Source: Escherichia coli
Lineage (GTDB): Bacteria > Pseudomonadota > Gammaproteobacteria > Enterobacterales > Enterobacteriaceae
Direction: 5' to 3' (one strand)
Length of the DNA stretch: 12,968 bases
Assembly (NCBI RefSeq): GCF_003334355.1
Contig: NZ_QOWP01000052.1
A program made the translations under genes and the position numbers. This document shows positions 1 to 12,968 of this stretch, one piece after another. How positions within the stretch are numbered: the stretch's first letter is position 1; the number at the start of each line of letters is the position of its first letter. The notes beneath the pieces were generated by a model, which had not been told where the DNA came from, did not search any database, and saw only the letters and a program-made list of their open reading frames with translations.

Positions 1-125
1 TGCAGTTGCCATGTTTTACGGCAGTGAGAGCAGAGATAGCGCTGATGTCCGGCAGTGCTTTTGCCGTTACGCACCACGCCTTCAGTAGCGGAGCAGGAAG
101 GACATCTGATGGAAATGGAAGCCAC
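1..125 (-). CDS. insA: IS1 InsA (transposition repressor / N-terminal transposase part), 5' portion only; partial at window edge
   Basis: Minus-strand translation from GTG (complement of 123-125) gives [42 protein letters not shown], the InsA zinc-finger N-terminus (CxxC...CxxC), recalled from memory. The gene runs off the window start. Confidence 0.8.
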
Positions 126-180
126 GCAAGCACCTTAAAATCACCATCATACACTAAATCAGTAAGTTGGCAGCATTACC
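1..180 (-). mobile_element. IS1 insertion sequence, left (IRL/insA) end; element continues beyond the window start
   Basis: Reverse complement of 1-180 reads GGTAATGCTGCCAACTTACTGATTTAGTGTATGATGGTG... (the IS1 left inverted repeat) followed by the insA start and coding sequence. The terminal inverted repeat maps to 158-180, with the element boundary at 180/181. Confidence 0.9.
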
Positions 181-691
181 CGCCAATATATCCGCCGCCC
201 AAAATACCTAAATGCCCAGGCAATTCTTTTAGATTAAGTAATCCGGTGCTGTCATATACTCCTGGCGTGGTGGTAATTCCAGGAATTGGCGGAACCACGG
301 TTTGTGCACCGGTATTAATAAAAATTTTCTCGCCATGAATTTCCAGATTTGCCTCAGGCCGATGAACACGCAGGCTATGATTATTGATAAACTCCGCCTG
401 GCCGTCGATCACGTCGATATTGGGCATATCCGCAAGATTATGAAAATTCTTATTACGTAAAAAATTAACCACTTCATTTTTACGCTGTATGGCTCGGACA
501 AAATCTGTGTGCTGCTGTGCGTCATGAACCAATGTTTTGGTTGGGATGCAGCCGATATTAATACAGGTCCCGCCATACATTGCATTTGATTGTTCGATGA
601 GAGCCACACGCCAACCTGCTTTTGCCAGCGTGACGGCTAATGTTTTTCCAGCCTTGCCAAAACCAATAATCACTGCCTGATATTTATTCAT
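176..691 (-). pseudogene. rclA: rclA/ykgC (FAD-dependent pyridine nucleotide-disulfide oxidoreductase) truncated by the IS1 insertion; only about 171 N-terminal codons remain
   Basis: Translation from ATG (complement of 689-691) gives MNKYQAVIIGFGKAGKTLAV...GGTCINIGCIPTK...GILGGGYIGG, then a stop immediately inside the IS1 IRL. An AGGAAA Shine-Dalgarno sits upstream. The Rossmann GxGxxG motif and the redox-active CxxxxC are present, but the C-terminal ~60% of this ~440-aa family is absent. The upstream in-frame ATG at 718 is probably not the true start. Confidence 0.8.
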
Positions 692-916
692 GATGATTTC
701 CTGTCGAAACGCGTTCATTTTACATCATGACTATAGACGCAAAAGAGCAAATAACATTTCTTCACAACGCTTGATATTTTGTCTTATCGTCTGGTATTTT
801 CTTTTTCTTAATCAGAATCACAAAACAAAAATCATGATTAACTATTTGATGGTATTAGATTAGTTATTTACTAAGATTGTTGGTGTTTGTAATCAAAAAC
901 CACTCAGGAGTCTGAT
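692..916. promoter_or_regulatory. Divergent rclA-rclR intergenic promoter region (AT-rich)
   Basis: A 225-bp AT-rich spacer lies between divergently oriented start codons. By established knowledge RclR acts on the rclA promoter in this interval. Individual -10/-35 elements were not confidently placed by eye. Confidence 0.45.
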
Positions 917-1771
917 ATGGATGCCCTTAGCCGTTTGTTGATGCTTAACGCTCCACAAGGAACGATCGATAAGAATTGCGTGTTAGGAAGTGACTGGCAG
1001 CTTCCACATGGTGCCGGGGAATTATCGGTTATTCGTTGGCATGCGTTAACGCAAGGAGCGGCGAAGCTGGAAATGCCGACGGGGGAGATTTTTACATTAC
1101 GCCCGGGAAATGTGGTCCTGCTACCACAAAATTCAGCCCATCGCCTGAGTCATGTCGATAATGAATCAACCTGTATTGTCTGCGGCACTCTTCGGCTGCA
1201 ACATTCGGCGCGTTATTTTTTAACGTCTTTGCCGGAAACGCTGTTTTTAGCACCGGTTAACCACAGCGTAGAATATAACTGGCTGAGGGAGGCGATCCCG
1301 TTTTTACAACAGGAATCCAGATTGGCAATGCCGGGAGTGGATGCACTGTGTAGCCAGATCTGCGCTACATTCTTTACCCTCGCGGTGCGTGAGTGGATTG
1401 CACAGGTTAATACTGAGAAAAACATTCTCAGTTTGCTTCTGCATCCACGTCTTGGTGCGGTAATACAGCAAATGTTGGAAATGCCAGGACACGCCTGGAC
1501 CGTCGAATCGCTGGCCAGCATCGCCCACATGTCCCGGGCAAGTTTTGCCCAGCTTTTCCGTGATGTTTCCGGAACCACGCCGCTGGCTGTATTAACAAAG
1601 TTGCGTCTACAAATAGCGGCCCAGATGTTTTCCCGGGAAACGCTCCCTGTTGTGGTGATCGCTGAGTCAGTAGGCTATGCCAGTGAATCATCTTTTCACA
1701 AGGCGTTTGTCCGCGAGTTTGGTTGTACCCCGGGAGAATATCGGGAAAGGGTCAGACAGCTTGCACCCTGA
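917..1771 (+). CDS. rclR: AraC-family transcriptional activator RclR (reactive chlorine-responsive regulator; YkgD)
   Basis: 284-aa ORF with an AGGAG Shine-Dalgarno 6 nt upstream of the ATG. The C-terminal sequence shows the AraC helix-turn-helix signature (...SFAQLFRDVSGTTPLAVLTKLRLQIAAQMF...VGYASESSFHKAFVREFGCTPGEYR). The N-terminal domain carries cysteines, consistent with RclR. Position is divergent from rclA. Confidence 0.9.
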   Translation: MDALSRLLMLNAPQGTIDKNCVLGSDWQLPHGAGELSVIRWHALTQGAAKLEMPTGEIFTLRPGNVVLLPQNSAHRLSHVDNESTCIVCGTLRLQHSARYFLTSLPETLFLAPVNHSVEYNWLREAIPFLQQESRLAMPGVDALCSQICATFFTLAVREWIAQVNTEKNILSLLLHPRLGAVIQQMLEMPGHAWTVESLASIAHMSRASFAQLFRDVSGTTPLAVLTKLRLQIAAQMFSRETLPVVVIAESVGYASESSFHKAFVREFGCTPGEYRERVRQLAP

Positions 1772-2296
1772 ATAAAACCGCCAGAAATCAGGGCAAAGAT
1801 AATCCGCATTCCGGGAGTTGTGAGCCTTTCAACTATTTCTATTTCCAACGGTGGTTTGGGCTTTATATATTTTTTCTGATGGACTCTAGCTCAGTTTTTA
1901 AATAAAAATGCAAACTAAATTGCTTCAATTAAATAAAATCCCGACTATTACTTGATACGTGATTATTGTCGGTGATTTTTTTGTACACCATCAGTGTATA
2001 TCTCAATAACCCCTGAATAAGTAGCTCTGAATAGGTATAAGGGATGTAGCCATTTTTAAATGGATTTCTTATGCCAAAAATGATCGTCGATTTCCCCATA
2101 AAATGTGAGCGATGCCGAAAGAAATAAAATTAGTTATTGCATTTGACGTTTGGATGAAAGATTATCATTTGTCATACAAATGAGGGGTGGTATGTTGCTA
2201 GCCAATTAAAAAGAACGCCATATTTATTGATGATTGATCCCCCGGTGGGGGGGAAACATCGGGCATAAATGGGCATGAAGTAATGGAGTATTAGTT

Positions 2297-3016
2297 GTGA
2301 ATGTCAATTTCTTTGTCACCTGTATTGGTGACGCCCTGAAATCAAGAATGGCACGAGACTCCGTGCTGCTACTGGAAAAACTCGGCTGTCGCGTAAATTT
2401 CCCGGAGAAACAGGGATGCTGCGGTCAGCCTGCGATCAATAGCGGTTATATCAAAGAAGCGATTCCAGGGATGAAAAATCTGATCGCCGCACTGGAGGAT
2501 AACGACGATCCCATTATTTCACCGGCTGGCTCTTGCACCTATGCCGTAAAAAGTTACCCGACGTATCTGGCGGATGAACCTGAATGGGCATCACGTGCCG
2601 AAAAGGTTGCCGCGCGTATGCAGGATCTCACCTCTTTTATTGTTAATAAATTAGGGGTAGTCGATGTAGGTGCCAGTTTGCAAGGGAGAGCTGTGTATCA
2701 CCCATCTTGTAGCCTGGCCCGTAAGCTGGGAGTGAAGGACGAGCCACTTACGCTGCTGAAAAATGTGCGTGGACTGGAGCTGTTGACCTTTGCTGAACAG
2801 GATACCTGCTGCGGATTTGGCGGCACGTTCTCGGTCAAAATGGCCGAAATATCCGGCGAGATGGTGAAAGAAAAGGTTGTGCACCTGATGGAAGTCCGCC
2901 CTGAGTATTTAATTGGTGCTGACGTGAGTTGCCTGCTGAACATCAGTGGGCGATTACAACGGGAAGGGCAGAAAGTCAAAGTGATGCATATTGCTGAAGT
3001 GTTGATGAGCCGCTGA
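2297..3016 (+). CDS. ykgE: LutA-like Fe-S oxidoreductase subunit (cysteine-rich CCG-domain protein) YkgE
   Basis: 239-aa ORF starting at GTG 2297, with GGAG 7 nt upstream. It carries cysteine-rich motifs (CCGQP, CCGFGG) typical of LutA/GlpC-type CCG domains. It is the first gene of a tightly packed three-gene operon. Confidence 0.88.
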   Translation: MNVNFFVTCIGDALKSRMARDSVLLLEKLGCRVNFPEKQGCCGQPAINSGYIKEAIPGMKNLIAALEDNDDPIISPAGSCTYAVKSYPTYLADEPEWASRAEKVAARMQDLTSFIVNKLGVVDVGASLQGRAVYHPSCSLARKLGVKDEPLTLLKNVRGLELLTFAEQDTCCGFGGTFSVKMAEISGEMVKEKVVHLMEVRPEYLIGADVSCLLNISGRLQREGQKVKVMHIAEVLMSR

Positions 3017-3026
3017 GGATATAAAG

Positions 3027-4454
3027 ATGTCGATCAAAACCAGTAATACAGATTTTAAGACACGCATCCGTCAGCAAATTGAAGATCCGATCATGCGCAA
3101 AGCGGTGGCAAACGCGCAGCAGCGTATTGGGGCAAATCGGCAAAAAATGGTCGATGAATTGGGGCACTGGGAGGAGTGGCGCGATCGGGCCGCCCAGATA
3201 CGTGATCATGTTCTGAGTAATCTCGACGCTTATCTGTACCAGCTCTCAGAAAAAGTGACGCAAAACGGCGGTCACGTCTATTTTGCAAGAACCAAAGAAG
3301 ACGCTACCCGCTACATTTTACAGGTTGCCCAACGCAAAAATGCCCGGAAGGTGGTGAAATCTAAATCGATGGTGACCGAAGAGATTGGTGTCAATCATGT
3401 GTTGCAGGATGCTGGCATTCAGGTGATTGAAACCGATCTGGGTGAATATATTCTCCAGCTGGATCAAGATCCGCCATCTCATGTTGTGGTCCCGGCAATT
3501 CATAAAGATCGCCATCAGATCCGTCGAGTGCTACACGAACGTCTGGGCTATGAGGGGCCGGAAACGCCTGAAGCGATGACCTTATTCATCCGGCAAAAAA
3601 TCCGCGAAGATTTCCTCAGTGCTGAAATAGGTATTACCGGCTGTAATTTCGCGGTGGCAGAGACCGGTTCGGTATGCCTGGTGACCAATGAAGGTAATGC
3701 GCGAATGTGTACCACGCTGCCTAAAACGCATATTGCAGTGATGGGAATGGAGCGTATTGCCCCCACGTTTGCCGAGGTAGATGTATTGATCACCATGCTG
3801 GCGCGCAGTGCCGTTGGTGCACGTTTGACGGGATACAACACCTGGCTGACAGGACCGCGCGAAGCTGGGCACGTTGATGGTCCTGAAGAGTTTCATCTGG
3901 TTATTGTCGATAACGGGCGTTCTGAGGTGCTGGCCTCTGAATTTCGGGATGTGCTGCGCTGTATTCGCTGCGGGGCTTGTATGAATACTTGTCCGGCATA
4001 TCGCCATATTGGCGGTCATGGATATGGCTCTATTTATCCAGGGCCAATTGGTGCGGTGATTTCTCCGCTACTTGGCGGCTATAAAGATTTTAAAGATTTA
4101 CCCTACGCCTGCTCTTTATGCACAGCTTGTGACAACGTGTGTCCGGTGCGTATTCCGCTGTCAAAACTGATTTTGCGTCATCGTCGGGTGATGGCTGAAA
4201 AAGGGATCACCGCAAAAGCAGAGCAACGGGCGATAAAAATGTTCGCTTATGCCAATAGTCATCCAGGATTGTGGAAAGTCGGGATGATGGCCGGTGCTCA
4301 TGCGGCAAGCTGGTTTATCAATGGCGGCAAAACACCACTCAAATTTGGCGCGATTAGCGACTGGATGGAAGCACGCGATCTTCCTGAAGCTGACGGAGAG
4401 AGTTTCCGTAGTTGGTTTAAGAAACATCAGGCGCAGGAGAAAAAGAATGGATAA
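3027..4454 (+). CDS. ykgF: LutB-like iron-sulfur protein with two 4Fe-4S ferredoxin motifs, YkgF
   Basis: 475-aa ORF beginning 10 bp after the ykgE stop. It contains two ferredoxin-type clusters, CIRCGACMNTCP and CSLCTACDNVCP. Confidence 0.9.
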   Translation: MSIKTSNTDFKTRIRQQIEDPIMRKAVANAQQRIGANRQKMVDELGHWEEWRDRAAQIRDHVLSNLDAYLYQLSEKVTQNGGHVYFARTKEDATRYILQVAQRKNARKVVKSKSMVTEEIGVNHVLQDAGIQVIETDLGEYILQLDQDPPSHVVVPAIHKDRHQIRRVLHERLGYEGPETPEAMTLFIRQKIREDFLSAEIGITGCNFAVAETGSVCLVTNEGNARMCTTLPKTHIAVMGMERIAPTFAEVDVLITMLARSAVGARLTGYNTWLTGPREAGHVDGPEEFHLVIVDNGRSEVLASEFRDVLRCIRCGACMNTCPAYRHIGGHGYGSIYPGPIGAVISPLLGGYKDFKDLPYACSLCTACDNVCPVRIPLSKLILRHRRVMAEKGITAKAEQRAIKMFAYANSHPGLWKVGMMAGAHAASWFINGGKTPLKFGAISDWMEARDLPEADGESFRSWFKKHQAQEKKNG

Positions 4455-5142
4455 TCGAGGCGAATTTTTGAATAACGTTGCTCAGGCACTGGGTCGCCCG
4501 CTGCGACTTGAACCGCAAGCAGAAGATGCGCCGCTTAACAACTATGCTAACGAGCGGCTTACCCAACTTAACCAACAGCAGCGCTGTGACGCGTTTATTC
4601 AGTTTGCCAGCGATGTTATGTTGACGCGCTGTGAGCTGACCAGCGAGGCGAAGGCGGCAGAAGCTGCAATACGTCTGTGTAAAGAGCTGGGAGATCAGTC
4701 GGTCGTGATTAGCGGTGACACGAGGCTGGAGGAATTGGGGATTAGCGAACGTTTGCAGCAGGAATGCAATGCCGTTGTTTGGGATCCGGCGAAAGGTGCC
4801 GAGAATATCTCGCAGGCAGAGCAGGCTAAAGTGGGTGTTGTGTATGCTGAATATGGTTTAACCGAATCGGGAGGCGTGGTTCTTTTTTCCGCCGCCGAGC
4901 GCGGGCGTTCATTGAGCCTGCTCCCGGAATATTCTCTTTTTATCCTGCGTAAAAGCACTATCCTGCCGCGTGTAGCGCAACTCGCAGAAAAATTGCATCA
5001 GAAAGCGCAGGCCGGTGAACGAATGCCTTCCTGCATTAACATCATTAGCGGCCCCAGTTCAACGGCGGATATTGAGCTTATCAAAGTCGTCGGAGTTCAT
5101 GGCCCGGTGAAAGCGGTGTATCTGATTATTGAGGATTGTTGA
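4447..5142 (+). CDS. ykgG: LutC-like protein YkgG (third subunit of the LutABC-type complex)
   Basis: The ATG at 4447 lies inside the sequence AAGAATGGATAA, overlapping the ykgF stop by 8 nt, which indicates translational coupling. The product begins MDNRGEFLNNVAQALGRP... and is 231 aa. The longer track ORF from 4294 is an in-frame upstream extension inside ykgF. Confidence 0.85.
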   Translation: MDNRGEFLNNVAQALGRPLRLEPQAEDAPLNNYANERLTQLNQQQRCDAFIQFASDVMLTRCELTSEAKAAEAAIRLCKELGDQSVVISGDTRLEELGISERLQQECNAVVWDPAKGAENISQAEQAKVGVVYAEYGLTESGGVVLFSAAERGRSLSLLPEYSLFILRKSTILPRVAQLAEKLHQKAQAGERMPSCINIISGPSSTADIELIKVVGVHGPVKAVYLIIEDC

Positions 5143-5248
5143 GAGAGATATGAAGTCTGGACATAAACCTGAAGAAGGCATACGAGGTTGAAAATAGCGT
5201 TTAGGACAACCTGACTTAACCCCGTTCCGTCATGGTTATGCTGCTCTT

Positions 5249-5289
5249 CTGTAAATATCCTGGTATTACCAATGCCAGGATATTTACAG
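5249..5289. repeat. Perfect 15-bp inverted repeat (CTGTAAATATCCTGG / CCAGGATATTTACAG) with an 11-nt loop, in the convergent ykgG-ykgH intergenic region
   Basis: Read directly from the sequence: left arm 5249-5263, right arm 5275-5289. It could act as a bidirectional terminator or a protein-binding palindrome, but no U-tract follows on either strand. Confidence 0.6.
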
Positions 5290-5384
5290 TGAAAAAGACA
5301 GGCATCCATTCCTGAAAACGGGTTCCCTTCCCGGTCATTGTCACTTCAGCTTTATACAGGCACTCTCTATCAAAATGTTGTTTA

Positions 5385-6053
5385 TTACTGCCCAGAGTTT
5401 TGTTGGTATTCATCTACCATTTTTTTGACAAGGCAAAACATTACAGAAATTACAATGCTTAGAAAAAATCCCAGAGCCAGGCAAATGGCAGCAGGGTATT
5501 TATTTTTTATTTCTGGTGAGCTTATAGTTACACAGCCATCACCGTTCGGATACAATGACCAGTTCCTGGTCAGGTATATCATTTTTGTATAAAGCTCACT
5601 GTTAATTGCTGAAGGCGTTTGTATCTCATCGAGAACTTGCCTGCCATTATGATATTCTGACGCATACCATTTGATAATAGAGGCCTGCACGCGAGATATT
5701 TCCTCTTCAGCAGTTGGTAAAGCTCTCTTATCTCCTGACCATTCCAGCCTTATTTCTCTGTTCTTGACATCTGGGCTGGTGTGAAAAAATGTAGTAATTC
5801 GCTGAATAACATCTTCAGTCATTGTAGTCTGACAGGCAAAATTATTATTGCTATCACAGCTAACAAGTATACCTGGCGTTGTCTGGTTTATTTTTAGGCT
5901 GTAAATCACTTTTATATTGTCTTTATTGATATACAGAAACAACAGCACCATAGCCATACATATAGCCATAATAAAAAGGATAACACGAATCTTTTTCTTC
6001 AGATAAAATAAAATCTCAATCAGATCGATATCCTGTTTGATTTGTTCACGCAT
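5385..6053 (-). CDS. ykgH: Predicted inner-membrane protein YkgH
   Basis: 222-aa ORF with a single strongly hydrophobic N-proximal segment (ILFIMAICMAMVLLFLYI) followed by a hydrophilic domain. It is convergent with ykgG and matches the K-12 gene order. Confidence 0.75.
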   Translation of the reverse strand: MREQIKQDIDLIEILFYLKKKIRVILFIMAICMAMVLLFLYINKDNIKVIYSLKINQTTPGILVSCDSNNNFACQTTMTEDVIQRITTFFHTSPDVKNREIRLEWSGDKRALPTAEEEISRVQASIIKWYASEYHNGRQVLDEIQTPSAINSELYTKMIYLTRNWSLYPNGDGCVTISSPEIKNKYPAAICLALGFFLSIVISVMFCLVKKMVDEYQQNSGQ

Positions 6054-6265
6054 AATATATCCAGAGAATAAAATCTGTCGCAGATAAGGTTGTATTAATA
6101 GTCTGTATCAGGAATGTTCGGGTTAAATATCAGCAAAAAGCCCGCATCATGAATACTGGATATGAAGCATGAGAGTTACCTCAGTGTTTATATAAGGATT
6201 CGGTCCCCCTCTCTGGAACGGTAACTCTCAATCTGATCGGTTCCTGCGTTAGTTCACATCACGAC

Positions 6266-7936
6266 TCATTTTTTCGCTCTCACCGGCATCCCATTTGCCA
6301 CAAAATATCCCGTCGTGCTCCTCGGCAGCGCTTCCTGTCCACGAATCATATCCGCTATTTTCTCGCCAATCATAATTGTCGTGGCGTTCAAATTCCCGGT
6401 GATAATCTGCGGCATAATCGACGCATCCACCACACGCAGGCCTTCTAACCCGTGTACGCGGCCTTCGCCGTCAACCACGGACATCTCGTCGTAACCCATT
6501 TTGCAGGTACCGCACGGATGGAAGGCGGTTTCGGCGTGGTTACGCACGAACTCATCGAGCTGTTCATCCGTCTGGCATTCGACACCGGGGCTGATTTCGC
6601 GGCCACGATACTGATCCAGCGCGGGTTGATGCATGATCTCGCGGGTGATGCGAATTGCGTCGCGGAACTCCTGCCAGTCCTGCTCGTGCGACATGTAGTT
6701 AAACAGAATCGCCGGATGCTGGTGCGGGTCGCGGGATTTAATCCGCACATGCCCACGGCTTGGCGAGCGCATTGAGCCGACGTGGCACTGGAAACCGTGC
6801 TCTTTCACTGCATTCGAGCCGTTATAGTTAATCGCTACTGGCAGGAAATGGTACTGAATATTCGGCCACGCAAATTCCTCACGGCTGCGAATAAATCCAC
6901 CTGCTTCAAAGTGGTTGCTGGTTCCAACGCCAGTGCCGCCAAACAGCCACTCCGCACCGATTTTCGGCTGGTTCCACCACTGCAGGGCAGGGTAGAGGGA
7001 AACCGGTTCTTTGCACTCATATTGCAGATACATCTCCAGATGATCCTGAAGATTTTCGCCGACGCCGGGTAATTCATGCACCAGCGGAATATCAAACTCC
7101 GCCAGCAGTTCAGCGTTGCCGACGCCGGAGCGTTGCAGGATCTGCGGTGAGGCAATCGCGCCTGCACATAACAGCACTTCTTTGTTGGCCGTTGCGCGGG
7201 TTGGGATGGTGCTGTCGCCTTCCAGCCATTCGACGCCCACCGCGCGTTTGCCGTCAAAAATGATGTGATCGGTCATAGCGTGAGTACGAATGGTCAGGTT
7301 AGGACGCGATTTGGCCTGATCGAGATAGCCACGCGCGGTGCTGGCGCGACGGCCCTGCGGCGTGACGGTGCGATCCATCGGACCAAAACCTTCCTGCTGA
7401 TAACCGTTGAGATCGTCCGTGCGCGGGTAGCCCGCCTGCACGCCCGCTTCAATCATCGCTTCAAACAGCGGATTGACGCCGGGTTTGGAGGTAGTGACGC
7501 TCACCGGGCCATCACCGCCGTGATAGTCGTTTTCACCCATATCGCGAGTCTCGGCCTTGCGGTAGTAGGGCAGGCAGTCGAGGTAGCTCCAGTTCTCCAG
7601 ACCGGGTTCTTGCGCCCAGTTATCGAGATCCAGCGCATTGCCACGGATGTAGCACATGCCGTTGATCAGCGACGATCCACCCAGACCTTTACCGCGTCCG
7701 CACTCCATGCGGCGGTTATTCATAAACGGTTCAGGTTCCGTTTCATAGGCCCAGTTGTAGCGTTTACCCTGTAGCGGGAATGCCAGGGCAGCGGGCATCT
7801 GGGTGCGGAAGTCAAAGCGATAGTCCGGGCCGCCCGCTTCAAGCAGCAGCACGGAGGTATTCGGATCTTCAGTCAGACGGGTAGCGAGAACGTTGCCGGC
7901 TGAGCCGGCACCAATAATGATGTAGTCAAATTGCAA
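6266..7936 (-). CDS. betA: Choline dehydrogenase BetA (GMC oxidoreductase, FAD-dependent)
   Basis: The product starts (M)[20 protein letters not shown]..., with the FAD-binding GxGxxG motif. The start is a TTG (complement of 7934-7936) lying 5 nt downstream of a perfect AGGAGG. The track ORF to 7981 over-extends upstream into betB. Confidence 0.9.
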
Positions 7937-7949
7937 ATAAACCTCCTGG

Positions 7950-9422
7950 TTAGAATATGGACTGGAATTTAGCCATCTCAACCTGGATGGACTTCACCTG
8001 GGTGTAACTCTGGAGCGTCATCACGCCGTTCTCGCGACCAATGCCGGAGTGTTTGTAGCCGCCAACGGGCATCTCTGCCGGGGATTCGCCCCAGGTGTTG
8101 ATCCAGCAAATACCCGCTTCCAGCTGATGAATGACGCGATGCGCGCGGTTCAGGTCCGCTGTCACGATGCCCGCCGCCAGGCCGTAGTCGGTATCGTTAG
8201 CGCGGCGAATGACTTCGTCTTCCGACTCGTAGGTCAGAATGGACATCACTGGCCCGAAGATCTCTTCACGCACGATGGTCATATCGTCGCTGCAATCGGT
8301 GAACACTGTCGGTGCAACCCATGCGCCGTTATCGAAGCCATCGCCTTTCAGTACATCGCCGCCGCACAGTACGCGCGCGCCTTCCTCTTTGCCTTTGGCG
8401 ATATAGCGCAGCACGTTATCGCGATGCGGGAAGCTGACCAGCGGGCCGAAGTTAGTTTGCGGATCGAAAACGTCGCCCGCGCGAATGCGCTCAACGCGCG
8501 CCAGAATTTTCTGCTCAAATGCGGCTTTGCATTTCGCCGGAACGAAGACGCGGGTGCCATTGGTACACACCTGACCGGAGCTGAAGAAGTTTGCCATCAT
8601 GGCGATATCGGCGGCGAGATCGAGATCCGCATCATCGAAAACGATCAGCGGTGATTTACCGCCCAGTTCCATGGTCACTTCTTTCAGGGAAGAGGCCGCC
8701 GAGTTAGCCATCACTTTTTTGCCGCTGGCGACACCGCCGGTAAATGACACTTTGGCAATGCCCGGATGCTCGGTCAGATATTGCCCGGTCTCCGCGCCCA
8801 CGCCCGGCAACACGTTAAATACGCCGTCCGGCAGGCCCGCTTCGCTGTAAATTTCAGCCAGCTTTAACGCGGTAAGCGGGGTAACTTCGCTCGGTTTGAA
8901 AATCATTGCGTTGCCTGCCGTCAGCGCCGGGGCGGATTTCCACAGGGCAATCTGGATCGGGTAGTTCCATGCGCCAATCCCTGCCACTACGCCCAGCGGT
9001 TCGCGGCGGGTATACACAAAGGACGTTTCACGCAACGGGATCTGGCTGCCTTCCAGCGCCGGGATCAGCCCGGCGTAGTACTCCAGCACGTCCGCACCGG
9101 TAACGATATCGACGGTTGAGGTTTCCGAATATGCTTTTCCGGTGTCGAGGGTTTCCAGTTTTGCGAGTTCGTCATTGCGTTCACGCAGAATATCAACGGC
9201 CCGACGCAGAATACGCGAGCGCTCCATGGCGGTCATCGACGCCCAGATTTTTTGCCCCTGCTGGGCGCTTTTCACGGCGCGATCGACATCCTCGCGCCCG
9301 GCGGCCTGCACGGTCGCCAGCACGTTACCGTTGGCCGGGTTAATGGTCTCGAAGGTGCGACCGCTGGTGGCGGAGGTATAACCACCATGTATATAAAGCT
9401 GCTGTTCTGCCATTCGGGACAT
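7950..9422 (-). CDS. betB: Betaine-aldehyde dehydrogenase BetB (NAD-dependent ALDH family)
   Basis: 490-aa product [15 protein letters not shown]..., with the catalytic ALDH motifs (...ELGGKSP..., ...[13 protein letters not shown]...). The ATG (complement of 9420-9422) is preceded by a GAGGAG Shine-Dalgarno. The gene ends 13 bp upstream of the betA start. Confidence 0.9.
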
Positions 9423-9435
9423 CACGTCTCCTCGG

Positions 9436-10023
9436 TTAATCGGTGGGTAGATGCTGAGTGATAAAGTGGCGGGTCAGGGAATTAGCGCGGGTTTTATCCA
9501 GCGGTTTGCCGCTCAGAGCCGCGCGCAGCCATAATCCATCAATCAGCGCGGCCAGGCCGTAGCCCGCTTCCTGTGCCTGTTCGCGCGGCAATTCGCGACG
9601 AAACTCGCTCACCAGATTCGACAGCAAGCGGCGGCTGCTGACCTGCTGTAAACGATAGAGCATCGGCTGATGCATACTGCTGGCCCAGAACGCCAGCCAG
9701 GCTTTCATCGCCGCACTGCTCACCTGCGTTTCATCGAAGTTTCCGCCAACAATCGCCTGTAATCGCTGCTCTGCACTGCCCTGCGGAAGTGCATGTAATC
9801 GATTCAAAACCGCGTCACGCAGCTGACTGGTGATATCGCGCATGGTTGCTTCCAGCAGACCATTTTTGTCCCTGAAATAGTGGCTGATGATCCCCGTAGA
9901 AACGCCTGCACGGCGGGCGATCTGCGCGATCGTTGCATCGTGCATGCCCACTTCATTTATTGCTTCCAGTGTGGCGTCGATCAGTTGTCTGCGCCGGATC
10001 GACTGCATCCCCAATTTGGGCAT
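9436..10023 (-). CDS. betI: TetR-family choline-responsive repressor BetI
   Basis: 195-aa product [50 protein letters not shown]..., with an N-terminal TetR helix-turn-helix. The track ORF begins 6 codons upstream at 10041. The start at 10023 is preferred because it has a GGAG 7-10 nt upstream and matches the length I recall for this family. Confidence 0.85.
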
Positions 10024-10151
10024 TTTCGCCACTCCATTCATCAGCGGTGTTTATCTATTAAAGCGGTTATTGATTGGACGTTCAATATAAAATGTGTCTT
10101 AATTGTTACGAATTTGATTTTAAATAGTAACAATAACAGTGGGGATACTGG
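10024..10151. promoter_or_regulatory. Divergent betI / betT promoter-operator region, including an imperfect dyad TTATTGATTGGACGTTCAATATAA (10067-10090)
   Basis: A 128-bp AT-rich spacer lies between the divergent starts. It contains the half-sites ATTGGAC / GTTCAAT in inverted orientation, typical of a TetR-family operator. By established knowledge BetI binds a dyad in this interval. Confidence 0.6.
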
Positions 10152-12185
10152 ATGACAGACCTTTCACACAGCAGGGAAAAGGACAAAATCAATCCGGTGG
10201 TGTTTTACACCTCCGCCGGACTGATTTTGTTGTTTTCCCTGACAACGATCCTGTTTCGCGACTTCTCGGCCCTGTGGATTGGCCGCACGCTGGACTGGGT
10301 TTCTAAAACCTTCGGTTGGTACTATCTGCTGGCGGCAACGCTCTATATTGTCTTTGTGGTCTGTATCGCTTGTTCGCGTTTTGGTTCGGTGAAGCTCGGG
10401 CCAGAACAATCCAAACCGGAATTCAGCCTGCTGAGTTGGGCGGCGATGCTGTTTGCTGCCGGGATCGGTATCGACCTGATGTTCTTCTCCGTAGCCGAAC
10501 CGGTAACGCAGTATATGCAGCCGCCGGAAGGCGCGGGACAGACGATTGAGGCCGCGCGTCAGGCGATGGTCTGGACGCTGTTTCACTACGGCTTAACCGG
10601 CTGGTCGATGTATGCGCTGATGGGCATGGCGCTCGGATACTTTAGCTATCGTTATAATTTGCCGCTCACCATCCGCTCGGCGCTGTACCCGATCTTCGGT
10701 AAACGGATTAACGGGCCGATAGGTCACTCAGTGGATATTGCAGCGGTGATCGGCACTATCTTCGGTATTGCCACTACGCTCGGTATCGGTGTGGTGCAGC
10801 TTAACTATGGCTTGAGCGTACTGTTTGATATTCCCGATTCGATGGCGGCAAAAGCGGCACTGATCGCCTTGTCGGTGATCATCGCCACTATCTCGGTGAC
10901 ATCCGGTGTCGATAAGGGCATTCGCGTGTTATCGGAGCTTAATGTCGCGCTGGCGCTGGGATTGATCCTGTTCGTGTTGTTTATGGGCGACACTTCGTTC
11001 CTGCTTAATGCACTGGTGCTGAATGTTGGCGACTATGTGAATCGCTTTATGGGCATGACGCTCAACAGTTTTGCCTTCGACCGTCCAGTTGAGTGGATGA
11101 ATAACTGGACGCTCTTCTTCTGGGCATGGTGGGTGGCATGGTCGCCGTTTGTCGGCTTGTTCCTGGCGCGTATCTCGCGTGGGCGTACCATTCGCCAGTT
11201 CGTGCTGGGCACGTTGATTATTCCGTTTACCTTCACGCTGTTATGGCTCTCGGTGTTCGGCAATAGCGCGCTGTATGAAATCATCCACGGCGGCGCGGCA
11301 TTTGCCGAGGAAGCGATGGTCCATCCGGAGCGCGGCTTCTACAGCCTGCTGGCGCAGTATCCGGCGTTTACCTTTAGCGCCTCCGTCGCCACCATTACTG
11401 GCCTGCTGTTTTATGTGACCTCGGCGGACTCCGGGGCGCTGGTGCTGGGGAATTTCACCTCGCAGCTTAAAGATATCAACAGCGACGCCCCCGGCTGGCT
11501 GCGCGTCTTCTGGTCGGTGGCGATTGGCCTGCTGACGCTCGGCATGCTGATGACTAACGGGATATCCGCGCTGCAAAACACCACGGTGATTATGGGGCTG
11601 CCGTTCAGCTTTGTGATCTTCTTCGTGATGGCGGGGTTGTATAAATCTCTGAAGGTAGAAGATTACCGCCGTGAAAGTGCCAACCGCGATACCGCACCGC
11701 GACCGCTGGGGCTTCAGGATCGCCTGAGCTGGAAAAAACGTCTCTCGCGCCTGATGAATTATCCGGGCACGCGTTACACTAAACAGATGATGGAGACGGT
11801 CTGTTACCCGGCAATGGAAGAAGTGGCGCAGGAGTTGCGGTTGCGCGGCGCGTACGTGGAGCTAAAAAGCCTGCCACCGGAAGAGGGACAGCAGTTGGGT
11901 CATCTGGATTTGTTGGTGCATATGGGCGAAGAGCAAAACTTTGTCTATCAGATTTGGCCGCAGCAATATTCGGTGCCGGGCTTTACCTACCGCGCACGCA
12001 GCGGTAAATCGACCTACTACCGGCTGGAAACCTTCCTGTTAGAAGGCAGCCAGGGCAACGACCTGATGGACTACAGCAAAGAGCAGGTGATCACCGATAT
12101 TCTTGACCAGTACGAGCGGCACCTTAACTTTATTCATCTCCATCGTGAAGCGCCGGGCCATAGCGTGATGTTCCCGGACGCGTGA
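10152..12185 (+). CDS. betT: High-affinity choline transporter BetT (BCCT family)
   Basis: 677-aa ORF with multiple hydrophobic transmembrane segments and a tryptophan-rich BCCT signature region (...WTLFFWAWWVAWSPFVGLFLARISRGRTIRQF...). A long hydrophilic C-terminal tail follows. Confidence 0.92.
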   Translation: MTDLSHSREKDKINPVVFYTSAGLILLFSLTTILFRDFSALWIGRTLDWVSKTFGWYYLLAATLYIVFVVCIACSRFGSVKLGPEQSKPEFSLLSWAAMLFAAGIGIDLMFFSVAEPVTQYMQPPEGAGQTIEAARQAMVWTLFHYGLTGWSMYALMGMALGYFSYRYNLPLTIRSALYPIFGKRINGPIGHSVDIAAVIGTIFGIATTLGIGVVQLNYGLSVLFDIPDSMAAKAALIALSVIIATISVTSGVDKGIRVLSELNVALALGLILFVLFMGDTSFLLNALVLNVGDYVNRFMGMTLNSFAFDRPVEWMNNWTLFFWAWWVAWSPFVGLFLARISRGRTIRQFVLGTLIIPFTFTLLWLSVFGNSALYEIIHGGAAFAEEAMVHPERGFYSLLAQYPAFTFSASVATITGLLFYVTSADSGALVLGNFTSQLKDINSDAPGWLRVFWSVAIGLLTLGMLMTNGISALQNTTVIMGLPFSFVIFFVMAGLYKSLKVEDYRRESANRDTAPRPLGLQDRLSWKKRLSRLMNYPGTRYTKQMMETVCYPAMEEVAQELRLRGAYVELKSLPPEEGQQLGHLDLLVHMGEEQNFVYQIWPQQYSVPGFTYRARSGKSTYYRLETFLLEGSQGNDLMDYSKEQVITDILDQYERHLNFIHLHREAPGHSVMFPDA

Positions 12186-12197
12186 TTGTTATTGCAT

Positions 12198-12234
12198 AAA
12201 ACAGCGCCATGTCTGCATATGGCGCTGTTTCTCC
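12198..12234 (+). terminator. Putative rho-independent terminator of betT
   Basis: The hairpin AAACAGCGCCAT-(gtctgcat)-ATGGCGCTGTTT starts 13 bp after the betT stop and is followed by TTTCTCC. The stem is GC-rich and perfect over 12 bp. Confidence 0.6.
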
Positions 12235-12891
12235 TACCTCTTGATACGTTATATCTATACGGTTAAGCCCTTAGTATCTATTGATGATTACCAGACAACA
12301 GATAATAAAAAAGAAAAGAACTATTGCAGCCCAAAACCTACATTTGGGCTGTTGCGAATGTTCAATAAGTTTAGTCTTATTTAATGTAAATATTGCTGAT
12401 CATTTGAAATGACGCATTATTCATGAGAAATGTGTATCGTAAATCAACTGAAATTAACGCAACCATTTGTTATTTAAGGTTTAATTATCTGTGTGTGATA
12501 TTTTATTGAATGTTTTAAATATTGTTTTTATTGGCATTGCTATAATATTGGTTATCATTTGCTGAATGGATTCAGTCTTAATGAGTGGGTTTTTAAGGGA
12601 CAGGCATAGAGTAATGATACGTATGCATAACCAACATCTTTACTCATTATGTCATTGAATGTTGACGCTATGTGTTTATGAGGGAGAGGTATTTTCAGTT
12701 GATCTGGATTGTTAAATTCATATAATGCGCCTTTGCTCATGAATGGATGCCAGTATGTAGTGGGGAATTATAAATATTGAAATAGTCCAACTACTTCTTT
12801 ATTACCAAAAATGAGTATCTGAATTTTAATATTGCATTCTTGCGTGATTATCTCCTGAGTTTGACTTGTGATTACCTTTTTAAGGTATTTA

Positions 12892-12968
12892 GGTAATGAC
12901 TCCAACTTATTGATAGTGTTTTATGTTCAGATAATGCCCGATGACTTTGTCATGCAGCTCCACCGATT
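12892..12968 (-). mobile_element. IS1 insertion sequence, right (IRR/insB 3') end; element continues beyond the window end
   Basis: 12892-12968 reads GGTAATGACTCCAACTTATTGATAGTGTTTTATGTTCAGATAATGCCCGATGACTTTGTCATGCAGCTCCACCGATT, which is the IS1 IRR read inward. It has the same orientation as the copy at 1-180. Confidence 0.9.
12907..12968 (-). CDS. insB: IS1 InsB (transposase) C-terminal end; partial at window edge
   Basis: Minus-strand translation gives ...SVELHDKVIGHYLNIKHYQ*, with the TAA stop (complement of 12907-12909) lying inside the terminal inverted repeat, as in IS1. Confidence 0.7.
   Translation of the reverse strand, partial: SVELHDKVIGHYLNIKHYQ

Follow-up and report, generated by a model that had tools for sequence, protein, structure and literature searches.

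Native bet/ykg DNA between two IS1 ends in an Escherichia coli contig: very probably two unrelated IS1 events

The stretch of DNA analysed here (the window; 12,968 bp) corresponds, in reverse complement and without any difference, to the whole E. coli contig QOWP01000052.1 (GCA_003334355.1). It opens and closes within IS1, and the 12,711 bp between the two IS1 ends contain rclA', rclR, ykgEFG, ykgH, betABI, betT and yahV, as deduced from the open reading frames and the annotation of E. coli PSS-12. On the minus strand, rclA' (181-691) comprises, by translation, codons 1-170 of the gene for the RclA oxidoreductase, cut by the left IS1. Its frame runs to a stop codon inside IS1 (176-178), and its counterpart in PSS-12 is annotated as an FAD-dependent oxidoreductase pseudogene. 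The plus strand then carries rclR (917-1771), followed by ykgE (2297-3016), ykgF (3027-4454) and ykgG (4447-5142), the last three (2297-5142) with Pfam CCG/LUD domains, whereas ykgH (5385-6053), betA (6266-7936), betB (7950-9422) and betI (9436-10023) lie on the minus strand and betT (10152-12185) again on the plus strand. BetA differs from its PSS-12 counterpart at one residue (339), and in betA two neighbouring bases (6922-6923) carry private substitutions. The remaining DNA up to the right IS1 (12186-12891) is AT-rich betT-pdeL intergenic sequence (61-68% AT), which holds yahV on the plus strand (12491-12565) and, adjoining the IS1, the palindrome TACCTT-N3-AAGGTA (12873-12887; inverted repeat I4). 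Neither the truncation of rclA nor the presence of yahV had been recorded in the initial annotation of this DNA. A scan of the window against Rfam gave no matches.

The left end (1-180, minus strand) is the IRL side of a variant-type IS1, identical at 180/180 positions to a 768-bp IS1 of PSS-12 (L001 6001-6768) and at 164/180 to IS1A. Its minus strand encodes the N-terminal 41 codons of InsA (1-125), a 41-aa partial gene matched by PF03811, and its IRL occupies 158-180. The right end (12892-12968, minus strand) consists of the first 77 nt from the IRR end, with the IRR at 12892-12914, and matches IS1A as well as the PSS-12 IS1 at 77/77 positions of their IRR ends; it encodes the last 19 codons of InsB (...IGHYLNIKHYQ and the stop codon), with a weak PF03400 match. 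Both ends carry the approximately 23-bp imperfect terminal inverted repeats of the IS1 family (GGTAATG...), which agree with one another at 19/23 positions when the IRL is reverse-complemented. The insA/insB' frames of the family (InsA zinc ribbon, DDE_Tnp_IS1) are present in part in the window, and a full-length 768-bp IS1 with frameshifted transposase, orthologous to the left copy, is present in PSS-12. The initial annotation, which had the stretch opening and closing inside minus-strand IS1 with boundaries at 180/181 and 12891/12892, inner flanks CGCCAATAT (181-189) and AGGTATTTA (12883-12891), and direct orientation of the two ends around the block, is borne out on each of these points, both fragments reading minus.

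A second assembly, the ECOR-04 contig LYBG01000036.1, equals window 99-12956 with zero mismatches and contains both junctions, which are therefore not chimeric artefacts. The terminal 77-mers at both ends of the contig are de Bruijn branch nodes common to other IS1 copies. The right IS1 stub is exactly 77 nt, i.e., one k-mer. On the left, the assembler came to a halt in the k-mer formed by positions 1-77, which the IS1 end has in common with other copies of the repeat. A second, IS1B-type copy in PSS-12 (L001 23145-23912) equals the left IS1 from IS1 position 104 on, and its last difference from it lies at IS1 position 103, corresponding to window position 78. The contig ends are k=77 repeat-collapse break points, and the bracketing by IS1 is largely an effect of assembly. 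The window is very probably a complete short-read contig from an ECOR-04-like phylogroup-A E. coli chromosome, ended by the assembler on both sides in collapsed IS1 repeats. It is a maximal unbranched path between shared 77-mers, which does not differ from the standard behaviour of short-read de Bruijn assemblies. In IS-rich genomes every short-read contig terminates in some IS copy, and the statement that a segment is bracketed by IS1 tells little about mobility before the outer flanks and the relatives have been looked at. From the assembly graph, and presupposing a k=77 de Bruijn assembler, the two IS1 copies are apparently non-identical.

The 12.7-kb rclA'-rclR-ykgEFGH-betABIT-yahV segment occupies its native place in the chromosome. 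Of 5,426 complete genomes, 4,992 have at least 80% of the window at a single locus, in synteny. Only about 8 SNPs and one indel separate the window from PSS-12. A 1-bp indel lies at window position 2207. The two IS1 junctions occur together in none of the 5,426 complete genomes; the apparent 100% coverage of the window in the best-matching of them arose from both IS1 stubs matching one nearby IS1. Among 72,556 plasmids, the carriers of the block were limited to large F' plasmids of laboratory origin, chromosomes that had been mislabelled and a 68.5-kb chromosomal segment devoid of IS1 brackets, and no IS1-bracketed copy of it was found. The one natural-looking plasmid match, pMTY18781-4, proved to be an uninterrupted chromosomal segment.

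The left junction is present exactly in PSS-12 only among the 5,426 complete genomes, and furthermore in seven other contigs, all of 10-20 kb, one of them a Logan short-read contig. The event that produced it is the older of the two and is common to PSS-12 and several other isolates. The outer flank of this IS1 was read in PSS-12, the window's strain being known at the inner junction. In PSS-12 the outer flank GTATGAAAG does not match the inner flank CGCCAATAT, so that there is no target duplication, and compared with ECCHD184 the IS1 replaces 3,328 bp (L017 7410-10737) comprising ykgA, rclC, rclB and the 3' part of rclA. A single IS, no duplication and a loss of contiguous DNA are the marks of an IS1-promoted adjacent deletion, with one side joined to DNA 3,328 bp away, and the window has exactly the same inner junction. 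The left IS1, with its divergent IRL-proximal 103 bp, joins the 3' flank of fdeC to mid-rclA, and the junction arose either by IS1-promoted adjacent deletion or by recombination between two former IS1 copies. In contrast to the classical adjacent deletion, this junction fits an original insertion on either side of the IS1 as well as recombination between two copies. Strain 042 also has an IS1 beside fdeC, which inserted separately and simply at a distance of 29 bp and does not mark where the left IS1 was first inserted. The window's strain has lost the RclABC reactive-chlorine defence, and rclR is an orphan regulator.

The right IS1 is the younger event. None of the 5,426 complete genomes has exactly this junction, which was observed in the window and ECOR-04 alone. 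IS1 is missing at 12891/12892 in PSS-12, ERR10766742, ERR10677920 and SRR24680064, all of which have the left junction or a lineage-specific YahD' marker. Since relatives with the left junction read through the right site, the two IS1 were gained at different times. In PSS-12 the uninterrupted right site reads ...TTAAGGTATTTA/GCGTAACTG and lies 168 nt before the pdeL ATG.

These results bear directly on the reading that IS1-block-IS1 is a Tn9-like composite transposon, moved or movable as a bet/ykg unit. Two IS copies in direct repeat do surround a passenger (1-180 and 12892-12968), and IS1 pairs can mobilise the DNA between them, as in Tn9 and the r-determinant of NR1. However, the inner flanks run on as native neighbours, namely rclA and the betT-pdeL spacer, and both the chromosomal synteny and the plasmid search place the unit inside its native context, with no IS1-bracketed plasmid copy. 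Furthermore, relatives lacking IS1 at 12891/12892 carry the left IS1 only, which speaks against joint acquisition, the left IS1 of PSS-12 is a deletion junction, and the two copies appear non-identical. The presence of the left IS1 without the right one in relatives, together with native synteny, means that two separate events took place and not the movement of one unit. A composite transposon is therefore highly improbable and, as the origin of the arrangement, already refuted. The argF region of E. coli K-12 (Tn2901), Tn9 and the NR1/R100 r-determinant are IS1-flanked segments or composites which, like the window, have direct 768-bp IS1 copies around several kb of ordinary genes and are likewise substrates for RecA-dependent excision or amplification. 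The window differs from them in that the passenger is native, the IS1 copies differ in age and apparently in sequence, one of them sits at a deletion junction without target duplication, and no transposed or plasmid-borne unit was found.

It had also been proposed that both fragments are the ends of a single IS1, in which case the contig would be a 13.5-kb circle made up of the IS1 and the block, such as may be excised when an IS1 transposes intramolecularly. Alternatively, the junctions would reflect tandem amplification of the block. Both window ends do fit a single PSS-12 IS1 (180/180 and 77/77), just such a circle would be expected if the left IS1 transposed intramolecularly, in the deletion mode, to 12891, and one IS1 would account for the single-copy variant IRL end in the graph. 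Yet the block is devoid of replication functions, and the same contig came from two independent assemblies and is thus stably inherited. Moreover, the path from flank to IS1 is unbranched, so that few reads, if any, can follow betT-pdeL without interruption, and the left junction of PSS-12 is chromosomal. A circle is biologically unlikely, with very little probability left to it or to the tandem form.

The arrangement is very probably explained by an assembler-ended contig, a native block and two unrelated IS1 events, and as such the finding is an ordinary one, already known. Of the earlier interpretation, the bracketing by IS1 and the role of the IS1 pair as a recombination substrate stand, while mobilisation as a composite element finds no evidence: the block is native, relatives have the left IS1 only, no plasmid-borne unit is found and the IS1 events are separate in time. 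The comparison of flanks suggested at that stage, by which a matching duplication at each copy would indicate two independent simple insertions, turned out differently for the left IS1, since in PSS-12 it has a 3,328-bp deletion in place of a duplication (GTATGAAAG versus CGCCAATAT).

The region upstream of pdeL is a hot spot for IS1. Minus-oriented IS1 lies near the right site in 24 genomes (21 at a coverage of at least 80%, plus LD27-1, H7 and C1) and plus-oriented IS1 in 12 genomes, the latter recovered with a chimeric plus-orientation query; a seeming bias toward minus orientation was an effect of query design. About 15 distinct IS1 sites were found among 20 mapped loci, within about 145 bp (12842-12985, in window-equivalent coordinates, as are all hot-spot positions); the left part of this zone falls within the betT-pdeL DNA of the window. 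Simple insertions with 8-9-bp duplications make up 14 of these 20, while the other six (E8, GmM062, VTB96816v, HH107, CFSAN064036 and PK8276) have pdeL-side deletions. Adjacent deletions similar to that at the left junction are seen upstream of pdeL in these six genomes and in EC5931 and AVS0247. A hot spot for mobile genetic elements near pdeL has been described (Durrant et al., bioRxiv 10.1101/527788), and the right IS1 agrees with it in lying in intergenic DNA of 61-68% AT upstream of an H-NS-silenced gene, where about 15 IS1 insertions, plus- as well as minus-oriented, were observed here as independent events within about 145 bp. The exact site of the window (12891/12892) differs, being occupied in no complete genome.

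The right junction would stem from the insertion of a second IS1 copy, probably IS1A/B-type at its IRL end, at a point 168 bp ahead of the pdeL start codon. It is most probably a simple insertion duplicating AGGTATTTA (12883-12891), the inner flank and expected 9-bp target duplication, a prior taken from the hot-spot cases (about 70% of those mapped) and not from observation at this site. The interrupted sequence would then read ...AGGTATTTA-IS1 (768 bp, IS1A/B-type IRL)-AGGTATTTAGCGTAACTG...pdeL. A possible though rather doubtful variant is that a secondary rearrangement ends at the right junction. It would be an IS1-promoted adjacent deletion that extends into pdeL and the yah genes, or else an inversion of pdeL-yahD brought about when a nearby IS1 in inverted orientation, such as that at yahD/prpD in PSS-12, transposed intramolecularly. 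In the six deletion cases the bet-side junction is kept, and for three of them the bet-side site is also occupied by a simple insertion elsewhere, in a different genome. Under the Shapiro replicative model, inversion from the plus-oriented yahD/prpD IS1 of PSS-12 would be reasoned to give the orientation of the window (flank-IRR, minus). In addition, assemblies of the window's sublineage gave no match to the YahD'-IS1 fusion protein of PSS-12, but this absence may reflect incomplete indexing or a sublineage that never had the yahD IS1, and in the inversion variant YahD' would in fact be preserved. The 14 mapped cases with clean duplications likewise weigh against a rearrangement. Protein look-ups with the RclA' fusion, the YahD' fusion and PSS-12 FdeC matched only relatives or PSS-12 itself, and beyond pdeL the sublineage of the window may differ from PSS-12 or be rearranged. 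Such a rearrangement would be a sub-variant of the two-event explanation, with the block still native and the IS1 events still independent.

In the window's strain an IS1 interrupts the regulatory region of pdeL, which encodes a c-di-GMP phosphodiesterase; this region is reportedly H-NS-bound. The palindrome next to the IS1 is a candidate distal PdeL box (CIB), and the published texts searched gave no CIB box sequence against which to match it. Should the palindrome correspond to that box, with which an H-NS site overlaps, a simple insertion would place a further 777 bp between it and the promoter with its Cra/PdeL proximal box, made up of 768 bp of IS1 and a 9-bp duplication, and GATTACCTTTTTAAGGTATTTA would be a candidate PdeL target. 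The cooperative, bistable autoregulation of PdeL, which sets c-di-GMP heterogeneity and sensitivity to phage N4, would in that case be broken. An analogy for pdeL is offered by bgl and flhDC, whose AT-rich, H-NS-silenced regulatory regions likewise receive IS insertions. Selection for regulatory mutations, as opposed to mere target preference, is a possible but unlikely explanation for the recurrence of IS1 upstream of pdeL, the copy in the window included.

The direct 768-bp IS1 repeats, 12.7 kb apart, are a possible substrate for RecA-dependent deletion or duplication of the block, as is any IS pair, and the claim to this effect is supported as a possibility by the confirmed direct repeats and by established IS1 and RecA biology. 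The predicted fdeC-IS1-pdeL recombinant of this pair, a single-IS1 deletion junction proposed as a check, was not found, and the search for it returned the independent deletions of EC1 and AVS0247. In AVS0247, 15,016 bp including the bet block are lost with a single IS1 at the junction, and similar IS1-linked bet losses occur in EC1 and EC5931. The bet operon is absent from about 240 of the 5,426 complete genomes, for which EC1- and EC5931-type junctions offer no general account, being present in two genomes and one genome, respectively, at a coverage cut-off of at least 80%. The suggestion that the bet region is prone to loss in some lineages is therefore upheld for IS1-linked loss as such, but these losses are sporadic and not lineage-wide. 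The fdeC-pdeL zone is one of repeated IS1 insertion, in which sporadic IS1-linked deletions occasionally take the bet osmoprotection operon.

The window begins and ends in IS1 termini in direct orientation, as the initial annotation had proposed. The left stub (1-180), whose minus strand encodes the InsA N-terminus, is identical at 180/180 positions to the IRL side of the 768-bp IS1 in PSS-12 (L001), the closest complete E. coli genome, versus 164/180 for IS1A. The right stub (12892-12968), encoding the final 19 InsB residues on its minus strand, matches the IRR end of both IS1A and the PSS-12 IS1 at 77/77 positions, and the 23-bp terminal repeats of the two stubs match each other at 19/23. 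Since both fragments are minus-oriented, the IS1 copies form direct repeats, separated by 12,711 bp and with the inner flanks already described, CGCCAATAT at the left and AGGTATTTA at the right. The bracketed segment carries rclR, ykgE, ykgF, ykgG, ykgH, betA, betB, betI, betT and yahV; in addition, the left IS1 cuts rclA short after codon 170 (rclA', 181-691), a truncation not noted initially. The observation is confirmed and its interpretation partly supported: this is ordinary IS1 biology viewed through a contig boundary, and is already known in kind.

The window corresponds exactly, in reverse complement, to the entire 12,968-bp contig QOWP01000052.1 of draft assembly GCA_003334355.1, which was located by an exact protein match to the window's private BetA variant, used as a lineage marker. 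Its ends behave like branch nodes of a k=77 de Bruijn graph. The right stub measures exactly 77 nt. The left IS1 last differs from an IS1B-type copy in PSS-12 (L001 23145-23912) at IS1 position 103 (window 78), so that window 1-77 is the first 77-mer common to other IS1 copies. With such branch-node ends, any unique segment between IS copies would be flanked by IS1 in this way; a window opening inside one IS1 and closing inside another does contain IS1 ends, but this is the pattern expected of a repeat-broken assembly. Both IS1 junctions are real, because a second assembly (LYBG01000036.1), made from ECOR-04 (PMC13293308), equals window 99-12956 with zero mismatches. The strain of the window is thus ECOR-04 or a near-clone.

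The block between the IS1 ends is ordinary chromosome, with at least 80% of the window found in one place in 4,992 of 5,426 complete E. coli genomes. Across 12.7 kb, about 8 SNPs and a single indel separate the window from PSS-12; the window has a private adjacent double substitution in betA (6922-6923, TT versus CA) and a 1-bp deletion in an A-run of the rclR-ykgE spacer (2207), and the two BetA proteins differ at one residue (339). Mobilisation as a composite element, suggested earlier, is not supported, the passenger being native and the two IS1 copies of different age. Among plasmids, the block turns up only on laboratory F' plasmids, on mislabelled chromosomes and within a 68.5-kb stretch of chromosome that has no bracketing IS1. 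A circle of the block and a single IS1, also considered earlier, would be compatible with both window ends, and is exactly what the left IS1 would produce by deletion-type intramolecular transposition into 12891; however, the block lacks replication functions, two independent assemblies yielded the contig and the path from flank into IS1 has no branch, making such a circle highly improbable.

Among the 5,426 complete genomes, the exact IS1/rclA' junction is found only in PSS-12, while the RclA'-IS1 fusion ORF occurs on 7 more contigs, each 10-20 kb long (e.g. Logan contig ERR10766742_82). In PSS-12 (L001 5984-6768) the left IS1 borders the 3' flank of fdeC on its outer side, with no target duplication (the 9-mers GTATGAAAG and CGCCAATAT differ). 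Compared to the intact genome ECCHD184, 3,328 bp are replaced, comprising ykgA, rclC, rclB, one pseudogene and 816 bp at the 3' end of rclA. The left IS1 sits at a deletion junction and is no simple insertion. As this loss takes rclC, rclB and part of rclA but leaves rclR intact, established knowledge predicts that the reactive-chlorine resistance operon is inactivated, RclABC is absent and RclR is an orphan regulator. The junction is conserved between ECOR-04, from the long-established ECOR reference collection, and PSS-12, isolated in Ecuador. The left IS1 itself is a mosaic, with 15 differences from the IS1B-type copy in its first 103 nt (window 78-180) and identity over positions 104-768, a pattern suggestive of recombination or gene conversion among IS1 isoforms.

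The exact right junction is present in 0 of the 5,426 complete genomes, and 12891/12892 is uninterrupted in PSS-12, ERR10766742 (16.4-kb contig), ERR10677920 and SRR24680064, relatives with either the left junction or a lineage-specific YahD'-IS1 marker. Since these relatives lack it, the right IS1 arose later, nested in the left-IS1 lineage. The marker derives from the plus-oriented IS1B-type copy of PSS-12, which joins yahD to a truncated prpD (yahE...prpC deleted) and yields a YahD' protein whose terminal ...VMLPTY is read from the IS1 IRL; a search of assemblies from the window's sublineage did not recover this marker. As 103 nt of variant-specific IS1 sequence precede the shared 77-mer in the left stub, this variant end occurs only once in the assembly graph, and the right IS1 is thus expected to have a different IRL-proximal sequence. 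The two copies would then be non-identical, unless only one IS1 exists.

The right IS1 is inserted in a spacer of 61-68% AT, 168 nt before the pdeL ATG. This spacer is a hot spot for IS1 insertion, and an MGE hot spot near pdeL is already on record (Durrant et al., bioRxiv 10.1101/527788). A nearby IS1 is present in 36 of 5,426 complete genomes, minus-oriented in 24 (21 at a coverage cut-off of at least 80%, with LD27-1, H7 and C1 added) and plus-oriented in 12. Twenty of these loci were mapped, projecting positions onto window numbering, also past its end, with a -1 correction for the indel at 2207. Minus-oriented copies lie at 12842, 12846, 12865, 12870, 12913, 12933, 12950, 12973 and 13079, and plus-oriented copies at 12865, 12866, 12903, 12939, 12974, 12985 and 13079. 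About 15 distinct sites in both orientations fall within about 145 bp (12842-12985; L001 19431-19574), for which about 2 IS1 copies would be expected if some 63,000 chromosomal IS1 places were evenly spread, a crude expectation ignoring clonal inheritance. Simple insertions with 8-9-bp duplications account for 14 of the 20 loci; the other 6 keep the bet-side junction with a deletion into pdeL and yah genes. The same bet-side site can be simple in one genome and carry the deletion in another (12842, SW07091/HH107; 12865, EC4/VTB96816v; 12973, EC590/GmM062). On these priors, the right IS1 is probably a simple insertion duplicating AGGTATTTA, or, failing that, an insertion after which an adjacent deletion or inversion took place. 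The ERR10677920 and SRR24680064 contigs start (L029/L030 1-29) with what we take to be an IS3 terminal repeat, just downstream of betT (about 12333 in window numbering), which would be another IS event in the betT-pdeL spacer.

Directly abutting the right IS1 is a perfect 6-bp inverted repeat, TACCTT-N3-AAGGTA (12873-12887), whose right arm shares bases with the expected duplication AGGTATTTA. Nearer to pdeL, 41-47 nt before its ATG (window-equivalent 13013-13019), the related half-site AGGTAAT is adjoined by a Cra-like GAATCGA motif. PdeL reportedly binds an imperfect palindrome that is located far upstream of its promoter and overlaps an H-NS site. The inverted repeat is a candidate for this distal PdeL box (CIB); if it is the box, the insertion would uncouple it from the promoter.

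The directly repeated pair is a recombination substrate in principle; the fdeC-IS1-pdeL product predicted for it was sought and not found. In about 240 of the 5,426 complete genomes bet is missing, and the IS1 junctions found do not account for most of these. The proposed proneness of bet to loss holds sporadically, through three independent IS1-linked deletions that take out the rcl-ykg-bet block entirely or for the most part. In AVS0247 (L040 4228-5869) one IS1 joins mid-ykgA to window-equivalent 12614 with 15,016 bp lost; the junctions are ykgA'-IS1-pdeL in EC1 (L039 3950-4716) and betA'-IS1-pdeL in EC5931 (L041 9001-10311); at a coverage cut-off of at least 80%, each occurs in only 1-2 genomes. 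These losses look like IS1-adjacent deletions rather than crossovers between two flanking copies. Elsewhere in this region, E. coli 042 (L042 4472-5239) carries a simple IS1 insertion in the last codons of fdeC (duplication GGCGAGGAG), and in many other genomes an IS1 lies close to either the ykgH-betA spacer or the 3' end of betA.

Follow-up and report, generated by a model that had tools for sequence, protein, structure and literature searches.

Does a stretch of Escherichia coli DNA that ends inside the insertion sequence IS1 on both sides contain a defense system or mobile cargo, or is it ordinary chromosome? The whole stretch that we analyzed, 12,968 nt in length, is called the window below. 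The first-pass annotation claimed that it holds no novel multi-gene defense or mobile cargo system and that its content is limited to conserved housekeeping and stress loci. This claim was upheld by searches with PADLOC, NCBIfam, and Pfam, which gave no credible match to a defense or toxin family. We conclude with high confidence that the window carries no defense system, toxin-antitoxin pair, CRISPR array, integrase, or novel cargo. It is also very likely that the window is a known stretch of the E. coli chromosome, devoted to chlorine stress, lactate use, and glycine-betaine osmoprotection, which has been cut by IS1 at both ends. Its content is known biology. The negative finding can be considered properly closed: a window of 13 kb can be dismissed as a known segment with no concealed defense or cargo system. 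This is a small matter for discovery, and the by-products described below are modest.

We compared the window to the complete genomes of E. coli. It is colinear with K-12 MG1655 (99.74% nucleotide identity over 181–12896) and with strain PSS-12 (99.93% identity over 1–12896; NZ_AP027697.1). At least 80% of its length is shared by 4992 of the 5426 complete E. coli genomes, so that it ranks as soft-core chromosome of the species. The window would represent a native chromosomal piece located at ~319.5–332.2 kb in K-12 coordinates. It contains a truncated rclA gene, rclR, ykgEFG, ykgH, betABI, betT, and yahV (Table 1). Gene order and orientation are as in K-12 (b0305–b0314 and b4730; NC_000913.3, ~320.2–331.9 kb), with all ORFs of this range at full length. 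The predicted functions are those of RclR, the LutABC-like YkgEFG, YkgH, the betIBA-betT regulon, and the small membrane protein YahV, and would all belong to housekeeping and stress response. The window differs from K-12 by 31 substitutions and a 1-nt deletion in an A-run at position 2207. K-12 has an intact rclABC operon and IS1 on neither side, whereas the window has one IS1 in rclA and one IS1 168 nt upstream of pdeL. Strain PSS-12 carries the same fdeC-IS1-rclA' allele, with an identical IS1/rclA junction (100% over 200 nt), but lacks IS1 upstream of pdeL. The window and PSS-12 are separated by 7 substitutions and 1 indel, which include changes at residue 339 of BetA and residue 73 of YkgG. 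In all likelihood, the source of the window is a close relative of PSS-12.

Table 1. Features of the window with their positions, strand, and supporting evidence.
Feature	Position	Strand	Evidence
IS1 fragment, IRL end	1–180	-	100% identical to PSS-12 IS1 (L001 4589–4768)
rclA remnant, codons 1–170 of 441 of reactive-chlorine-resistance flavoprotein RclA	181–691	-	NCBIfam NF040477
rclR, AraC-family reactive-chlorine-specific activator	917–1771	+	NF040475, 555 bits vs cut-off 400; K-12 b0305
rclR-ykgE intergenic region, AT-rich, ~37% GC	1772–2296		Composition; K-12 annotates nothing
ykgE, LutA-like Fe-S oxidoreductase subunit	2297–3016	+	NCBIfam; K-12 b0306
ykgF, LutB/LldF L-lactate oxidation iron-sulfur protein	3027–4454	+	TIGR00273, 779 bits vs cut-off 445
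ykgG, LutC-like, LUD domain	4447–5142	+	Pfam LUD_dom PF02589, 5.5e-30; K-12 b0308
Inverted repeat, 19 nt, 3-nt loop, 95% complementary	5249–5289		Repeat search; between convergent ykgG and ykgH
ykgH, inner-membrane protein, 222 aa, two transmembrane helices, PCP-like fold	5385–6053	-	Low-GC region
betA, choline dehydrogenase (GMC oxidoreductase)	6266–7936	-	TIGR01810, 1035 bits
betB, betaine-aldehyde dehydrogenase (ALDH)	7950–9422	-	NF009725, 916 bits
betI, TetR-family choline-responsive repressor	9436–10023	-	NF001978, 307 bits
betT, BCCT choline transporter	10152–12185	+	NF007399, 1315 bits
yahV, known 24-aa single-helix membrane protein MCDILLNVLNIVFIGIAIILVIIC	12491–12565	+	K-12 b4730; PMC9976479
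Near-invariant stretch ahead of pdeL that reaches up to the site of IS1 insertion	12779–12891		Alignment and K-12 mapping
IS1 fragment, IRR end, 77 nt	12892–12968	-	100% identical to PSS-12 IS1 IRR end (L001 4001–4077)

The AraC, GMC, ALDH, TetR, and BCCT families named in the first-pass annotation were all found above the curated cut-offs of NCBIfam; of its LutABC-like genes, YkgF scored above the LutB/LldF cut-off and YkgG was recognized by its Pfam LUD domain. The inventory was incomplete: it omitted the RclA remnant (residues 1–170 of 441), YkgH, and the 24-aa YahV. The IS1 that it listed among the ORF families is present, but as two terminal fragments only and not as an ORF-bearing element. 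The rclA remnant covers positions 1–170 of 441 of profile NF040477, with 314 bits against a cut-off of 740. Its frame, truncated by IS1, enters the element and reaches a stop at 176–178, and the corresponding stretch of PSS-12 is listed as a pseudogene. A complete reactive chlorine response would comprise the regulator RclR and a divergent, intact rclABC operon; here RclR is intact, RclA is cut, and the window holds neither rclB nor rclC. The rclR gene is intact and its target operon is lost. The genotype of this strain is one in which the RclABC hypochlorite-resistance operon is lost and RclR is left as an orphan regulator.

The next three genes are adjacent and encode an Fe-S protein with CCG domains, a LutB/LldF protein, and a LUD-domain protein, which identifies a predicted LutABC/YkgEFG lactate-utilization set. 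YkgE matched the C-terminal part of LdhH in NCBIfam (4.8e-54), as well as the Fe-S proteins GlcF and GlpC. The Bet regulon is complete: BetA, BetB, BetI, and BetT all score above curated cut-offs, and betT and betIBA are divergent as in K-12. Between the convergent genes ykgG and ykgH, the inverted repeat is probably a bidirectional terminator. The 3' UTR of ykgH was proposed as an sRNA candidate from RIL-seq, unverified by northern blotting (PMC8175672), and we observed that the inverted repeat falls in this 3' UTR.

Contrary to the claim that every long ORF is accounted for by a well-known family, ykgH was not listed and its product belongs to no curated family. The NCBIfam search gave no match for YkgH, and its Pfam matches were below threshold (Wzz, PF02706, i-Evalue of 0.0025; GNVR, PF13807, 0.56). 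A profile search of the PDB recovered WzzB (6rbg; E = 0.0015), with an alignment limited to the N-terminal transmembrane region, and a homologue with 27% identity has a precomputed match to GNVR. The best full-length structural matches of YkgH are Wzc, WzzB, and KpsE. YkgH shares with the polysaccharide co-polymerase (PCP) family (Wzz, the periplasmic domain of Wzc, and KpsE) the N- and C-terminal transmembrane helices and the periplasmic alpha/beta base domain that they enclose. Unlike this family, YkgH is only 222 aa long, lacks the long periplasmic helical extension, and does not reach the Pfam and NCBIfam thresholds. The structural matches indicate that YkgH presents a minimal polysaccharide co-polymerase fold of the Wzz/Wzc/KpsE type, which gives this uncharacterized protein a place in a structural class. 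No polysaccharide gene cluster (Wzx/Wzy, ABC-transporter, or synthase) was found beside ykgH, whose neighbors are ykgG and betA. Relatives of YkgH in an index of 5.8 billion proteins were restricted to Escherichia, and an exhaustive search of representatives added a handful of enterobacterial homologues with 21–29% identity. Distant homologues have as neighbors either an autotransporter gene or csiD-gabDTP together with PapB-like genes, and these contexts provided no functional clue.

We then considered whether any part of the window resembles a defense, toxin, or mobile element. The 10 main proteins presented no credible match in PADLOC. Two trivial matches were set aside as generic similarity of sub-domains: the 38-residue Rossmann N-terminus of the truncated RclA to a desaturase model (E = 0.0019) and a 22-residue stretch of the BetI HTH to mad1 (E = 0.00078). 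The profile searches gave no match to integrase, recombinase, or toxin-antitoxin families, and neither the repeat search nor TRF revealed a CRISPR-like or tandem array, defined for CRISPR as at least three regularly spaced direct repeats of 24–48 nt. Only chance matches in two or three copies and four 2-copy micro-repeats were observed. The absence of CRISPR repeats, of integrase or recombinase genes, and of toxin-antitoxin pairs was thus confirmed within the reach of these repeat and profile searches. A scan of the window for tRNA and tmRNA returned nothing, and no Rfam family reached its gathering score. The sole Rfam match at E ≤ 1, to mir-338 at 1927–1987, was attributed to chance (24.9 bits, whereas the gathering score is 57). 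Consensus scans for promoters and terminators yielded barely more than expected from shuffled sequences and were set aside as evidence.

The two large intergenic regions could still conceal small genes. Their boundaries had been given exactly: the first lies between the stop of rclR at 1771 and the start of ykgE at 2297, the second between the stop of betT at 12185 and the start of IS1 at 12892. The check that the first-pass annotation had proposed, a search of all ORFs of at least 30 aa in 1772–2296 and 12186–12891, was run on 10 ORFs and gave no PADLOC or NCBIfam match even at E ≤ 10, hence none to a defense or toxin family. This outcome agrees with the claim, but the chosen length would miss yahV (24 aa), the one real small gene in 12186–12891. 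We extended the search to shorter sequences. The other 18 intergenic ORFs of at least 20 aa were negative in NCBIfam, and the 10 of these tested against PADLOC had no match at E ≤ 10. All 28 ORFs, concatenated with short linkers, were also scanned with Pfam, which returned no match at this same permissive cut-off. None of the 28 ORFs has an NCBIfam or Pfam match that would indicate a toxin-antitoxin pair. These searches cover the described families of PADLOC-DB v2, NCBIfam, and Pfam, and a truly novel small peptide would be beyond their reach.

Conservation across strains was also informative. Most of the 28 ORFs are disrupted in divergent lineages of E. coli. In 1772–2296, no conserved small gene was found: the ORFs have no family match, and in other lineages indels or the loss of the start codon disrupt most of them. 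The yahV ORF is intact in all eight E. coli haplotypes compared. Could YahV, or another intergenic ORF, be a type I toxin-like or defense-related peptide? YahV is hydrophobic and resembles small membrane toxins in size and composition (PMC9976479), and an antisense ORF (12481–12558) overlaps its gene. The ORF at 12709–12780 is a second candidate, whose substitutions between lineages fall mostly at third codon positions. However, no toxin or defense family of NCBIfam, Pfam, or PADLOC matched YahV or the other candidates, 7 of the 24 residues of YahV change between lineages, and the start codon of the antisense ORF is lost in strain KE47. The ORF at 12709–12780 loses its stop codon in 3 of the 8 haplotypes and contains a TGC codon that varies to CGT or CAT. 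A hidden toxin or defense peptide is thus extremely unlikely. We considered the same ORF as a conserved upstream ORF, and we do not claim it given the stop codons lost in these three haplotypes and the one hypervariable codon.

The remaining signal is IS1 itself. The first-pass annotation regarded IS1 as the only accessory signal, which stands, with the nuance that two directly oriented copies bracket the whole 12.7 kb in the anatomy of a composite transposon. IS1 elements end in terminal inverted repeats of ~23 bp (GGTRATG...CCAACTTAYTGAT), and both fragments carry them and are 100% identical to the ends of the annotated 768-bp IS1 of PSS-12. On the left, the repeat GGTAATGCTGCCAACTTACTGAT is the reverse complement of 158–180, and the fragment encodes the first 41 codons of InsA (125 down to 3), with a match above cut-off to the N-terminal IS1/IS1595 zinc-binding domain of InsA/InsAB' (NCBIfam NF050000; 3e-11). 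The remainder of this element, including the rest of the InsA gene, lies past the left edge of the window. On the right, the IRR end carries GGTAATGACTCCAACTTATTGAT (12892–12914), and the element is oriented as the left copy and runs on past the right edge. That the window ends inside IS1 on both sides most probably reflects a multi-copy repeat that breaks the assembly or defines the contig.

Two separate IS1 events would bound the segment. The left IS1 lies inside rclA at codon 170. This exact IS1/rclA junction was found in a single genome of the 5426, that of PSS-12, where the 9-nt flanks of the element are different (gtatgaaag and cgccaatat), which indicates an IS1-associated deletion. Because the IS1 of PSS-12 abuts fdeC without target-site duplication, the rest of rclA and the rclB, rclC, and ykgA/ykgQ region were likely deleted by IS1. 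The right IS1, in the same orientation, is inserted 168 nt upstream of pdeL. Insertion of both copies in situ would predict fdeC as the outer neighbor of the left IS1 and, past the right IS1, a 9-bp duplication (about AGGTATTTA) and then pdeL. We consider it highly probable that both copies are simple chromosomal insertions; since the DNA past both fragments is outside the window, this reading rests on the comparison with other strains.

Two other scenarios can be weighed against simple insertions. In Tn9, two directly oriented IS1 flank the cargo, and the window presents the same bracket (1–180 and 12892–12968). Together with the two IS1, the 12.7-kb segment could therefore function as a composite transposon of the Tn9 type, or as a translocatable unit, with the bet and lut genes as mobile cargo. 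The shared orientation of both ends, which bracket the whole segment, is as this would predict, and strain H7 independently acquired IS1 in rclC and in pdeL, again in one orientation. Part of the locus has even been mobilized by IS1 before: in ~250 resistance plasmids, a complete rclA is preceded by an IS1 located 54 bp before the start of the gene. However, no copy of the IS1-bracketed segment was found in 72,556 plasmids, and the phage records (50,697) contained no match to the segment. Plasmid matches over the full length came from K-12 F-prime plasmids, from chromosome-like records, and from a single 68-kb record that lacks IS1 and keeps the native neighbors, ecp-fdeC at one end and pdeL-yah at the opposite end. 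Unlike Tn9, the cargo is native chromosome at its native locus, and the outer ends and any 8–9-bp target duplication are outside the window. Both inner junctions are in native chromosomal context, and the left one is the chromosomal junction of PSS-12, which has no duplication. The anatomy of a composite transposon is present, with a Tn9-like bracket, and we found no sign of movement; that the unit is functional is most unlikely.

Alternatively, both ends of the window could belong to a single IS1, the segment being an IS1-joined circle or a tandem amplification and the window its repeat unit opened within IS1. The right end (IS1 positions 768 down to 692) followed by the left end (180 down to 1) would be consistent with one element in one orientation, and each fragment matches its respective end of the single PSS-12 copy at 100% identity. 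Yet the 77-nt IRR end is identical across thousands of IS1 copies, so this identity is uninformative here. In addition, independent IS1 insertions upstream of pdeL are common, and an excised circle would not persist. We consider this scenario very unlikely and retain two simple insertions as the preferred reading.

The region upstream of pdeL was further analyzed. Mapped to K-12, the site of insertion precedes the start codon of pdeL by 168 nt. The block that ends there contains one real variable column of 113 (a second listed column, 12891, corresponds to end-of-alignment overhang), whereas variable columns represent 11–23% of most other parts of the intergenic region and 5% of 12619–12734. 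The exact right junction was found in none of the 5426 complete E. coli genomes searched. Among the 21 genomes with at least 80% coverage of the junction query, about 17 have an IS1 in the same orientation nearby, at about six other positions; by offsets deduced from hit spans, these range from 26 bp to the left to 448 bp to the right of the site of the window. In strain LD27-1 (71% coverage of the query), IS1 is located 45 bp to the left. These positions point to independent insertions in a hotspot. The by-products are a strain genotype with IS1 in the control region of pdeL and the recognition of this region as a recurrent target of IS1. Our literature search found no coordinates for the transcription start of pdeL against which to place IS1 relative to the promoter, and a putative Cra-like palindrome at 12563–12574 is therefore a lead only.

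Finally, IS1 upstream of pdeL might not be neutral. It could act as a natural switch that resets the expression of PdeL and thereby c-di-GMP level, motility, and sensitivity to phage N4, and the paired IS1 might in addition make the 12.7-kb bet/lut segment prone to deletion or amplification through recombination; we regard this as an unlikely, speculative possibility. In this reading, IS1 interrupts a near-invariant regulatory block of pdeL, which H-NS silences and which Cra and PdeL itself activate. Counting LD27-1, about 18 other complete genomes carry a same-orientation IS1 in this vicinity, at about seven other positions. The situation can be likened to the IS insertions upstream of bgl or flhDC.

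We found at least 80% of the window in 4,992 of the 5,426 complete E. coli genomes (megablast, whole window). By local alignment, it is colinear with K-12 MG1655 (NC_000913.3) over positions 181-12896 (99.74% identity) and with strain PSS-12 (NZ_AP027697.1) over positions 1-12896 (99.93% identity). The gene map was based on the annotations of K-12 and PSS-12 and on NCBIfam and Pfam family searches, and the ORFs of rclR, ykgE, ykgF, ykgG, betA, betB, betI and betT are equal in length to those of K-12. All the content has already been described: the bet regulon, ykgEFG (LutABC homologues), RclR, YahV (PMC9976479) and IS1. The first-pass annotation had interpreted the window as lacking any novel defence system or mobile cargo. 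Our results support this interpretation, but its inventory needed four corrections.

Features of the window, with family matches where available
Feature	Position	Strand	Remarks
IS1 fragment	1-180		
rclA remnant	181-691	minus	
rclR	917-1771		RclR above curated NCBIfam cut-off
ykgE	2297-3016		matches Fe-S CCG-type oxidoreductase subunits
ykgF	3027-4454		YkgF above curated NCBIfam cut-off
ykgG	4447-5142		LUD domain, 5.5e-30
ykgH	5385-6053	minus	no NCBIfam family, sub-threshold Pfam only
betA	6266-7936	minus	BetA above curated NCBIfam cut-off
betB	7950-9422	minus	BetB above curated NCBIfam cut-off
betI	9436-10023	minus	BetI above curated NCBIfam cut-off
betT	10152-12185		BetT above curated NCBIfam cut-off
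yahV	12491-12565		24 codons
IS1 fragment	12892-12968		77 nt

IS1, named as the only accessory signal, is indeed present, but as two terminal fragments only, and the window contains no complete transposase gene. Each fragment matches one end of a single annotated 768-bp IS1 of PSS-12 (L001 4001-4768) with 100% identity. Both have the same orientation, and a 12,711-bp segment is therefore bracketed by direct IS1 repeats. Composite transposons such as Tn9 carry their cargo between direct IS1 copies, and the bracket of the window has a like anatomy. In the plasmid collection, the full segment was found only in K-12 F-prime plasmids, in mislabelled chromosome-size records and in one 68-kb record, where it is present with its native flanks and without IS1. 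Strain H7 carries IS1A in rclC and inside pdeL, the gene to the right of the window, both in the orientation seen in the window (L012 744-16873). Since these sites differ from those of the window, IS1 bracketing of this segment arose more than once. Two independent in-situ IS1 events are the simplest reading, and the window probably stops inside IS1 because assemblies break at this repeat. The window might also represent the unit of a single-IS1 circle or of a tandem array, a reading that nothing specifically favours. The pair of IS1 junctions is strain-specific and of a familiar kind.

The left IS1 fragment comprises the IRL repeat and InsA codons 1-41. A 180-codon ORF (176-718, minus strand), omitted from the first inventory, encodes the N-terminus of RclA (residues 1-170, profile positions 1-170 of 441) and runs into IS1. 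The exact uninterrupted IS1/rclA junction was found in a single genome of the 5,426, that of PSS-12, where IS1 starts 17 bp past the fdeC stop codon (L001 3960-4800). The 9-nt sequences flanking this IS1 are unlike each other (gtatgaaag vs cgccaatat), which indicates an IS1-associated deletion. This deletion took rclB, rclC, the ykgA/ykgQ region and what was left of rclA. RclR has thus become an orphan regulator without its target operon, and the RclABC hypochlorite response should be lost in the strain of the window. Separately, resistance plasmids of E. coli, Salmonella, Klebsiella, Shigella and Citrobacter, about 250 in all, carry full-length rclA with 97.5-98.4% identity to its chromosomal counterpart, so plasmids have picked up part of the locus. 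The plasmid homology ends 54 bp upstream of the start codon, and in pGD31-F1928, the sole plasmid examined at this boundary, the break lies at IS1 with IS26 nearby (L004 5186-7317; L005 1429-2809).

The right fragment begins with IRR. In K-12 coordinates, its insertion point precedes the pdeL start codon by 168 nt (L002 20150-20380). This exact junction has no counterpart among the 5,426 complete genomes. Among the 21 genomes with a coverage of the junction query of 80% or more, about 17 have a same-orientation IS1 close to this site, at offsets of approximately -26, +42, +59, +82, +188 and +448 bp (inferred from hit spans; +448 was checked in strain H7). An additional genome, LD27-1 (71% query coverage), presents IS1 at about -45 bp. 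With about 18 other genomes showing IS1 at about seven other positions (-45 to +448 bp), all in the same orientation, the region upstream of pdeL constitutes an IS1 hotspot. The insertion of the window ends a 113-nt block (12779-12891) with one variable column among eight haplotypes; elsewhere in the betT-IS1 intergenic region, variable columns mostly represent 11-23% of positions, and 5% in 12619-12734. The pdeL gene is silenced by H-NS and activated by Cra and by PdeL itself (bioRxiv 10.1101/2021.10.01.462762), and the PdeL protein confers protection from phage N4 (PMC8669472). It is tempting to speculate that recurrent IS1 insertions in the conserved control region of pdeL, a gene outside the window, are adaptive.

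A Cra-type palindrome, TGAATGGATTCA, is located at 12563-12574, with one mismatch to TGAAWCGWTTCA, and overlaps the yahV stop codon. A Cra box has been reported in the promoter region of pdeL and may be this palindrome, in which case IS1 would separate the control region from the pdeL coding sequence. A plus-strand ORF at 12709-12780 contains 23 codons, or 13 from an internal ATG. Its lineage substitutions are clustered and mostly affect the third base of a codon (6 of 7 in KE47); however, three haplotypes have CGA in place of the stop codon, and one codon is found as TGC, CGT or CAT. This candidate may or may not be a translated upstream ORF of pdeL.

The two large intergenic gaps, 1772-2296 and 12186-12891, had been delimited exactly, and a search of their ORFs of at least 30 aa had been proposed. 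These ten ORFs gave no match to PADLOC (an anti-phage defence HMM set) or NCBIfam, even at E ≤ 10. That threshold misses yahV, the sole genuine small gene in 12186-12891. We extended the list to 28 mainly intergenic ORFs over six gaps (ATG/GTG/TTG starts, at least 20 aa). The remaining 18 were all negative with NCBIfam, as were the ten of them searched with PADLOC. All 28 joined by five-residue linkers gave nothing in Pfam at E ≤ 10; since HMMER aligns domains locally, every ORF was nonetheless assessed individually. The alleles of K-12, pMTY18781-4 (98.2% identity), KE47 (96.6%) and RHB23-SO-C02 (98.4%) were then compared. Most of the 28 ORFs are broken in at least one of these four alleles by frameshifting indels, lost starts or premature stops, and the survivors overlap real genes or show about as many residue changes as nucleotide changes. 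The yahV ORF is intact in all eight aligned haplotypes, with 7 of its 24 residues varying between lineages. No small intergenic ORF matched a defence or toxin family in these searches.

The other reported absences were confirmed. The repeat search of the window revealed no regularly spaced repeat family that would indicate a CRISPR, just four two-copy micro-repeats, and no family search detected an integrase, a toxin, an antitoxin or a recombinase beyond IS1. For the ten main proteins, PADLOC yielded only two marginal sub-domain matches, one to a Rossmann N-terminus and one to an HTH stretch of 22 residues. Scans of the window identified no tRNA or tmRNA, no Rfam family at gathering score (a chance miRNA match only at E ≤ 1) and no match to phage records.

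The statement that every long ORF belongs to a well-known family is untrue as written, because ykgH (222 aa) was unlisted and has no NCBIfam hit, with Pfam sub-threshold. A word-indexed search retrieved relatives among Escherichia proteins only; a few more, of full length (211-229 aa, 21-29% identity), emerged when 1.84 billion representatives were searched exhaustively. Their shallow alignment shows a hydrophobic helix at each terminus, a WY motif and nearly invariant C66 and C74. From this alignment, AlphaFold2 produced a confident model (mean pLDDT 85.2, pTM 0.67), whose first 37 Foldseek hits in the PDB are all polysaccharide co-polymerases (PCPs: Wzc, KpsE, WzzE; best E 2.4e-4, query-normalised TM about 0.5). 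In AFDB50, the neighbours come from enterobacteria, are 200-230 aa long and bear the automatic UniProt names [quoted passage not shown] or "Tyrosine kinase G-rich domain-containing". Weak sequence signals were also found: Pfam Wzz (0.0025, sub-threshold), a PDB profile match to WzzB (0.0015) and a GNVR match on a homologue. Together, these structural and weak sequence matches lead us to predict with good confidence that YkgH adopts a minimal PCP-like fold and contains two transmembrane helices; its two conserved cysteines are predicted to be periplasmic. This putative member of the PCP family has no long periplasmic helices, and no polysaccharide locus is linked to ykgH. The gene, officially uncharacterised and mentioned only incidentally in the literature, occupies a stretch of low GC content (36-40%).

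Between the convergent ykgG and ykgH, a 19-nt inverted repeat (5249-5289; 95% complementary, 3-nt loop) falls within the ykgH 3' UTR, which is an Hfq-bound sRNA candidate by RIL-seq that northern blotting did not confirm (PMC8175672). Three variants of the window are private relative to K-12, PSS-12, H7 and LD27-1, and none disrupts a gene: T at 721, the loss of one A from the A-run at 2207 in the rclR-ykgE gap, and at 6922-6923 TT in place of CA, a change that gives Thr at BetA residue 339 (Ala in those four strains). The homology of RHB23-SO-C02 to the window ends at 12225, just past the betT terminator (L015 13507-15046). This position is a lineage-specific replacement point; some E. coli lineages have the autotransporter adhesin gene ehaA after betT instead of yahV-pdeL. 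Finally, many plasmids of Klebsiella, Raoultella and Salmonella harbour a lutABC-like (ykgEFG) operon, whose identity to the chromosomal E. coli genes (window 2275-5143) is about 84%.

Follow-up and report, generated by a model that had tools for sequence, protein, structure and literature searches.

A junction between IS1 and a truncated rclA marks probable loss of the rclABC oxidant-defence operon in one small Escherichia coli lineage

The analysed window, a 12,968-bp stretch of the E. coli ykg/bet chromosomal region, opens inside an IS1 element that abuts a truncated rclA gene (rclA'), and this feature very probably marks the right-hand edge of a deletion, associated with IS1, by which the rclABC operon for oxidant defence was inactivated in a single small E. 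coli lineage. The gene order across the window is rclA' (minus strand), rclR, ykgE, ykgF, ykgG, ykgH, betA, betB, betI and betT, with IS1 copies at both ends (bases 1-180 and 12892-12968) and the window stopping inside each of them, as would be expected if it is a whole draft contig; the features at the rclA end are collected in Table 1. The gene loss at rclA is real, recent and lineage-restricted, and represents ordinary IS-driven decay. The remnant itself is already known, with the RefSeq annotation of E. coli PSS-12 marking the same rclA' beside IS1 as a pseudogene missing its C-terminus. The allele reveals no new mechanism, gene or system and stands as one more case among independent IS1 hits in rclA.

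Table 1. Features at the rclA end of the window (positions are those of the window; a dot marks a region without strand).
Feature	Position	Strand	Remarks
IS1, insA-proximal (left) end	1-180	minus	23-bp inverted repeat at 158-180; insA start GTG at 125; element runs off the window start
rclA', truncated reactive-chlorine/HOSCN reductase gene	176-691	minus	native sequence 691-181; hybrid codon 171 (181-179); TAA at 178-176 in the IS1 repeat
rclA-rclR divergent intergenic region	692-916	.	collinear with E. coli C; two substitutions only (721, 794)
rclR, AraC-family redox-sensing activator, intact	917-1771	plus	complete ORF, 284 aa

The initial annotation had proposed that IS1 truncates rclA at about codon 171, and comparison with full-length alleles places the break exactly. 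Translated on the minus strand from the annotated rclA start (the ATG at 691), the product reads MNKYQ...GILGGGYIGG and ends after 171 aa; the mechanical ORF is longer (176-718) because it begins at an upstream ATG at 718. Residues 1-170 are identical (170/170, BLASTP) to the full-length, 441-aa RclA of E. coli C, and intact rclA alleles match the window at 540 of 540 nt (100%, megablast) from 720 down to 181, where the match ends precisely. The native portion thus consists of codons 1-170 plus one base, so that the break falls after the first base of codon 171, within the GGGYIG NAD(P)H-binding motif, and codon 171 has become a hybrid glycine codon with its G from rclA and its GG from IS1. 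Two ways in which the truncation could have been misread, a full-length homologue that is naturally about 171 aa and a misplaced junction, had been raised along with it. Neither applies, since RclA is a 441-aa protein with solved structures (PDB 6KGY, 6KYY and 6KOD), and in intact genes the same frame runs on past this point as ...GGGYIG-VEFASMF....

The other side of the junction is unambiguously IS1. Read directly, minus-strand bases 180-158 (GGTAATGCTGCCAACTTACTGAT) are the 23-bp IS1 terminal inverted repeat (GGTRATG...), the InsA N-terminus is encoded from the GTG at 125, and a predicted promoter-like site on the minus strand at 173-146 fits the IS1 end promoter. Window bases 1-180 are 100% identical to positions 9001-9180 of the PSS-12 segment L001, which form the final 180 nt of a complete 768-bp IS1 whose insA, A6C frameshift site and insB' are all intact. 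The insA end of the element faces codon 170/171, and IS1 and rclA are co-oriented. Because 180 nt are identical to an IS1 copy, 511 nt are identical to rclA, and the same junction recurs in an independent complete genome and seven further assemblies, the junction is not a chance pattern.

The junction IS1 of PSS-12 (L001 8413-9180) is a mosaic relative to an IS1B copy of the same genome: the two are identical over 665 nt, and their 15 differences all lie in the last 103 nt (window 78-177), which comprise the left repeat and the first insA codons. A reading of this mosaic as the footprint of recombination between two IS1 copies was rejected, as at least 30 further chromosomes and plasmids carry the same 768-bp variant at 100% identity; the mosaic therefore predates the event and is uninformative on its mechanism.

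The extent of the protein loss follows from the domain layout of the full-length enzyme. RclA (YkgC) is a class I pyridine nucleotide-disulfide oxidoreductase, in which Pfam assigns residues 4-301 to Pyr_redox_2, 160-234 to the NAD(P)H-binding Pyr_redox domain and 328-435 to Pyr_redox_dim. The window product shares residues 1-170 with this protein, including the FAD-binding GxGxxG motif (GFGKAG, residues 10-15) and the CxxxxC motif (C43INIGC48), but it is without residues 171-441, which hold the Rossmann domain for NAD(P)H binding, the later part of the FAD domain and the dimerisation domain, and so lacks all that hydride transfer and dimer formation require. The claim that the FAD-binding and CxxxxC regions remain accordingly holds for the two motifs but only in part for the FAD domain, as Pyr_redox_2 extends to residue 301. 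The accompanying claim, that the NAD(P)H-binding and dimerisation domains are missing, stands in full: the product ends at residue 171 inside GGGYIG, and the dimerisation domain is absent from the window ORF, as is its coding DNA from the PSS-12 locus. Because these three portions are lost, we infer, safely in our judgement, that the 171-aa fragment would be unable to act as a flavin disulfide reductase.

The window starts inside IS1, and the far side of the element is visible only in PSS-12, a close but non-identical relative isolated from human faeces in Ecuador, which is the single genome among 5,426 complete E. coli genomes to carry this junction in one piece (100% over 720 nt). The window and PSS-12 agree at 99.93% identity across 9.7 kb and represent close relatives but separate genomes. 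Within that stretch they differ only by a 1-nt indel at 2208 and by six substitutions, at 721, 4664, 5159, 6922, 6923 and 7805, which are scattered along it and include one adjacent pair (6922-6923).

In PSS-12, the annotated order is fdeC, IS1, rclA' pseudogene and rclR, and the far end of the IS1 follows the fdeC stop codon at a distance of 17 nt. Alignment with E. coli C shows that 3,328 bp (L002 5673-9000) have been replaced by the IS1, the lost segment comprising a ykgA-like HTH regulator gene, an aldo/keto-reductase fragment, rclC, rclB and rclA codons 171-441. The IS1 in PSS-12 is flanked by two different 9-bp sequences, GTATGAAAG and CGCCAATAT; without a target duplication, the structure points to a deletion joint and not to simple insertion. 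The genes rclB and rclC are missing from the PSS-12 locus, and no copy was found elsewhere on its chromosome, because a query of IS1 alone and a query of IS1 together with rclB and the 5' part of rclC returned equal numbers of matches (21 and 21). Both genes are also absent from the whole window. The initial annotation had asked whether they lie beyond the IS1 and had considered them at best separated from their promoter by it; in PSS-12, the one complete genome to carry the junction, they are not downstream as normal but have been deleted and not merely unhooked.

From this shared junction, we infer that the genome of the window itself carries the same 3,328-bp deletion. The main alternative is that IS1 simply inserted into rclA in the window's genome, leaving the remainder of rclA, rclB and rclC intact beyond the element but disconnected from the rclA promoter, and that the 3.3-kb deletion came later; the deletion could have followed a simple insertion in this way on the PSS-12 branch only. 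Such a history would agree with the far side of the IS1 being out of view in the window, with the 7 positions and the additional IS1 at 12892 that set the window apart from PSS-12, and with the precedent of strain Nord1, in which both rclA halves and rclBC are retained around an IS1 at a different codon. We nevertheless consider it unlikely, given that no complete genome pairs this junction with a downstream rclA 3' half and that the deletion is present in the only closed genome that is identical in junction, IS1 variant and orientation.

Adjacent deletions promoted by IS1 are classically known from the gal region. Deletions of this type, or those produced by recombination between IS1 copies, in E. 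coli and Shigella share with the PSS-12 locus a single IS1 at a novel joint, flanks drawn from sites 3.3 kb apart and no 9-bp duplication, and the PSS-12 locus does not differ from them in kind. Two routes would lead to the preferred deletion structure, namely intramolecular replicative transposition of IS1, which yields the classic adjacent deletion, or a recombination event between a pair of IS1 copies in the same orientation. Replicative transposition of IS1 within a molecule is documented (PMC12428005), and the two routes fit the structure equally well and are not distinguishable here.

On the other side of rclA', the regulatory half of the locus is preserved. As initially annotated, rclR is complete; it is divergent from rclA, with a gene order as in E. 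coli C, and its product carries precomputed Pfam hits to Cupin_6 and HTH_18, shows 98-99% identity to those of four other alleles, keeps the Cys21 and Cys89 that are invariant in their alignment, and is encoded by a sequence identical to that annotated as RclR in PSS-12. RclR is activated through oxidation of Cys21/Cys89 and induces rclABC (PMC7464077). The intergenic region is the literature-assigned target of this activation, housing the rclA promoter activated by RclR (PMC12096828, PMC7464077) together with the rclR promoter, and it is intact in the window, with predicted plus-strand promoter-like sites at 761-800.

With regard to the function lost, the initial annotation had pointed to hypochlorite resistance. 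This stands to the extent that RclA, a Cu(II) reductase, is protective against HOCl in combination with copper (PMC7527725), but in the current literature the enzyme figures chiefly as a reductase of hypothiocyanite (HOSCN) and of Cu(II) (PMC9335216, PMC7527725). RclA reduces HOSCN with very high efficiency, requiring C43 and C48 (PMC9335216), and HOSCN is its best-supported substrate. Additionally, rclB and rclC null mutants are HOSCN-sensitive (PMC12096828). Since rclB and rclC would be gone along with rclA, the entire output of the RclR regulon appears to be lost, and the lineage is predicted from its sequence to be a natural rclABC null that retains the sensor, with hypersensitivity to HOSCN and to HOCl (with copper), the former at least as much as the latter. 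As such, the lineage, comprising a human faecal isolate from Ecuador and a few sequencing runs, could provide natural controls for studies of oxidant defence in the gut or airway.

The target promoter of RclR would then drive only rclA' and, by read-through, the insA gene of IS1. The insA GTG lies 51 nt beyond the rclA' stop codon, and no terminator-like site was found between the two; given this spacing and the co-orientation of rclA' and IS1, transcripts from the RclR-activated promoter should enter insA. IS1 transcription reportedly increases when transcription from upstream crosses insAB' (PMC12428005). The promoter, fused through 511 nt of rclA' to an intact insA-insB', might in this manner allow neutrophil-type oxidants (HOCl or HOSCN) to raise IS1 transcription and perhaps transposition, giving an oxidant-inducible mutator, although we regard this as a highly improbable outcome. 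That the arrangement is functional and maintained, either through a useful activity of the 171-aa fragment or through selection for an oxidant-inducible, RclR-driven IS1, would draw on the same co-oriented, terminator-free layout, on the reported effect of upstream transcription and on the intact rclR and promoter region, but is extremely doubtful. The remnant carries zero substitutions relative to the E. coli C allele, and because it shows none relative to intact alleles the event is recent, leaving the remnant too young for any signal of selection; moreover, the fragment is without its NAD(P)H-binding and dimerisation domains, the allele is very rare, and InsA is a repressor, with frameshifting limiting the amount of transposase (PMC12428005).

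The distribution of the allele among public genomes agrees with the lineage-specific loss put forward initially. The exact 171-aa product was found on eight public contigs in total, namely PSS-12 and seven Logan contigs of 10-20 kb; one of these contigs (L008, from ERR10766742) ends 25 nt past the rclA' stop codon, within IS1, and the others with the same product also stop at IS1. Although both window ends lie inside IS1, as is typical of draft contigs, an assembly artefact in which the contig end collapsed onto a repeated IS1 to create an unreal rclA junction has a negligible probability, given the base-exact same junction in a complete chromosome with an annotated pseudogene, the seven independent Logan contigs with the exact product, and a breakpoint inside a unique gene that repeat collapse is unable to create.

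Among the 5,426 complete genomes, an rclR query had any match in 5,141 and was at least 80% covered in one place in 5,133; the corresponding numbers were 5,145 and 5,116 for rclA, and 5,138 and 5,046 for a query joining the 3' part of rclA with rclB and rclC. The whole rcl locus is missing in about 5% of complete genomes, and a broken operon with rclR kept occurs in far fewer. A search with the junction of the fdeC flank and IS1 showed that many genomes carry an IS1 elsewhere within the 3' end of fdeC, with matches joined from separate pieces dominating the results.

IS1 was found in or beside rclABC in about 20 chromosomes, and several IS1 events resemble the window allele in having IS1 in rclA with rclR intact. 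Nord1 (L005) carries a simple IS1 insertion after rclA nt 759; in XJ55 (L004), rclA is cut after nt 939 by an IS1-bounded deletion reaching ecpR; and in TKEC21-59 (L006) and two matching genomes, rclA breaks off after nt 432 beside a deletion that extends into fdeC. Two of the three named strains thus have IS1-bounded deletions towards fdeC/ecp, as does the locus in PSS-12. However, they differ from the window allele in their breakpoints and deletion extents, and the window junction (codon 170/171, with the fdeC 3' flank end seen in PSS-12) is common only to PSS-12. Because breakpoints and deletion extents differ, the other IS1-rclA alleles are taken as independent events. All of the IS1-rclA events found are co-oriented with rclA, but this orientation was fixed by the query and supports no conclusion on bias. 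An IS insertion in rclA has also been described in the K-12 derivative ER2796 (PMC4444293).

Separately from these chromosomal alleles, a complete rclA without rclR, rclB or rclC was observed on about 150 E. coli plasmid records, many of them from pigs and poultry. Such plasmid copies weigh against a complete loss of rclA in PSS-12, which is deduced from its chromosome. In plasmids pCUPF09A and p89_MLI108-3 (L009 5001-6326 and L010 3186-4511), this rclA is flanked by IS1 copies, and in one plasmid it adjoins copper-resistance genes. From its flanks, the plasmid gene looks like a mobile IS1-flanked cassette, possibly linked to the Cu(II) reductase role of RclA.

Other IS1 features were noted near the locus. 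In PSS-12, downstream of the region covered by the window (L003 3267-5903), an IS1B joins yahD directly to a prpD that is without its N-terminus, which suggests a second IS1-bounded deletion in this genome, spanning yahE to prpC and lying some 17 kb away from the rclA junction. At the other end of the window, bases 12892-12968 are the first 77 nt of the insB-side end of a second IS1, oriented like the IS1 at 1-180. This copy lies in the AT-rich spacer between betT and pdeL, about 170 bp ahead of the pdeL start, where it could alter pdeL expression. It is absent from PSS-12, and its exact junction at 12892 was found in no complete genome, with 24 genomes having IS1 nearby in the same spacer. 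The two directly repeated IS1 copies enclose about 12.7 kb (rclA'-rclR-ykgEFG-ykgH-betABIT), and this bracketed block is a ready substrate for recombination between the IS1 copies, at the cost of rclR and of the bet genes for osmoprotection, or for movement in the manner of a composite transposon.

Follow-up and report, generated by a model that had tools for sequence, protein, structure and literature searches.

A known YieP- and FNR-controlled ykgE promoter, a putative lactate-permease relic and a probably non-switching G run in the rclR-ykgE spacer of Escherichia coli

The 525-bp spacer that separates rclR from ykgE in Escherichia coli is probably an ordinary, historically layered regulatory region that lacks a special leader. 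According to the explanation favoured here, it combines a mapped YieP/FNR promoter, relics of an LctP-family lactate permease gene and a leader hairpin, and the run of seven G residues within this hairpin probably does not operate as a switch. The functional core of the interval is the YieP- and FNR-controlled promoter of ykgE, which was known beforehand.

Position, composition and conservation of the spacer

The window, i.e. the whole stretch of 12,968 bp that was analyzed, shows the gene order rclA'-rclR-ykgEFG-ykgH-betBA/betI-betT of the E. coli type. A preliminary description, made from the sequence alone, had drawn attention to an unusually long AT-rich interval upstream of ykgE containing the element CCCCCGGTGGGGGGG, and had proposed that a small-protein gene, an sRNA or a complex promoter could reside there. 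Its measurements hold. The gene rclR occupies positions 917-1771 on the plus strand, ykgE begins with a GTG start codon at 2297, and the 525 bp between them (1772-2296) have a GC content of 0.32-0.385 in comparison to about 0.5 in the flanking genes. The element CCCCCGGTGGGGGGG is located at 2239-2253, with the C5 run at 2239-2243 and the G7 run at 2247-2253, and the latter is the sole G or C run of at least six nt within the window. The additional statement that the interval contains no ORF of 60 aa or more is correct for ORFs that lie wholly inside the gap, but it does not extend to a 60-aa ORF with a TTG start (1723-1905, plus strand) that straddles the stop codon of rclR.

The spacer is present at a coverage of at least 80% in 5,143 of 5,426 complete E. 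coli genomes, and the best full-length match among the 5,426 genomes is 99.8% identical and spans 526 bp compared to the 525 bp of the query. In the RefSeq record of K-12 MG1655, no feature is annotated in the gap. Its sequence equals that of the window base for base, except for one A (A6 instead of A5) in the following run:

2207-2211, plus strand: A5 run; all 18 E. coli strains compared directly, K-12 among them, have A6 at this place

The YieP- and FNR-controlled ykgE promoter

The option of a complex promoter was borne out and had already been published. A Reg-Seq study (Ireland et al., 2020, eLife; PMC7567609) resolved the ykgE promoter into an RNAP site, a site for the repressor YieP located downstream of it and a site for an activator, which was assigned to FNR. 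For the present analysis, the Figure 5 source data of that study were re-mapped with the YieP matrix as anchor, such that Reg-Seq position p corresponds to window position 2087+p. The Reg-Seq ykgE construct contains the same DNA, and the RNAP site, the YieP operator and the activator region all fall within 2100-2181, which is the sigma-70 ykgEFG promoter dissected by Reg-Seq. Together with the leader, this promoter comprises these elements:

2100-2122, plus strand: activator region, assigned to FNR by Reg-Seq, with TGTGA at 2104-2108 and a centre near -61 of the inferred start
2137-2142, plus strand: -35 hexamer TTGCAT, with a negative Reg-Seq footprint at positions 49-53 and 55 (2136-2140 and 2142)
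2160-2165, plus strand: -10 hexamer GATTAT, separated by a 17-bp spacer and covered by the Reg-Seq footprint
2167-2181, no strand assigned: YieP operator, a perfect palindrome ATTTGTCATACAAAT, from the Reg-Seq YieP energy matrix and PWM (positions 80-94)
2172-2296, plus strand: inferred ykgE 5' UTR of about 125 nt, placed by promoter geometry, with the Shine-Dalgarno sequence GGAG at 2285-2288

The strongest Reg-Seq signal is found at position 74 (A2161); there and at positions 77-78 (A2164 and T2165), the signal is negative and of the RNAP type. In the re-mapped published footprint, both the -35 and the -10 elements are mutation-sensitive, as is characteristic of a sigma-70 promoter. The geometry of the -10 hexamer would place the transcription start at approximately 2171-2174, beneath the YieP palindrome. 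The Cappable-seq and Kim 2012 supplements list no entry near K-12 321,470-321,520 or for ykgE. In the Reg-Seq table, the activator FNR is listed at -102 to -80 of ykgE relative to a nominal zero, and this zero coordinate is a computationally predicted start (PMC7567609).

The operator ATTTGTCATACAAAT is identical to the consensus of the Reg-Seq PWM and to the ChIP-exo motif of YieP, published as atTTGTaTGAcaAAT (PMC7642389), and it overlaps the inferred +1. YieP bound over the start site would repress ykgEFG transcription, and deletion of yieP is reported to de-repress ykgEFG about tenfold (PMC7642389). The YkgEFG proteins form a respiratory L-lactate dehydrogenase that affects fitness when cells respire nitrate anaerobically (PMC9701030), and this fits an activator of the FNR type. 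The activator block AAAATGTGAGCGnnGCCGAAAGAAATAAA is kept in other Escherichia species and in most of the Citrobacter loci compared, and the -35 hexamer TTGCAT and the operator core TTTGTCATACAAAT are conserved in other Escherichia and in those Citrobacter loci that carry the module.

Two further promoter candidates were considered and discarded. A second promoter-like site, TTGTCA-16-TATGTT at 2169-2196, shows no RNAP-type Reg-Seq footprint in either the wild type or the yieP deletion. A sigma-54-like GG-N10-GC arrangement, noticed by eye in GGGGTGGTATGTTGCT (2184-2199), has its GG replaced in other Escherichia and gives no Reg-Seq signal.

The insert of the Reg-Seq construct ends at about window position 2245. 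It thus includes neither the G7 arm nor an intact hairpin, and the distal 330 bp of the spacer also lie outside of it. The C5 arm (Reg-Seq positions 153-159) carries essentially no information in the footprint. For the AT-rich distal half (approximately 1834-2099), a primary role as an H-NS-bound silencing region that adds to the repression of ykgEFG is conceivable, although we consider it rather doubtful; such a role would be compatible with the main explanation. The GC content of 0.32-0.35 over 1800-2200 and the conservation of only 68-72% of the distal region among Escherichia species argue for H-NS, whereas mass spectrometry within Reg-Seq identified YieP rather than H-NS for ykgE (PMC7567609).

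A permease gene relic adjacent to rclR

Judged from sequence similarity, the rclR-proximal part of the spacer is the relic of an LctP permease gene and not a gene. The relic and a second conserved element can be delimited as follows:

1759-1834, minus strand: putative LctP-family lactate-permease relic, detected by tblastn and blastn and corresponding to residues ~341-365 of the Citrobacter protein
1887-1938, no strand assigned: conserved lctP-upstream block, which blastn matches to loci of Citrobacter and Tenebrionibacter at 81-90% over 30-53 nt

Translated on the minus strand from 1833 to 1759, the relic reads VERLTTPGMRIIFALISGGFIQGAS and matches the segment VEWVTTPGMLIIFATLIGGFIQGAS of the C. 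braakii permease at 76% over 25 aa (tblastn, E = 2e-6). The C. braakii-type permease used as query has a length of 524 aa and is recognized by TIGR00795 (lctP) at 401 bits. On the DNA level, 1762-1834 matches the lctP genes of 10 Citrobacter and Tenebrionibacter loci at 74-81% over about 70 nt, with E values down to 7e-13 (blastn). These matches fall on the same coordinates in the 10 loci, and both the orientation and the synteny upstream of ykgE are conserved. The assignment draws on these pairwise and DNA matches, as the 50-aa ORF that contains the relic is too short and yielded no match against NCBIfam. An intact LctP ORF of ~524 aa is missing in the gap, in which only residues ~341-365 are recognizable. 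The relic extends 13 nt into rclR, so that the last four codons and the stop codon of rclR appear to be permease-derived.

In Citrobacter, the second element is found approximately 44-82 nt upstream of the lctP start codon. The distance between the relic and this block amounts to ~1.07 kb in Citrobacter versus 65 bp in E. coli, which points to an internal deletion. Within the block, Citrobacter and other Escherichia share the palindrome CTGAATCGCTTCAG, of which E. coli has a degenerate copy at 1915-1928 (CTAAATTGCTTCAA). The palindrome agrees with the Cra ChIP-exo motif, published as ctgaAtCGaTtcag (bioRxiv 10.1101/080929), in 13 of 14 positions and, by this motif resemblance, can be compared to a Cra/FruR box.

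The remains are similar to other gene relics left behind after deletion, as they consist of a 75-bp in-frame LctP match that is syntenic, has retained its orientation and is adjoined by the former upstream block. Among pseudogene fossils, this case is set apart by the small portion of the lctP gene that survives (~5%). A literature search returned no report of a permease relic in K-12, and no annotation recording it was found. Plasmid pFec10 carries an intact LctP-Dld-YkgEFG cluster, the LctP protein of which is described as being without a counterpart on the K-12 chromosome (PMC7984374).

Small open reading frames and small RNAs

The permease relic also explains an ORF that had been highlighted in the preliminary description, a 37-codon minus-strand ORF that starts at the complement of 1807-1809 and opens with the hydrophobic stretch MRIIFALISGGF. 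This ORF is real and forms the inner part of the 50-aa ORF at 1696-1848. As had been observed, it is not preceded by a convincing ribosome-binding site: no Shine-Dalgarno match is found 5-10 nt from its ATG. That the gap encodes a small protein, either from this 37-codon MRIIF ORF or from a 56-codon ORF at 1929-2099, or a small RNA, is judged to be extremely improbable. The 37-codon ORF is hydrophobic and intact in 13 of the 13 E. coli sequences compared, which would speak for such a protein, but its N-terminal part is permease fossil and the remaining two thirds overlap rclR, an overlap that accounts for the ORF staying open. In addition, its relic part shows amino-acid replacements among the strains (R to L, L to P, S to P and Q to E), as all changes seen there are non-synonymous. 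Six gap ORFs that were checked, including the 56- and the 60-codon ORF, are broken in several of 13 E. coli sequences, the 56-aa ORF in seven and the 60-aa ORF in 10 of the 13. The RefSeq annotation of K-12 does include small proteins of the Storz type (yahV nearby) but lists nothing in the gap. With the flagged ORF being a translation of the permease relic and most other gap ORFs being broken in several E. coli lineages, the proposal of a small-protein gene was not sustained.

The proposed sRNA likewise found no support. The best Rfam matches were mir-338 with 24.9 bits (gathering threshold 57) and STnc300 with 19.4 bits (gathering threshold 80), so that nothing came near threshold, and no terminator-like site is present in the gap. 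A potential upstream ORF encoding MGMK (2269-2283) is intact in E. coli, and its stop codon is replaced in Citrobacter (ATGAAGCAA); it was not considered meaningful.

Citrobacter loci and the ancestry of the promoter

The spacer was further compared with a set of 72 loci from species-representative genomes that were scanned with YkgE. The promoter module at 2100-2183 is the only part of the gap that was aligned by BLAST to every Citrobacter locus carrying the module, which applies to most of the Citrobacter loci, at 74-80%. Among Escherichia, 2100-2300 aligns to three other species at 76-78%. In loci of the C. braakii type, the LctP permease gene is found in divergent orientation upstream of ykgE. 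In C. gillenii and in Citrobacter sp. Res13, dld is located directly upstream of ykgE. The C. gillenii Dld is a D-lactate dehydrogenase (NF008387, 1045 bits), and in this species the module of activator block, -35, -10 and YieP operator lies upstream of dld. Judging from this arrangement, one promoter module would drive dld in both of these Citrobacter loci, in which dld is followed by a GC stem-loop with TTTT and then by ykgEFG. Most other Citrobacter keep the module, the 5' UTR of dld, the last ~25 dld codons and a palindrome, GCTTGATATCGCGATATCAAGC, at -57 to -36.

Based on this comparison, the ykgE promoter appears to be the former dld promoter of an lctP-dld-ykgEFG lactate island. The ancestral island would have had the structure lctP <> P(YieP)-dld-ykgEFG, from which Escherichia would have lost lctP and dld by deletion or replacement. 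The loss of dld would have fused the old dld promoter to ykgEFG, leaving the leader of ~125 nt, and the C5-GGT-G7 hairpin of E. coli (-59 to -43) would represent a remnant of the dld-ykgE intercistronic stem-loop (-57 to -34 in Citrobacter).

By its position, the E. coli hairpin may be a fossil of the dld stem-loop. Both are GC-rich and lie at an equal distance from the ykgE start codon, the C. gillenii stem-loop after dld (ACCGGGCGGCGATGTGCCGCCGGTTTT) being located at -57 to -34 of ykgE. Unlike the C. gillenii structure, the E. coli stem is followed by AAACAUC without a U-tract, and the two cannot be significantly aligned. When the E. coli leader was compared with the dld-ykgE spacer of C. 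gillenii, the proximal 27 nt aligned significantly (1/2000 shuffles), and no significant alignment was obtained for the hairpin and the part upstream of it (391/2000 and 444/2000 shuffles). Homology of the hairpin at the sequence level was accordingly dropped in favour of positional correspondence. Altogether, three unrelated stem-loop sequences occupy one slot upstream of ykgE in E. coli and Citrobacter. The C. gillenii stem-loop has only T4 and falls short of the terminator-scan rule of at least five T, and its designation as a putative terminator is a judgement. The broader notion of a universal hairpin in ykgE leaders was rejected, as the 72 loci, ranging from Pectobacterium to Vibrio, differ widely in hairpin position and in the upstream gene.

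The GC hairpin of the ykgE leader

Both the length of the leader and the position of the hairpin within it (+67 to +83) are deduced from the geometry of the footprint. The ~30-40 nt of the leader that are proximal to the start codon (ATAAAnnGnnATGAAGnAATGGAGTA) are conserved to Citrobacter. The hairpin region contains three overlapping features:

2238-2254, plus strand: GC stem-loop, at approximately +67 to +83 when counted along the inferred transcript, or -59 to -43 relative to the start of ykgE
2247-2253, plus strand: G7 run, which makes up the 3' arm of the hairpin and reaches into its loop
2247-2273, plus strand: canonical G-quadruplex motif G3-N1-G3-N7-G3-N7-G3, from a regex scan, which needs G7 or longer

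The short GC hairpin that had been foreseen is recovered by folding, with a 6-bp stem (U2238-A2254 plus five C-G pairs), a 5-nt loop GGUGG and an energy of -14.1 kcal/mol (31 nt). The stem is real and statistically unexceptional. Of the features of an intrinsic terminator, the GC-rich stem-loop is present and the U-rich tract 3' of the stem is missing: the tails beyond the stem read AAACAUCGGG on the plus strand and AUCAAUCAUC on the minus strand, with no U-tract on either. The terminator scan flagged neither the hairpin nor any other site in the gap, and its sole match is located on the minus strand inside ykgE. Since no U-tract follows, the hairpin most likely no longer terminates transcription. 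It is most likely inert or, at most, a weakly stabilising, passive leader element.

A real function of the hairpin, as an RNA element that protects from decay, serves as a processing site or toggles between hairpin and G-quadruplex to modulate translation, is regarded as unlikely, if not negligibly so. A C3-5/G3-6 stem is found in all E. coli lineages and in the three other Escherichia species examined, with energies of -8 to -15 kcal/mol. Among 12 distinct Escherichia variants, 90% of the core-stem cells are paired, two sequences have A-U in place of one C-G pair, and G-U pairing is preserved after two C-to-U changes; this count weakly favours maintenance of the stem. Differing stem-loops also fill the corresponding slot in Citrobacter, and the canonical G-quadruplex motif at 2247-2273 is one of two such motifs on the plus strand of the window, with none on the minus strand. 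Nevertheless, the folding z-scores are unremarkable, with -1.1 for the hairpin against dinucleotide-preserving shuffles and 0.03 for the whole leader, and within E. coli no other 15 nt of the leader are as polymorphic as the hairpin. In ST131, O157 and strain 2017-02-2CC, the stem is weakened to -9.7 to -11.3 kcal/mol and remains uncompensated. The G-quadruplex motif is limited to lineages with G7 and absent from those with G6 or an interrupted run. Moreover, the stem is more than 30 nt away from the Shine-Dalgarno sequence, which the MFE fold leaves unsequestered, and Rfam gives no match for the hairpin. A more specific version, in which the slot ~45-60 nt upstream of ykgE is an intercistronic attenuator or stabiliser that the lactate-oxidation operons of Escherichia and Citrobacter have maintained from a dld-ykgEFG operon, and the G7 of A/B1 lineages adds tuning by G-quadruplex formation or slippage, is considered improbable.

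Length of the G run among strains

As the preliminary description had raised the possibility of a slipped-strand site, the length of the G run was compared across strains. G7 and G8 were counted with blastn queries of 52 and 53 nt, respectively, with identical flanks, and G6 with an exact 40-nt query. The exact K-12 type with G7 was found in 2,600 of 5,162 records (5,159 E. coli genomes), G6 in 133 exact records (141 with any match to the 40-nt query) and G8 in five exact records. Several lineages carry variants of their own, including APEC O18 of phylogroup B2 (CCCCCGGAAGGGGGG), ST131 (CCCCCGGAAGGAGGG), O157:H7 (CCCCGGGTGGGGGG) and strain 2017-02-2CC (CCTCTGGTGGGGGG). Strain EC43 combines G6 with an 11-bp deletion downstream. 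In general, B2, O157 and other lineages have G6, and the ST131 and EC23-1020 types have an interrupted GGAGGG(G). Rough estimates from evenly spaced rows put the genome shares at ~10% for ST131, ~20% for B2 and ~7% for O157. Since a GGAA loop is common to other Escherichia species and the B2 lineage, the comparison suggests that G7 is derived in A/B1-type lineages. There, G7 would have arisen from an ancestor of the CCCCCGG(AA/T)GGGGGG type, by substitution or by single-base slippage.

The run is therefore not of invariant length, and it lies inside the inferred transcript, two findings that keep with the idea of a slipped-strand contingency tract in which the gain or loss of a G toggles ykgEFG expression within a clone. 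The outcome that the preliminary description had named as refuting, an invariant tract outside any transcript or promoter, thus did not arise. G6 and G8 were also detected on several independent haplotypes (at least two backgrounds for G6 and three for G8), and single-base changes may recur, either by slippage or as homopolymer assembly errors. Poly-G/C phase-variable genes are known from Campylobacter, Neisseria and Haemophilus, and the run in E. coli resembles these contingency loci as a G homopolymer near a gene start that differs in length among genomes. Unlike in those loci, however, it comprises only seven nt, is embedded in a stem-loop of a 5' UTR instead of an ORF or promoter spacer, and one major lineage has an interrupted version; nor does the run appear to vary more than a T-run nearby. 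A run of seven is short for a contingency locus in mismatch-repair-proficient E. coli.

Further observations render such a tract very unlikely. The off-type lengths are rare in comparison to G7 and could equally be homopolymer errors of long-read sequencing, and the major differences in the run are fixed by lineage. The GGAGGG of the ST131 type, present in ~10% of the sampled rows, would abolish slippage. The T-run at 1870 of the same spacer varies in length from six to eight in 18 E. coli strains compared. With respect to position, the run (2247-2253) is located neither in the promoter spacer (-35/-10 at 2137-2165) nor in the ORF, which starts at 2297, so that a change of one base would have no obvious switch target. 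The predicted stem energy is unaffected by one G more or less (-14.2, -14.1 and -14.4 kcal/mol for G6, G7 and G8, respectively). Phase variation of the G7 run was therefore not upheld, as the variation is mostly structured by lineage, the run is interrupted in ST131 and the T-run in the gap appears to be equally variable. In all likelihood, the G run drifts between lineages like any homopolymer and is not a genetic switch.

Implications

For the mechanism of ykgE regulation, the present reading carries little weight, as the promoter has already been published. It adds that the published Reg-Seq construct omits the G7 arm of the native leader, and that the K-12 chromosome would hold an unannotated fossil of an LctP permease together with the upstream block of that gene. 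The lactate island lctP-dld-ykgEFG, which is intact in some Citrobacter and on plasmid pFec10, provides a history that would explain the long, AT-rich spacer between rclR and ykgE. In view of this history, YieP may also merit study in the role of a lactate-module regulator.

Bracketing by IS1 and comparison with K-12

At both of its ends the window carries sequence of IS1, in one shared orientation, and a second feature of its interior concerns guanine-rich sequence:

1-180 and 12896-12968, same orientation: IS1 termini, one at each window end
7776-7803, + strand: canonical G-quadruplex motif, GGGAATGCCAGGGCAGCGGGCATCTGGG

The left IS1 copy cuts rclA short at about position 180, and the 12.7-kb segment between the two termini is bracketed in a manner like that of a composite transposon. 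Relative to K-12, the window differs by 31 substitutions and two single-base indels; its source is therefore a strain other than K-12, rich in IS1 and perhaps a Shigella. Besides the motif at 2247-2273, this G-quadruplex motif is the sole one on the + strand of the window, and it falls within the span of betA, which is encoded on the opposite strand. Nine plasmid-borne matches to the E. coli type of the leader, the inferred ykgE 5' untranslated region, were found. Independently of these, an intact Citrobacter-like lctP-dld-ykgEFG module has been reported on plasmid pFec10 (PMC7984374).

Homopolymer runs and strain variants

Among the complete E. coli genomes searched, none matched the 525-bp rclR–ykgE spacer at 100%, the top match reaching 99.8%. 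By direct comparison, the window holds five adenines at 2207-2211, versus six in K-12 and 17 other E. coli strains. This run falls near position +35 of the leader; Reg-Seq, the published mutagenesis dissection of the ykgE promoter, gave no signal there. It could either mark a lineage or reflect a sequencing error in a homopolymer. The T-run at 1870-1875, which served as an internal control for the drift of homopolymers, comprises six residues in the window and K-12, seven in O157 and several others, and eight in strains 13P477T and GPEC60.

In EC43 (L011), the leader lacks 11 bp between two short repeats, CATCGGGCAT and AAATGGGCAT (equivalent to window positions ~2257-2275), and this deletion has cost it one G3 tract. 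The five genomes with G8 instead of G7 upstream of ykgE include 1008S13 (L089), in which the IS5-like element ISKpn26 replaces the rclR side ~570 bp upstream of ykgE, and OkiPb01695 (L091), in which rclR is annotated as a pseudogene.

Remnants of a proposed ancestral lactate island

The final four codons of rclR and its stop (1757-1771) are contained in permease-derived sequence, a relic of the lactate permease gene lctP; the rearrangement that destroyed lctP may therefore also have created the present rclR 3' end. In most Citrobacter, the dld 5' UTR is fused to the final ~25 dld codons between the YieP-controlled promoter and ykgE, ~60-200 nt upstream of the latter (L017, L016, L072 and others), so that a short leader ORF ending in ...MNPG(M/I)SKT...* is possible. 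In addition, Citrobacter and Escherichia species other than E. coli (L072, L018, L014 and others) have a near-consensus Cra/FruR box, CTGAATCGCTTCAG, in the region from which lctP and ykgE diverge; the corresponding Cra/FruR-like box of E. coli (window 1915-1928) is degenerate. The near-consensus box suggests that the proposed ancestral lactate island was under Cra control.

Follow-up and report, generated by a model that had tools for sequence, protein, structure and literature searches.

The window analysed here, a 12,968-nucleotide stretch of an Escherichia coli contig (NCBI RefSeq assembly GCF_003334355.1, contig NZ_QOWP01000052.1), carries the genes ykgE, ykgF and ykgG between rclR, which lies on the same strand 525 bp upstream, and the convergent ykgH (Table 1). 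The three genes are already known: they are annotated in RefSeq and belong to a described family, and for E. coli both a phenotype and a regulator have been published. Their Pfam matches (E-values from 1e-15 to 6e-52) and their presence in 5250 of 5426 complete E. coli genomes identify them as real genes rather than chance open reading frames; in 5105 of those genomes they are intact at 95% identity or more, and in the present strain ykgF and ykgG are DNA-identical to those of MG1655. Each start is preceded at about 7 nt by a GGAG or GAGGA Shine-Dalgarno sequence. The program-made list of open reading frames puts the ykgG start further upstream, at the GTG of position 4294, but the ATG at 4447 is taken here as its start, since this is the RefSeq start and carries a Shine-Dalgarno sequence.

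Table 1. Genes and putative regulatory features of the ykgEFG locus, in positions of the window.
Feature	Position	Strand	Description
Candidate activator site	2104..2129	+	Conserved block TGTGAGCG.GCCGAAAGAAATAAA, midpoint roughly 55-60 bp upstream of the putative transcription start
Inferred -35 hexamer	2137..2142	+	TTGCAT, invariant in a 6-sequence footprint; 17 bp from the -10
Inferred -10 hexamer	2160..2165	+	GATTAT; GGATTAT invariant in the 6-sequence footprint
YieP operator	2165..2183	.	Perfect inverted repeat TCATTTGT-CAT-ACAAATGA (8+3+8), 19-bp palindrome
ykgE (lutA/lldE)	2297..3016	+	239 aa, GTG start; two CCG cysteine-rich domains
ykgF (lutB/lldF)	3027..4454	+	475 aa; LUD, 2x[4Fe-4S] ferredoxin and LutB C-terminal domains
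ykgG (lutC/lldG)	4447..5142	+	231 aa from ATG; LUD domain only
Hairpin between convergent ykgG and ykgH	5249..5289	.	19 bp, arms 95% complementary, 3-nt loop

An earlier reading of this DNA, made from the sequence only, had described three packed frames, and the coordinates bear this out: ykgE and ykgF are separated by 10 bp (3017-3026), and the stop of ykgF overlaps the start of ykgG by 8 nt (ATGGATAA at 4447-4454). For comparison, 79 related loci were assembled, with YkgF identities of 55-96% and reaching as far as Bacillales; the close-packed junctions are kept across the set, as is the E-F-G gene order (79/79), with G following F in 78. The genes would form a single, tightly packed transcription unit. 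The conserved junctions are compatible with translational coupling, whereas the stoichiometric co-translation that the sequence-only reading derived from them is not proven by packing.

The domain content of the products also agrees with that reading, which had noted CCG motifs in YkgE and two CxxCxxCxxxCP ferredoxin motifs in YkgF. In YkgE two CCG motifs are found, C41-C42-G43 and C171-C172-G173, within two Pfam CCG domains (PF02754, E-values 1.3e-15 and 5e-15), and all nine cysteines of the protein (C9, C31, C41-C42 and C80 in the first domain; C138, C171-C172 and C212 in the second) are at least 99% conserved among 75 orthologues. YkgF, with ferredoxin motifs at C312/315/318/322-P323 and C362/365/368/372-P373, matches LUD_dom (5.9e-52), Fer4_8 (5.7e-14) and LutB_C (1.7e-9) in Pfam, and passes the curated equivalog model TIGR00273 with 778.7 bits against a cut-off of 444.8. 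YkgG matches the LUD domain (PF02589, E-value 5.5e-30) and, in the PDB, the Deinococcus LutC structure 2g40 (E-value 2.5e-10), and is weakly paralogous to the LUD domain of YkgF. None of the three subunits has a flavin domain.

These features support the assignment of YkgEFG to the LutABC/LldEFG-type Fe-S oxidoreductases, an architecture already recognised in the sequence-only reading and one for which profile searches with all three proteins returned Lut or LUD matches, in agreement with comparative genomics. Gene order and domains are the same as in Bacillus subtilis LutABC (YvfV-YvfW-YvbY), namely 2xCCG, LUD+Fer4_8+LutB_C, and LUD, and Bacillales orthologues share 46-54% identity with YkgE, 55-59% with YkgF and 34-41% with YkgG. 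One difference concerns C362, the first cysteine of the second ferredoxin motif of YkgF, which is present in E. coli but missing from many Bacillales (61% conserved). In the literature, YkgEFG is likened to the respiratory L-lactate dehydrogenases LldEFG of Shewanella oneidensis and LldEFG/LutABC of Campylobacter and Helicobacter, of which it is regarded as the orthologue, with the third Shewanella subunit (SO1518) treated as a separate, divergent form (PMC9701030).

More distant relatives bear on how the subunits may be arranged. The Desulfovibrio-type LdhH (NF045670; L-lactate dehydrogenase (quinone) large subunit) is a LutB-LutA fusion, whereas YkgF and YkgE are separate polypeptides; YkgF aligns with this model at 2-464 (426 bits) and YkgE with its C-terminal third, at 468-705 (184 bits), both far under its 800-bit cut-off, and no NCBIfam model was passed by YkgE or YkgG. 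That the fusion model spans YkgF and then YkgE end to end supports a direct complex between the two proteins. In the PDB, sequence searches returned relatives of heterodisulfide reductase and the one LutC, with nothing for LutA or LutB. HdrB aligns with the CCG domains of YkgE, also at cysteines that bind its non-cubane [4Fe-4S] clusters, and the YkgF ferredoxin domain matches HdrC, with E-values of only 2e-4 to 6e-5. The five-cysteine CCG pattern CX31-39CCX35-36CXXC is, moreover, altered in YkgE, which has a single cysteine where HdrB has CxxC, as well as the extra conserved C31, and heterodisulfide chemistry as in Hdr is not expected of YkgE/YkgF. Matches of the YkgEFG proteins to GlcF and GlpC are weaker.

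The promoter region holds a conserved regulatory map. The block assigned to a candidate activator hardly changes from E. coli to four Citrobacter loci despite their different flanking genes, and the palindrome directly downstream of the conserved -35 and -10 hexamers shows no variation between E. coli and Citrobacter and contains an exact match, at 2167-2181, to the YieP motif published from ChIP-exo, atTTGTaTGAcaAAT. Mass spectrometry identified YieP on the ykgE promoter, with confirmation from a knockout, in a Reg-Seq dissection that described YieP as the repressor and assigned one activator site to FNR (PMC7567609); deleting yieP derepresses ykgE, ykgF and ykgG about 10-fold, and binding is seen by ChIP-exo (PMC7642389). 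The position of the inferred -35 upstream of the YieP site agrees with the Reg-Seq description. A promoter proposed by a generic scan, with a -35 TTGTCA at 2169 and a -10 TATGTT at 2191, was rejected as the main promoter because Citrobacter does not share this -10 and because the polymerase, according to Reg-Seq, sits upstream of the YieP site. The FNR consensus TTGAT-N4-ATCAA, allowing up to two mismatches, has no match at 1772-2296, and the Reg-Seq FNR site was not placed. This map, comprising the upstream block, the -35/-10 hexamers and the YieP operator, could guide promoter experiments.

In the ykgE leader, the RNA from 2172 to 2310, which includes a C5-GGT-G7 hairpin, folds no better than its shuffles (z = -0.39), and an Rfam search of the whole window gave no match, so that a riboswitch or attenuator there is unsupported; the sole difference from the MG1655 leader is one letter in an A-run at 2207, outside the G-tract. 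No small open reading frame in the 525-bp intergenic region is annotated or supported. Past ykgG, a terminator scan called no intrinsic terminator, and the hairpin listed in Table 1 has no U-tract on either strand. The 161-nt ykgG–ykgH region folds with z = -4.0, and the hairpin may mark the end of the operon or stabilise the RNA.

What surrounds the operon differs from one related locus to another. The lactate permease gene lctP is adjacent in 50 of the 79 loci, a linkage typical of gammaproteobacterial lldEFG loci; about 27 have a GntR/FadR regulator near the operon, and 3 have Dld. Bacillales lut loci have an adjacent GntR/FadR regulator and often lctP as well, whereas no permease or lactate regulator is found among the neighbours in E. 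coli, where the unlinked YieP serves instead. YieP was considered as a displaced orthologue of the Bacillales LutR-type regulator and set aside, its 27-30% identity indicating only family-level similarity.

The physiological evidence centres on L-lactate. A 2022 study of E. coli MP1 found that ΔykgEFG causes a fitness loss specific to L-lactate with nitrate and not seen with D-lactate (PMC9701030). The earlier statement that the substrate in enterobacteria is not settled is, given this phenotype and the published YieP/FNR regulation, partly out of date. Other studies have counted ykgEFG, like lldD and dld, among the membrane-associated lactate oxidoreductases able to oxidise 2,4-dihydroxybutyrate (PMC13279387), and have removed ykgF, lldD, dld and glcD together so that lactate would no longer be consumed (PMC11118208).

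We consider it highly probable that ykgEFG encodes a three-subunit, flavin-domain-free Fe-S L-lactate dehydrogenase of the LutABC/LldEFG family, under YieP control, working as follows. The LUD domains of YkgF and YkgG, paralogues that probably associate with each other, would be where L-lactate is oxidised to pyruvate, and the invariant residues C206, H218, R154 and R175 may line the active site beside a cluster. Electrons would then travel by way of the two [4Fe-4S]-type sites in YkgF to YkgE, whose CCG domains are likened to those of HdrB, GlcF and GlpC, and from YkgE to the respiratory chain, with a quinone as the presumed acceptor, so that the enzyme would support anaerobic respiration, for example with nitrate. 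YieP, a GntR/FadR-type protein, blocks the promoter (putative -35 at 2137, -10 at 2160) through the palindrome, which probably lies over the transcription start, predicted at about 2171-2173, and FNR has been reported as an upstream activator. Several observations weigh against this account: K-12 has no L-lactate phenotype according to a passage of PMC7984374 that cites Chai 2009, the mutant shows no defect in mouse colitis models (PMC9701030), and over-expression left lactate titres unchanged; to these may be added the lack of a linked permease or regulator, of an NCBIfam model passed by YkgE or YkgG, and of an FNR site matching the consensus.

One alternative is that the substrate in E. coli is mainly another 2-hydroxy acid, or a broad range of them, and that the operon and the 3-hydroxypropionate exporter YohJK are parts of one hydroxy-acid response governed by YieP. 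The fullest form of this idea casts YkgEFG as more than a back-up L-lactate dehydrogenase, namely as a broad 2-hydroxy-acid:quinone oxidoreductase, the catabolic arm paired with YohJK, switched on anaerobically (FNR) by a YieP ligand; if true, the flavin-free LUD and non-cubane Fe-S chemistry of YkgEFG would be mechanistically new. In keeping with this proposal, ykgEFG and yohJK are the two operons most strongly repressed by YieP (PMC7642389), 2,4-dihydroxybutyrate is a reported substrate, aerobic L-lactate is already handled by LldD (PMC9701030), and the lactate permease linked in 50 of 79 relatives is missing here, as is an LldR-type regulator. Yet the ΔykgEFG phenotype is confined to L-lactate, the mutant was unremarkable in 3-HP tolerance tests, and YkgF is 55-57% identical to Bacillales LutB and has orthologues that adjoin lctP. 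We regard both the general idea and its fuller form as unlikely, though deserving some weight.

Another possibility is that ykgEFG is essentially cryptic in K-12-like strains, being tightly repressed, redundant with LldD and of little natural consequence. Low RNA-seq counts of 10-40 CPM (PMC12096828 Dataset S1), the roughly 10-fold derepression that follows yieP deletion, the reported lack of a lactate phenotype in K-12 and the absence of a defect in mouse models would all fit. Against this stand the integrity of the operon in 5105 of 5426 complete genomes, the DNA identity of ykgF and ykgG to MG1655, the conservation of every cofactor cysteine, and the measurable fitness effect with nitrate and L-lactate, and we judge this explanation improbable.

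The link to oxidative or chlorine stress that the sequence-only reading had raised from the position beside rclR and rclA finds no support. In none of the 79 related loci is rclR, rclA or ykgH found near ykgEFG; a second E. coli-type locus and Citrobacter, at 95% identity, are among them. The juxtaposition is confined to the main lineage of E. coli and is an accident of its gene order; the operator that is conserved and moves with the operon is that of YieP. RNA-seq under HOSCN (PMC12096828 Dataset S1) shows rclA, rclB and rclC rising 11-32-fold in the wild type (log2FC 5.0, 3.5 and 4.4), against 1.4-3.2-fold for ykgE, ykgF and ykgG (0.5, 1.3 and 1.7); in ΔrclA, rclB and rclC reach 6.8-7.6 while ykgE, ykgF and ykgG stay flat at -0.9, -0.3 and +0.2, so the response of the operon is uncoupled from RclR activation. 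The literature searched contained no publication linking ykgEFG with RclR. The proposal that ykgEFG is tied to the RclR reactive-chlorine response, by co-regulation or redox repair, is thus disfavoured and scarcely credible despite the same-strand neighbour 525 bp away and the small wild-type induction; the operon is repressed by YieP and shows no sign of control by RclR, and the present analysis removes the chlorine-stress hypothesis for it. In this strain, rclA is itself truncated by an IS1 element, whereas ykgEFG is intact.

The LutABC assignment put forward in the sequence-only reading is correct: by Pfam, YkgE consists of two CCG domains, YkgF has LUD, Fer4_8 and LutB_C, and YkgG has one LUD domain alone, a domain content that agrees with how LutA, LutB and LutC are defined in the literature (PMC3924224), and YkgF passes the LutB/LldF equivalog TIGR00273 with 778.7 bits against a cut-off of 444.8. 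The cysteine motifs described there (two CCG in YkgE, two CxxCxxCxxxCP in YkgF) and the tight packing of the ORFs, with a 10-bp E-F gap and the ykgF stop overlapping the ykgG start in ATGGATAA, are likewise borne out, and a GGAG-type Shine-Dalgarno sequence lies about 7 nt 5′ of every start. An ORF lister places the ykgG start at GTG 4294; RefSeq uses ATG 4447, and it is this codon that a Shine-Dalgarno sequence precedes. The model of LdhH, a fused Desulfovibrio-type lactate dehydrogenase, is tiled end to end by YkgF and then YkgE, a Rosetta-stone argument for a complex of the two.

Scanning one genome per species yielded 79 related loci (YkgF identity 55-96%) from Enterobacterales, Pasteurellaceae, Vibrionaceae, Sutterella and Bacillales, all of which keep the E-F-G order, mostly with overlaps or gaps of a few bases at the junctions. 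The operon is neighboured by an LctP-family lactate permease (TIGR00795, above cut-off) in 50 of the 79, by a GntR/FadR regulator in about 27 and by a D-lactate dehydrogenase in three, and is followed downstream by a LysR regulator in 13; these neighbours make a strong, annotation-independent case for lactate through guilt by association. In a Bacillus locus (L071), both LUD-containing subunits are duplicated locally, with another F-G pair directly after E-F-G. Another copy, 94-96% identical at the protein level, lies at L003:6271-9113 in SCPM-O-B-8794, a genome labelled E. coli, among wholly different neighbours (no rclR, ykgH or bet genes) and behind an identical YieP palindrome; either it was relocated or it belongs to a second lineage of the operon, one resembling that of Citrobacter. 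In a plasmid collection, 197 records carry DNA resembling window 2297-5142, ten of them at an identity of at least 99% (most being laboratory K-12 or cell-culture records of 214-242 kb) and 184, chiefly conjugative Klebsiella plasmids, at 80-90% only. These diverged records and a published plasmid, pFec10 (lctP-dld-ykgEFG), indicate that the diverged lactate module is mobile.

Published work has partly settled the physiological role, described earlier as unsettled, and the finding is not new. With a clean deletion of ykgEFG, E. coli MP1 was outcompeted only with L-lactate plus nitrate under anaerobic conditions, and not with D-lactate (PMC9701030). The operon has also been placed beside lldD and dld among the lactate oxidoreductases, all three being credited with oxidising 2,4-dihydroxybutyrate as well (PMC13279387), and ykgF was deleted in one study to stop lactate consumption (PMC11118208). 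Against a major role stand the statement, in a passage citing Chai 2009, that K-12 shows no L-lactate phenotype (PMC7984374), the lack of a ΔykgEFG defect in mouse colitis models (PMC9701030), a lactate titre unaffected by over-expression, and low ykgEFG transcript counts (PMC12096828 Dataset S1).

The proposed link to oxidative or chlorine stress through the neighbouring rclR and rclA found no support in the related loci, the operator or HOSCN RNA-seq, and a functional connection of ykgEFG with RclR is highly improbable. None of the 79 loci has rclR, rclA or ykgH near the operon, including Citrobacter at 95% identity and the second E. coli-labelled locus, and no paper in the literature collection searched connects ykgEFG with RclR; the YieP operator moves together with the operon across differing neighbours, and rclA itself is cut short by an IS1 in the source strain. 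Under HOSCN, rclA, rclB and rclC rose by log2 5.0, 3.5 and 4.4, as against 0.5, 1.3 and 1.7 for ykgE, ykgF and ykgG (PMC12096828 Dataset S1), and in ΔrclA rclB and rclC reached log2 6.8-7.6 with ykgEFG flat or down (PMC12096828). Given the low counts, the climb along b0306-b0308 from ykgE to ykgG could reflect noise, unequal stability of the mRNA or a start within the operon.

The promoter region carries the operator of YieP, a GntR/FadR-type repressor encoded elsewhere. The published ChIP-exo motif of YieP, atTTGTaTGAcaAAT (PMC7642389), matches exactly once in the whole window, at 2167-2181, and extends to a perfect 19-bp palindrome. An alignment of the sequences upstream of the operon at loci with differing neighbours (E. 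coli, another E. coli-type locus and four from Citrobacter) left four conserved islands (see table), from which we infer -35 and -10 elements 17 bp apart, with an operator covering the start. This layout agrees with the Reg-Seq repressor site downstream of the RNA polymerase site (PMC7567609) and with a comment in the literature that YieP sites usually lie downstream of promoters. Reg-Seq further assigned an activator site at the ykgE promoter to FNR (PMC7567609); no FNR consensus could be placed upstream of ykgE, so the block at the upstream end, which holds a CRP-like TGTGA half-site and no good full FNR or CRP site, is only a candidate and may be the activator site that Reg-Seq saw. In ΔyieP, all three genes were derepressed about 10-fold (PMC7642389), the best available evidence for their co-transcription.

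Features of the window and of the ykgE promoter region
Feature	Position	Strand	Remarks
IS1, left	1-180		final 180 bp; 100% identical to PSS-12 IS1
rclA′	691 down to 181	minus	partial gene; interrupted by left IS1 after ~170 codons
rclR	917-1771		
Upstream block	2104-2129		begins TGTGAGCG; almost unchanged from E. coli to Citrobacter; lies 5′ of inferred -35
TTGCAT	2137-2142		conserved island; inferred -35
GGATTAT	2159-2165		conserved island; inferred -10 region
YieP palindrome	2165-2183		conserved island; operator over inferred start
ykgE	2297-3016		GTG start
ykgF	3027-4454		
ykgG	4447-5142		ATG start
ykgH		minus	
betA, betB, betI (minus strand), betT			remaining genes
IS1, right	12896-12968		initial 73 bp; 100% identical to PSS-12 IS1

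All nine YkgE cysteines are at least 99% conserved and align with the CCG cysteines of the heterodisulfide reductase subunit HdrB, from which YkgE differs in having a single Cys per CxxC and an extra conserved C31 in domain 1. Seven of the eight YkgF ferredoxin-motif cysteines are invariant; the exception, C362 (window ~4110), the first Cys of the second motif, is 61% conserved among 77 orthologues and is Thr in the Bacillales representative L055. Since C206 of the LUD domain (window ~3642, GCNFA) is invariant, it might take the place of C362 in binding a cluster or might act in catalysis. YkgG, in which no cysteine is essential, retains R154, R175, D208, E210 and H218; its weak paralogy with the YkgF LUD domain and the dimeric LutC crystal structure (PMC3924224) suggest a LUD-LUD pair. 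Sequence searches of the PDB returned no LutA or LutB structure and Pfam no flavin or NAD domain in YkgE, YkgF or YkgG, so that the catalytic chemistry is inferred; ykgF of MG1655 (b0307; L083, NC_000913.3) also encodes LUD, Fer4_8 and LutB_C without an NAD(P) domain.

The window derives from the E. coli chromosome and, its two ends excluded, is 99.7% identical to K-12 MG1655; the DNA of ykgF and ykgG shows no difference, whereas four substitutions fall in ykgE and a single indel, in an A-run at 2207, falls in the leader. Complete E. coli genomes carry ykgEFG DNA in 5250 of 5426 cases. Between the convergent ykgG and ykgH, 5249-5289 forms a 19-bp hairpin (95% complementary, 3-nt loop) that folds far above shuffles (z = -4.0), with no U-tract on either strand. 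The IS1 pieces at the two ends share one orientation, so that 12.7 kb (rclA′-rclR-ykgEFG-ykgH-betABIT) is bracketed by direct copies in a composite-transposon-like arrangement. In the closest genome, PSS-12, the corresponding IS1 adjoins fdeC, which implies deletion of rclB, rclC and the remainder of rclA; a working rclABC operon is probably missing from the source strain, which has kept rclR. The right-hand IS1 lies upstream of the expected place of pdeL, and between it and betT, at ~12492-12566, is yahV, a 24-codon small gene annotated in MG1655 and other genomes.

Follow-up and report, generated by a model that had tools for sequence, protein, structure and literature searches.

The stretch of E. 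coli DNA analysed here (the window; 12,968 nucleotides) carries rclR, ykgEFG, ykgH, betABI and betT in that order, and a window coordinate equals the corresponding coordinate of E. coli MG1655 (NC_000913.3) minus 319311. The final gene of ykgEFG, ykgG, encodes a LutC family protein on the plus strand (4447..5142) and is convergent with ykgH, which encodes a protein of 222 aa on the minus strand (5385..6053); the two genes are separated by a spacer of 242 bp. Within this spacer, between the 3' ends of the convergent ykgEFG and ykgH units, lies a palindrome at 5249-5289 (MG1655 324560-324600). No ykgS, ykgU or ykgV is annotated in MG1655 322500-325000, and ykgU and ykgV map elsewhere.

The ykgH gene is an AT-rich orphan. 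All of the YkgH homologues found were of the Escherichia type, and no Pfam domain is on record for the protein. The GC content of the segment 5150-6250 is 32-42%, against 50-60% in its flanks, and the promoter spacer between ykgH and betA has been flagged as H-NS-associated by genomic SELEX. Taken together, the Escherichia-only homologues, the low GC content and the H-NS flag suggest that the ykgH segment is an acquired island. A search of genome contigs with YkgH returned only two tiny contigs, both from actinobacterial assemblies and both 100% identical over the matched stretch: a 256-bp contig of Nocardioides malaquae Y6 (L009; 79 aa matched) and a 272-bp contig of Amycolatopsis orientalis KCTC 9412 (L010; 15 aa matched), the spacer part of the latter being 98.6% identical to the window. 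These two contigs are almost certainly E. coli contamination. In two further sequences (L015 and L016, from Logan SRR27475577 and SRR27475578), every difference from E. coli is a G-to-A change on a single strand, in a GG or GA context, and the CCTGG Dcm site of the hairpin arm has kept its G's in both. The changes look like enzymatic or chemical deamination of cytosine in the library rather than natural divergence; the "81% identical YkgH" protein that they yield (P0015) is therefore an artefact. Within E. coli, ykgH has been disrupted repeatedly, by IS1 with a deletion (H30/L001), by an IS3-type insertion (L013) and by an internal stop codon (L020), and truncated or partial gene calls are found in L018 and L019. 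The deletion that accompanies IS1 in H30/L001 runs from approximately 5241 and adjoins the palindrome. In the lineages L027-L033, an autotransporter gene takes the place of betA upstream of ykgH.

A preliminary description of this DNA had reported a perfect 15-bp inverted repeat at 5249-5289, and this was borne out: CTGTAAATATCCTGG (5249-5263) and CCAGGATATTTACAG (5275-5289) are exact reverse complements. The repeat is in fact longer, with 19-nt arms at 5249-5267 and 5271-5289 around a 3-nt loop at 5268-5270. Complementarity is complete over the outer 15 nt of the arms, and the one mismatch in the arms appears as a U:G wobble in plus-strand RNA and as an A-C mismatch in minus-strand RNA. Six of the 19 stem pairs are G-C, and each arm includes a CCWGG Dcm site. 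RNA folding, which had been proposed as a check, predicted a stable hairpin on both strands, at -27.4 kcal/mol (z -7.2) for the plus strand and -24.3 kcal/mol (z -4.95) for the minus strand. No perfect hairpin stem in the window is longer than these 15 bp; when the window was shuffled 100 times with its dinucleotides preserved, the longest perfect stem measured 7-11 bp, and the palindrome is far beyond chance.

The symmetry is not confined to this core. There is partial complementarity between the flanks at 5216-5248 and 5290-5325, whose pairing exceeds that of shuffled flanks (z -2.1 and -2.6, equalled by 10/300 and 4/300 shuffles); therefore, the element as a whole is an imperfect palindrome of about 110 nt (5216..5325) with a near-perfect core. 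An outer repeat had also been described earlier, of which CCCGTT at 5221-5226 was correctly placed; its partner AACGGG, however, lies at 5317-5322 and not at 5316-5321, and a 6-mer match is by itself at chance level. The predicted folds have the flanks lengthening the palindrome helix in read-through RNA of either strand. The minus-strand read-through RNA, at 124 nt, folds at -46.8 kcal/mol (z -5.8), with a U5 tract (described below) paired with GAAGAG downstream of the hairpin. With a core of 15-19 bp and the flank pairing added, the predicted double-stranded RNA reaches the approximately 20 bp or more expected of a lambda sib-like RNase III site.

The position of the palindrome between convergent genes raises the question of transcription termination. 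The preliminary description held that the repeat, being AT-rich and without a U-tract, is not a canonical intrinsic terminator, and our results agree: the stem is low in G-C pairs, the A/T runs lie on the wrong sides and a terminator scan was negative. No T-run follows the palindrome stem on either strand, as the plus strand continues with TGAAAAAGAC (UGAAAAAGAC) and the minus strand with AAGAGCAGCA, and no terminator was returned by a scan of 4900-5700. The run of five A's at 5292-5296 lies 3' of the palindrome on the plus strand, that is, as a U5 tract 5' of it on the minus strand. An intrinsic terminator was ruled out, the stem not being GC-rich, the U-tract being absent and no published Term-seq 3' end lying about 7-9 nt past the stem. 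Likewise ruled out was a bidirectional terminator of the usual design, with an A-tract 5' and a U-tract 3' of the stem, as the A5/U5 arrangement at the palindrome is the reverse.

Published Term-seq data place the end of the ykgH transcript elsewhere. A strong "orphan" 3' end was mapped at MG1655 324603 on the minus strand in all three conditions, with 43,492 and 126,276 among its scores (Adams et al. 2021, eLife, PMC7815308, Supplementary file 1). The sequence context printed in that study comprises 61 nt, from -50 to +10, which was confirmed against two other entries and the coordinate offset; the end corresponds to window position 5292, the final U of the U5 tract, 3 nt upstream of the palindrome on the minus strand, and the ykgH-strand RNA ends in ...CAGGAAUGGAUGCCUGUCUUUUU-3'. 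It is preceded by a small, weak intrinsic terminator (5292..5314, minus strand), in which CAGG (5314-5311) pairs with CCUG (5302-5299) and is followed by UCUUUUU, such that the end at 5292 comes 7 nt after the hairpin, which is the geometry of an intrinsic terminator. This hairpin has a folding energy of -4.0 kcal/mol in K-12; in B2-type strains, a G-to-U change gives a perfect 6-bp stem with a UGGA loop and -6.0 kcal/mol. The CAGG/CCUG stems and the U5 tract are invariant across all haplotypes examined, the divergent L030 lineage included. Furthermore, a metagenome contig (L014) with a distant ykgH-like gene (54% identity over 36% of YkgH) has a similar CAGGA..UCCUG hairpin and U6 downstream of the gene, but is without the large palindrome. 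The mapped end, the terminator geometry, the invariance and the hairpin of L014 therefore identify the small CAGG/CCUG element, and not the palindrome, as the ykgH terminator. At the 3' base of the palindrome itself, no 3' end was called on either strand in the same Term-seq data, which cover LB at OD 0.4, LB at OD 2.0 and M63: there was no minus-strand end at 32455x or 32456x and no plus-strand end at 32460x, the sole end being 324603 upstream of the hairpin. In these three conditions, the palindrome does not appear to be a site of 3'-end formation.

The RNA that ends at 5292 has a history of its own. The ykgH 3' UTR ("ykgH.EST3UTR"; 5292..5384, minus strand) was proposed from RIL-seq, with a target motif, as a putative Hfq-dependent 3'-UTR-derived sRNA (Melamed et al. 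2016), and it was later re-scored, with a U-run feature of 5 (Bar et al. 2021). In northern blots with two probes (corresponding to 5311-5340 and 5303-5326) the RNA was undetected, though RNA-seq reads accumulate there (Bar et al. 2021). The Term-seq end defines this RNA, and the palindrome lies outside of it. The 3' UTR poses a puzzle, as an end that is strong in all three conditions stands against a terminator of -4 kcal/mol and negative northern blots. Bicyclomycin sensitivity in the region hints that Rho helps the weak ykgH terminator to give a discrete end.

The involvement of Rho is documented on both strands. A bicyclomycin-sensitive, and thus Rho-dependent, region is listed at 324578 on the minus strand, inside the hairpin, with a Rho score of 3.5 (Adams et al. 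2021, PMC7815308, Supplementary file 2); the reads upstream and downstream number 160 and 16 in untreated cells and 572 and 199 with bicyclomycin (Adams et al. 2021, PMC7815308). On the plus strand, a Rho termination region at 5602 (MG1655 324913; Rho score 6.7; Adams et al. 2021) marks read-through from ykgEFG, antisense to ykgH, about 310 nt beyond the palindrome. It should be noted that these coordinates derive from 800-nt windows, and are coarse positions rather than mapped ends. Since bicyclomycin-sensitive read-through occurs on both strands, read-through RNA that contains the hairpin does exist, and Rho limits read-through across the palindrome on both strands. Rho-dependent termination downstream of the hairpin, a characteristic of protective 3' stem-loops, was found in both directions (324913 on the plus strand and 324578 on the minus strand). 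The minus-strand signal over ykgH rises about 3.6-fold with bicyclomycin (from 160 to 572 reads); this rise and the Rho-stopped antisense transcription are consistent with silencing of the AT-rich ykgH by Rho and H-NS.

The distribution of the palindrome was examined in genomes, phages and metagenomes. The 242-bp spacer is found at a single place in 5,144 of 5,426 complete E. coli genomes, with a median of one per genome. A 59-nt query centred on the hairpin hits two places per genome because the palindrome matches itself on both strands. Searches of phages and of viral contigs gave no matches, and the plasmid matches listed are E. coli K-12 or laboratory F'-type records of approximately 214-242 kb (e.g., XL1-Blue) that carry the chromosomal segment. 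In metagenomes, a scan with a degenerate pattern recovered copies of the E. coli spacer together with unrelated hairpins, many of them ordinary terminators with an A-run and a T-run; the metagenome matches outside of E. coli have only the searched bases in common with the palindrome. The suggestion in the preliminary description that the palindrome is a remnant of a small repeat element thus finds no family to belong to, with one copy per E. coli genome and none in phages or viral contigs, and on the same grounds a dispersed palindromic repeat or MITE family was ruled out. A known RNA family was also ruled out, no Rfam match coming near a gathering score: in Rfam 15, only spurious plant and animal miRNA models matched at the palindrome, at 16-20 bits against gathering scores of 98-160. 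The palindrome is single-copy and restricted to Escherichia. The same metagenome scan brought up a separate hairpin, TAAATATCCTGTGGCAAATTAGACCACAGGATATTTA, which recurs between conserved A/T-rich flanks in over 25 environmental contigs (L041, L042, L050, L052, L058, L064 and about 20 more). This hairpin has the look of a conserved element of the bidirectional-terminator type, belonging to some phage or organism that is abundant, and has no relation to the locus in E. coli.

Variation in the palindrome was followed across 18 E. coli haplotypes and the divergent Escherichia lineage represented by L030 and L031. Among the 18 haplotypes, 6 of the 41 palindrome positions are variable (5263, 5264, 5269, 5270, 5287 and 5289), compared to 39 of 242 in the whole spacer; thus, the palindrome shows no excess conservation. 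With seven haplotypes the outer arms were invariant and appeared specially conserved; however, this was gone with 18. Positions 5269 and 5270 in the loop vary freely, and a T/C difference at 5264 toggles between a U:G and a C-G pair. Uncompensated changes affect stem pair 15 (5263 G>A, in B2), stem pair 3 (5287 C>A) and stem pair 1 (5289 G>T/A), and changes of this kind are limited to stem pairs 1, 3, 15 and 16, at the base or the tip of the stem. At least 14 contiguous base pairs are kept in all 18 haplotypes and in L030/L031.

In L030/L031, the spacer is 84.7% identical to the window, ykgEFG is partly deleted or rearranged, and an autotransporter gene lies upstream of ykgH; ykgH, the small terminator and the palindrome are all retained. 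Two changes in this lineage, 5261 T>A and 5277 A>T, together make a compensatory swap of a T-A for an A-T pair, the sole change in the middle of the stem. In a covariation test, 94.7% of cells were paired and one pair had changed on both sides; 71 of 500 shuffles matched this, so the covarying pair is not significant by itself. By our own estimate, the chance of two of three changes striking partner positions with complementary bases is approximately 0.02. When a quasi-palindrome is replicated, one of its arms tends to be corrected to match the other, and the swap fits either selection for pairing or such templated correction from arm to arm. According to the preliminary description, 3' ends elsewhere and the lack of other copies would make the palindrome a local coincidence. 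Both were found; nevertheless, the shuffle statistics, the extended symmetry and the one compensatory change oppose chance, and the palindrome is therefore not a coincidence.

We tentatively favor, at somewhat less than an even chance, a reading in which the palindrome forms a stable stem-loop in RNA and has its effect on read-through transcripts alone. In its support are a beyond-chance structure that is stable on both strands, the complementary flanks, the position directly after the mapped ykgH end, the bicyclomycin-sensitive read-through on both strands and the pairing kept in all haplotypes, with the compensatory swap of L030/L031; against it stand the absence of a called 3' end at the hairpin base in three Term-seq conditions, the lack of excess conservation and the three uncompensated stem positions, and the covarying pair could equally come from palindrome-templated mutation without selection. 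Nearly as likely, though likewise below an even chance, is that the palindrome is a neutral relic of a one-time inverted duplication or template switch in the AT-rich, apparently acquired ykgH segment, persisting without function and with its symmetry partly upheld by arm-to-arm correction. Such an origin accords with a single-copy element that is, like the orphan ykgH, limited to Escherichia and set in low-GC DNA (32-42% vs 50-60% over 5150-6250), with a hairpin that varies as much as the spacer and bears uncompensated stem changes in several lineages, with mapped 3' ends that lie elsewhere, with the frequent disruption of ykgH (H30, L013, L018, L019 and L020) and with the ykgH-like locus of L014, where the small terminator occurs and the palindrome does not. 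However, the 19-bp stem has been kept throughout the diversification of E. coli, no lineage having more than two disruptions and these at the stem ends only, and the swap in L030/L031 would be improbable (the estimate of about 0.02 given above) unless templated correction operates. A terminator of unconventional design, with the hairpin halting RNA polymerase from both sides, is largely refuted and at most a very slim prospect. The symmetric hairpin between convergent genes and the minus-strand bicyclomycin-sensitive drop at 324578, within the hairpin, would suit it; but no U-tract follows the stem on either strand, the sole T/A run precedes the hairpin on the minus strand, and 324578 was derived from 800-nt windows rather than from a mapped end. 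The bidirectional terminator variant entertained in the preliminary description likewise finds no support in the Term-seq data, where the end at 5292 lies 3 nt upstream at a separate terminator and precedes transcription of the hairpin, with no plus-strand end called.

The palindrome could also act as DNA, as a site for a dimeric or tetrameric protein bound to both arms that serves as a roadblock or an architectural site between the convergent units; we regard this as unlikely. The perfect symmetry on duplex DNA speaks for such a site, as do the H-NS association of the ykgH-betA promoter spacer and a genomic-SELEX peak of the RNA polymerase-sigmaE holoenzyme in the convergent spacer (W3110 323832, by estimate approximately window 5297; intensity 5.6; Shimada et al. 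2017). However, the resolution of SELEX is about 100 bp, arms of 15-19 bp with an 11-bp gap between the perfect parts are atypical of the operators known in E. coli, no established motif was recognised, and in the B2 haplotype the symmetry is lost at 5263, where the partner position has not changed in step. The RpoE peak falls in a convergent spacer, where promoters are unexpected; a sigmaE promoter is a doubtful source for it, the match found being a weak one (GGAACGG-N16-CCTAA, minus strand, 5228-5201) whose -10 element is unconserved across haplotypes. Very improbable, too, is that the palindrome lies inside an unannotated small open reading frame and is constrained by coding. Two candidates were considered, a plus-strand frame of 25-27 aa that begins at 5232 or 5238 and ends at 5315, M(VM)LLFCKYPGITNARIFTVKKTGIHS (MVMLLFCKYPGITNARIFTVKKTGIHS), and a minus-strand frame from 5305 to 5216 for a hydrophobic peptide of 29 aa, MPVFFTVNILALVIPGYLQKSSITMTERG, with an AGGA Shine-Dalgarno sequence. 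Of the ten sites that vary within 5232-5312, six share a codon phase, the plus-strand frame has 7 synonymous vs 7 non-synonymous events, and the 3-nt deletion in L030 is in frame; however, these statistics are borderline (p ~0.05-0.08 by our own estimate, before correction for multiple frames). The plus-strand frame, moreover, is without a Shine-Dalgarno sequence and loses the ATG at 5232 in L030, the minus-strand start is changed to ATT in B2 strains and its frame is truncated by the mapped end at 5292, no gene is annotated beneath the match in 30 of the 30 RefSeq records listed, and the accessible part of the table of Stringer et al. gave no ribosome-profiling support. Longer minus-strand frames of 65 and 70 aa across the hairpin were rejected: two haplotypes have a 2-bp indel at 5180-5181, within the 70-aa frame (5309 to 5097), and both this frame and the 29-aa candidate nested in it are cut by the Term-seq end at 5292. 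The probability left after these five readings belongs to explanations that were not considered.

The favored reading, that of a stem-loop acting on read-through RNA, would begin from published events. Transcription of ykgH stops 3 nt before the palindrome at the weak CAGG..CCUG and U5 terminator, which yields the Hfq-associated 3' UTR RNA, and read-through on both strands is curtailed by Rho. The palindrome itself would act at the RNA level, and only for polymerases that escape the terminator or Rho. In read-through RNA of either strand, a very stable 19-bp stem is predicted to form, prolonged by the flank pairing and, in the minus-strand RNA, with the U5 tract sequestered. The folded structure might mark or cap transcripts that read through, whether by blocking 3'-to-5' exonucleases or by offering RNase III a double-stranded substrate, and either action would limit the antisense RNA that enters the opposite gene, ykgG or ykgH. 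A more specific version, which we consider rather unlikely, makes the palindrome and its flanks a retroregulatory switch specific to read-through transcripts, a two-way insulator resembling lambda sib, but set in a bacterial chromosome. In such a switch, a stop at the weak ykgH terminator would give a stable, Hfq-bound 3'-UTR RNA, whereas read-through would fold the U5 tract and the terminator into the long helix, to be cleaved (e.g., by RNase III) and degraded; the symmetry would impose the same fate on read-through from ykgEFG.

If the hairpin does act on read-through RNA, the locus would offer a clean, single-locus and strand-symmetric RNA insulator between convergent genes, and the hairpin would help to account for the strong and discrete end of an sRNA candidate whose terminator is very weak (-4 kcal/mol, U5). 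If it is a relic, the locus cautions against taking any striking palindrome between convergent genes for the place where transcripts end. Either way, the corrected map has the ykgH terminator at 5292-5314, the palindrome downstream of it and Rho acting on both strands. Altogether, the palindrome is a genuine but ordinary-looking structural element without demonstrated function.

Among known elements, REP/BIME, ERIC/IRU, BoxC and MITEs resemble the palindrome as imperfect palindromes in 3' intergenic regions; however, the element described here is single-copy, has no sequence similarity to them and no Rfam match, and is best conserved at its centre rather than at its termini. Lambda sib/tI retroregulation relies on sequence beyond a terminator that becomes part of a long helix only when transcription reads through. 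The ykgH terminator followed by a long helix in read-through RNA is a similar arrangement, in which a role for RNase III would be assumed by analogy; in contrast to sib/tI, the ykgH terminator hairpin lies beside the large stem and not inside of it. The stem-loops that define the 3' ends left by processing of transcripts terminated by Rho (Dar & Sorek 2018, NAR; PMC6061677) share with the palindrome a stable hairpin without a U-tract and Rho termination downstream, but the palindrome is without a called 3' end at its base in the three Term-seq conditions, and its stem is unusually long, AT-rich and strand-symmetric. Bidirectional intrinsic terminators of convergent E. coli genes, as mapped by SEnd-seq (Ju et al. 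2019, cited by Adams et al. 2021), likewise use one shared hairpin; these have a 5' A-tract, a 3' U-tract and a GC-rich stem, whereas the A5/T5 run here is on the opposite side and comes from the smaller hairpin. Hfq-dependent sRNAs derived from 3' UTRs (e.g., CpxQ, and the candidates of Melamed 2016) are comparable to the RNA that ends 3 nt upstream of the palindrome; unlike RNAs of the CpxQ type, however, the ykgH candidate ends in no more than a U5 tail behind a weak stem and is northern-negative, and the palindrome is outside the RNA. As a candidate for the class of Rho-transcript stem-loops or for that of lambda sib, the palindrome would work most like the U-tract-less stem-loops of Rho-terminated transcripts or like a read-through structure of the lambda-sib type.

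Follow-up and report, generated by a model that had tools for sequence, protein, structure and literature searches.

A betI-betT spacer that lies between two insertion sequences raises a simple question: does such a locus keep the control region through which BetI would govern betT and its own operon, and which bases would the repressor read? We examined a stretch of Escherichia coli DNA 12,968 bp long (hereafter the window), for which the initial annotation had proposed an intact BetI operator of an expected, known type within an IS-flanked locus.

The bet region between two IS1 copies

Open reading frames, NCBIfam models and annotated matching genomes identify the window as the E. coli bet region, with rclR, ykgEFG, ykgH, betA, betB, betI and betT. 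The features that frame the analysis are as follows.

1-180, plus strand: 3' end of an IS1 copy that truncates rclA; it terminates in ...AGTAAGTTGGCAGCATTACC and is co-linear with the IS1 of strain PSS-12
6266-7936, minus strand: betA (open reading frame listing, NCBIfam, annotated matching genomes)
7950-9425, minus strand: betB (open reading frame listing, NCBIfam, annotated matching genomes)
9436-10023, minus strand: betI, choline-sensing TetR-family repressor of 195 residues that heads betIBA (NCBIfam; named betI in matching genomes)
10152-12185, plus strand: betT, choline transporter of the BCCT type, 677 residues (NCBIfam NF007399)
12893-12968, plus strand: 5' end of a second IS1 copy; it opens with GGTAATGACTCCAACTTATTG and is 100% identical to the left end of the PSS-12 IS1

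All four bet proteins scored above the curated NCBIfam cut-offs with end-to-end matches, and betI and betT are full length. BetI matched the equivalog model NF001978 (306.8 bits, cut-off 118) and TIGR03384 (268.2 bits, cut-off 201.3) from end to end, and BetT matched the subfamily model NF007399 at 1314.8 bits (cut-off 695). The mechanical betI reading frame begins at an upstream in-frame ATG at 10041, which would give 201 residues, but the 195-residue start at 10023 is favored: alignments begin at residue 1 for homologues and at residue 1-2 for the NCBIfam models, and a GGAG motif lies 8 nt ahead of the 10023 ATG. The betI ATG is the complement of 10021-10023 and the betT ATG lies at 10152, so the spacer runs from 10024 to 10151, as the initial annotation gave it. 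It is 128 bp long with 34% G+C.

The two IS1 ends share the same orientation and bracket 12.7 kb of DNA from rclA' to yahV. On the left, an rclA remnant of ~540 bp (176-718) is left; on the right, the IS1 5' end lies ~170 bp upstream of the pdeL start position. The sequence between the IS1 ends is 99.74% identical to K-12 MG1655, with 31 differing positions in 12.7 kb, and 99.93% identical to strain PSS-12. Of 5426 complete E. coli genomes, one, that of PSS-12, shares the left IS1/rclA junction, and none has the right junction as a single piece; several strains have an IS1 near the right junction, upstream of pdeL. We considered the IS1-bounded 12.7-kb segment as a mobile composite element and rejected this idea, because searches with the junctions and of plasmids gave no sign of movement. 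Plasmid records of the bet region were chiefly large plasmids of laboratory E. coli K-12 strains, probably F-primes, or mis-assigned chromosomes. The region of window positions 9400-10700 is present at 100% identity on seven such plasmids (214-242 kb) from laboratory K-12 cultures. We also observed betI-betT at 80-90% identity on native plasmids and megaplasmids of Pantoea, Erwinia, Klebsiella and Enterobacter.

The bet genes and their control region are thus intact between the IS1 ends at 1-180 and 12893-12968, in agreement with the initial proposal. For annotation of the window, this means that, although IS1 has inserted on either side, nothing is missing from the choline-to-glycine-betaine osmoprotection module, with its inventory of four genes, two promoters, the BetI operator and an ArcA site.

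The BetI site and the two divergent promoters

BetI is listed in the TetR family, and end-to-end equivalog matches show that this cognate regulator is encoded beside the operator. The candidate site is resolved at three lengths, none with an assigned strand.

10073-10086: core dyad ATTGGAC/GTTCAAT, centered between 10079 and 10080, 6/7 complementary
10070-10089: 20-bp experimental BetI binding site, the reverse complement of TATATTGAACGTCCAATCAA (Table S3, PMC8667592)
10067-10092: extended BetI operator with T-rich left flank, core dyad and A-rich right flank, delimited from an alignment of 77 spacers, 9/13 complementary

Inverted half-sites had been placed at 10067-10090. They do lie inside that range, but the core occupies exactly 10073-10086 and is not spread over it: the heptamers ATTGGAC (10073-10079) and GTTCAAT (10080-10086) abut one another. 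The interval 10067-10090, TTATTGATTGGACGTTCAATATAA, is better described as an extended 24-bp site. Complementarity is 6/7 in the core and 8/12 and 9/13 in the extended forms, and G10077 versus T10082 is the sole non-complementary pair in the core. The exact 14-mer occurs as a single copy in the window. As a bare palindrome the dyad is not beyond chance in an AT-rich spacer, since a gapless 6/7 palindrome was present in 24.6% of 5000 dinucleotide-preserving shuffles of the spacer; shuffles with a 6/7 palindrome that also reached at least 9/12 at the same center made up 4%. An inverted-repeat search of the spacer reported two other inverted repeats and passed over the BetI dyad, which contains no exact 6-nt seed. 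The case for the dyad must therefore rest on other evidence.

One line of such evidence is identity with a characterized site. The spacer with 100 bp on each side is 100% identical to K-12 MG1655 positions 329235-329562. Guharajan et al. (2021) list TATATTGAACGTCCAATCAA as the BetI binding sequence from PbetI (Table S3, PMC8667592), and the reverse complement of window positions 10070-10089 matches it at 20/20 bases. In the same work, this 20-mer was placed at +1 of an unrelated synthetic promoter and gave BetI-dependent fold changes down to ~0.001 (PMC8667592). The primer for the P_BetI gate promoter of the Cello circuits also carries the BetI operator (PMC7058928), and the operator part of that primer equals window positions 10069-10090 at 22/22 bases. 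Marionette strains use the P_BetI/BetI pair as a choline-inducible sensor, and RegulonDB has a BetI unit. Genomic SELEX yielded a single BetI site for E. coli, located in the betI-betT spacer; gel shift and SELEX both support BetI binding for the identical K-12 sequence. The assignment follows from the identity of the control region with that of K-12: judged by its bases, the window site is the K-12 BetI operator itself, already known and unaltered. The reading of the dyad as a BetI operator is accordingly borne out, with full-length betI and betT, a spacer that is K-12 base for base, and the published 20-bp site, the sole SELEX target, in place. As a discovery this is minor, because the textbook E. 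coli BetI operator is simply unchanged; the expectation of a known type of feature was correct.

We then placed the operator relative to the elements that would drive and translate the two divergent genes.

10032-10035, minus strand: likely betI ribosome-binding site GGAG, read from the sequence, 8 nt before the ATG
10049-10050, minus strand: approximate betIBA start, predicted 7 nt past the -10 hexamer and ~61 bp from the betT start
10057-10062, minus strand: putative betI -10 hexamer TTTAAT, judged from the sequence and separated by 17 bp from the -35 hexamer
10074-10079, plus strand: putative betT -35 hexamer TTGGAC, the left half-site, at -36 to -31 from 10110
10080-10085, minus strand: putative betI -35 hexamer TTGAAC, the right half-site, which mirrors the betT -35 and has a 17-bp spacer to TTTAAT
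10092-10134, plus strand: ArcA-P region with four direct repeats 11 bp apart, identical to the site in supplementary file 4 of PMC3798270
10095-10103, plus strand: putative extended -10 element of betT, TGtCTTAAT, read from the sequence, ending 7 nt before 10110
10110, plus strand: betT start, deduced from the ArcA-site numbering in PMC3798270
10141-10145, plus strand: GGGGA, judged from the sequence to be the likely ribosome-binding site of betT, 6 nt ahead of its ATG

Park et al. (2013) report the ArcA-P site ATGTGTCTTAATTGTTACGAATTTGATTTTAAATAGTAACAAT (ATGTGTC...AACAAT), which spans -18 to +25 when numbered by the betT start, and find that ArcA directly represses betIBA and betT under anaerobic conditions (PMC3798270). 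This site equals window positions 10092-10134, which puts the betT +1 at 10110. It lies next to the BetI dyad and over the betT -10 element and start. A generic promoter and terminator scan of 9950-10250 made no calls, and its silence on TTTAAT and CTTAAT is explained by a scan rule that demands A at position 2 of the -10 hexamer. The hexamers were assigned by hand from spacing and conservation, and checked against the start from the supplementary table. On the betI side, the succession of TTGAAC, 17 bp and TTTAAT predicts a betIBA start near 10049-10050, which fits the 61 bp that Lamark and colleagues are said to have placed between the betT and betIBA starts in 1996. With the betT start at 10110 and these hexamer spacings, the operator half-sites coincide with both -35 hexamers, and the center of the dyad falls midway between the two starts. 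Each divergent promoter thus has a -35 region that overlaps the dyad, on the betI side by way of a predicted start, and one BetI dimer would be able to control both promoters. In line with this, a 21-nt DNase I footprint of BetI over both -35 boxes, the same with choline, was reportedly obtained by Rkenes and colleagues in 1996.

We therefore hold with high confidence that 10070-10089, with its core at 10073-10086, is a single BetI operator centered between two back-to-back sigma-70 promoters. This view draws on the identity with the characterized K-12 site, the intact genes and the deep conservation of the dyad described below, together with what has been published on BetI binding, on the 20-mer as a repressing element, on the one SELEX target and on the ArcA site and its betT start; the hexamer assignments, the betI start and the mode of choline action enter it as predictions.

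Conservation of the dyad and alternative readings

Orthologous spacers were collected by a BetI protein scan with one genome per species. The best 80 loci came from other Enterobacterales, with one more from Stutzerimonas, and BetI identities were 63-94%. These best 80 loci include neither Escherichia nor Shigella, and the top match is 94% identical, though the species representative should give a match of 100%; the absence may stem from the collection or from the ranking. Upstream DNA is included in 76 loci, and in every one of them betT is the divergent neighbor. The 76 spacers are 126-435 bp long, with 47-176 bp between the dyad and the betI ATG.

Every one of the 76 spacers contains the 14-mer with at most one mismatch (none in 43, one in 33), a criterion that shuffled spacers satisfied in only 2/22,800 cases. 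Given this comparative evidence, the dyad is real and far beyond chance. An anchored alignment of 77 spacers gave 1.92 bits per column in the dyad versus 0.80 bits in other columns, and a mean of 1.82 bits over the extended 26 columns (10067-10092) versus 0.80 elsewhere. In an unanchored count, ACGTTCAA and CGTTCAAT (10078-10086) were the only 8-mers present in 76/76 spacers. The dyad is thus conserved in orthologous spacers well above the spacer background, and a 14-mer that is near-invariant across 76 species representatives is a comparative by-product that could refine BetI site models.

Across the 76 spacers, a single base of the 14-mer varies, the equivalent of 10077, which is G, A or C. 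E. coli has G, as do most relatives whose BetI is at least 74% identical. Every relative below 72% has A, which also occurs in a minority of closer ones, and two loci have C. An A at this position, as in Yersinia, Rahnella, Brenneria and others, yields the perfect palindrome ATTGAACGTTCAAT and also a better -35 match for betT. Loci with the perfect palindrome often have symmetric T-rich/A-rich flanks, with up to 26 bp of symmetry, and window positions 10067-10092 are a degenerate version of a palindrome of 26 bp, TTTTTGATTGAACGTTCAATCAAAAA, found in distant relatives. The perfect palindrome is thus an ancestral-looking form. Such symmetry (6/7 in the core, 9/13 in the extended site and perfect palindromes of 14 bp, and of up to 26 bp, in distant orthologous spacers) suits a homodimer with two helix-turn-helix domains.

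Other elements of the spacer are retained to differing degrees. TTAATTGT of the betT -10 region is kept in 51/76 orthologous spacers, an ATTAAA/ATTTAA block at the betI -10 is kept in every group of relatives, and the block CTCCATTCATCAG around the betI GGAG is conserved in close relatives.

Within E. coli, 5105 of 5182 records (98.5%) share every base of the 60-bp core centered on the dyad (10050-10109), compared with 1364/5177 (26%) for the adjoining 60 bp (10110-10169) and 3294/5097 (65%) for a 60-mer of betI coding sequence (9930-9989). Strain HS30-1 (NZ_CP029492.1) has an ISApl1 of 1070 bp, with a 2-bp duplication CT, inside the betI-betT spacer at the equivalent of window position 10055/10056. 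This lies between the putative betI -10 hexamer and start; the element keeps the BetI operator joined to betT and severs betIBA from its promoter.

We weighed these data against three other accounts of the dyad. The one that survives best, though we judge it very improbable, is that the dyad is a by-product of back-to-back, TTGACA-like -35 hexamers, and that BetI makes its contacts elsewhere or without sequence specificity. Abutting divergent -35 elements automatically form an inverted repeat, each half-site does offer a plausible -35 hexamer that is correctly spaced from its start, and the bare dyad is not significant. However, the 20-mer still gave BetI-dependent repression to ~0.001 when it stood at +1, where it is not a -35 element (PMC8667592), and BetI SELEX gave the spacer as the sole target. 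Positive EMSA or footprint results with BetI on the isolated 20-mer are also reported in the literature. Invariant bases extend outside the hexamers, to A10073, T10086 and the symmetric T-rich/A-rich flanks, and retention in 76/76 loci across families is far above what -35 hexamers normally show. Finally, a footprinted alphaproteobacterial BetI box has the same ATTG-N6-CAAT frame. -35 function, instead of BetI contacts, could nevertheless lie behind part of the conservation; sequence alone cannot separate the two roles.

The second account moves the true BetI operator to the inverted repeat ATTGTTAC-N17-GTAACAAT at 10102-10134 and makes the 10073-10086 dyad incidental. This repeat has perfect 8-nt arms, was reported by the same search that missed the BetI dyad, and covers the betT start, where repressors classically sit. 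Against this, it falls within 10092-10134, the four-repeat site published for ArcA-P (PMC3798270), it does not overlap the published BetI site sequence, and its right arm GTAACAAT is present in 0/76 orthologous spacers and its left arm ATTGTTAC in 15/76. Its symmetry seems peculiar to the Escherichia lineage and is perhaps incidental. We rejected the repeat as a BetI site on account of its place in the published ArcA site and its lack of conservation, and consider the chance that it is the true operator to be negligible. When 10098-10175 is folded as RNA, this repeat forms a hairpin, which was likewise discarded as a leader structure: its z score was only -1.87, and its left arm lies upstream of the 10110 start.

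The last account, a functionless chance palindrome in AT-rich intergenic DNA, is equally remote. An equally good 6/7 palindrome does arise in a quarter of shuffled spacers, but this account is already refuted by the comparative data (76/76 spacers versus 2/22,800 shuffles) and is further opposed by a core 98.5% identical across E. coli versus 26-65% for neighboring 60-mers, and by the experimental use of this sequence as a BetI site.

Choline response and comparison with known systems

If 10070-10089 is the single BetI operator, then a BetI dimer on the dyad would cover both -35 elements and repress betT and betIBA together, its own gene included. Choline imported by BetT would lift this repression, and ArcA-P over the betT -10 element and start would add anaerobic repression. 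The initial annotation expected choline-responsive control of betT. This agrees with behavior in vivo, but published work has the BetI-choline complex staying on operator DNA in vitro, with binding that is maintained or stimulated, a known trait of BetI itself and not something particular to the window. A gel-shift assay with choline is therefore not expected to show textbook TetR-type release, and induction would probably proceed by a change in the bound BetI complex. Choline-stimulated binding in vitro sits awkwardly with simple steric repression. A more speculative arrangement, which we think doubtful, is that BetI and sigma-70 region 4 alternately read shared bases, that BetI-choline stays in place and tolerates or aids RNA polymerase, and that G10077 tunes the balance between the betT and betI promoters together with an asymmetry in BetI binding. 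The data that bear on it are geometry and the pattern of conservation. If true, BetI would be a switch and not a simple block.

Compared with betO of K-12 (betT/betIBA), the window has the same spacer, the published 20-bp site, the gene order betA-betB-betI / betT and the adjacent ArcA site. The control regions do not differ at all, and the wider context differs in its IS1 copies, of which the left one lies 9.8 kb and the right one 2.7 kb from the operator.

A conserved betI site has been reported as common to Pseudomonas, E. coli and Ensifer, and the footprinted BetI1 box of Ruegeria pomeroyi is ATTGACG*CGTCAAT. The window operator resembles the betI boxes of R. pomeroyi, Pseudomonas aeruginosa and Ensifer meliloti in its 14-bp ATTG-N6-CAAT dyad on a -35 element, and those boxes are likewise bound by a choline-sensing TetR-family repressor. 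Unlike the Ruegeria box, its central six bases are GAC|GTT instead of ACG|CGT, and the E. coli dyad is imperfect at G10077. The E. coli site also differs from the betI boxes of other bacteria in that one site serves two promoters at once.

The arrangement resembles TetR/tetO, the type example of its family: the gene of a homodimeric helix-turn-helix repressor diverges from that of a transporter, and the repressor binds a palindrome in the spacer between them and regulates both genes, its own included. tetA/tetR have two tetO sites, whereas a single operator is present here, and the inducer releases TetR from its DNA, whereas BetI is reported to be still bound, or better bound, in the presence of choline.

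Follow-up and report, generated by a model that had tools for sequence, protein, structure and literature searches.

IS1 prefers AT-rich DNA and depends on H-NS. Classical work on gal and lac established that this element is polar in both orientations. The activating insertions of bgl and flhDC have a different geometry: they are located upstream of the promoter, which remains joined to its gene. An insertion of this type, flhDC::IS1 in MG1655, is discussed in a study of pdeL regulation (Reinders et al., bioRxiv 10.1101/2021.10.01.462762).

PdeL is a c-di-GMP phosphodiesterase that doubles as a transcription factor, turning its own expression on or off. The first analysis of pdeL autoregulation was reportedly that of Reinders et al. 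in 2016. The protein has been described as a 'digitiser', associated with two c-di-GMP states in E. coli populations, and it affects biofilm escape, motility, and sensitivity to phage N4. Activation of pdeL requires both Cra and PdeL, an hns mutant exhibits strong derepression, and at CIB, the distal PdeL box, H-NS and PdeL compete (Reinders et al., bioRxiv 10.1101/2021.10.01.462762). In an RpoD genomic-SELEX table, the betT>yahA spacer is listed with the promoter TTGATC-16-TATAAT and flagged HNS (Shimada et al., 2014, PMC3946193). In addition, pdeL appears among mobile-element insertion hotspots replicated in two E. coli isolate collections (Durrant et al., bioRxiv 10.1101/527788).

Here, we describe a stretch of 12,968 nucleotides of E. 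coli DNA (assembly GCF_003334355.1, contig NZ_QOWP01000052.1), hereafter the window, which ends in an IS1 copy that very probably parts the pdeL promoter from its gene. The features under discussion are collected in Table 1, in which positions beyond the insertion are window-equivalents derived from IS-free genomes.

Table 1. Features of the window, IS1 sites in other E. coli genomes, and segments used for insertion counts.
Feature	Position	Strand	Basis or count
Divergent iso-IS1 end (IRL side), truncating rclA	1–178	−	91.7% identity to IS1 over 180 nt
betT, choline BCCT transporter	10152–12185	+	NCBIfam NF007399, 1314.8 bits
betT terminator-like hairpin	12199–12230	+	14-bp G+C-rich stem, 4-nt loop, short U tail
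K-12-type AT-rich betT–pdeL cassette	12226–12891	+	G+C 0.33; runs to window-equivalent 13045 in IS-free genomes
CIB, distal Cra-independent PdeL box	about 12361–12385		palindrome AATAAG-N6-CTTATT; overlaps H-NS site
yahV (b4730), 24-aa single-helix small membrane protein	12491–12565	+	GTG start; translation VCDILLNVLNIVFIGIAIILVIIC (stop)
Cra box (CB), GCTGAATGGATTCAG	12561–12575		sequence swapped in CB- mutant oligo 5030 / strain AB2400
CDB, proximal Cra-dependent PdeL box	12576–12589		sequence swapped in CDB- oligo 5028 / strain AB2402
pdeL (yahA) core promoter TTGATC-16-TATAAT	12699–12726	+	10/12 consensus match
First ~159 nt of ~327-nt pdeL 5' leader	12733–12891	+	distances to promoter and to ATG at equivalent 13060
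Predicted 9-bp target duplication AGGTATTTA	12883–12891		from 8–9-bp duplications at simple IS1 insertions nearby
IS1 IRR end, first 77 nt	12892–12968	−	77/77 identical to complete IS1 copies (EC590, PSS-12)
IS1 sites upstream of transcription start	12281, 12332, 12564, 12595, 12688
Leader IS1 sites, first part	12764, 12801, 12813 (x2, both orientations), 12842, 12846, 12865 (x2, different IS1 variants), 12866
Leader IS1 sites, second part	12870, 12903, 12913, 12933, 12939, 12950, 12973 (x2), 12974, 12985
IS1 sites in pdeL ORF	13079 (x2, both orientations), 13339, 13711
Further pdeL ORF sites	13291, 13582, 13636		from match spans only
Segment: leader	12800–13020		split 95/3776 records; truncated or split 111/3772 genomes
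Segment: promoter/early leader	12590–12810		split 59/3783; truncated or split 69/3779
Segment: CIB–yahV	12380–12600		split 13/1957; truncated or split 36/1954
Segment: pdeL ORF	13250–13470		split 10/5155; truncated or split 8/5151
Segment: betT	11900–12120		split 3/5187; truncated or split 3/5183

The AT-Rich Tract Downstream of betT

The window runs from an iso-IS1 end (1–178) and a truncated rclA through rclR, ykgEFG, ykgH, betA, betB, and betI to betT, the product of which is identical to WP_000131044.1, a protein present in many genomes. The hairpin that follows betT has a predicted folding energy of −21.2 kcal/mol (z = −5.2), which none of 200 shuffled sequences equaled. A consensus terminator scan made no call at this hairpin, because its U tail is only short. 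The G+C content is 0.311 over 12240–12891 and 0.322 over 12186–12891, compared with 0.510 over 179–12185. An earlier note on this DNA, made from the sequence alone, had described an AT-rich tract at 12240–12891 that ends at an IS1 IRR. Both statements were borne out, with 31% G+C against 51% elsewhere in the window, correct coordinates for the IRR, and 12891 as the last chromosomal base before the second IS1. The note's suggestion of an H-NS-bound regulatory region, and more specifically an H-NS-silenced one, is supported for the identical K-12 sequence by the published derepression in the hns mutant, by the competition between H-NS and PdeL, and by the SELEX 'HNS' flag. Its statement that the tract holds no convincing gene must be amended for yahV, which encodes 24 amino acids, carries the annotation 'protein YahV' at this position in RefSeq genomes that are nearly identical, and is discussed in PMC9976479. 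The statement stands for a minus-strand ORF of 61 codons (12555–12740), which has no NCBIfam match and was dismissed as a real gene, being probably spurious. An Rfam search over 12100–12968 yielded nothing credible, the sole match being mir-84 (E = 0.42).

Sequence comparison with IS-free genomes identified the approximately 706 bp between the end of betT and IS1 as a K-12-type betT–pdeL spacer. The closest genome found, that of E. coli PSS-12, is 99.94–99.96% identical over the window. Its spacer matches the tract at 705 of 706 positions, the sole difference (12568) falling inside the Cra box, and K-12 derivatives exhibit 100% identity over 12380–12600. In IS-free genomes the spacer measures 874 bp, which places the pdeL ATG at window-equivalent 13060, as read from IS-free PSS-12 and from EC590. 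The AT-rich cassette varies by strain. In ehaA-type E. coli, the segment 12226–13045 is swapped for one of 4.6 kb encoding a 1327-aa protein, which is the EhaA autotransporter, judged by its position and size, and in three loci homology ends at 12225 and picks up again at 13046. This variation among strains fits xenogeneic silencing by H-NS.

Regulatory Sites of pdeL and the Position of IS1

The regulatory sites were placed by locating the oligonucleotides of the Jenal-laboratory supplement on the window. CIB was positioned by means of EMSA oligos 4991/4997, which correspond to 12351–12418, together with the legend, which sets CIB 10 bp and 33 bp from the fragment ends. EMSA oligo 4695 corresponds to 12560–12589, and the Cra box overlaps the yahV stop codon. 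The 'P1' promoter mutant oligo 5032 maps around 12690–12722, a Dam site (GATC, 12701–12704) lies within the pdeL −35 hexamer, and the fragment that recruits RNAP spans 12560–12738, such that CIB, CB, CDB, P1, and the RNAP fragment are all located upstream of 12738. The −10 hexamer, together with the RNAP-binding fragment, puts the inferred transcription start of pdeL at about 12733; a search of the literature found no mapped pdeL 5' end. Compared with the K-12 pdeL promoter region, the sequence is effectively identical, and CIB, CB, CDB, and TTGATC-16-TATAAT are intact in the window. Unlike its K-12 counterpart, the leader in the window is broken by IS1 at about +159.

By reference to IS-free relatives, this insertion point precedes the ATG by 168 nt, and, independently of the exact transcription start, IS1 begins 154 bp past the RNAP-recruiting fragment, so that the pdeL coding sequence would be parted from the silencers, both PdeL boxes, the Cra box, and the promoter. 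On this placement of the published oligonucleotides, IS1 very probably lies downstream of every mapped element, including the core promoter, and would split the promoter, and not only silencers, from pdeL.

The earlier note had named pdeL as the next gene in K-12 synteny, had allowed that the downstream gene might prove to be far away or to face away from IS1, and had placed IS1 upstream of that gene, where it may separate it from silencing or regulatory DNA. In IS-free relatives, pdeL is indeed next, is co-directional, and starts 168 bp past the insertion point. The separation from silencers likewise agrees with these relatives, but the account is incomplete, as IS1 is also downstream of the promoter at 12699–12726. 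A hybrid promoter supplied by IS1, as the note had further suggested, is not evident. The best combination of an IS1 end and target DNA on the reconstructed junction, TTGGCA-15-TAGCGT, matches the consensus at 8/12 positions with a 15-nt spacer, and a scan of a natural analogue of the insertion found no outward consensus promoter in IS1. A native promoter-like site, TTGAGC-16-GATAAT (9/12), is present at equivalent 12904–12931, 21 nt past the junction. The literature search found no expression data for any leader::IS1 allele. For annotation, these placements mean that the tract should be treated as a promoter mapped in full rather than as anonymous H-NS-bound DNA, and that insertions in it are to be read as disconnections of promoter and gene.

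Two IS1 Copies of Different Age

The second IS1 starts at 12892 with GGTAATGACTCC... and contains the IRR terminal inverted repeat GGTAATGACTCCAACTTATTGAT... In this orientation, its transposase genes would read toward betT and its IRL would face pdeL. The window breaks off after 77 nt of the element, apparently where an assembly contig stops, and the second copy of the predicted target duplication AGGTATTTA would lie past that point. At the other end of the window, the iso-IS1 leaves the N-terminal 171 codons of rclA at 179–691 on the minus strand (NF040477). A Tn9-like IS1 composite transposon would have two IS1 copies around a segment and a single target duplication around the whole. Both copies here have the same orientation and bracket 179–12891, but their junctions differ in age. 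PSS-12 shares the identical rclA::iso-IS1 junction and is without IS1 before pdeL. The left junction is thus ancestral and the right one new, which indicates two separate insertions. Because a genome that is 99.95% identical lacks the IS1 before pdeL, the second IS1 is, as judged by sequence comparison, a recent and lineage-private event. Among 5,426 complete E. coli RefSeq genomes, none has an IS1 junction at 12891/12892. Exact-pattern scans of genome and metagenome contigs detected neither its left junction nor its predicted right junction (allowing a 7–10-nt duplication), and the Logan contigs that were matched via the truncated RclA are without the second IS1.

Recurrent IS1 Events in the pdeL Leader

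IS1 was located relative to IS-free PSS-12 in 28 loci from complete E. coli genomes, each position being expressed as the window-equivalent of the last base before IS1. Apart from the present one, no fewer than 20 IS1 events were mapped to the 327-nt pdeL leader across the 5,426 complete genomes of E. coli; none coincides with the exact site of the window, and both orientations are common. Natural carriers of an IS1 in the leader include KL53, EC4, LD27-1, EC590, and PSS-13. Simple IS1 insertions carry 8–9-bp duplications and account for 15 of the 20 leader events, with the spacer beyond intact. The remaining five (HH107, VTB96816v, E8, GmM062, and CFSAN064036) have an adjacent deletion that removes pdeL, and some pdeL-removing deletions extend up to yahL/yahM. 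The presence of pdeL beyond IS1 is therefore not to be assumed in the source strain. At least four events were mapped in the pdeL ORF, or seven when three read from match spans are included, and one ORF event has spread through an ST361-like clade. An IS5-family element was found at about 12598 in another genome. The events that delete or interrupt pdeL imply that its loss is tolerated, or favored, in nature.

The adjacent deletions bear on what follows IS1 in the present strain. An IS1-mediated adjacent deletion or inversion could have joined the leader to distant DNA, in which case pdeL would not be the next gene. Five of the 20 mapped leader events are of this type, the window stops 77 nt into IS1 and leaves the far side unconstrained, and in PSS-12 a further IS1 separates yahD from a truncated prpD, in an orientation that would fit an inversion product. 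We nevertheless consider a rearrangement endpoint unlikely, given that 15 of the 20 comparable events are simple insertions with 8–9-bp duplications and intact spacer beyond, and that a simple adjacent deletion from the PSS-12 element would be expected to expose IRL, whereas IRR is seen here. An adjacent deletion from the yahD/prpD IS1 was rejected as the simplest origin on the latter ground; an inversion may still have occurred. The second IS1 and the yahD/prpD IS1 of PSS-12 also share a 4-nt flank, TTTA, probably by chance.

Frequency of Leader Insertions

Insertion frequencies were determined by searching equal 221-bp segments and counting genomes in which the segment was split or truncated, per genome and with shared ancestry ignored (Table 1). 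On this ancestry-uncorrected, per-genome basis, insertions in the leader segment are ~13-fold those in the pdeL ORF segment. The hotspot of Durrant et al. represents the same locus and phenomenon, and the map from complete genomes reproduces many unique insertions near pdeL. That study appears to name only the nearest gene, whereas the present map narrows the hotspot down to the 327 nt of leader that separate P1 from the ATG. The hotspot near pdeL is real and already published, and the window represents a new allele at an unreported site.

A neutral target preference might account for this recurrence, since this DNA is rich in AT, bound by H-NS, and probably bent, and insertions might have little effect on fitness because pdeL is mostly silent. 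IS1 of different variants and of either orientation has returned to exactly the sites 12813, 12865/12866, 12973/12974, and 13079, which points to local target structure, and IS5 inserts in the tract too. On the other hand, the hottest 150 bp, at a G+C content of 0.38, are less AT-rich than 12380–12600 (0.27), which is hit ~4-fold less, and neutrality appears somewhat unlikely. It was for the same misfit that AT-richness was not accepted as the only driver of the hotspot. With leader hits exceeding those in the ORF and in more AT-rich upstream DNA, selection for a regulatory outcome may have played a part, although genome counts uncorrected for shared ancestry do not tell selection and neutrality apart.

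A more far-reaching possibility, which we hold to be distinctly unlikely, is that the pdeL leader is an IS-operated evolutionary switch, in which IS1 or IS5 insertions between P1 and the ATG are selected and fix the state of the bistable circuit. The fixed state would then be either OFF or a constitutive ON that is independent of H-NS and Cra and confers resistance to N4-like phages. Such a switch would act on c-di-GMP heterogeneity and form a natural parallel to the IS switch at flhDC, and the excess of leader insertions over the ORF and AT-richer neighbors would reflect selection, not target preference.

Predicted Effect on pdeL Control

On balance, we think it probable that IS1 in the leader causes loss of native pdeL control, amounting to a near knock-down, rather than activation. 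On this reading, the 768-bp IS1 moved into the long leader of pdeL, where such elements have landed repeatedly in E. coli, and it would part the pdeL coding sequence from promoter P1 and from control by Cra, PdeL, and H-NS. Since IS1 is polar either way, transcription from P1 should fail to reach pdeL, and the bistable logic of Cra, PdeL, H-NS, and c-di-GMP should be lost. Residual pdeL expression would be at best weak and constitutive, arising from a cryptic leader promoter or from IS1 read-out. Were the event an IS1-mediated deletion, like one in four comparable cases, pdeL would be gone, with an effect in the same functional direction. Mechanistically, the insertion would be closer to a classical polar leader insertion than to bgl/flhDC activation. 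As in the polar insertions of gal and lac, IS1 lies between the promoter and the downstream coding sequence, where a block is expected in either orientation. Unlike gal and lac, pdeL is monocistronic and autoregulated, and the loss would be that of a bistable switch, not of distal operon genes.

The bgl and flhDC insertions resemble the present one insofar as IS1 lies in AT-rich, H-NS-bound regulatory DNA near a motility or biofilm gene and occurs in both orientations. By that analogy, IS1 might free pdeL from H-NS, Cra, and PdeL, and a promoter at the IS1 end or a cryptic one in the leader would make PdeL constitutive. The result would be lower c-di-GMP and protection from N4-like phages, a benefit that would explain the recurrence of the insertions. 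Constitutive or plasmid-borne pdeL does confer N4 resistance, and the ~13-fold per-genome excess of leader over ORF insertions, which also exceed those in more AT-rich upstream DNA, would fit such a benefit, as would the persistence of the 9/12 promoter-like site between IS1 and the ATG and the intact pdeL in 15 of the 20 leader events. Unlike in bgl and flhDC, however, IS1 is downstream of the promoter and parts it from the gene, which rules out simple derepression as the mechanism. Moreover, the occurrence of both orientations implies no particular outward promoter, the hybrid promoter is poor (8/12, 15-nt spacer), and pdeL is deleted in five of the 20 leader events and interrupted within its ORF in at least four mapped ones (seven with those inferred from spans). 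Weighing these points, we regard activation as quite improbable.

With loss of native control as the preferred reading, an IS1 between the pdeL promoter and coding sequence should abolish the two-state circuit in this strain. Of the complete genomes that carry the leader, about 2.5–3% have it interrupted, which would make loss or rewiring of the switch a common natural variant, and differences in biofilm and phage phenotypes between strains may trace to pdeL leader insertions.

Two observations are less readily accommodated by a simple loss. The 9/12 site just downstream of IS1 could drive expression, which would run counter to a knock-down, and the leader has a much higher density of insertions than the ORF, a distribution that pure loss of function does not predict.

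Reuse of Insertion Targets Ahead of and Within pdeL

Different IS1 sequence variants (91–100% identity), in both orientations, have repeatedly hit the same or adjacent target positions in the pdeL region (see table). Such reuse across variants and orientations implies that the target determinants there are very local. Strain C1 carries two IS1 copies in its betT-pdeL locus (L024), at 1499–2266 and 2791–3558. More than one IS family is attracted, since the tract of another E. coli locus (L006, 12450–13642) contains an IS5-family element encoding a 326-aa DDE transposase, inserted at window-equivalent ~12598, directly after the Cra-dependent PdeL box.

IS1 insertion positions in the betT-pdeL region
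Feature	Window-equivalent position	Loci or context
Reused IS1 target	12813	L036/L040
Reused IS1 target	12865/12866	L018/L019/L029
Reused IS1 target	12973/12974	L001/L025/L028
Reused IS1 target	13079	L024/L030
Strain C1, first IS1	12564	End of yahV, edge of Cra box
Strain C1, second IS1	13079	Inside first pdeL codons

Alternative Cassettes and Regulatory Sites

Two alternative cassettes occur between betT and pdeL. One is the AT-rich tract of the K-12 type (window 12226–12891), which comprises yahV, the PdeL boxes, the Cra box, the promoter and the leader. In strains of the ehaA type (L003, L008, L012 at 12075–16716), homology ends at 12225 and restarts 14 bp before the pdeL ATG, and the K-12-type tract is replaced by 4.6 kb of DNA that codes for a protein of 1327 aa, judged by size and position to be EhaA. 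The 5′ end of pdeL is just ~82% identical in these strains. Together, the replaced tract and divergent 5′ end predict that pdeL regulation in ehaA-type strains must be quite unlike that of the K-12 type.

Over 706 bp of the tract, the window and its close relative PSS-12 (L015) differ solely at window 12568 (L015 7304), a base within the Cra box GCTGAATGGATTCAG that is G in the window and K-12 and T in PSS-12. The −35 hexamer of the pdeL promoter, TTGATC, includes a Dam site (GATC, window 12701–12704), and pdeL is among the genes most down-regulated in a dam mutant (PMC11741368).

Paired IS1 Copies and Their History

PSS-12 has an additional IS1 (L015 1267–3316) that joins yahD to a truncated prpD, with yahE through prpC deleted. 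Its IRR junction and the window junction have four flanking bases (TTTA) in common, extending the identity to 81 nt. This short flank match is probably due to chance, but the source strain may have undergone an inversion between two IS1 copies.

The IS1 copies at window 1–178 and 12892–12968 point the same way and enclose 12.7 kb containing rclA′, rclR, ykgEFG, ykgH, betABI, betT and the pdeL promoter, a layout like that of the composite transposon Tn9. The segment might undergo mobilization, amplification or recombinational deletion. The window starts inside one IS1 and ends exactly 77 nt into the other, which is typical of a repeat-bounded short-read assembly contig with k = 77; because repeats bound the contig, it holds no sequence beyond the second IS1.

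At the opposite end (window 1–691), rclA is cut after codon 171 by a divergent iso-IS1 with 91.7% identity to IS1A/B-type copies. The identical junction occurs in PSS-12 and several Logan assemblies, and this insertion is therefore older than the second IS1.
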